From positions 864 through 17,960 of the forward strand of contig CAYZRS010000059.1 of assembly GCA_964480915.1 (NCBI GenBank): a DNA stretch of 17,097 nt, read 5' to 3'. The first letter of the stretch is position 1, and each line of letters starts with the position of its first letter. The stretch is from an uncultured Pirellulaceae bacterium. GTDB taxonomy: Bacteria; Planctomycetota; Planctomycetia; Pirellulales; Pirellulaceae. The translations under genes were made by a program, and so were the position numbers. Below the pieces are notes generated by a model. That model was not told the DNA's origin. It did not search any database and saw only the letters and a program-made list of their open reading frames with translations. Shown here piece by piece: positions 1 to 17,097 of this stretch.

Positions 1-90
1 TGGCGGCTGGAACCGGGATACAGGCCTGCTGATTTTTGCGGGCCCCCTGACCGCCATTTCACCCCGGCGTCCCCCAAAAAACACCCCCGA

Positions 91-120
91 CCCTTTTGCA
101 CCGCGCCCCTTTTGCACCGC
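91..120. repeat. Perfect 14-bp tandem direct repeat CCCTTTTGCACCGC x2 with a 2-bp spacer (16-bp period) in the flotillin upstream region; candidate binding site for a direct-repeat-recognising regulator
   Basis: Read directly: units at 91-104 and 107-120 are identical, and the region before it (71-90) is C/A-rich. No function can be assigned from sequence alone. Confidence 0.5.
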
Positions 121-130
121 AAGTTTTGAA

Positions 131-149
131 AGGAGAATTTCAAATGTAA
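131..149 (+). other. Shine-Dalgarno AGGAG followed by a minimal start-stop ORF (ATG-TAA)
   Basis: AGGAG at 131-135, an 8-nt spacer, ATG at 144-146 and TAA immediately after at 147-149. It lies 74 nt upstream of the flotillin start. It could be a ribosome-loading or stalling leader element, or chance. Confidence 0.25.
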
Positions 150-222
150 ACCTCGGTTCGGTGTTGTCGTTCAGTCGTGTGACTGGCCAGTTGCAAGGCC
201 ATTTTGTTCTGAGGAGTTTTTT

Positions 223-1908
223 ATGTTTACCAATTCAACGACCGGTTTCTTGTTCGCGGCGACCGGAATTTTTGAGTCGCCGTACGCGACCATCGCCATC
301 GCCGGCATTCTTCTCGCTGTCACGGTCATGGGCATGCTGATGCTGCTGGTTAAGCAGTACAAGCGTTGCCCGAGTAACCGCATTTTGGTGATCTACGGTA
401 AGACGAGTCGCGGTGGTGCGGCCAAGACGATTCATGGTGGAGCCGCCTTTGTGGTCCCCTTGCTCCAGAGCCATGCGTTCCTGAGCCTCGACCCGATTCA
501 AATCGAAGTCCCGTTACGCGGCGCTTTGTCGTCAGAGAATATCCGCGTCAATGTGCCCAGCGTTTTTACGGTGGCGATCGGTACTGAACCGGCGGTCATG
601 AACCAAGCGGCGATCCGTTTGCTCGGATTGAGCACAGCCGAAGTGCGTAAGCAGGCCGAAGAGATTATCTTCGGTCAGTTGAGACAAGTGATCGCTTCGA
701 TGGGTATCGAAGAGATTAATCGTGACCGAGACACGTTCTTGCAGCACATTCAGGAATCGCTCGAACCAGAACTCAATAAGGTCGGCCTCCAGCTGATCAA
801 CGTGAATATCACCGATATCACGGACGAGTCAGGTTACATCGACGCGATCGGACAGAAGGCCGCCTCGCAAGCGATCCAACAGGCTCGCGGTGACGTGGCT
901 GAAGAAGAACGATCGGGTGAAACGCGCGTGGCGGCAGCCAATCGTGATCGCTCGGTCGAAGTGGCCGAAGCGGAAAAGGAACGCTTGATCGGAACGCAAA
1001 AAGCGGAACGAGACCGAGCGATCCAAGTTGCCGAAATGGAAAAGCAGCAAGTCATCGGCGAACAGACCGCCGCACTTCAACGCGAAGCGCAAGTGAAGCT
1101 GGCCGAACAGGCCAAGCGAATCAGCGTCGCCGAAGCGGAAGCTCAGGCGATCGATGGCGAGAACGAGTCGCAAGCAAAGATTGCGGCCTCGAAAGCCGAA
1201 TTGGCGATTCGCCAAGCCGAAGCGTATGAAGCGGCCGAGACGCGCAAGAAGGAAGCGGAAGCCAAGGTCCAAGAAGCTCAGAACCGAGCGATGGCCAAAG
1301 CGGCTGTTGCCAATGCGGAACGTTTGGAAGCCGAAGGACGAGCCGAATTGGAAGCTCGCGCCAAAGCGGCCAAGGCGACCACGATCGTCGAAGCAGAGGC
1401 GGCTGCCGAAGAGCGGCGGATCAGTGCCCGAGCGGAGGCCGACGCGGTCTACGCGATGCTGGAAGCGGAAGCTCGCGGCGAGTACGAGATACTTGCCAAA
1501 AAGGGCGAAGGCTTGAAGCAAATTGTCGAAGCGTGTGGCGGAGCCAAGGAAGCGTTCCAAATGATGATGCTGGAGCACATGGACAAGCTGGCCGAAACGT
1601 CTGCTGCGGCCATTGCGAACATCAAGTTCGATAAGGTCGTCGTGTGGGAAAACGGAGCCGGCGGCAAAGACGGAAGTACGAACACTGCCAATTTCCTCAA
1701 AGGAATGGCCCATTCGCTGCCTCCGATGATGCAAGTCTGGAAAGACATCGCTGGAATCGAGCTGCCCGAATCGCTGTTGAAATTCGACAGCGCCGATGAC
1801 GACGATACCTTCGACGTCGCGGAAACCAACGGCCGACTGCCTCATGTCACGGTAGACATCAAGAAAGAGGTCGAGAGTGAAGAGGAGGAAACGGCTCCTG
1901 CCAGCTAA
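223..1908 (+). CDS. Flotillin-family protein (SPFH/band-7 domain, membrane-anchored, long EA-rich coiled coil)
   Basis: Strong SD GAGGAG at 211-216, 6 nt before the ATG at 223. There is an N-terminal TM helix (IAIAGILLAVTVMGMLMLLV). It is followed by an SPFH-like core (IRVNVPSVFTVAIGTEPAVMNQAAIRLLGLS...GIEEINRDRDTF...LNKVGLQLINVNITDITD). A roughly 250-aa Glu/Ala/Lys/Arg-rich heptad region typical of flotillins (FloT/YqiK-like) follows, then an acidic C-terminal tail. A terminator hairpin lies downstream. Confidence 0.85.
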   Translation: MFTNSTTGFLFAATGIFESPYATIAIAGILLAVTVMGMLMLLVKQYKRCPSNRILVIYGKTSRGGAAKTIHGGAAFVVPLLQSHAFLSLDPIQIEVPLRGALSSENIRVNVPSVFTVAIGTEPAVMNQAAIRLLGLSTAEVRKQAEEIIFGQLRQVIASMGIEEINRDRDTFLQHIQESLEPELNKVGLQLINVNITDITDESGYIDAIGQKAASQAIQQARGDVAEEERSGETRVAAANRDRSVEVAEAEKERLIGTQKAERDRAIQVAEMEKQQVIGEQTAALQREAQVKLAEQAKRISVAEAEAQAIDGENESQAKIAASKAELAIRQAEAYEAAETRKKEAEAKVQEAQNRAMAKAAVANAERLEAEGRAELEARAKAAKATTIVEAEAAAEERRISARAEADAVYAMLEAEARGEYEILAKKGEGLKQIVEACGGAKEAFQMMMLEHMDKLAETSAAAIANIKFDKVVVWENGAGGKDGSTNTANFLKGMAHSLPPMMQVWKDIAGIELPESLLKFDSADDDDTFDVAETNGRLPHVTVDIKKEVESEEEETAPAS

Positions 1909-1934
1909 CACTGGTTGACGATAAAAAAGTGATA

Positions 1935-1970
1935 GCGGGCCCAACCATCGTTGGGCCCGCTTGTTTTGTT
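1935..1970. terminator. Rho-independent terminator hairpin, probably bidirectional, serving the flotillin (+) and DUF1559 (-) genes
   Basis: GCGGGCCCAA (1935-1944), a 6-nt loop CCATCG, then TTGGGCCCGC (1951-1960): a 10-bp perfect GC-rich stem. TTGTTTTGTT follows on the + strand, and an A/T run (ATAAAAAAGT, read as U-rich on the - strand) lies on the other side. Confidence 0.75.
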
Positions 1971-2048
1971 CACGTGCGGGCAAACGGGGCAGTCGCGATT
2001 CAGGAGTGAATTCGCAGCTGGATCAGAACGTATCCCAACAGCGCGCTG

Positions 2049-2086
2049 CCAACGATCCCAACGACTCCAACGAACTCCACCCAACT
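2049..2086. repeat. Short degenerate tandem repeats (CCAACGAyy x4 on +, GTTGG x5-6 on -) in the 3' UTR of the DUF1559 gene
   Basis: ccaacgatc / ccaacgact / ccaacgaact / ccacccaact, read directly. Function unknown. Confidence 0.4.
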
Positions 2087-2123
2087 TGAGGAACCTTGTC
2101 GAATGATCGACATCGTTTCGGCG

Positions 2124-3359
2124 TTACCTAAGAAACTCGGTCACATCGGACGGTTGACGATCTTTCACAGCAATTAGGTAGGAAAACGTCAACTGGTCGA
2201 TCTCGTCGCTGACGTAGCCAACGTGTCCATCGAGCGCCACCGCGTTGACTCCACCCGGATGCCGACTGCGTGGTGCGGCACCAAGAAATTGCTGGCCATT
2301 GGAAAATCCTGACTGCGGCATTCCCTGTTGATCGGCAAACACGGCATTCGCTGGTCCTCCCCCCACAACCACGTCGTGATAAGTCGCACTATTCGGAAAC
2401 GCGACGTCGTTCGCATCGTAATCGGAGTCCGGTATGTAGAAATTACTCGCACCGATTTTCCCGGAATCGGCCGCGTGCCAATCGAGAGCGACCAACGAGG
2501 CGCCCGGGAACGGCGCCGACCAAACGCCTCGTGAATCGGAAGCTCGGTCCAGCGTCCGCACTTCAGTCGCCAGCAAGGTTTTGGATACGCCATCGACCAC
2601 TTTGCCGATCTTCTGGCCCGCGCGGGAGCCCACATCAAAACCGCCCAATGCGCCGGCACGCGTCTTGAAGTGATCGATGTGCACGACGCTCGTATAGGCC
2701 GCGTAGTTCCCTTTGGCCAATCCGCCACGTCCCGCCACCACATTCCAACCCGATCCGACCGAACTCCCTTCGAAGAATGCGACCGACGCCGTGCCGTCAC
2801 TCGGACACATCAGTGTGCCAAGTGCGGTGGAATAGACGGCGGTCCCGTCTGACCGAACAGGCTGTTCCTGTAGTTTGAGTCCAAAATCAAACTGGTCGTA
2901 CAGCGCTTGCTCTTCCAGAAACGGAAGTATCGTTACGATCCAACTGACGTTGGGACCTGCCTTCCTACCGAAAATATCGAAGCACCCATTATTGGCCATC
3001 TCGGTGCCTAGCCCGACATCTGTTCCAAGCGCTCGGCATTTGTCAGGGTCAGACTGTTTCTCGACATCACTCAACCAGGCCCCAGCTGGCAACGCGCCCA
3101 TGGCGCTTTCGAAGTTCAGCACAGCCAAACCGAGCTGTCGTAGACGATTCTTGCATTGCAGACGCCGGGCCGCCTCGCGCGTGCTGGTCACTGCAGGTAA
3201 GAGCAGAGCCACCAAAATCGCAATAATGGCAATGACCACCAGCAATTCGACCAGCGTGAACGCACCGCGTTTTCGTCGTAATGCTTGATCCCAGTTGCCG
3301 ATCGCTTGGCGATAGCTTGTGGAACGACGCTGGGGATCGAATGGGCTCATGACAGACAT
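2124..3359 (-). CDS. Prepilin-type N-terminal cleavage/methylation domain protein of the Planctomycete DUF1559 family (H-X9-DG protein)
   Basis: ATG at 3359 (second ATG at 3350) with GAGG 6 nt upstream. The type IV prepilin-like leader and hydrophobic helix read RKRG|[25 protein letters not shown], then [31 protein letters not shown], which is typical of DUF1559 proteins. The C-terminal motif is [12 protein letters not shown] (H-X9-DG). The ORF-track extension up to 3977 has no start signal or domain content and is treated as an open-frame artefact. Confidence 0.8.
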
Positions 3360-3560
3360 AGGGCACCTCTCATCACAAGGGCTGGGCTGGCTGGGACGCG
3401 CAGGCAAAACGGAGCGTCGCCGAGTCGCACCGCGCGTTACAAACTCTCTGGGCACAAGCAACGGCACAGTACGCTCGGCAAAACGCTGAGACACTAGATG
3501 CACGTTCTGCCCAAGGGTGCCGCAGAAAAACTGGAATTTCCGAATTTTGTGCCAGCCGAT

Positions 3561-3587
3561 GGAAACTGCAACGTTTGCGATCGGTCG
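3561..3587 (+). promoter_or_regulatory. Candidate ECF-type promoter (GGAAAC -35-like, 17-nt spacer, GTCG -10-like) upstream of the ECF sigma gene; possible autoregulation
   Basis: GGAAAC at 3561-3566 and GTCGCC at 3584-3589, about 45-65 nt upstream of the candidate sigma start codons. This is pattern resemblance to generic ECF promoters (GGAAC ... CGTC/GTC) only. Confidence 0.2.
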
Positions 3588-3649
3588 CCGTGCGCGGCAC
3601 AATAGATGGGACGAGAATACAAGCGTTGGATATGACAAAAGGGGGCACG

Positions 3650-4249
3650 ATGGACAGTTCGGTTCAATTCGCCGAACTTGTTTCCAAGGCCCGCCAAGGT
3701 GACGCATCGGCGCTGGATGCGATCTTTCGCACCTGTCGCGATTACCTGTTGCTGATCGCGAATCAAGAAATGGACGAACGGTTGAAGACGACCTGTGCCG
3801 CCAGTGACTTGGTCCAAGCGACGCTCGTCCAGGCGAATCACAAGTTCGACCAGTTTCGCGGCGATTGTCAGCCAGAATTCCTCGGCTGGGTGAAAGCGAT
3901 CTTGAAGAATGAGATGAAGGGTTCTGTTCGCAAACACTTCCAAACCGAAAAACGAGCCGCCCCACTGCCGCGACCAACCGGCGTTTCCTCTTGGCTGGCC
4001 GGTTCGGCGACTCATCCTATCGACCCAGAACTAACGCCGGCGGCAGGAGCCGAATTGGAAGAAGATGCTCAGTTGCTAAGGCTGGCCATTTTACGACTTT
4101 CGGAAGATCATCGTGAGGTATTGTTACTGCGTAACTGGCAACGTCGTTCCTTCGCGGAGATCGCCATCGAAATGCAACGCACGGAAAACGCGGCGAAGAA
4201 ACTCTGGGCTCGTGCCTTGGTGGCATTAGGAAACGAGATGTGCGAATGA
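3650..4249 (+). CDS. ECF (sigma-70 family) RNA polymerase sigma factor of the Planctomycete Ser/Thr-kinase-associated type
   Basis: A sigma-70 region 2-like N-terminus ([35 protein letters not shown]...[18 protein letters not shown]). A region 4-like helix-turn-helix ([42 protein letters not shown]). Alternative starts are ATG 3632 and TTG 3575; 3650 is preferred because it has an AAGGGGG purine tract just upstream. The stop TGA at 4247-4249 overlaps the kinase ATG (ATGA). Confidence 0.8.
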
Positions 4250-5634
4250 CGGATCGAAAGCCTATCAGCCACCGTGTCGACGACGCGACCGAATTGGATT
4301 CGGCGATCGACCTGCTCGTTCAACTGGACGAAACCGAAGACGCGACAGATTCTACGGCGGTTACGGATTCTCTTGCCAAGCACACGCCGGCCGGGGCCGA
4401 CGACTTGCGCCGAGCAGCCAATAGCCTGCAACGGTTGAAACGCATTAAACAACAAAGTCCGTACTGCGTTGTCGACTTGGCATACGGATACGGTTCCTCG
4501 GTGGATGATGCCGAGTTGCCGTCACGAATTGGTCGTTTCGAGATCAAGCGTCGGCTGGGCATGGGTGGCTTTGGCGTCGTCTTTCTGGCAAACGACCCAA
4601 CGATTGATCGCGACGTCGCCCTCAAGGTGCCTCGGGTCGAAGCGCTGATCAATGAGGAGACTCGCGGCCGCTTCGTACGCGAATCGCGCACGGCCGCTAT
4701 GGTTTCGCATCCGCATGTCGCCACCGTCTTCGAGGCTGGGATGGTCGGACCGATCTGCTATATCGTTTCCGAATACTGCCCAGGTGGGTCGATTGCCGAC
4801 ATGCTCTCGCAATTGCCTGAAAACCGGTTGCCGGCAAAAGCGGCCAGCCAAGTCATGGCCACCGTCGCGGATGCCGTCCAAGCAGCTCATGACCAAGGCG
4901 TTCTCCATCGCGACATCAAACCGACCAACCTGTTGCTCGACGTGACCGCAGACCAAGTGCCCCGCTTCATCGAAGACCCGTCCGAACTGTACGCGTGTGT
5001 GAAGCTGGTCGACTTTGGCCTAGCAAAAGATTTGACGCGAGACGAGGCGCGAACGCGCACCGGCATGTTGCTCGGCACACCGGCCTACAGTGCTCCGGAG
5101 CAAATAGCCGAAACTAGGACGCTGGGCGCCACGACCGATGTCTATTCCTTGGGCGCCACGCTCTACCACCTCATCACCGGGCAGCCGCCACTGCAAAAGG
5201 CGACCGATTTCGCAACGCTGCTCGCCAATCAGAACGAAGAACCCCAACTCCCCCAGTCTCATCACTTGGACATTCCGAAAGACCTCAGCGCCATCTGCAT
5301 GAAGTGCCTAGAGAAGACGCCCGAGCGCCGCTACGCAACGGCCGCGGAATTGGCGGACGACCTAAGACGGTTTATTGCAGGCAAGCCGGTCGTGGCGCGA
5401 AACATCTCGACTTTGGGACGATGGTCACGCTCGGTTCGTCGCAACTCGGTACTGGCCATTTGCGCTGCGATCACCCTGTTCTCGATCGCTTTCTCCGTGC
5501 AAACCGTACGCGTCTCGCAACGGGCAATCGAAAGAGAGAAAATCAAGCAGTCGAGTCTGATTCGTGAGATTGAATTGCTTAACTCACGCCGCGAGAGGAA
5601 TCCGACGCAGCTCGATTCCGATCGCCGCGACTAG
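4246..5634 (+). CDS. Hanks-type serine/threonine protein kinase, membrane-anchored by one C-terminal TM helix, translationally coupled to the ECF sigma factor
   Basis: ATG at 4246 overlaps the sigma stop codon (GTG 4240 is an alternative start). Kinase motifs: glycine loop GMGGFGVV, VALK, catalytic loop HRDIKPTN, DFG and SAPE. The TM helix is VLAICAAITLFSIAFSV, followed by a roughly 45-aa charged tail. An acidic roughly 90-aa N-terminal extension precedes the kinase domain. Confidence 0.85.
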   Translation: MTDRKPISHRVDDATELDSAIDLLVQLDETEDATDSTAVTDSLAKHTPAGADDLRRAANSLQRLKRIKQQSPYCVVDLAYGYGSSVDDAELPSRIGRFEIKRRLGMGGFGVVFLANDPTIDRDVALKVPRVEALINEETRGRFVRESRTAAMVSHPHVATVFEAGMVGPICYIVSEYCPGGSIADMLSQLPENRLPAKAASQVMATVADAVQAAHDQGVLHRDIKPTNLLLDVTADQVPRFIEDPSELYACVKLVDFGLAKDLTRDEARTRTGMLLGTPAYSAPEQIAETRTLGATTDVYSLGATLYHLITGQPPLQKATDFATLLANQNEEPQLPQSHHLDIPKDLSAICMKCLEKTPERRYATAAELADDLRRFIAGKPVVARNISTLGRWSRSVRRNSVLAICAAITLFSIAFSVQTVRVSQRAIEREKIKQSSLIREIELLNSRRERNPTQLDSDRRD

Positions 5635-6254
5635 CTCCCTTCCATTCGTGGCTCCGTTGACCCCGTTGGCACTGCGGTCGGCACCTGGCAATGGGAACCT
5701 TCAAAAAAGTCAGCCGACTCGATTCCGAACGCGTGATCGAATCGAGCTCGCCAATTTTCCCAGGCGATAGACGCCGTCAATTCGACCATCTGTTTTTCGT
5801 TGAAGCTTTGCTGGAGTCGCGCGAAATTTGCGGCGTCGATTTCGACCGGCGTATTCGTCATTTCGGTCGAGTAACGCAAGACCGCTTTATCGATCTCGTC
5901 GAAGAGGGAGCTCGTTTCGAAATCGTTAAGCTCGCGCAGCTCCTCGTCGCTGAGCACGTTTTCGTGGCGGCTCACGGCCGCCATCATGTCGATTCAGAAG
6001 GGACAACCGACCATGCGTGCGACACGCGTTTGAGCCAGATACTTATACCGCGGTGAAACCGACTTGGCCGCTTCCTGGGCCGAATCCATCTGACCAATGC
6101 CCAGCAGCACTCGTGGGTGATGCGCCATGATCGTGATCGGTTCGATCAATTCGGCGCGCCCCGTCAGCTTGCCAATTTTGCGCTTCACGATCGCGTACAC
6201 AATCCGAGTAAAGAGGCCGGCCTTGTTGACGTCGATCCCTGCCATACGTGGCAT
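5631..6254 (-). CDS. Carboxymuconolactone decarboxylase / AhpD-like family protein with an in-frame TGA at 5994-5996; probable selenocysteine-containing (C-x-x-U) peroxidase-related protein of 207 aa
   Basis: Two minus-strand ORFs (5994..6254 and 5631..5987) are in the same frame and are separated only by TGA plus Ile-Asp. ATG at 6254 has GGAG 9 nt upstream. The joined protein aligns co-linearly with the CMD/AhpD fold: the N-terminal part ends RVARMVGCPF, then U, then IDMMAAVSRHENVLSDEELRELNDFETSSLFDEIDKAVLRYSTEMT...ELTASIAWENWRARFDHAFG. The TGA falls exactly where the second Cys of the family's G-C-x-x-C redox motif sits. A SECIS-like hairpin starts 11 nt downstream. The stop TAG at 5631-5633 overlaps the kinase stop. 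Confidence 0.65.
5965..5983 (-). other. Putative bacterial SECIS element (hairpin immediately 3' of the in-frame UGA)
   Basis: The mRNA reads UGA-AUCGACAUGA-U GGCGGC CGUGA GCCGCC A. It has a 6-7-bp GC stem and a 5-nt apical loop containing GU. The stem begins 11 nt after the UGA, and the loop G is about 19 nt after it. Confidence 0.5.
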
Positions 6255-6465
6255 AGTTCAAAGCTCCTGGAAAAGTTGTTTCTATCGATGAAACTGCAAT
6301 CGCCGCACCGCTTTAACCGCGGGACTGCTCAATCGAGTGAGCGGTAAGGCGCTAAACGCCGGTATTTTGGGGAACGCGCCGACCTTGTCGCTCACAGAAA
6401 ACGGAAGGGATGTCCCGATTGAGCCGAATTGGCCTCAACCGCGAAAATCAACAATCTCACTTTGC

Positions 6466-7290
6466 CTACCCTTTGAGGCCCGTCGTCGCGATTCCTTTGA
6501 CAAACAATTTTTGGGTAAGGAAAAAAACGATCACGATCGGTAACGTGAAGAGCGTCGCCGCTGCTAACAACAAATGCGTCTGATCCGAATAGGCGCTAAC
6601 GAATCGCTCCAAACCATATGCTAGCGGAAACTTTTGCGGGTCGCTGAGGAACAGGAGCGGTCCGCCAAAGTCGTTCCACGTCGCGATCAATTGGAACAGC
6701 GCTACGGTGGCCAGCGCGGGGCGACTGAGGGGCAAAATGATCCGCCAAAAAATCCCCACTTCGGAAAGACCGTCCAGTCGAGCCGCTTCGCTTAACTCTT
6801 CCGGGATCGTTAGAAAAAACTGCCTTAGCAGGAAGATAAAGAAGGCGTCCCCCAGAAACGTTGGCAAGACAATCGCCGCGAGCGAATCATAAAGTCCCAA
6901 CTCGCGCAGCAACAGAAAACGGGGAATCATCGTCACGTGCCAAGGTAACAGCATCGTACCAATAATGAGTGCAAAGCAAATGCTGCGGCCCGGCCACTGG
7001 ATGCGAGCCAGCCCATAAGCGACGACGGCACTACTCACCACGGTCCCACACACCGTGCCGAGGCAGAGCAGCAGCGTGTTCGTCAAATAGCGTGCGTACG
7101 GCATGGCGGTCATCGCATCGCTGTAATTTTCGAAACGCCATGTTTTCGGCCAAAACGAAAATGGTGAGGTACTTAGTTCCATTCCCGACTTGAGCGAACT
7201 GAGCACCATCCACATCACGGGAAAGCCAAATAGCACAGCCACCGCAACGAGCAGCAGGTGTGCCAAGCGGGGTGGACGAGTGACGTTCAT
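6466..7290 (-). CDS. Carbohydrate ABC transporter permease (MalG-like inner-membrane component)
   Basis: ATG at 7290. Six predicted TM segments. The EAA loop reads EAARLDGLSEVGIFWRIILPLSRPALA. The start overlaps the upstream substrate-binding-protein stop (ATGA at 7287-7290). Confidence 0.85.
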   Translation of the reverse strand: MNVTRPPRLAHLLLVAVAVLFGFPVMWMVLSSLKSGMELSTSPFSFWPKTWRFENYSDAMTAMPYARYLTNTLLLCLGTVCGTVVSSAVVAYGLARIQWPGRSICFALIIGTMLLPWHVTMIPRFLLLRELGLYDSLAAIVLPTFLGDAFFIFLLRQFFLTIPEELSEAARLDGLSEVGIFWRIILPLSRPALATVALFQLIATWNDFGGPLLFLSDPQKFPLAYGLERFVSAYSDQTHLLLAAATLFTLPIVIVFFLTQKLFVKGIATTGLKG

Positions 7291-8657
7291 TCGGTGACTC
7301 CTCGGTGGAAGTCAACATGCGACTGAAGTCGTTCGTTGGCTGTTTCGAGCAACTCAATGGCCGGTCGTTCATTGGTGGGGTCCATGGCCTGTTCAGCGAT
7401 CGCGCGCACCTCGCGATCAAAGCGAGCGGCTCCGGGAACATTGGGGCGGGGCACTTGAAGTTCACTGCCGGCCAATTCGATGAACGTGGCAAATAGAGGT
7501 GCACTGGCCAAATACTCTTGAAACGCAGGTTGGTCGACCACGAATTGGGAAACGGGAATCCAACCGCCCGTTTCGCAAGTTGCCGCGGCCTCGGCCTCGT
7601 GCCCATCAAAACCGGCCCAGAATTTCATGAACTGCCACGCACCGTGACTCTGATCTGCTCCGGCTGGCAGCACAAAGTAGTTTCCATTGATCCAACCGGC
7701 GTTGGCGACTTGTCCGGCCGCCGCAGGAAGCGGCGTCACGCCGAACTCCGTGGGGGGATCGCCGGCGGCGACTTGAGCTGCGCGAAAACGACGAATATCG
7801 CGTGCCCTCCATTGCCCGTCGACGACCAGCGCATAGCGACCGCTAAGAAGTGGGAACGTCTTTCCTGGCAACGATTGATCGCGAGCCCGTAAGCTGGCCG
7901 CCAATTTCCCGTATCGCTTTCCGTAGCTGGCCATCCACTCGACCGCCTCGGCAATTTCCGGAGCAGCGAGCGTGACTTGCTGACTCGTTTCGTCGTAGAA
8001 CCGGCCACCGAAGACAATGCCCCAGCCCCAAAGATTCTTCGCGGCTGGGAGAAATCCGATGTCGACCGGTGAATCGGGCTGTCCAGACACGGTCGCCGCA
8101 ATCCGATCCAACTGATCCATGGTTTGGGGTGGCTCGAACTGTAATTCGTCGAGCAACGATTTGTTGTAATAGAGCGCTCGCACATCGAGCCCGTTGCACA
8201 ACCCAAACGCCTGTCCTTGGTACTGAGTTAACTTCGCAGCAGCGGGAAACAGCCACCGGTCAAGCCGCTCCAATTCGCTCGCCGAGGCAACTTCGGTCAG
8301 AGGCAAGATCGCTTGGCGTTCGGCCCAATCGGCCAGGACCGGATCGTCGATATTGACGACATCGGGAGGATTGCCTCCTGCTAATGACAAGAACAACTTG
8401 AGGTCCAGGTTGTTGCCCGGCATCGCCACCGCGCGGACAACGTAGTCCGTCTGACTCGCATTGAAACGGCGCACAACCTCTTCAACGACGTTAAGTTCGG
8501 CTCCGCCCCAAAAATGCCAGAACACGACCTCCGCTCGATTCGCTGGGGCAGGAGCGGCCGCCGCGAACTGCAGGCGGCGGCTGGAAACGACGGCCGGAAC
8601 CAAGAGGCAACTTAGCAACAGCACGACCAAGATCCCATTCAGCGCGTGTTTCATCAT
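7287..8657 (-). CDS. ABC transporter substrate-binding protein (family-1 extracellular solute-binding, sugar type), with a signal peptide and a possible lipobox
   Basis: ATG at 8657. The N-terminus MMKHALNGILVVLLLSCLLVPAVV has a hydrophobic core followed by LLSC (lipobox-like). A sugar-SBP-like core follows (VVFWHFWGG...NPPDVVNID...). ATGA overlaps sit at both ends of the gene. Confidence 0.75.
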   Translation of the reverse strand: MMKHALNGILVVLLLSCLLVPAVVSSRRLQFAAAAPAPANRAEVVFWHFWGGAELNVVEEVVRRFNASQTDYVVRAVAMPGNNLDLKLFLSLAGGNPPDVVNIDDPVLADWAERQAILPLTEVASASELERLDRWLFPAAAKLTQYQGQAFGLCNGLDVRALYYNKSLLDELQFEPPQTMDQLDRIAATVSGQPDSPVDIGFLPAAKNLWGWGIVFGGRFYDETSQQVTLAAPEIAEAVEWMASYGKRYGKLAASLRARDQSLPGKTFPLLSGRYALVVDGQWRARDIRRFRAAQVAAGDPPTEFGVTPLPAAAGQVANAGWINGNYFVLPAGADQSHGAWQFMKFWAGFDGHEAEAAATCETGGWIPVSQFVVDQPAFQEYLASAPLFATFIELAGSELQVPRPNVPGAARFDREVRAIAEQAMDPTNERPAIELLETANERLQSHVDFHRGVTE

Positions 8658-9613
8658 GAGGGATCGCTCGCATAGTGGACCCAGCCGCGTGAGCTGCGAA
8701 ACAGCAATCCGGTGGCGATCACCAACAAGGCGAAGACCATCCAGGCCATCGCCGACGCGTAACCCATATCCAGATCTTGGAAGGCGGATAAGAAAAGGTG
8801 CAACGACAACACCAACGTCGATTGCTGCGGAGCGCCCGTCCCTTCGCTGACAATGTACATCTGCGTGAAGGCTTGGACCGATTGTATGAGCCCCATCACC
8901 AGGTTGAAAAGAATCACTGGGGTCAGCAACGGCAGCGTCACGTGGCGGAAGCGGCTCCAGCGGGAAGCGCCATCGATGGCGGCCGCTTCATGCATTTCAT
9001 CGGGCACATCGGCAATCGCCGCCAAGTAGATCAACATGAAATTCCCGACCGACCACAAAGACATCAAGATCAGCGCATCTTTTGATCCGAACGCTGCCGT
9101 CCCATGAAGCCACCCCAGCGGCCAAGCTGCCTCACCCGGTTCGTTGAACCACAGCGGACCAGGCAAGCCCATCGATTGGAGCACATGGTTCACCATGCCG
9201 CGACGTGAGTCCAACAACCAGACCCAGAGGATCGACGAGGCAACGACCGGAATAATACTTGGTAAGAAACAAAGCGTGCGATAGACCGCCTGCCCCCTGA
9301 CTTTCCAAGACAAGATCGTGGCCAGCCCAATCCCAAGCAGGATAGAAAGCGGCACGTGAATCAGTGCAAAGTAACCGGTGTTCCAGAGCGCCCTGCCAAA
9401 ACCTTGTCCCGTCGCCAATTCGTGTCCAAGCCGTTGGTAATGCTGCAGTCCCACGAATTCCGGTGCTGACAACAAGTCATATCGACAGAAGCTCCACCAC
9501 AACGAACAAACAAAGGGAACGAAAACCAAGAACAAGAATCCAACCAGCCAGGGACTCATGAAGAGCAGCCCCGTAATCCATTGCCGATGACGCCGATTCC
9601 TGGTCAATTTCAT
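8654..9613 (-). CDS. Carbohydrate ABC transporter permease (MalF-like inner-membrane component)
   Basis: ATG at 9613 (MKLTRNRRHRQWITGLLFMSPWLVGFLF...) is preferred. The ORF-track start at 9649 is a TTG. The EAA loop reads EAAAIDGASRWSRFRHVTLPLLTPV. The stop overlaps the substrate-binding-protein start (ATGA at 8654-8657). Confidence 0.85.
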   Translation of the reverse strand: MKLTRNRRHRQWITGLLFMSPWLVGFLFLVFVPFVCSLWWSFCRYDLLSAPEFVGLQHYQRLGHELATGQGFGRALWNTGYFALIHVPLSILLGIGLATILSWKVRGQAVYRTLCFLPSIIPVVASSILWVWLLDSRRGMVNHVLQSMGLPGPLWFNEPGEAAWPLGWLHGTAAFGSKDALILMSLWSVGNFMLIYLAAIADVPDEMHEAAAIDGASRWSRFRHVTLPLLTPVILFNLVMGLIQSVQAFTQMYIVSEGTGAPQQSTLVLSLHLFLSAFQDLDMGYASAMAWMVFALLVIATGLLFRSSRGWVHYASDPS

Positions 9614-9947
9614 AAGTGACGACGATGCCGAAAGAGGAACGCAAACCAAGGACGAGTTACATCACAACGCGAATTTTCTGCTGATTCTGACGGGTACTAT
9701 ACTCGTTCCAGTTCTCGTTGGCACGAGTTCTGACAAATACGTGCCCGCCCGGCCTCCGACCACCATAACCATGCATTGACCGAGTTGCAGCGAATGAAGA
9801 AGCACCAAATTCGATGCGATATTGGCTACCGGAGATGGAATCCAGGCTCGCGAGATGTTAGATTGTCGTATCAGGGCGACACCATCGCCGCTGTGTCATC
9901 AAACGTGTTGGCGTTAGTTCGATGTGTCCGTGGCGGAAAGAACGAAT

Positions 9948-10517
9948 ATGAATATTGTCAAAGCGCTCGTCGGTGGATTGGTGGGTGGAGGACTCGGCGC
10001 AGTCGCTTCGAACTACGCTCAACCACTGTTCAAGGAACCCAATCCTTGGACACTCATTTTGGCAGGACTATTCGCCGGACTGGGCGTGCGGGTGCTATGC
10101 GGTAGGAACCGCGACTTCCTCACTGGCGTCCTGGCAACGGTGGCCGCCATCCTGGCCATTGGTGGCGCATCCTATTGGGTTTCGTTGTCCACGATTCGAG
10201 CCATGGAAACGGCCAATGCCGCCATCGACTCGCAAACACCCAGCATGGCCGAACTACTGGCCAAAGACGACTCGGAAGAAGAGACCGACGAAGAAGCTTC
10301 CGACGACGTCGCCGCACCGATCGTCGATGAGGCCCCTGTGGACATGGATGAACTGGGACCGGAACCGGAAGTCGACATGAACAAAAGCCTGTATTCGAAA
10401 GAAGCGATCGCCAATGTCTTGGCGGCCCTACTGGCATTCGTCCTGGGGACCGGATCACCGGCAACGGTGGGCGATGAATCTCAAGATGCCACCGGTGATG
10501 TTGACGAACACGCTTAG
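9948..10517 (+). CDS. Hypothetical small membrane protein with a glycine-zipper N-terminus and an acidic low-complexity region
   Basis: ATG at 9948 with GGAAAG about 10 nt upstream (GTG at 9924 is an alternative start). The N-terminus MNIVKALVGGLVGGGLGAV is followed by 3-4 hydrophobic helices, then DDSEEETDEEASDD...EPEVD and a final hydrophobic helix. No recognisable catalytic motif. Confidence 0.5.
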   Translation: MNIVKALVGGLVGGGLGAVASNYAQPLFKEPNPWTLILAGLFAGLGVRVLCGRNRDFLTGVLATVAAILAIGGASYWVSLSTIRAMETANAAIDSQTPSMAELLAKDDSEEETDEEASDDVAAPIVDEAPVDMDELGPEPEVDMNKSLYSKEAIANVLAALLAFVLGTGSPATVGDESQDATGDVDEHA

Positions 10518-10563
10518 CCGCGCGTAACCACCTTACTGAAGTAAATGCAGGCCGAGCAGGCTG

Positions 10564-11808
10564 CTAGGCAAGTCCTGGCAACTCCAGGATGCCGTCGACG
10601 GTCTGGCAAGAGTGGACAGCAAAGCGGTCTGCCAGTTCGGGGAATTTTTTCGGATAGTCTCGGTTCACAGCCGCTTGCAAATCTTGCACCGCGTCCGCCA
10701 AGACAATGGCACCCGATGCGCCTTTGTCACCGCCGCCCAACATGCGCTCTCCCAAGACCCCATCAACGGATCGCGCGATTTCGCACATTGCCTCCAACTC
10801 CGGTCCAGAGATCACGTAATCGTCCCGCAGCCCCAACCCATCCGCCCGGAAAACCTCGCCCACGCGTTGAATGTCACCATTTTTCCAAGCGGTCAACATA
10901 TCGCCAAACCGCTGCTGCGATTCGTAGATGTACTTCAACCGCCCACATAAGTGCGGATGCGAAGTTTCAAAATGACGAACCAAGGCAGCGTATAGATCCG
11001 GCTCGCGCACATCGGCCAAACAACGAATGCCGAACGGTTTGCTGGCCAATGCGACCAGTTGCTCACATTCGTCACGCCGGAGTTTGTATGTCGACTTTTC
11101 AAGGCCCGGACGATCGGTACCTGTATCCAGGCTAACGATACGAAAATCAACCGCCGACTCACCCAAGGGGACATGCTTGATGGAACCCGTGTCGGGGCGA
11201 TAGTGAGTCCCCATACCGGCCTTCGCAAAGTAGATCATGATCTGATCCAGGTTTCCACACGGCGAGCCGATATAGTCGTTCTCAACGGCCTGCGCCAATT
11301 CGACAACTCGCATTCCTTCGAGCCCTGTGATTCCGTTCACTTCGAGCATGGTCAAAATGAGATTGATCGCCAGCGACGCCGACCGAGACATACCGCCACC
11401 GGGAATGTTGCCAAACAAAACAGCGTCCATCCCGGTTGCCAGTTCGTAACCCTCACGCCGCAAAATACGATTTACACCAAAAGGAAATCGGGCCCAAGAA
11501 TCGGCAGCCAGATCAGGTTCGCCTCCTACCGCAAAATCGACCAAGCCATCGTTGGGAAAATTGGCGCTAGAAAGTCGTAAGCGGCCCAGCGAGTTCGGCT
11601 TGTAAGCAAGCCAGATGAATCGATCCGTGCCCACACCAAACAGCTCGGTGCCGTTATAGTCACCATGCTCGACCCCCAAACAAAAACGGGACGATGTGCG
11701 GCGGATTTTCCCTCCCTGGACGGCGAGCTGATATTTCGCAGCATGCCGTTGCAGTGTCGCAGACACTTCGGCAGGTAGCGTATCGTATTTCGTCTTCATG
11801 GAACTCAT
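10564..11808 (-). CDS. galK: Galactokinase-family GHMP sugar kinase
   Basis: It is co-linear with E. coli GalK. The galactokinase signature reads RFCLGVEHGDYNGTELFGV (compare GRVNLIGEHTDYNDGFVLP). GHMP motif 2 reads FGNIPGGGMSRSASLAINL. Further matches include ENDYIGSPCGNLDQ (compare ENQFVGCNCGIMDQ), YKLRRDECEQ (compare EYNTRREQCE), and C-terminal motif 3 ERMLGGGDKGASGAIV. Start is ATG 11808 (or 11799); the ORF-track start at 11826 is GTG. Confidence 0.8.
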   Translation of the reverse strand: MSSMKTKYDTLPAEVSATLQRHAAKYQLAVQGGKIRRTSSRFCLGVEHGDYNGTELFGVGTDRFIWLAYKPNSLGRLRLSSANFPNDGLVDFAVGGEPDLAADSWARFPFGVNRILRREGYELATGMDAVLFGNIPGGGMSRSASLAINLILTMLEVNGITGLEGMRVVELAQAVENDYIGSPCGNLDQIMIYFAKAGMGTHYRPDTGSIKHVPLGESAVDFRIVSLDTGTDRPGLEKSTYKLRRDECEQLVALASKPFGIRCLADVREPDLYAALVRHFETSHPHLCGRLKYIYESQQRFGDMLTAWKNGDIQRVGEVFRADGLGLRDDYVISGPELEAMCEIARSVDGVLGERMLGGGDKGASGAIVLADAVQDLQAAVNRDYPKKFPELADRFAVHSCQTVDGILELPGLA

Positions 11809-11955
11809 CACGAATCCATCGCACACTTGCTAGCCCCTTGGCGGGCCTACTTCGGCACCTTCGCCAGCGAAACCTTGCCAGCCATTCTCCAGTCACGACG
11901 CTCGGCAAAAACGGGTCGGTTGGGTTTGCACAATATACCAATTCTCGCCAACATC

Positions 11956-14178
11956 ATGGGCCCCGACCTCCAACCACAGATCGCCATGTCCGACGTCGTG
12001 ACCAAGAATGCCCAACGAGACTTCACCGTCGTCCGCGACGACGCTGGAGTCCCCAATATTCAAGCCACCACCTGGCTCGATGCGCTCTATGGCCTGGGCT
12101 ATATGCACGCAACCGATCGCGGCACGCAGTTGCTATTCTCTCGTACCGTCGCCAGTGGCCGAGCTGCTGAACTCATCGCCGACAAGGATGAGCTGCTAGA
12201 AACTGATCGGTTCTTTCGCCGTATCGGGCTCCATCTCAATTTGGACCGTGAAGTCGATCAGATGGATCGTCGCACTCACCAACAAGTGACAGTATATTGC
12301 GCCGGCGTTAACGATGGAATTCGTGCCAAACGTCGCTCGCTACCCATGTGGGCGACCGGATACCAACCGGAAAAATGGGATCCTCAAGCGGTTCTTCTTG
12401 TTGGCCGGTTACTCAGTTTTGGCGGCCTGGCCGTCAGCCAGATGCAGAACGAACGGCTGATTGTCGAGCTGATTAAGGCGGGAGCCAACGAAGCAGCGCT
12501 GGCCGAAATGTTTGAACCGCGACTCGATTCACTCGACTTCGACCTCATGCGCGAAGTCAACATTTCCAATCGATTGTCCGACCAAGCCTTGGAATTGATC
12601 GTCGACCTTCCTCGCTTGGCTGGAAGCAATGCCTGGGCCGTGAGCCCTGAAAGAAGCGCCACTGGACACGCACTGCTTGCTTCCGACCCTCACTTGGAAG
12701 TCAACCGCCTGCCAGCGATTTGGTATGAGGCGGTCTTGCGATGGGACTCCCAGTACGTCATGGGTGCCACGCTGCCAGGATTCCCACTCTTTTCCGTTGG
12801 CCGCAACCCCAAGCTCTCCTGGGGCGTCACGTACATGAAAGGTGACACGATTGACTACTTCGTCGAAGATTGCCGCTGTACCGAGGATGGTGCTTGGCAG
12901 TTTCGTCGCGAGGACCAATGGCAGAATTTCACCGTTCGAGAGGAAAGTCTCAAACGAAAAAACAACGAACCGGTACCGCTCCGAGTGTACGAAAACGAAA
13001 TCGGCACGCTCGATGCCGACGTTGATGAAACGGGGGAGGGCAAGTATCTCTCGATTGCCTGGGCTGGACGGCGAGTCGACGCGTCGACCGCGGTTTCGAC
13101 TTGGCTCGATCTGATCCAGGCAAACGACGTGACGACAGCCATGGATGTCGTCTCCGATTGCCCACAGCCGACGCTCTCCTTTGTATTCGCCGACGCCGAA
13201 GGACATATCGGCCAACAGGCCTGCGGTGCCATTCCCAAACGAAGCAACCCTAACGATGGCCTCGCACCATTACCCGCTTGGGACCCGAAAAATCATTGGC
13301 AAGGTTGGCTGCCGAAGGAACTATTGCCAAGCATTTACGACCCGCCAGAAGGGTTCGTGGCGACGGCGAATGAGGAATGCAACCCGGAAGGCGGACCACT
13401 TGTGGTCACGCAGACGGTTCACGACTATCGAGTGCGGCGCATTCAAGAGCAGCTCTCCCAAATGCCACAGGCAACGATTAAGGACATGCAGAAACTGCAG
13501 TACGACGTCGTGAGCAAACAGGCGGAAGATTTGCTCGCCATGGCCTTGCCCTTCATGCAGGAGGGACCACTGAAAGAGATTCTCTCGAACTGGAATTACA
13601 GCTACGCAGCCGATAGCAGCACGGCGCCCGTCTTCCAGGCCTTCTATCGTAATCTGATGTTTGAGCTCCTTGGAAACAAGAAAGGGCTCGGCTGGCGACG
13701 GATCCTGTATCTTTGCTCGCGAGCCGGGTTCTCCTCCATGATTCTGACGGCGGCCGACCGTCTACTGCAAAAACAAGATTCTTGGTGGTGGCATGGCCGC
13801 GACAAGGCAGAACTCATTCGCTCCGCAGCAGACGCCGTTGAATTGGGAACGATTCGCTACTGGTCGGAGATGAACAACTTTCATTTCGCGAACCGATTCT
13901 TGGGCGGGAACCGGGTGGGAAGACTTCTGGGCTACAACACGCGTCAACACGCGATGCCCGGAAATCACGCAACTCCATTTCAAGGTCACGTTTTTCAAAC
14001 CGCGACGCGCGAATCGACGTTCGCTCCGTCCTATCACTTCGTGACCGATATGGGCACAAACGAAGCTTGGACCAATTTGCCCGGCGGGCCGAGCGAGAGT
14101 CGCTTCTCGAAATACTATCGAAGCGACATCCCGCTTTGGCTCGACGGAGAGTACAAACGGCTTGGTGTGACGACTTAG
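11956..14178 (+). CDS. Penicillin-acylase-family Ntn-hydrolase (penicillin amidase / acyl-homoserine-lactone acylase-like) with no detectable signal peptide
   Basis: The alpha-subunit start reads VVRDDAGVPNIQATTWLDALYGLGYMHATDR, like that family. The beta-subunit N-terminal nucleophile context is LPRLAGSNAWAVSPERSATGHALLASDPH, matching the SN(A/S)WAV hallmark. Start is ATG 11956 or 11986; the ORF-track start at 11827 is TTG and its N-terminal extension has no signal-peptide character. Confidence 0.8.
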   Translation: MGPDLQPQIAMSDVVTKNAQRDFTVVRDDAGVPNIQATTWLDALYGLGYMHATDRGTQLLFSRTVASGRAAELIADKDELLETDRFFRRIGLHLNLDREVDQMDRRTHQQVTVYCAGVNDGIRAKRRSLPMWATGYQPEKWDPQAVLLVGRLLSFGGLAVSQMQNERLIVELIKAGANEAALAEMFEPRLDSLDFDLMREVNISNRLSDQALELIVDLPRLAGSNAWAVSPERSATGHALLASDPHLEVNRLPAIWYEAVLRWDSQYVMGATLPGFPLFSVGRNPKLSWGVTYMKGDTIDYFVEDCRCTEDGAWQFRREDQWQNFTVREESLKRKNNEPVPLRVYENEIGTLDADVDETGEGKYLSIAWAGRRVDASTAVSTWLDLIQANDVTTAMDVVSDCPQPTLSFVFADAEGHIGQQACGAIPKRSNPNDGLAPLPAWDPKNHWQGWLPKELLPSIYDPPEGFVATANEECNPEGGPLVVTQTVHDYRVRRIQEQLSQMPQATIKDMQKLQYDVVSKQAEDLLAMALPFMQEGPLKEILSNWNYSYAADSSTAPVFQAFYRNLMFELLGNKKGLGWRRILYLCSRAGFSSMILTAADRLLQKQDSWWWHGRDKAELIRSAADAVELGTIRYWSEMNNFHFANRFLGGNRVGRLLGYNTRQHAMPGNHATPFQGHVFQTATRESTFAPSYHFVTDMGTNEAWTNLPGGPSESRFSKYYRSDIPLWLDGEYKRLGVTT

Positions 14179-16127
14179 GTCGTTCCTCGTAACGGTGCAT
14201 TGGCATCGCCCGCATACCAACGAATCTTACGAGCAAACTTCCGCAACTGAGCATCCGAGATGCCGGTCAAGTCGTCGATACGATTGATCCCGTCGGTCGT
14301 ATCGATCTCCATCACGGTCGCACCATCAAGGATGACCGTAAAGGTCTTCAGTGGCGGTTGGCCATTGAAGACATCGGGAGACTTTTCAAACGTTGTCCAT
14401 TTGATCGTCAGGTTACGGTCGACTCGAACTTGACCATCACCGTAACCAATATCAAACTTCTCCGTCTTGCCATCTAAAGTGATGACGACGTGCGGATCGC
14501 CCCAGATGGTAACGGAGGTCCCTTCACTCGAGTGCAGTGTGGCGCTGTAAGCGTATTGATCCCACTCGCGATCGTCATGCTCATTGGCCGCGTCAAAGTT
14601 GTCCAGGTAGACATTCGTACGCTTGAAAGCGATCATTTCAACTTCACAGTCGACGGTTTCCGTTGACCCGAACACGATGCCGTTGGCTTCCGCTTTGTCA
14701 TTGCCGATACCGATGACCAAGTCATCGATCCCATCGCCATTCATGTCACCCGCCAAACGAACCGATCCTCCCGCCATTGTCTTGCGGCTCGAACCGTTGA
14801 AGATCATGCCACGAGAGCCGTCGCCGCCGTTCTCTTCAGCCAGATCGGCCGTCTTGAATTCGCCTTCGAAATCACGGCTACCAAAGATCAAGTAAGACTG
14901 CCCGGCATCGACCAGTCCATTGGCTTCGGCTCGATTCGCAGTGATCAGCAGATCATCGATTCCATCGCCATTGACATCCTGGCCTCCTTGGACGGTATCG
15001 CCAAGCAAATCGTGGGCGCGATTTCCTTGCACGATGAAGCCATGGGAACCGTCTCCACCAGCGTCTGGATGGAGTTTATACAGTTCCATTTCTGGCTCGA
15101 AGCTCTCGCCGCCAAAGACCACGTAGGTCATACCGACGTTTTTCATGCCGTACGTGTCCGCATGCTGGGCGACAATTGCAAAATCATCAATTCCATCCGC
15201 GTTGAGGTCACCAACCGACGTCACGTTGGCTCCCGAACGATCATGAGCAAAAGTTCCTTTCGCCACGAAACCGCGGCTGCCATCGCCGCCGTTCTCCGGT
15301 TTTAGCGCAGAGAGTTTGAATTCCGCATCGAAACCATCTTCCTGCCCGAAGACGACATAGGTCTCCCCAGAATTCCGAAAGCCGTTCGCGTCGGCATCAG
15401 GGGCACCAATCGCGAAGTCATCAATTCCGTCTCCGTTAATATCCCCCAGGCCCGTGACCTTCTTGCCTGACAGGTCATTGACCGCGGCGCCTTCAAAAAC
15501 GGTTCCCAACCTTCCATTTCCACCACCCGAATCGAACAGCTTCTTCACGTTGAACTTGTTCTTAACGCCGTTTTTCGATCCGTAGACAAGTAGCGACACG
15601 CCGGCTGCGCCGCGGTACTCGGGTACGCCGACCATACCGTCATCGAATCCGTCGCCGTTGACATCTCCGACGTTGATGATTTTCGTCTTGGCAGCACCAA
15701 GCCCCAAGCCGTGGAAGACGATTCCCGAGTAGGTATCAGAGTGCATCACGCCCGAGACGTTCATCGTCACCGAAGCGACGTCTGTGCCGCCCTTACCATC
15801 ACCCACGGTGTACTCGAAAACGTCGACCGCCTTTTCTCCATGAGGGAGATCTTCGAGCGCCGTGCCAGGATCGTAGGAATAGGTCCCATCGGAATTCAGT
15901 TGGACAAAGGCGCCGCTATCGAGCTCGATTTCTTTCCCAACCGCCGTCTCGTCGCCGTTCACCGCCACAATCGACAGCGAATCATTGTTGCCGTCGATGT
16001 CGGCAACCGGCGCCGGTATCATCAAAGACGTTGCCCGACACGGGCGCGATGGCCGGTGTCGAGAAGACATCGTCAACAGCCAATGGAGGCAACTCGAGCA
16101 CTTTGGATGAGTTGCTAAACCCGTCAT
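14175..16127 (-). CDS. C-terminal segment (frame B) of the same protein: VCBS/cadherin-like module, at least five FG-GAP calcium-binding repeats, and a C-terminal WGDPH (von Willebrand D-like) domain
   Basis: The module begins ...DIDGNNDSLSIVAVNGDETAVG...GTYSYDPG...VDVFEYTVGDGKGGTDVASVTMNV. The FG-GAP loops are GDVNGDGFDD, GDINGDGIDDFAIGAP, GDLNADGIDDFAIVA, QDVNGDGIDDLLITA and GDMNGDGIDDLVIGIG. The C-terminus contains WGDPHVVITLDGKTEKFD. The first roughly 36 aa from ATG 16127 overlap real frame-A coding sequence and are probably not translated as such; the true junction is near 16005-16017. The stop overlaps the acylase stop (TTAG at 14175-14178). Confidence 0.65.
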   Translation of the reverse strand: MTGLATHPKCSSCLHWLLTMSSRHRPSRPCRATSLMIPAPVADIDGNNDSLSIVAVNGDETAVGKEIELDSGAFVQLNSDGTYSYDPGTALEDLPHGEKAVDVFEYTVGDGKGGTDVASVTMNVSGVMHSDTYSGIVFHGLGLGAAKTKIINVGDVNGDGFDDGMVGVPEYRGAAGVSLLVYGSKNGVKNKFNVKKLFDSGGGNGRLGTVFEGAAVNDLSGKKVTGLGDINGDGIDDFAIGAPDADANGFRNSGETYVVFGQEDGFDAEFKLSALKPENGGDGSRGFVAKGTFAHDRSGANVTSVGDLNADGIDDFAIVAQHADTYGMKNVGMTYVVFGGESFEPEMELYKLHPDAGGDGSHGFIVQGNRAHDLLGDTVQGGQDVNGDGIDDLLITANRAEANGLVDAGQSYLIFGSRDFEGEFKTADLAEENGGDGSRGMIFNGSSRKTMAGGSVRLAGDMNGDGIDDLVIGIGNDKAEANGIVFGSTETVDCEVEMIAFKRTNVYLDNFDAANEHDDREWDQYAYSATLHSSEGTSVTIWGDPHVVITLDGKTEKFDIGYGDGQVRVDRNLTIKWTTFEKSPDVFNGQPPLKTFTVILDGATVMEIDTTDGINRIDDLTGISDAQLRKFARKIRWYAGDANAPLRGTT

Positions 16128-16860
16128 TCGTTCCGGAAACGGGGCCTTGGGCTACTCGCGTTGCTTTGCCGGTGACAATATCGAAACTGTAAACGCCACC
16201 AGTCTGGTTCGCCCCACCGAACACATTTCCGTCGGCATCGGCGTACATCGCACCGAACGTCAGTTTTTGCAAACCGTTTTCACCAATGGTGGTTACTTTG
16301 CCGTCCATGGTGATCGAGATCAGCTTGTTCTCTTGACCTCGCTGACTCGCATAAAACGTGTCGTCCACCGGGTTGTATGCGATGTCGTAGATGTTGTAGA
16401 GATCGACCGAAGTTTCAATCTTGTTCGCCACCGATTGGCTGTCAATGTCGATCCCATAGAGAACGCCTCGGTTGTTGCCTGGCCTGACGTACAGCAATCC
16501 GTCTCCGCCAAAATCTCCAACGAAGTAGGTCCCTTCGTTCGTCGGCAGTCCGTCAACACGTCCCAGGTTTTCGACTTGGCCGTTGCTGCCAATTCTTCCC
16601 AACTCATGAGACTTCGTGAGGATGCCATAGGCGTAGTTGTCGGCCGATCGAAATCCTACGGCGTTTACCTTTTCACCCGCCTGATGCTCGCCCACGGTGA
16701 ACGACTTGGTCTCGAAGTCGACTTGGCCGGTGCGGCCGAGGTTTGAGTAAATCTGGTAAAGGCCAGCATCGCTTTCGAATACGGGAAGTCCCGTTCCGTC
16801 CATTACGATGCGGTCTTCAAGTTTCTCTACGTTGTTTTCAAATTTAAATTTGCGAGTCAT
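15982..16860 (-). CDS. N-terminal segment (frame A) of a large FG-GAP/VCBS-type surface protein: an uncharacterised beta-rich domain followed by the start of a VCBS/cadherin-like domain; probably continuous with 14175..16127 through a +1 frameshift
   Basis: ATG at 16860 with AAAGG about 11 nt upstream and an AT-richer leader. There is no signal peptide (MTRKFKFENNVEKLEDRIVMDG). The segment ends ...LPPLAVDDVFSTPAIAPVSGNVFDDTGAG and then CRHRRQQ-stop, which is the beginning of a VCBS-like module whose continuation is in the other frame. Confidence 0.6.
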   Translation of the reverse strand: MTRKFKFENNVEKLEDRIVMDGTGLPVFESDAGLYQIYSNLGRTGQVDFETKSFTVGEHQAGEKVNAVGFRSADNYAYGILTKSHELGRIGSNGQVENLGRVDGLPTNEGTYFVGDFGGDGLLYVRPGNNRGVLYGIDIDSQSVANKIETSVDLYNIYDIAYNPVDDTFYASQRGQENKLISITMDGKVTTIGENGLQKLTFGAMYADADGNVFGGANQTGGVYSFDIVTGKATRVAQGPVSGTNDGFSNSSKVLELPPLAVDDVFSTPAIAPVSGNVFDDTGAGCRHRRQQ

Positions 16861-17049
16861 AACTTTAAACGCCTTTCATTTGTCGCTCGAATAGGTTCGT
16901 CGCGATAGGCATGGATGAGAATACTTAAGCAGGAGGTCAATCAAAGAAGCAATTCAGGTCTTCCGTTTAAAAAATAGTCCGACTTCGATCGTGTCAGCGA
17001 CAGTTTATTGTCATTTTGTTCAGAACGAGGAGGTTGCCTTACGGGTCGT

Positions 17050-17075
17050 ATGACGACGATGCAGCGCGTCGTCAT
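17050..17075. other. Perfect 9-bp inverted repeat ATGACGACG-N8-CGTCGTCAT about 190-215 bp upstream of the large surface-protein gene; candidate operator or structured element
   Basis: Read directly. There is no U-tract on either side, so it is probably not an intrinsic terminator. The surrounding region 16861-17040 is markedly more AT-rich than the rest of the window. Confidence 0.3.
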
Positions 17076-17097
17076 GCCCGCAACATGGACGGGGCAG

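Follow-up and report, generated by a model that had tools for sequence, protein, structure and literature searches.

Selenoproteins of the AhpD-like type (COG2128), in which selenocysteine (Sec) occupies a CxxU center, are already described in the literature (PMC1088965, PMC2398784, PMC13188914). They were named "AhpD-like protein" in the Sargasso Sea survey and "AhpD-like 1/2" in the GOS survey (PMC1088965, PMC2398784), and a 2026 review lists both an "AhpD-like protein" (TIGR01926) and a "CMD-like protein" (PF02627) among the selenoproteins (PMC13188914). The initial annotation of the present DNA had mentioned an AhpD-like selenoprotein family, and these three papers bear it out. The full Sec machinery has also been reported in some Planctomycetes (PMC4807772).

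In the window (the whole stretch of 17,097 nucleotides that was analyzed), we identified a complete gene at 5631..6254 on the minus strand, which in all likelihood encodes a single 207-residue thiol-selenol oxidoreductase of the AhpD/CMD fold, with the UGA at 5996..5994 recoded as Sec. The locus is split by the ORF track into two minus-strand ORFs, 5994..6254 and 5631..5987; as the initial annotation had pointed out, both lie in the same frame, and only TGA, ATC, and GAC separate them. Read through the TGA, the frame runs from an ATG at 6254..6252 through 207 codons, including Sec87, to a TAG stop at 5633..5631, with no further stops or frameshifts, and the junction reads ...VGCPF-[TGA]-IDMMAAVSR.... 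Orthologues align across the TGA, over residues 1-183 to 1-207. The N termini of full-length homologues (MPRI.../MARI...) favor the start at 6254 over the one at 6245 given by JGI, and a candidate Shine-Dalgarno-like AGGAG (6264..6268, minus strand) lies 9 nt upstream of the ATG. Upstream of the gene lie ABC-transporter genes, and a Ser/Thr kinase gene neighbors it in convergent orientation; neither a peroxiredoxin nor an ahpC neighbor was found in the window. Gene context is not conserved, being different at the loci of the public proteins P0009, P0011, and P0005.

With Cys placed at the TGA, the joined protein passed the gathering cut-off of the Pfam CMD model PF02627 (26.3 bits against a cut-off of 23, E 7.7e-6), which upholds the family assignment proposed at the outset; JGI labels the fragments "alkylhydroperoxidase family enzyme." The redox motif, C84-P85-F86-U87 (5994..6005, minus strand), aligns with the CxxC of the debrominase Bmp8 (GCMYC) and of Atu0492 (2gmy, GCAFCVDMH), so the TGA takes the place of the second Cys, as had been suggested. 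The segment GCPF-U-IDIGSAV is nearly invariant in orthologues, and C84 is invariant. At the AhpD-type His position, judged by alignment to Atu0492, the window protein has Met91, in agreement with the initial annotation, and most orthologues have Gly; no His was found four residues past the second motif position in the clade, its Cys forms included. Toward the C terminus, Cys189 (5688..5690, minus strand), in an EGxxCxxP motif, is invariant in Sec and Cys forms alike (alignments A1 and A3) and is a candidate third redox residue.

As a stand-in for the window protein, we used the AF2 model of P0004, a Cys orthologue with 44% identity (pLDDT 85.5, falling to ∼50 to 60 in the C-terminal tail); the model predicts the all-helical AhpD fold. 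A search with Foldseek gave AhpD/CMD proteins as all of its top matches: Bmp8, together with PA0269 (7xw1, 2ijc), Atu0492, and Deinococcus radiodurans AhpD (6k40), the last three with E values of 8e-6 to 5e-4. Mycobacterium tuberculosis AhpD matched weakly (E about 0.4 to 1). The closest solved structure is that of Bmp8 (6ohi, 6ohj), with a sequence E value of 1.2e-7 over residues 40 to 175 and a TM score of about 0.70.

We compared the codon at the UGA site in 153 orthologous loci drawn from Planctomycetota, Acidobacteriota, and soil metagenomes. It is TGA in 150 of the 153, TGC (Cys) in two (L039 and L085), and TCA in one, and more distant homologues, including P0004, P0005, and P0022 to P0028, have CxxC; apart from the one TCA, relatives carry TGA or Cys here, the pattern that the initial annotation had said would support Sec. 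Among the carriers of the TGA form are the Gemmataceae chromosome OY969623.1 and the Isosphaeraceae contig CAWAHD010000005.1; Singulisphaera sp. PoT and Rubrobacterales have Cys forms. Five JGI contigs, assembled independently and distinguished from one another by SNPs, have the same TGA, which is therefore not an assembly error. Amino acid conservation persists beyond the TGA, with the segment QMVELT..IAWEN.RARF invariant, as is Cys189. The codons immediately 3' of the TGA in orthologues read ATC/ATT-GAC-ATC-GGN, with Ile at +1 in 127 of 145. Elsewhere in the window, TGA is an ordinary stop that terminates three neighboring genes, in which Trp is encoded by TGG.

A hairpin of the bacterial SECIS type follows the UGA, at 5965..5983 on the minus strand. 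It consists of a 5' arm (5983..5977, U-GGCGGC), a loop (5976..5972, CGUGA), and a 3' arm (5971..5965, GCCGCC-A). The core, GGCGGC/CGUGA/GCCGCC at 5982..5966, begins 11 nt past the UGA, as the initial annotation had read it; an added U14-A32 pair (5983/5965) extends the stem to 7 bp (−13.3 kcal/mol). The hairpin is present in both the MFE and the centroid folds, and G22 and U23, numbered from the U of the UGA, sit in the loop. The single-sequence fold is only mildly unusual, with a z score of −0.85 (not significant) in a 61-nt context and −2.0 in 42 nt, and a perfect 6-bp hairpin starting 8 to 14 nt downstream is found at 8 of the 509 TGA triplets in the window. On these sequence comparisons, the significance of the hairpin is in its conservation and covariation across orthologues, not in the single sequence.

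Every TGA form has a 6-bp stem and a 5-nt G-U loop at a fixed spacing from the UGA, conservation of the loop G and U being 90% or higher, and RNAalifold on 145 sequences returned the identical 6-bp stem and 5-nt loop. Pair 24-34 is UA in 140 sequences, GC in 4, and CG in 1, with no broken pair; pair 21-37 is UA in 36, GC in 35, and CG in 26. The covariation score was 0.132, compared with 0.053 in shuffles, and was matched by 0 of 500 shuffles. The window hairpin itself carries two compensatory changes from U-A to G-C (UCU/AGA to GCG/CGC). Synonymous sites are frozen in the stem only: at Ser+5, TCT accounts for 138 of the 142 Ser codons, and at Arg+9, AGA and AGG account for 140 of the 144 Arg codons, while all four codons are in use at Gly+4, Gly+12, and Pro-2. 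In the three Cys forms for which the DNA was examined (L039, L085, and P0005), the hairpin is missing. The conservation of the hairpin, which the initial annotation had proposed as a check, is in register, with compensatory changes, and limited to TGA forms. A covariance model, which had likewise been proposed there and which was trained on 144 orthologues with the window left out, matched 5952-6002 on the minus strand with 30.9 bits (E 4.5e-7) and all pairs standard; a sequence-only model gave 17.2 bits, so that structure contributes ∼14 bits. Searches of Rfam over the window (gathering score) and over 5850-6100 (E ≤ 10) yielded neither a SECIS nor any other family of relevance. To our knowledge Rfam holds no general bacterial SECIS model, and this negative result therefore counts for little.

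The geometry had been likened from the start to that of the E. coli fdhF SECIS, and the likeness holds, with apical-loop nucleotides 21-25 here and 22-25 in fdhF, counted from the U of the UGA. (The fdhF sequence was checked and is found at 100% in fdhF of at least 5,413 records.) Both hairpins are embedded in coding sequence, with a stem that starts ∼11 nt past the UGA and in which U18-G19-C20 occupy equal positions; the apical-loop G-U is at nucleotides 22-23 here and at 23-24 in fdhF. Unlike fdhF, with its 4-nt GGUC loop, the present element has a 5-nt loop (C/G-G-U-N-N), and it has neither the bulged U17 nor the long lower stem.

Genes for Sec insertion were sought in the window and in the loci of orthologues. 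No selA, selB, selD, or tRNA-Sec turned up in the window or in a further ∼10 kb of its contig (17 to 28 kb in total). ARAGORN detected no tRNA anywhere in the window and, across 1.67 Mb of orthologous loci, no tRNA-Sec. The loci were also searched by tblastn with approximate E. coli query sequences for SelD, SelA, and SelB. The SelA query gave nothing over all loci, and the "SelD" matches proved to be ThiL instead (TIGR01379). As a proxy for the genome-wide search for sel genes that the initial annotation had proposed, seven acidobacterial loci or genomes have a selB gene at a distance of 1 to 4 kb from the orthologue; in two scanned loci (L045 and L075) the product scored 362 and 388 bits against the TIGR00475 (SelB) cut-off of 242, and in the other five the identification is by full-length tblastn matches.

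Could the TGA instead be a nonsense mutation of a Cys codon, which would leave an 86-residue fragment or no product at all? TGC and TGT are each one substitution away from TGA, and the JGI annotation gives separate 83-aa and 118-aa products, the split that the initial annotation had expected of ORF-based calling. A pseudogene would, however, require the same mutation in 150 of 153 orthologues in two phyla, and these loci differ at 40 to 55% of residues, so they are not artefacts of one contaminating sequence. It would also leave the strong conservation of downstream residues, the lack of extra stops and frameshifts, the stability of the TGA across five population variants, and the restriction of a covarying hairpin to TGA forms to be accounted for. 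We regard a pseudogene as highly improbable, and on the comparative data it is effectively refuted already; the initial view that Sec recoding is the likelier of the two is sustained by the codon counts and by the hairpin. Alternatively, the locus might hold two small genes, for an 86-aa N-terminal and a 118-aa C-terminal protein, translated apart and forming a split AhpD fold. The window does have an ATG (Met90, 5987) close behind the stop, and this is what leads an ORF caller to two ORFs. Most orthologues, however, have no start codon after the TGA, where Ile predominates at +1, and the start that callers assign to the second "gene" varies among internal Met and Val codons. Moreover, the stop falls always exactly on the catalytic Cys position, where it would destroy the CxxC center, and Cys homologues are known that span the full length as one chain (P0004, P0005, and L039). 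Of the explanations considered here, two genes is the least credible, with next to no chance of being correct.

The UGA might also be read without selenium, by a near-cognate tRNA (Trp, Cys, or Arg) or through a lineage-specific reassignment, with the hairpin as a generic stimulator of read-through. Hairpins 3' of stop codons can stimulate read-through in other systems, and the public proteins P0002, P0003, and P0006 show W at this site. The W is nevertheless a gene-calling artefact, since the DNA of P0003 has TGA. Reassignment of the genetic code, which the "W" proteins had prompted us to consider, was rejected for this reason and because TGA is a stop in the window. Alignments place a redox Cys, and not Trp, opposite this site; the register and G-U loop of the hairpin match the SelB-binding fdhF element; and in seven genomes selB is a physical neighbor of the orthologue. 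We consider decoding without selenium very unlikely, and we retain Sec recoding as the preferred reading.

We infer that Sec is inserted in this organism, and that U87 and C84 have the roles that follow. During translation the hairpin, with its 6- to 7-bp G+C stem and its 5-nt loop displaying G22 and U23, would be bound by SelB-GTP-Sec-tRNA(Sec), and the complex would bring Sec to the ribosome ahead of termination by RF2, to give a product with a C84-P-F-U87 center. By analogy with the second motif position in AhpD, Sec87 would be the attacking nucleophile; Cys84 would then resolve the adduct, forming an intramolecular selenenylsulfide to be recycled by a cellular reductant. Candidate substrates are a peroxiredoxin partner, a peroxide, or another electrophile. 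The catalytic analogy to AhpD, drawn by comparison, is incomplete, because the clade has no His at +4.

The clade is widespread in soil and groundwater: at least 566 of the 599 candidate stretches listed in a genome scan encode relatives, and nearly all loci examined are Sec forms. The clade has lost or never had the AhpD His, and it retains the additional invariant Cys near the C terminus. It is conceivable, if rather doubtful, that it is a functionally distinct selenoenzyme and not an AhpC-recycling AhpD, acting as a stand-alone reductase of peroxides or electrophiles or as a Bmp8-like reductive dehalogenase that would parallel deiodinase chemistry in bacteria. Just as tentatively, it could be a main selenoprotein through which soil Acidobacteriota and Planctomycetota, with selB linked to it, maintain the Sec trait. 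Bmp8 presumably sits in a bromopyrrole biosynthetic cluster. We found nothing in the window that points to halometabolite chemistry.

Public sets store the orthologues wrongly, as two hypothetical fragments, as C-terminal stubs, or with a spurious active-site Trp, and the gene tables of the P0009 and P0011 contigs show the same split, a small ORF and then a fragment. This gene and hundreds of orthologues are affected, and a complete redox enzyme is recovered once the UGA is read as Sec. The Pirellulaceae-like planctomycete of this environment very probably uses selenocysteine. In soil Acidobacteriota and Planctomycetota, nearly all members of one AhpD-like lineage have remained Sec forms, in some cases beside selB, and the alignment of 145 sequences, whose compensatory changes lie within coding DNA, makes a useful SECIS profile for these phyla.

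Compared with solved AhpD proteins, the window protein is predicted to share the all-helical CMD fold, with the CxxC center at the same helix N terminus (M. tuberculosis AhpD, 1knc/1gu9, and AhpD-like proteins). Canonical AhpD has CxxCxxxH, with a proton-relay His (His137 in M. tuberculosis); the present protein has no such His and no ahpC neighbor in the window, and where Atu0492 has His at +4, the window protein has Met and its orthologues Gly. Bmp8 resembles it in length (about 190 aa), in the N-terminal extension that precedes its CMD core, and in its GCMYC, which corresponds to GCPFU, although identity is 22 to 23% and Bmp8 has Cys in place of Sec.

Among curated models, the best-scoring is NF053654, "GroundWater_YciW: YciW-related (seleno)protein" (E 1.9e-29), which likewise has selenoprotein members; residues 1-182 of the window protein cover the profile from end to end (positions 1-175 of 179). 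The window protein scored 102.7 bits and five relatives 58 to 134, below the cut-off of 310; with TIGR01926 (peroxidase-related enzyme) the values were 29.1 bits and 25 to 33, below a cut-off of 81.8. Judged by these profile scores, the clade is a sister lineage of NF053654, not a member of it. With the published AhpD-like selenoproteins it has in common the fold family, a CxxU with Sec second, the existence of Cys homologues, and a SECIS with a small G-containing apical loop straight after the UGA. Selenoproteins of this AhpD-like CxxU kind were already on record in 2005, and the general view of them and of Sec decoding is unchanged. The published families are mainly from marine metagenomes, with a few from Firmicutes and Deltaproteobacteria, whereas the present clade is from Acidobacteriota and Planctomycetota of soil and groundwater and falls below the TIGR01926 cut-off.

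Two minus-strand ORFs, 5994..6254 (86 aa plus TGA) and 5631..5987, share one frame and are separated by nothing but TGA (5996..5994), ATC, and GAC, as the initial annotation had described. Read through the TGA, which is codon 87, the frame 5631-6254 (-) comprises 207 codons followed by a TAG stop, with the junction peptide V-G-C84-P-F-[UGA87]-I-D-M-M-A-A-V-S-R. We placed the start at ATG 6254 because the N terminus, MPRMAGIDV, resembles those of full-length homologues (MPRI.../MARI...); an AGGAG lies upstream at 6268..6264 (-). Upstream, a 211-nt gap separates the gene from an ABC-transporter operon; downstream, it meets a convergent Ser/Thr kinase gene, 4246..5634 (+). These two genes share 4 nt (5631-5634), a palindromic CTAG from which each takes its TAG stop; there is a second 4-nt overlap (4246-4249) between the kinase gene and the ECF sigma-factor gene upstream of it. 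No ahpC neighbor was present in the window, and the gene neighborhood was not constant among the relatives compared. Extensions of the source contig differ between samples at an APH/aminotransferase fusion gene of 762 aa, which is unbroken in one assembly (L169:2338-4626) and split into 594 + 161 aa in another (L170:2357-4626); the cause is either a frameshift within the population or a difference in assembly.

The joined protein, with Cys at the UGA, scored 26.3 bits against Pfam CMD (PF02627), above the cut-off of 23. The top NCBIfam model, NF053654 "YciW-related (seleno)protein," matched end to end (E 1.9e-29) at 102.7 bits, below its 310-bit cut-off; TIGR01926 gave 29 bits against a threshold of 81.8, and five relatives likewise fell below both cut-offs. 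The nearest solved sequences were the debrominase Bmp8 (6ohi, E 1.2e-7) and Atu0492 (2gmy). GCPF[U] aligned opposite GCMYC of Bmp8 and GCAFC of Atu0492, with the TGA at the second motif Cys, and Met91 lay opposite the Atu0492 His (CVDMH), so that the canonical AhpD His is absent; both features had been proposed initially. An AlphaFold model of P0004, a natural Cys orthologue (44% identical; pLDDT 85.5), retrieved only AhpD/CMD-fold structures, among them Bmp8, P. aeruginosa AhpD PA0269, Atu0492, and D. radiodurans AhpD. From these scores, alignments, and fold we conclude that the protein is AhpD-like and COG2128-type, with a CxxU center and without the canonical His, in keeping with the CMD/AhpD family first suggested. 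A third invariant cysteine, Cys189 (EGxxCxxP, 5688-5690 (-)), lies near the C terminus, in the low-confidence tail of the P0004 model; it is retained whether the protein is a Sec or a Cys form, even in distant homologues from actinobacteria.

The initial annotation had also proposed following the codon and the hairpin across orthologues and running a covariance model over the site. Scanning a one-genome-per-species contig collection and a metagenome collection (each with more than 540 confirmed matches among the matches listed) gave 160 loci. Genome loci among the matches listed belonged to Planctomycetota (Pirellulaceae, Gemmataceae, Isosphaeraceae, and Phycisphaerae) and Acidobacteriota (Bryobacterales, Terriglobales, Sulfotelmatobacter, and Acidoferrum). 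The closest of those listed, at 57% identity, was from a Pirellulaceae MAG, consistent with the DUF1559/N_methyl gene of planctomycete type that the window carries. Of the 153 loci in which the aligned codon could be located, 150 have TGA, two have TGC (Singulisphaera sp. PoT and a Rubrobacterales MAG), and one has TCA. The surrounding peptide, G-C-P-F-U-I-D-I-G-S-A-V, is almost invariant, and the best-conserved block, QMVELT..IAWEN.RARF, lies together with Cys189 in the C-terminal half, past the UGA. The TCA (Ser) occurs in a Terriglobia MAG (L079:10253-10255) that retains the full SECIS hairpin; either Sec was replaced by Ser very recently or the codon is a consensus/sequencing error. A groundwater Planctomycetota MAG (L034) carries two tandem paralogues, each with the hairpin and an in-frame TGA (at 9573 and at 10241), and with the peptides GCPF*IDINSAVG and GCPF*IDIGSAVG.

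A nonsense pseudogene is effectively ruled out by the near-universal TGA, by the conservation of its flanks and of the C-terminal half, and by the persistence of the codon in five contigs that were assembled independently from the window's own population and differ by three SNPs. Tryptophan at the site is suggested by three full-length protein matches (P0002, P0003, and P0006; JGI predictions) that carry W there; the DNA of P0003 (L166:245-820) reads TGA, so the W is a gene-calling artifact, arising where gene calling on short contigs used a TGA=Trp code. Reassignment of TGA in the window itself is excluded, since three neighboring genes end in TGA and the Trp codon is TGG. The protein search returned a few full-length homologues, and most remaining entries cover only a C-terminal piece of 113-122 aa that starts just past the stop; between W-bearing predictions and these stubs, the database misrepresents the family.

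The mRNA past the UGA reads AUCGACAUGAU-GGCGGC-CGUGA-GCCGCC-A. As first noted, a GC-rich hairpin begins 11 nt past the UGA; it has a 6-bp stem (7 bp counting U14-A32) and a 5-nt loop, and in isolation folds at -13.3 kcal/mol. By itself it is only mildly unusual: its z-score was -0.85 when folded within 61 nt and -2.0 within 42 nt, and 8 of the 509 TGA triplets of the window are followed at 8-14 nt by a perfect 6-bp hairpin. Rfam has no model matching it.

Comparative evidence was obtained from a gap-free 51-nt alignment around the UGA of the window and 144 distinct TGA orthologues. RNAalifold, given no hint, paired columns 21-26 with 32-37 around a 5-nt loop; this 6-bp stem and its loop coincide exactly with the window hairpin. 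Pairs 23-35, 25-33, and 26-32 are essentially invariant; pair 22-36 is UA 122, UG 20, and GC 1 times, pair 24-34 is UA 140, GC 4, and CG 1 with none broken, and pair 21-37 is UA 36, GC 35, and CG 26. The covariation score, 0.132, exceeded that of every slid register and of shuffles (0.053; 0/500 reached it). The consensus UCU...AGA (Ser...Arg) corresponds to GCG...CGC (Ala...Arg) in the window, a pair of double substitutions (U-A to G-C) under which the helix is preserved. Codon usage agrees with this: of the Ser codons at +5, 138 of 142 are TCT; of the Arg codons at +9, 140 of 144 are AGA/AGG, with CGN solely alongside a partner-base change; and codon +8 invariably ends in C, while Gly+4, Gly+12, and Pro-2 use all four codons. 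Loop nucleotides 22-23, counted from the U of the UGA, are kept as G and U in at least 90%. No such helix was found in the Cys forms L039, L085, and P0005. A covariance model trained on the 144 orthologues, with the window left out, placed its top match at 5952-6002(-) (30.9 bits, E 4.5e-7, all pairs standard); a sequence-only model gave 17.2 bits, so about 14 bits come from structure. The runner-up, 3504-3541 (+) (12.9 bits, E about 0.02), is GUUCUGCC-[10 nt]-GCAGAA, with the family-consensus stem sequence; it is intergenic, between the divergent DUF1559/N_methyl and ECF sigma-factor genes, has no UGA upstream, and is probably a chance match.

Neither tRNA-Sec nor sel genes were seen in the window or in a further 10 kb or so of its contig. 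Seven acidobacterial loci (L010, L029, L036, L045, L047, L069, and L075) have a full-length SelB homologue 1-4 kb from the orthologue, and the two tested, L045 and L075, matched the TIGR00475 equivalog at 362 and 388 bits (cut-off 242). In both, selB (L045:7057-8964 and L075:6388-8298) shares the strand of the selenoprotein gene, with one gene between. Neither selA nor selD was found near these loci, where "SelD-like" matches proved to be ThiL. Complete Sec-insertion gene sets are reported in several Planctomycetes (PMC4807772). Linked selB in relatives and this literature support Sec by proxy.

The evidence shows a single gene: its product has an AhpD fold, UGA occupies the redox position, and a SECIS-type hairpin is conserved downstream. 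Conserved TGA and covarying helix favor recoding over nonsense mutation, as initially read, and we are highly confident that 5631-6254 (-) is a Sec-encoding AhpD-like gene. SelB-GTP-Sec-tRNA(Sec) would bind the hairpin as the ribosome nears and insert Sec87. By analogy with M. tuberculosis AhpD Cys133, Sec87 would act as the nucleophile and Cys84 would resolve the adduct as a selenenylsulfide; Cys189 may take part in recycling.

AhpD-like (COG2128)/CMD-domain CxxU selenoproteins were described in the Sargasso Sea survey of 2005 (PMC1088965), AhpD-like 1 and 2 are among the most abundant selenoprotein families in the GOS survey (PMC2398784), and such proteins are listed in a 2026 review (PMC13188914) and in BSepDB; the gene therefore adds a member rather than a family, as had been anticipated. 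Mildly new is a large soil and groundwater clade in Acidobacteriota and Planctomycetota, retained almost wholly as the Sec form, above threshold in no curated NCBIfam model, and systematically split or mistranslated by gene callers. The fdhF-like geometry proposed in the initial annotation also held: the E. coli fdhF element used for comparison is 100% identical to fdhF in at least 5,413 E. coli records, its apical loop falls at nt 22-25 versus nt 21-25 in the window, and U18-G19-C20 of the family consensus sit where they do in fdhF.

Follow-up and report, generated by a model that had tools for sequence, protein, structure and literature searches.

A C-terminal GDPH domain of a planctomycete FG-GAP protein as a candidate self-processing module of the DUF1521/MIIA superfamily

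Does the WGDPH motif near the C-terminus of a planctomycete FG-GAP protein mark a domain that cuts itself and, if so, to which family does that domain belong? The question is raised by a minus-strand open reading frame (ORF B, Table 1) that contains ...SSEGTSVTIWGDPHVVITLDGKTEKFDIGYGDG... and lies in a 17,097-nucleotide stretch of DNA, hereafter the window, for which a preliminary description had proposed a likeness to von Willebrand D (VWD) domains and repulsive guidance molecules (RGMs). Translation and codons bear out the motif at the position and on the strand reported there, and the segment singled out runs from the first base of T540 (14510) to the final sense base (14178). Translated in all six frames, the window contains WGDPH a single time. 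A five-residue motif may arise by chance on an unrelated C-terminal tail, and GDPH alone appeared 0.2 times per shuffled window; against this, WGDPH was present in just 1 of 300 composition-preserving shuffles, the motif lies inside a confidently folded domain (AF2 model), and GDPH is retained in about 48 of the 56 homologues in which the site is covered, members with a GDPH-type motif being found in two phyla. A coincidence is hardly credible, as the conservation of the motif refutes it.

The C-terminal domain forms an independent module that is conserved and free of cysteines, and it almost always sits at the extreme C-terminus. A search of 1.84 billion representatives with a three-sequence profile found 60 homologues, mostly with the domain in C-terminal position, and in nearly all of these roughly 60 proteins about 100–110 residues separate the motif from the stop codon. 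Conservation begins at V506 (alignment A1 with P0001 and P0002), and the profile match spans positions 3–161 in planctomycete proteins and 38–161 in others, an acidic extension (VYLDNFD...DDREWD) being found in the planctomycete branch. Across 58 aligned homologous domains, the G, D, P and H residues and the following V are each 91–93% conserved. Over 90% of the family members share T621, L628, L635 and G640, and the window domain deviates from the family consensus L.DGT, reading VDRNL. The lack of flanking cysteines remarked on earlier also holds, as the window domain, like 55 of the 58 members, contains no cysteine at all.

The terminal position, behind N-terminal passenger regions that are very different among the domain-bearing proteins, and a size resembling that of a small beta-sandwich tag would suit a C-terminal sorting or secretion tag, comparable in function to T9SS C-terminal domains or to sortase and PEP-CTERM signals, that an export or anchoring machine would recognize and a dedicated protease would remove, GDPH being the recognition site. 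We consider such a role quite improbable. Conserved neighbouring machinery was not found, the window and the Thermoleophilia loci having unrelated housekeeping neighbours; the family is shared by diderm planctomycetes and by Thermoleophilia, which are monoderm; and a LysM domain follows the GDPH domain in three members, so that it is not always terminal. Moreover, the homologous DUF1521 domain, discussed below, occurs in NopE-like proteins as internal tandem repeats and needs no helper protein to cleave (PMC6506597).

Table 1. Features of the split gene and of its C-terminal domain, in window coordinates
Feature	Position	Strand	Details
ORF A, N-terminal part of gene	15982..16860	minus	292 aa; DUF6923 repeat domain, Pfam E 1.4e-34
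ORF B, as in window	14175..16127	minus	650 aa; ATG at 16127
Frameshift, one extra base in GGTTGCC	16001..16006	minus	splits gene into ORF A and ORF B
Big_9/cadherin-like Ig (VCBS-type) module	15759..16090	minus	start in ORF A frame, remainder in ORF B frame
FG-GAP beta-propeller region, integrin-alpha type	14628..15710	minus	aa ~140-500; Pfam FG-GAP E 4.7e-19, five stretches
Complete conserved C-terminal module	14178..14612	minus	aa 506-650; acidic N-terminal extension and core GDPH domain
Core domain, divergent DUF1521/MIIA-like	14178..14552	minus	aa 526-650; predicted beta-sandwich, eight strands and C-terminal helix
WGDPH motif	14490..14504	minus	aa 542-546; codons TGG GGC GAT CCG CAC at 14504-14490
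Predicted scissile bond D544|P545	D544 14496-14498, P545 14493-14495	minus
C-terminal amphipathic helix D.QL.EFA..L	14214..14255	minus	aa 625-638; followed by conserved G....PL tail

As read from its sequence, the full protein has the predicted architecture DUF6923, Big_9, FG-GAP propeller and GDPH domain, which in the window is divided between two reading frames. When intact orthologues (loci L010 and L011) are aligned by tblastn, frame -1 gives way to frame -2 at 16003/16004 and 16006/16001. The two gene parts are contiguous at seven orthologue loci, and the coordinates checked at L010 and L011 correspond to one frame; each orthologue is encoded by one ORF of about 900 aa, and P0004 (911 aa) and P0007 (903 aa) hold all four domains, with the GDPH domain C-terminal, in one protein. 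The Pfam Big_9 match covers aa 41–123 of ORF B from profile position 25 of 89, and the missing start, LELPPLAVDDVFSTPAIAPVSGNVFDDTGAG, is located at the end of ORF A. The first 41 residues of ORF B have no counterpart in the orthologues, and translation probably does not begin at its ATG. ORF A carries VEKLEDRIVM, a degenerate N-terminal motif of planctomycete type, and the orthologue N-termini carry the 'planctomycete extracellular' motif. The frameshifted gene may be a pseudogene in the window's genome. Both modules that had been recognized ahead of the C-terminal domain were recovered, the calcium-binding FG-GAP propeller as five repeats with DxNxDGxxD loops (aa 155, 229, 307, 384 and 461) and the VCBS-like module as the Big_9/cadherin-like match.

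A confident AF2 model of the domain (pLDDT 92.1) places Gly-Asp-Pro in a tight beta-hairpin turn of a small beta-sandwich. In this model the three residues form the turn joining strands 13–17 and 21–26, which are strands 2 and 3 and are preceded by one extra N-terminal strand, and the C-terminal helix occupies residues 100–113. The predicted fold appears closest to animal VWD domains, which self-cleave at the same motif, and the nearest solved relatives of the modelled sandwich seem to be VWD and RGM domains. In VWD domains, GDPH lies in a turn between early beta-strands (PMC10880436), and Asp-Pro autocleavage leaves the first strand in the sandwich, the fragments staying associated (PMC10880436, PMC8267560). 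The RGM C-terminal domain (PF06534; RGMA, RGMB and hemojuvelin) similarly combines GDPH autocleavage with a VWD-like sandwich.

A genuine VWD homologue, sharing ancestry with the metazoan VWD and RGM domains and having inherited GD|PH cleavage without convergence, is a reading that the model invites; we regard it as possible but doubtful. Besides the hairpin turn, it can draw on RGMB chains having the top Foldseek probabilities (0.63 and 0.51, not significant) and on hemojuvelin, whose site is GDPHV as well. However, no Foldseek match was significant, all having E≥0.2, and the likeness to VWD or RGM put forward in the preliminary description did not hold in the HMM searches that it had itself named: none of the 58 members matches PF00094 or an RGM model (Pfam, E≤10), and PDB profile searches returned no VWD or RGM chain. 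Alignment by hhalign to hemojuvelin was confined to the 7-residue motif (Prob 14%), and to VWF D1 it gave Prob 0.07% for a single sequence, itself verified at 100% identity, and 1.7% for a 14-sequence alignment. Outside the motif there is no sequence or profile similarity to VWD domains, and even next to it the following DG is shifted by two residues, GDPHVxxxxDG in the window family versus GDPHYxTFDG in VWD. The window domain is also about 40 residues shorter, has the extra strand before the site and, with no conserved cysteines, lacks the disulfide that ties the pre-cleavage strand to the VWD domain. C8 and TIL modules were not found by Pfam, and the window protein has no C8, TIL or E modules. 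RGM proteins differ further in being metazoan and GPI-anchored, with disulfide-linked fragments.

As judged by profile comparison, DUF1521 (PF07481) is the only sequence family detectably and consistently related to the domain. It is matched by 44 of the 58 domains (Pfam, E≤10) and by 30 of 63 full-length proteins, and any other Pfam family by at most one of the 58. The window domain itself scores 13.4–13.6 bits (E 0.07–0.08) over 24–26 residues around GDPH, under the gathering cut-off of 23.6 bits, which is passed by three sister members, two Thermoleophilia genes (L007 925-2406, 26.2 bits; L014 1511-3235, 25.7 bits) and P0020 (26.5 bits). When the 58-sequence family profile was aligned by hhalign with six genuine DUF1521 domains (Bradyrhizobium and Bosea plasmids), the match reached Prob 95.2% and E 2.5e-8 over 60 of 125 columns, which take in, at the family level, the GD|PHV site and, after it, DGK..FD and L.DGT.I; the C-terminal halves did not align. 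These comparisons indicate that the window domain is a remote DUF1521 homologue in the segment that includes the cleavage site.

[quoted passage not shown] When Ca2+ or Mn2+ makes it fold, the domain cuts its own Asp-Pro bond (PMC6506597, PMC10602570), and GD'PHV is the experimentally mapped cleavage site (PMC9185962, PMC6506597, PMC10602570). Bacterial self-processing at GDPH with calcium is therefore already known, a precedent missed where the arrangement had been called non-standard for bacteria. Both domains are acidic, lack cysteines, come from bacteria and belong to exported proteins. They differ in length (125–145 aa versus about 170 aa) and in the C-terminal part, the window domain ending in a conserved helix and a G....PL tail; only about the first 60 core columns of its family align. 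[quoted passage not shown] After the site, true DUF1521 domains carry an EF-hand-like DxDxDG loop, GDPHVDADGDGKDDFDF, and a DxDxDG-type acidic loop adjoining the site is the proposed calcium sensor. The window domain reads GDPHVVITLDGKTEKFD and has no DxDxDG loop there, which makes its calcium dependence uncertain.

The missing loop would also fit a non-cleaving beta-sandwich of structural or ligand-binding function, in which GDPH gives the hairpin its shape or serves to bind a metal or ligand, the bond staying uncut in vivo. So would those members that have WGNRH, WDPM, SDPM, GSQT or YVGR at the site and keep the rest of the domain and its fold, as would the complete (100%) conservation of G38 and W52, in the FDIGYG and SWDT regions, versus 91–93% for the motif in the 58 domains. 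The motif-less members imply that the domain has a role beyond cleavage, but we judge it unlikely that the bond is left uncut throughout. Strained turns make an Asp-Pro bond inherently labile, and the four motif residues and the Val are each retained by over 90% of the members, which span two phyla. GD'PHV, as noted, is where cleavage has been mapped in the homologous DUF1521 (PMC9185962), in which D→A/N stops cleavage and D→E still allows it (PMC6506597, PMC10602570). The sole Asp substitution among otherwise intact motifs of the family, GEPH in one member, is the only one reported to keep cleavage, in agreement with the Glu tolerance and Ala/Asn intolerance described for NopE1 and MIIA (PMC10602570).

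We consider it probable that the last 125–145 residues of this ~894-aa, frameshift-split secreted planctomycete protein constitute a divergent self-processing domain of the DUF1521/MIIA superfamily. Of the self-processing proposal made at the outset, the part that stands is that the motif is real, conserved and set in an autonomous domain whose closest characterized relatives cut at GD|PH(V); the relation to VWD and RGM domains has no sequence signal. By analogy with the biochemistry of NopE1, VIC_001052 and VWD domains (PMC6506597, PMC9185962, PMC10602570, PMC8267560), cleavage would come once the protein has been exported and has folded, with extracellular Ca2+ as a probable promoter. The carboxylate in the D544 side chain would attack the backbone carbonyl of the same residue, a cyclic anhydride would form and the D544–P545 bond would break. 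The putative products would be an N-terminal adhesin-like fragment of ~788 aa ending ...TIWGD and a C-terminal fragment of 106 aa (11.8 kDa, computed) starting PHVVITLDG. Because the two strands ahead of the cut are part of one and the same sandwich and there is no disulfide, the two pieces would stay together non-covalently until the domain unfolds, and unfolding by Ca2+ loss or force would separate them. If this is true, the protein would have in the module a joint of its own, made for breakage or for maturation.

The anhydride would most likely be hydrolysed; covalent linking of the protein to a target through it is possible, but pure speculation. The RTX self-processing module (SPM) of FrpC and ApxIVA ('clip-and-link') resembles the proposed domain as a calcium-dependent Asp-Pro autocleavage in a secreted bacterial protein, but it belongs to a different sequence family, its cleavage site is not GDPH, and no FrpC-like chain was returned by the PDB profile searches at E≤10, the PDB presumably holding an SPM structure. 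The anhydride of the RTX SPM can form an Asp-Lys isopeptide bond with another protein, according to Osicka et al. 2004 as cited in PMC8267560. The calcium context of the window gene consists of the five FG-GAP calcium loops together with the acidic C-terminal module, which has a pI of 4.6 and contains 24 acidic residues against 15 basic ones.

The WGDPH motif is encoded exactly where the preliminary description had placed it, in a minus-strand ORF (ORF B) near the end of the window, and occurs once in the six-frame translation of the window and in 1 of 300 window shuffles. Its surroundings, earlier described as FG-GAP and VCBS-like, are borne out by Pfam, which identifies a Big_9/cadherin-like Ig module at aa 41-123 of the ORF and FG-GAP repeats (E 4.7e-19), and by five DxNxDGxxD calcium loops. 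The C-terminal module is acidic (pI 4.6), and a cut at the candidate scissile bond D544|P545 would yield a C-terminal piece of 106 aa and 11.8 kDa (computed).

Features of the WGDPH gene and its surroundings in the window
Feature	Position	Strand	Description
WGDPH-bearing ORF (ORF B)	14175..16127	minus	650 aa; C-terminal end ...HSSEGTSVTIWGDPHVVITLDGKTEKFDIGYGDGQVRV...RGTT
WGDPH codons	14504-14490	minus	TGG GGC GAT CCG CAC; aa 542-546 of ORF B
Segment with chance HIV-1 protease likeness	14490-14540	minus	SEGTSVTIWGDPHVVITLDGK; aa 534-556 of ORF B
ORF A	15982..16860	minus	292 aa; DUF6923 repeat, E 1.4e-34; overlaps 5' end of ORF B
Frame switch	16003/16004		junction ~16001-16006
N-terminal motif	16780-16860	minus	VEKLEDRIVM
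Penicillin amidase	11827-14178	plus	convergent with the WGDPH gene
DUF1559 protein	2124-3977	minus	N-terminal methylation motif

ORF B is one part of a gene that a single extra base, in GGTTGCC, has broken in two. The end of ORF A, ...LELPPLAVDDVFSTPAIAPVSGNVFDDTGAG, and the ADIDGNNDSLSIVAVNG... of the other frame together make up one Big_9 module, and the frame switch was located by tblastn of intact orthologues. The ORF A and ORF B parts are contiguous in seven Pirellulaceae/Planctomycetaceae loci that encode 900-950 aa, two of which (L010 and L011) were confirmed by coordinates to carry both parts in one frame, and two family proteins, P0004 (911 aa) and P0007 (903 aa), combine DUF6923, Big_9, FG-GAP and the GDPH domain in a single chain, indicating a real gene product of about 894 aa in which WGDPH stands at 786. 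The frameshift may be an assembly error or may mark a pseudogene. In five orthologues (L009, L010, L011, L012 and L015), the 'planctomycete extracellular' motif, LExLExRxLL, comes at the N-terminus after a basic stretch; for this motif L015 gives a sub-threshold PF07595 match (E 2e-4). The version in the window is degenerate and has no basic stretch, which may be one more mark of decay or may reflect a mis-set start.

Homologues of the C-terminal domain were collected by an exhaustive search of 1.84 billion representatives with a three-sequence profile (the window tail with family proteins P0001 and P0002), which returned 60 proteins at E<=1e-3; for 53, E was 1e-10 or below. It was this search that made the family visible; word-index searches, whose yield is limited by the index, gave two relatives with the window tail as the query and three with a 58-sequence profile. 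The common core spans about 125 aa and lies nearly always at the extreme C-terminus, with about 100-110 residues from the motif to the stop. Conservation of the motif among homologues, proposed earlier as a check, is found: GDPH is kept in about 48 of the 56 family sequences that cover the site, and the 58-sequence core alignment shows 91-93% conservation at each of G, D, P, H and the V that follows, with no variation at G38 (in FDIGYG) or W52 (in SWDT). The same alignment holds no conserved stretch of 7-10 columns. A degenerate DNA pattern, WGDPH[VI]-x(9-13)-FxIGxG, scanned against 185,579 species genomes detected 16 loci, all in Pirellulaceae/Planctomycetaceae or Thermoleophilia/Gaiellales MAGs. 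The actinobacterial family proteins are smaller, and their N-terminal regions are rich in Pro, Gln and Gly. At one Thermoleophilia locus (L007, MAG contig JAOPYW010000068.1, 1-3777), three paralogues stand head to tail within 3.8 kb, each with a terminal GDPH domain and a disordered-looking N-terminal region rich in Gly, Ala, Pro and Gln; the neighbouring genes are of a housekeeping kind (thioredoxin-reductase-like, DNA glycosylase, UvrD).

A match to a VWD (PF00094) or RGM (repulsive guidance molecule) profile, on which the preliminary description had let its VWD reading depend, is absent from Pfam at E<=10, both for the 650-aa ORF and its last 141 aa and for all 58 family domains. NCBIfam gave nothing for the window tail and no VWD or RGM match for the ORF, and profile searches of all PDB sequences with the three- and 58-sequence alignments returned no chain of either the VWD or the RGM kind at E<=10. 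With hhalign, the family profile aligned only FGDPHVR of hemojuvelin (Prob 14%, not significant) and gave Prob 0.07% (not significant) against a single VWF D1 sequence, 100% identical to a database entry; against 14 VWD domains it gave Prob 1.7% (not significant), this set being non-exhaustive, entirely of the VWF-D1 type and without GDPH. The top PDB sequence matches were to the N-terminus of HIV-1 protease (tethered dimers, E 0.005-0.05), and this likeness from sequence and profile searches (PQVTLWQRPLVTIKIGGQ vs SVTIWGDPHVVITLDGK) was judged to be coincidence.

The sole Pfam match of the window tail (hmmscan, E<=10) was DUF1521 (PF07481), at E 0.079 and 13.4 bits over 26 residues around GDPH. 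At E<=0.01 the same family was matched by 30 of 63 full-length family proteins, and at E<=10 by 44 of the 58 domains, with 2.7e-7 as the best value. Any other Pfam family was matched by at most one of the 58, and P0020 (26.5 bits) and two Thermoleophilia genes (26.2 and 25.7 bits) exceed the DUF1521 gathering score of 23.6 bits. Genuine DUF1521 domains were located by tblastn of a plasmid collection, in annotated 'DUF1521 domain-containing proteins' of Bosea vestrisii and Bradyrhizobium barranii. Comparison of the 58-sequence alignment with six such domains by hhalign gave Prob 95.2% and E 2.5e-8 over 60 columns, matching ..V.IWGDPHV..DGK..FD......L.DGT.I.., and the C-terminal halves did not align. 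True DUF1521 carries an EF-hand-like GDPHVDADGDGKDDFDF where the window domain has GDPHVVITLDGKTEKFD; the window domain is also shorter and, unlike DUF1521, finishes with a conserved helix (LTDxQLREFA) and a G....PL tail. It is single and terminal, whereas DUF1521 is internal or tandem, the Bradyrhizobium proteins having two to three tandem domains as in NopE. We consider homology to DUF1521 very probable and place the window domain as a remote, sub-threshold relative. One of the Bradyrhizobium proteins (L017, B. barranii plasmid pCC829_2, 1451-3592) is NopE-like, with three DUF1521 domains against two in NopE1, the second and third nearly identical; its gene adjoins an IS5 transposase, and the plasmid is mobilizable.

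DUF1521 corresponds to the MIIA (metal ion-inducible autocleavage) domain found in the type-III-secreted NopE1 and NopE2 and in VIC_001052 of Vibrio coralliilyticus. Without metal it is disordered; once two Ca2+ are bound, it folds and cleaves itself on the C-terminal side of the GDPH Asp (PMC6506597), within the conserved GD'PHV motif (PMC9185962). Cleavage is abolished by D->A and D->N and retained with D->E, and in engineered proteins the domain already serves as a release linker triggered by calcium (PMC10602570). Self-processing at GDPH was thus already known in bacteria, and to call it new there is wrong; the proposal of a self-processing GDPH domain is itself well founded by this homology. 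The domain in the window adds a new branch, below the Pfam threshold, to a known self-cleaving domain, in an architecture and in taxa that are new for it.

Structure prediction by AF2 was mediocre with three sequences (pLDDT 66) and confident with the 58-sequence alignment (pLDDT 92.1, pTM 0.86), giving eight strands and a C-terminal helix. In this model, two strands lie N-terminal to the scissile bond, and G18-D19-P20 are three non-strand residues between strands 13-17 (SVTIW) and 21-26 (HVVITL), which places the predicted scissile bond in a tight hairpin turn. A Foldseek search of the model against the PDB gave nothing significant. The structure ranking was headed by MUC2 D3 (5.5; 92 residues, 2.8 Å), followed by Cypridina luciferase, a VWD-containing protein (5.4), MUC5B (5.1 and, for a second chain, 5.0), MUC5AC (5.0), MUC2 D1 (4.8), FCGBP (4.6), VWF (4.5) and the RGMB C-terminal region (4.5). 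This ranking is far from random, making a VWD-like fold plausible for the modelled domain. 'VWD-like' is plausible at the level of the predicted fold only, with no VWD or RGM signal in sequence; the first interpretation as a whole is supported in part, since the self-processing GDPH domain stands by homology, and VWD by sequence and novelty in bacteria do not. The searchable literature counts NopE1 as a GDPH protein of the kind 'without vWD domains' (PMC8267560), and there is no solved DUF1521 structure in the PDB. On the model, one fold may be common to the GDPH domains of bacteria and animals, a testable and possibly new proposition.

Several observations bear on cleavage in the window protein: homology to the half of DUF1521 that holds the cleavage site, a near-invariant GDPHV, a hairpin-turn site in a confident model, and a cysteine-free, terminal domain in the context of an extracellular calcium-binding protein. 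We suggest that the acidic module would fold after export, probably with Ca2+, whereupon the D544 carboxylate would attack its own carbonyl to form an anhydride and break the D544-P545 bond. Strands 1-2 of the sandwich are part of the N-terminal fragment, so the 106-aa PHVV... fragment would stay docked to it without a covalent bond. Cleavage may give the domain added stability, as it does in FCGBP (PMC10880436), and may also make a joint that parts on unfolding. We consider self-cleavage of the window domain probable and its dependence on calcium somewhat doubtful; a 'covalently anchoring adhesin' is unsupported. A broader reading, which we regard as unlikely, is that DUF1521/MIIA domains, including the planctomycete/Thermoleophilia branch, would be miniature cysteine-free homologues of the VWD/RGM sandwich, that GD|PH autoproteolysis would be one ancient mechanism common to bacterial effectors and adhesins and to animal mucins, FCGBP and RGMs, and that in planctomycetes surface adhesins would end in the module as a calcium-armed 'clip' joint, possibly of the clip-and-link kind.

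Departures from the motif comprise GEPH in one family member, WGNRH in P0010 and P0011, and HDPH, GSQT, WDPM, SDPM, YVGR and GDPW. Eight family proteins (P0010, P0011, P0049, P0050, P0058, P0059, P0061 and P0062) retain the fold and have no GDPH, which shows that the fold also has a role apart from cleavage; GDPH-less members may be non-cleaving, disulfide-locked variants. A count of three cysteines within the domain is found only in P0058, P0061 and P0062, the first two of which carry the GDPH-less domain internally, in a protein of about 1,100 aa. LysM, a peptidoglycan-binding domain, follows the GDPH domain in three small members of the representative set, including P0029 and P0042; cleavage there would release the N-terminal part, with the C-terminal fragment still on the cell wall.

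Mucins, FCGBP, RGMs and hemojuvelin cut themselves at GDPH, as do the bacterial NopE and MIIA proteins. The branch described here widens the bacterial family from proteobacterial T3SS effectors to large FG-GAP surface proteins in Planctomycetota and small proline-/glutamine-rich proteins in Thermoleophilia, whose C-termini at present have no domain call. The confident model (pLDDT 92) of a small cysteine-free MIIA relative makes testable whether bacterial and animal GDPH domains have a common fold and mechanism and which residues are needed beyond GDPH, and at 125 aa, with no DxDxDG loop, such a domain could serve as a simpler self-cleaving tag.

No secretion or processing partner was found near the gene in the window or at two Thermoleophilia loci. 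The other genes of the window point to a planctomycete genome: a DUF1559/N-methyl protein, a Ser/Thr kinase, an ABC sugar-uptake operon, a GHMP kinase, a penicillin amidase and an SPFH protein. The stop codons of the penicillin amidase, an Ntn hydrolase of the autoproteolytically activated kind, and of the WGDPH gene overlap by 4 nt (14175-14178). DUF1559 proteins with an N-terminal methylation motif are a hallmark planctomycete gene family, which places the window in Planctomycetota; in the one encoded here an N-terminal extension of about 230 aa, unusually long, precedes the motif.
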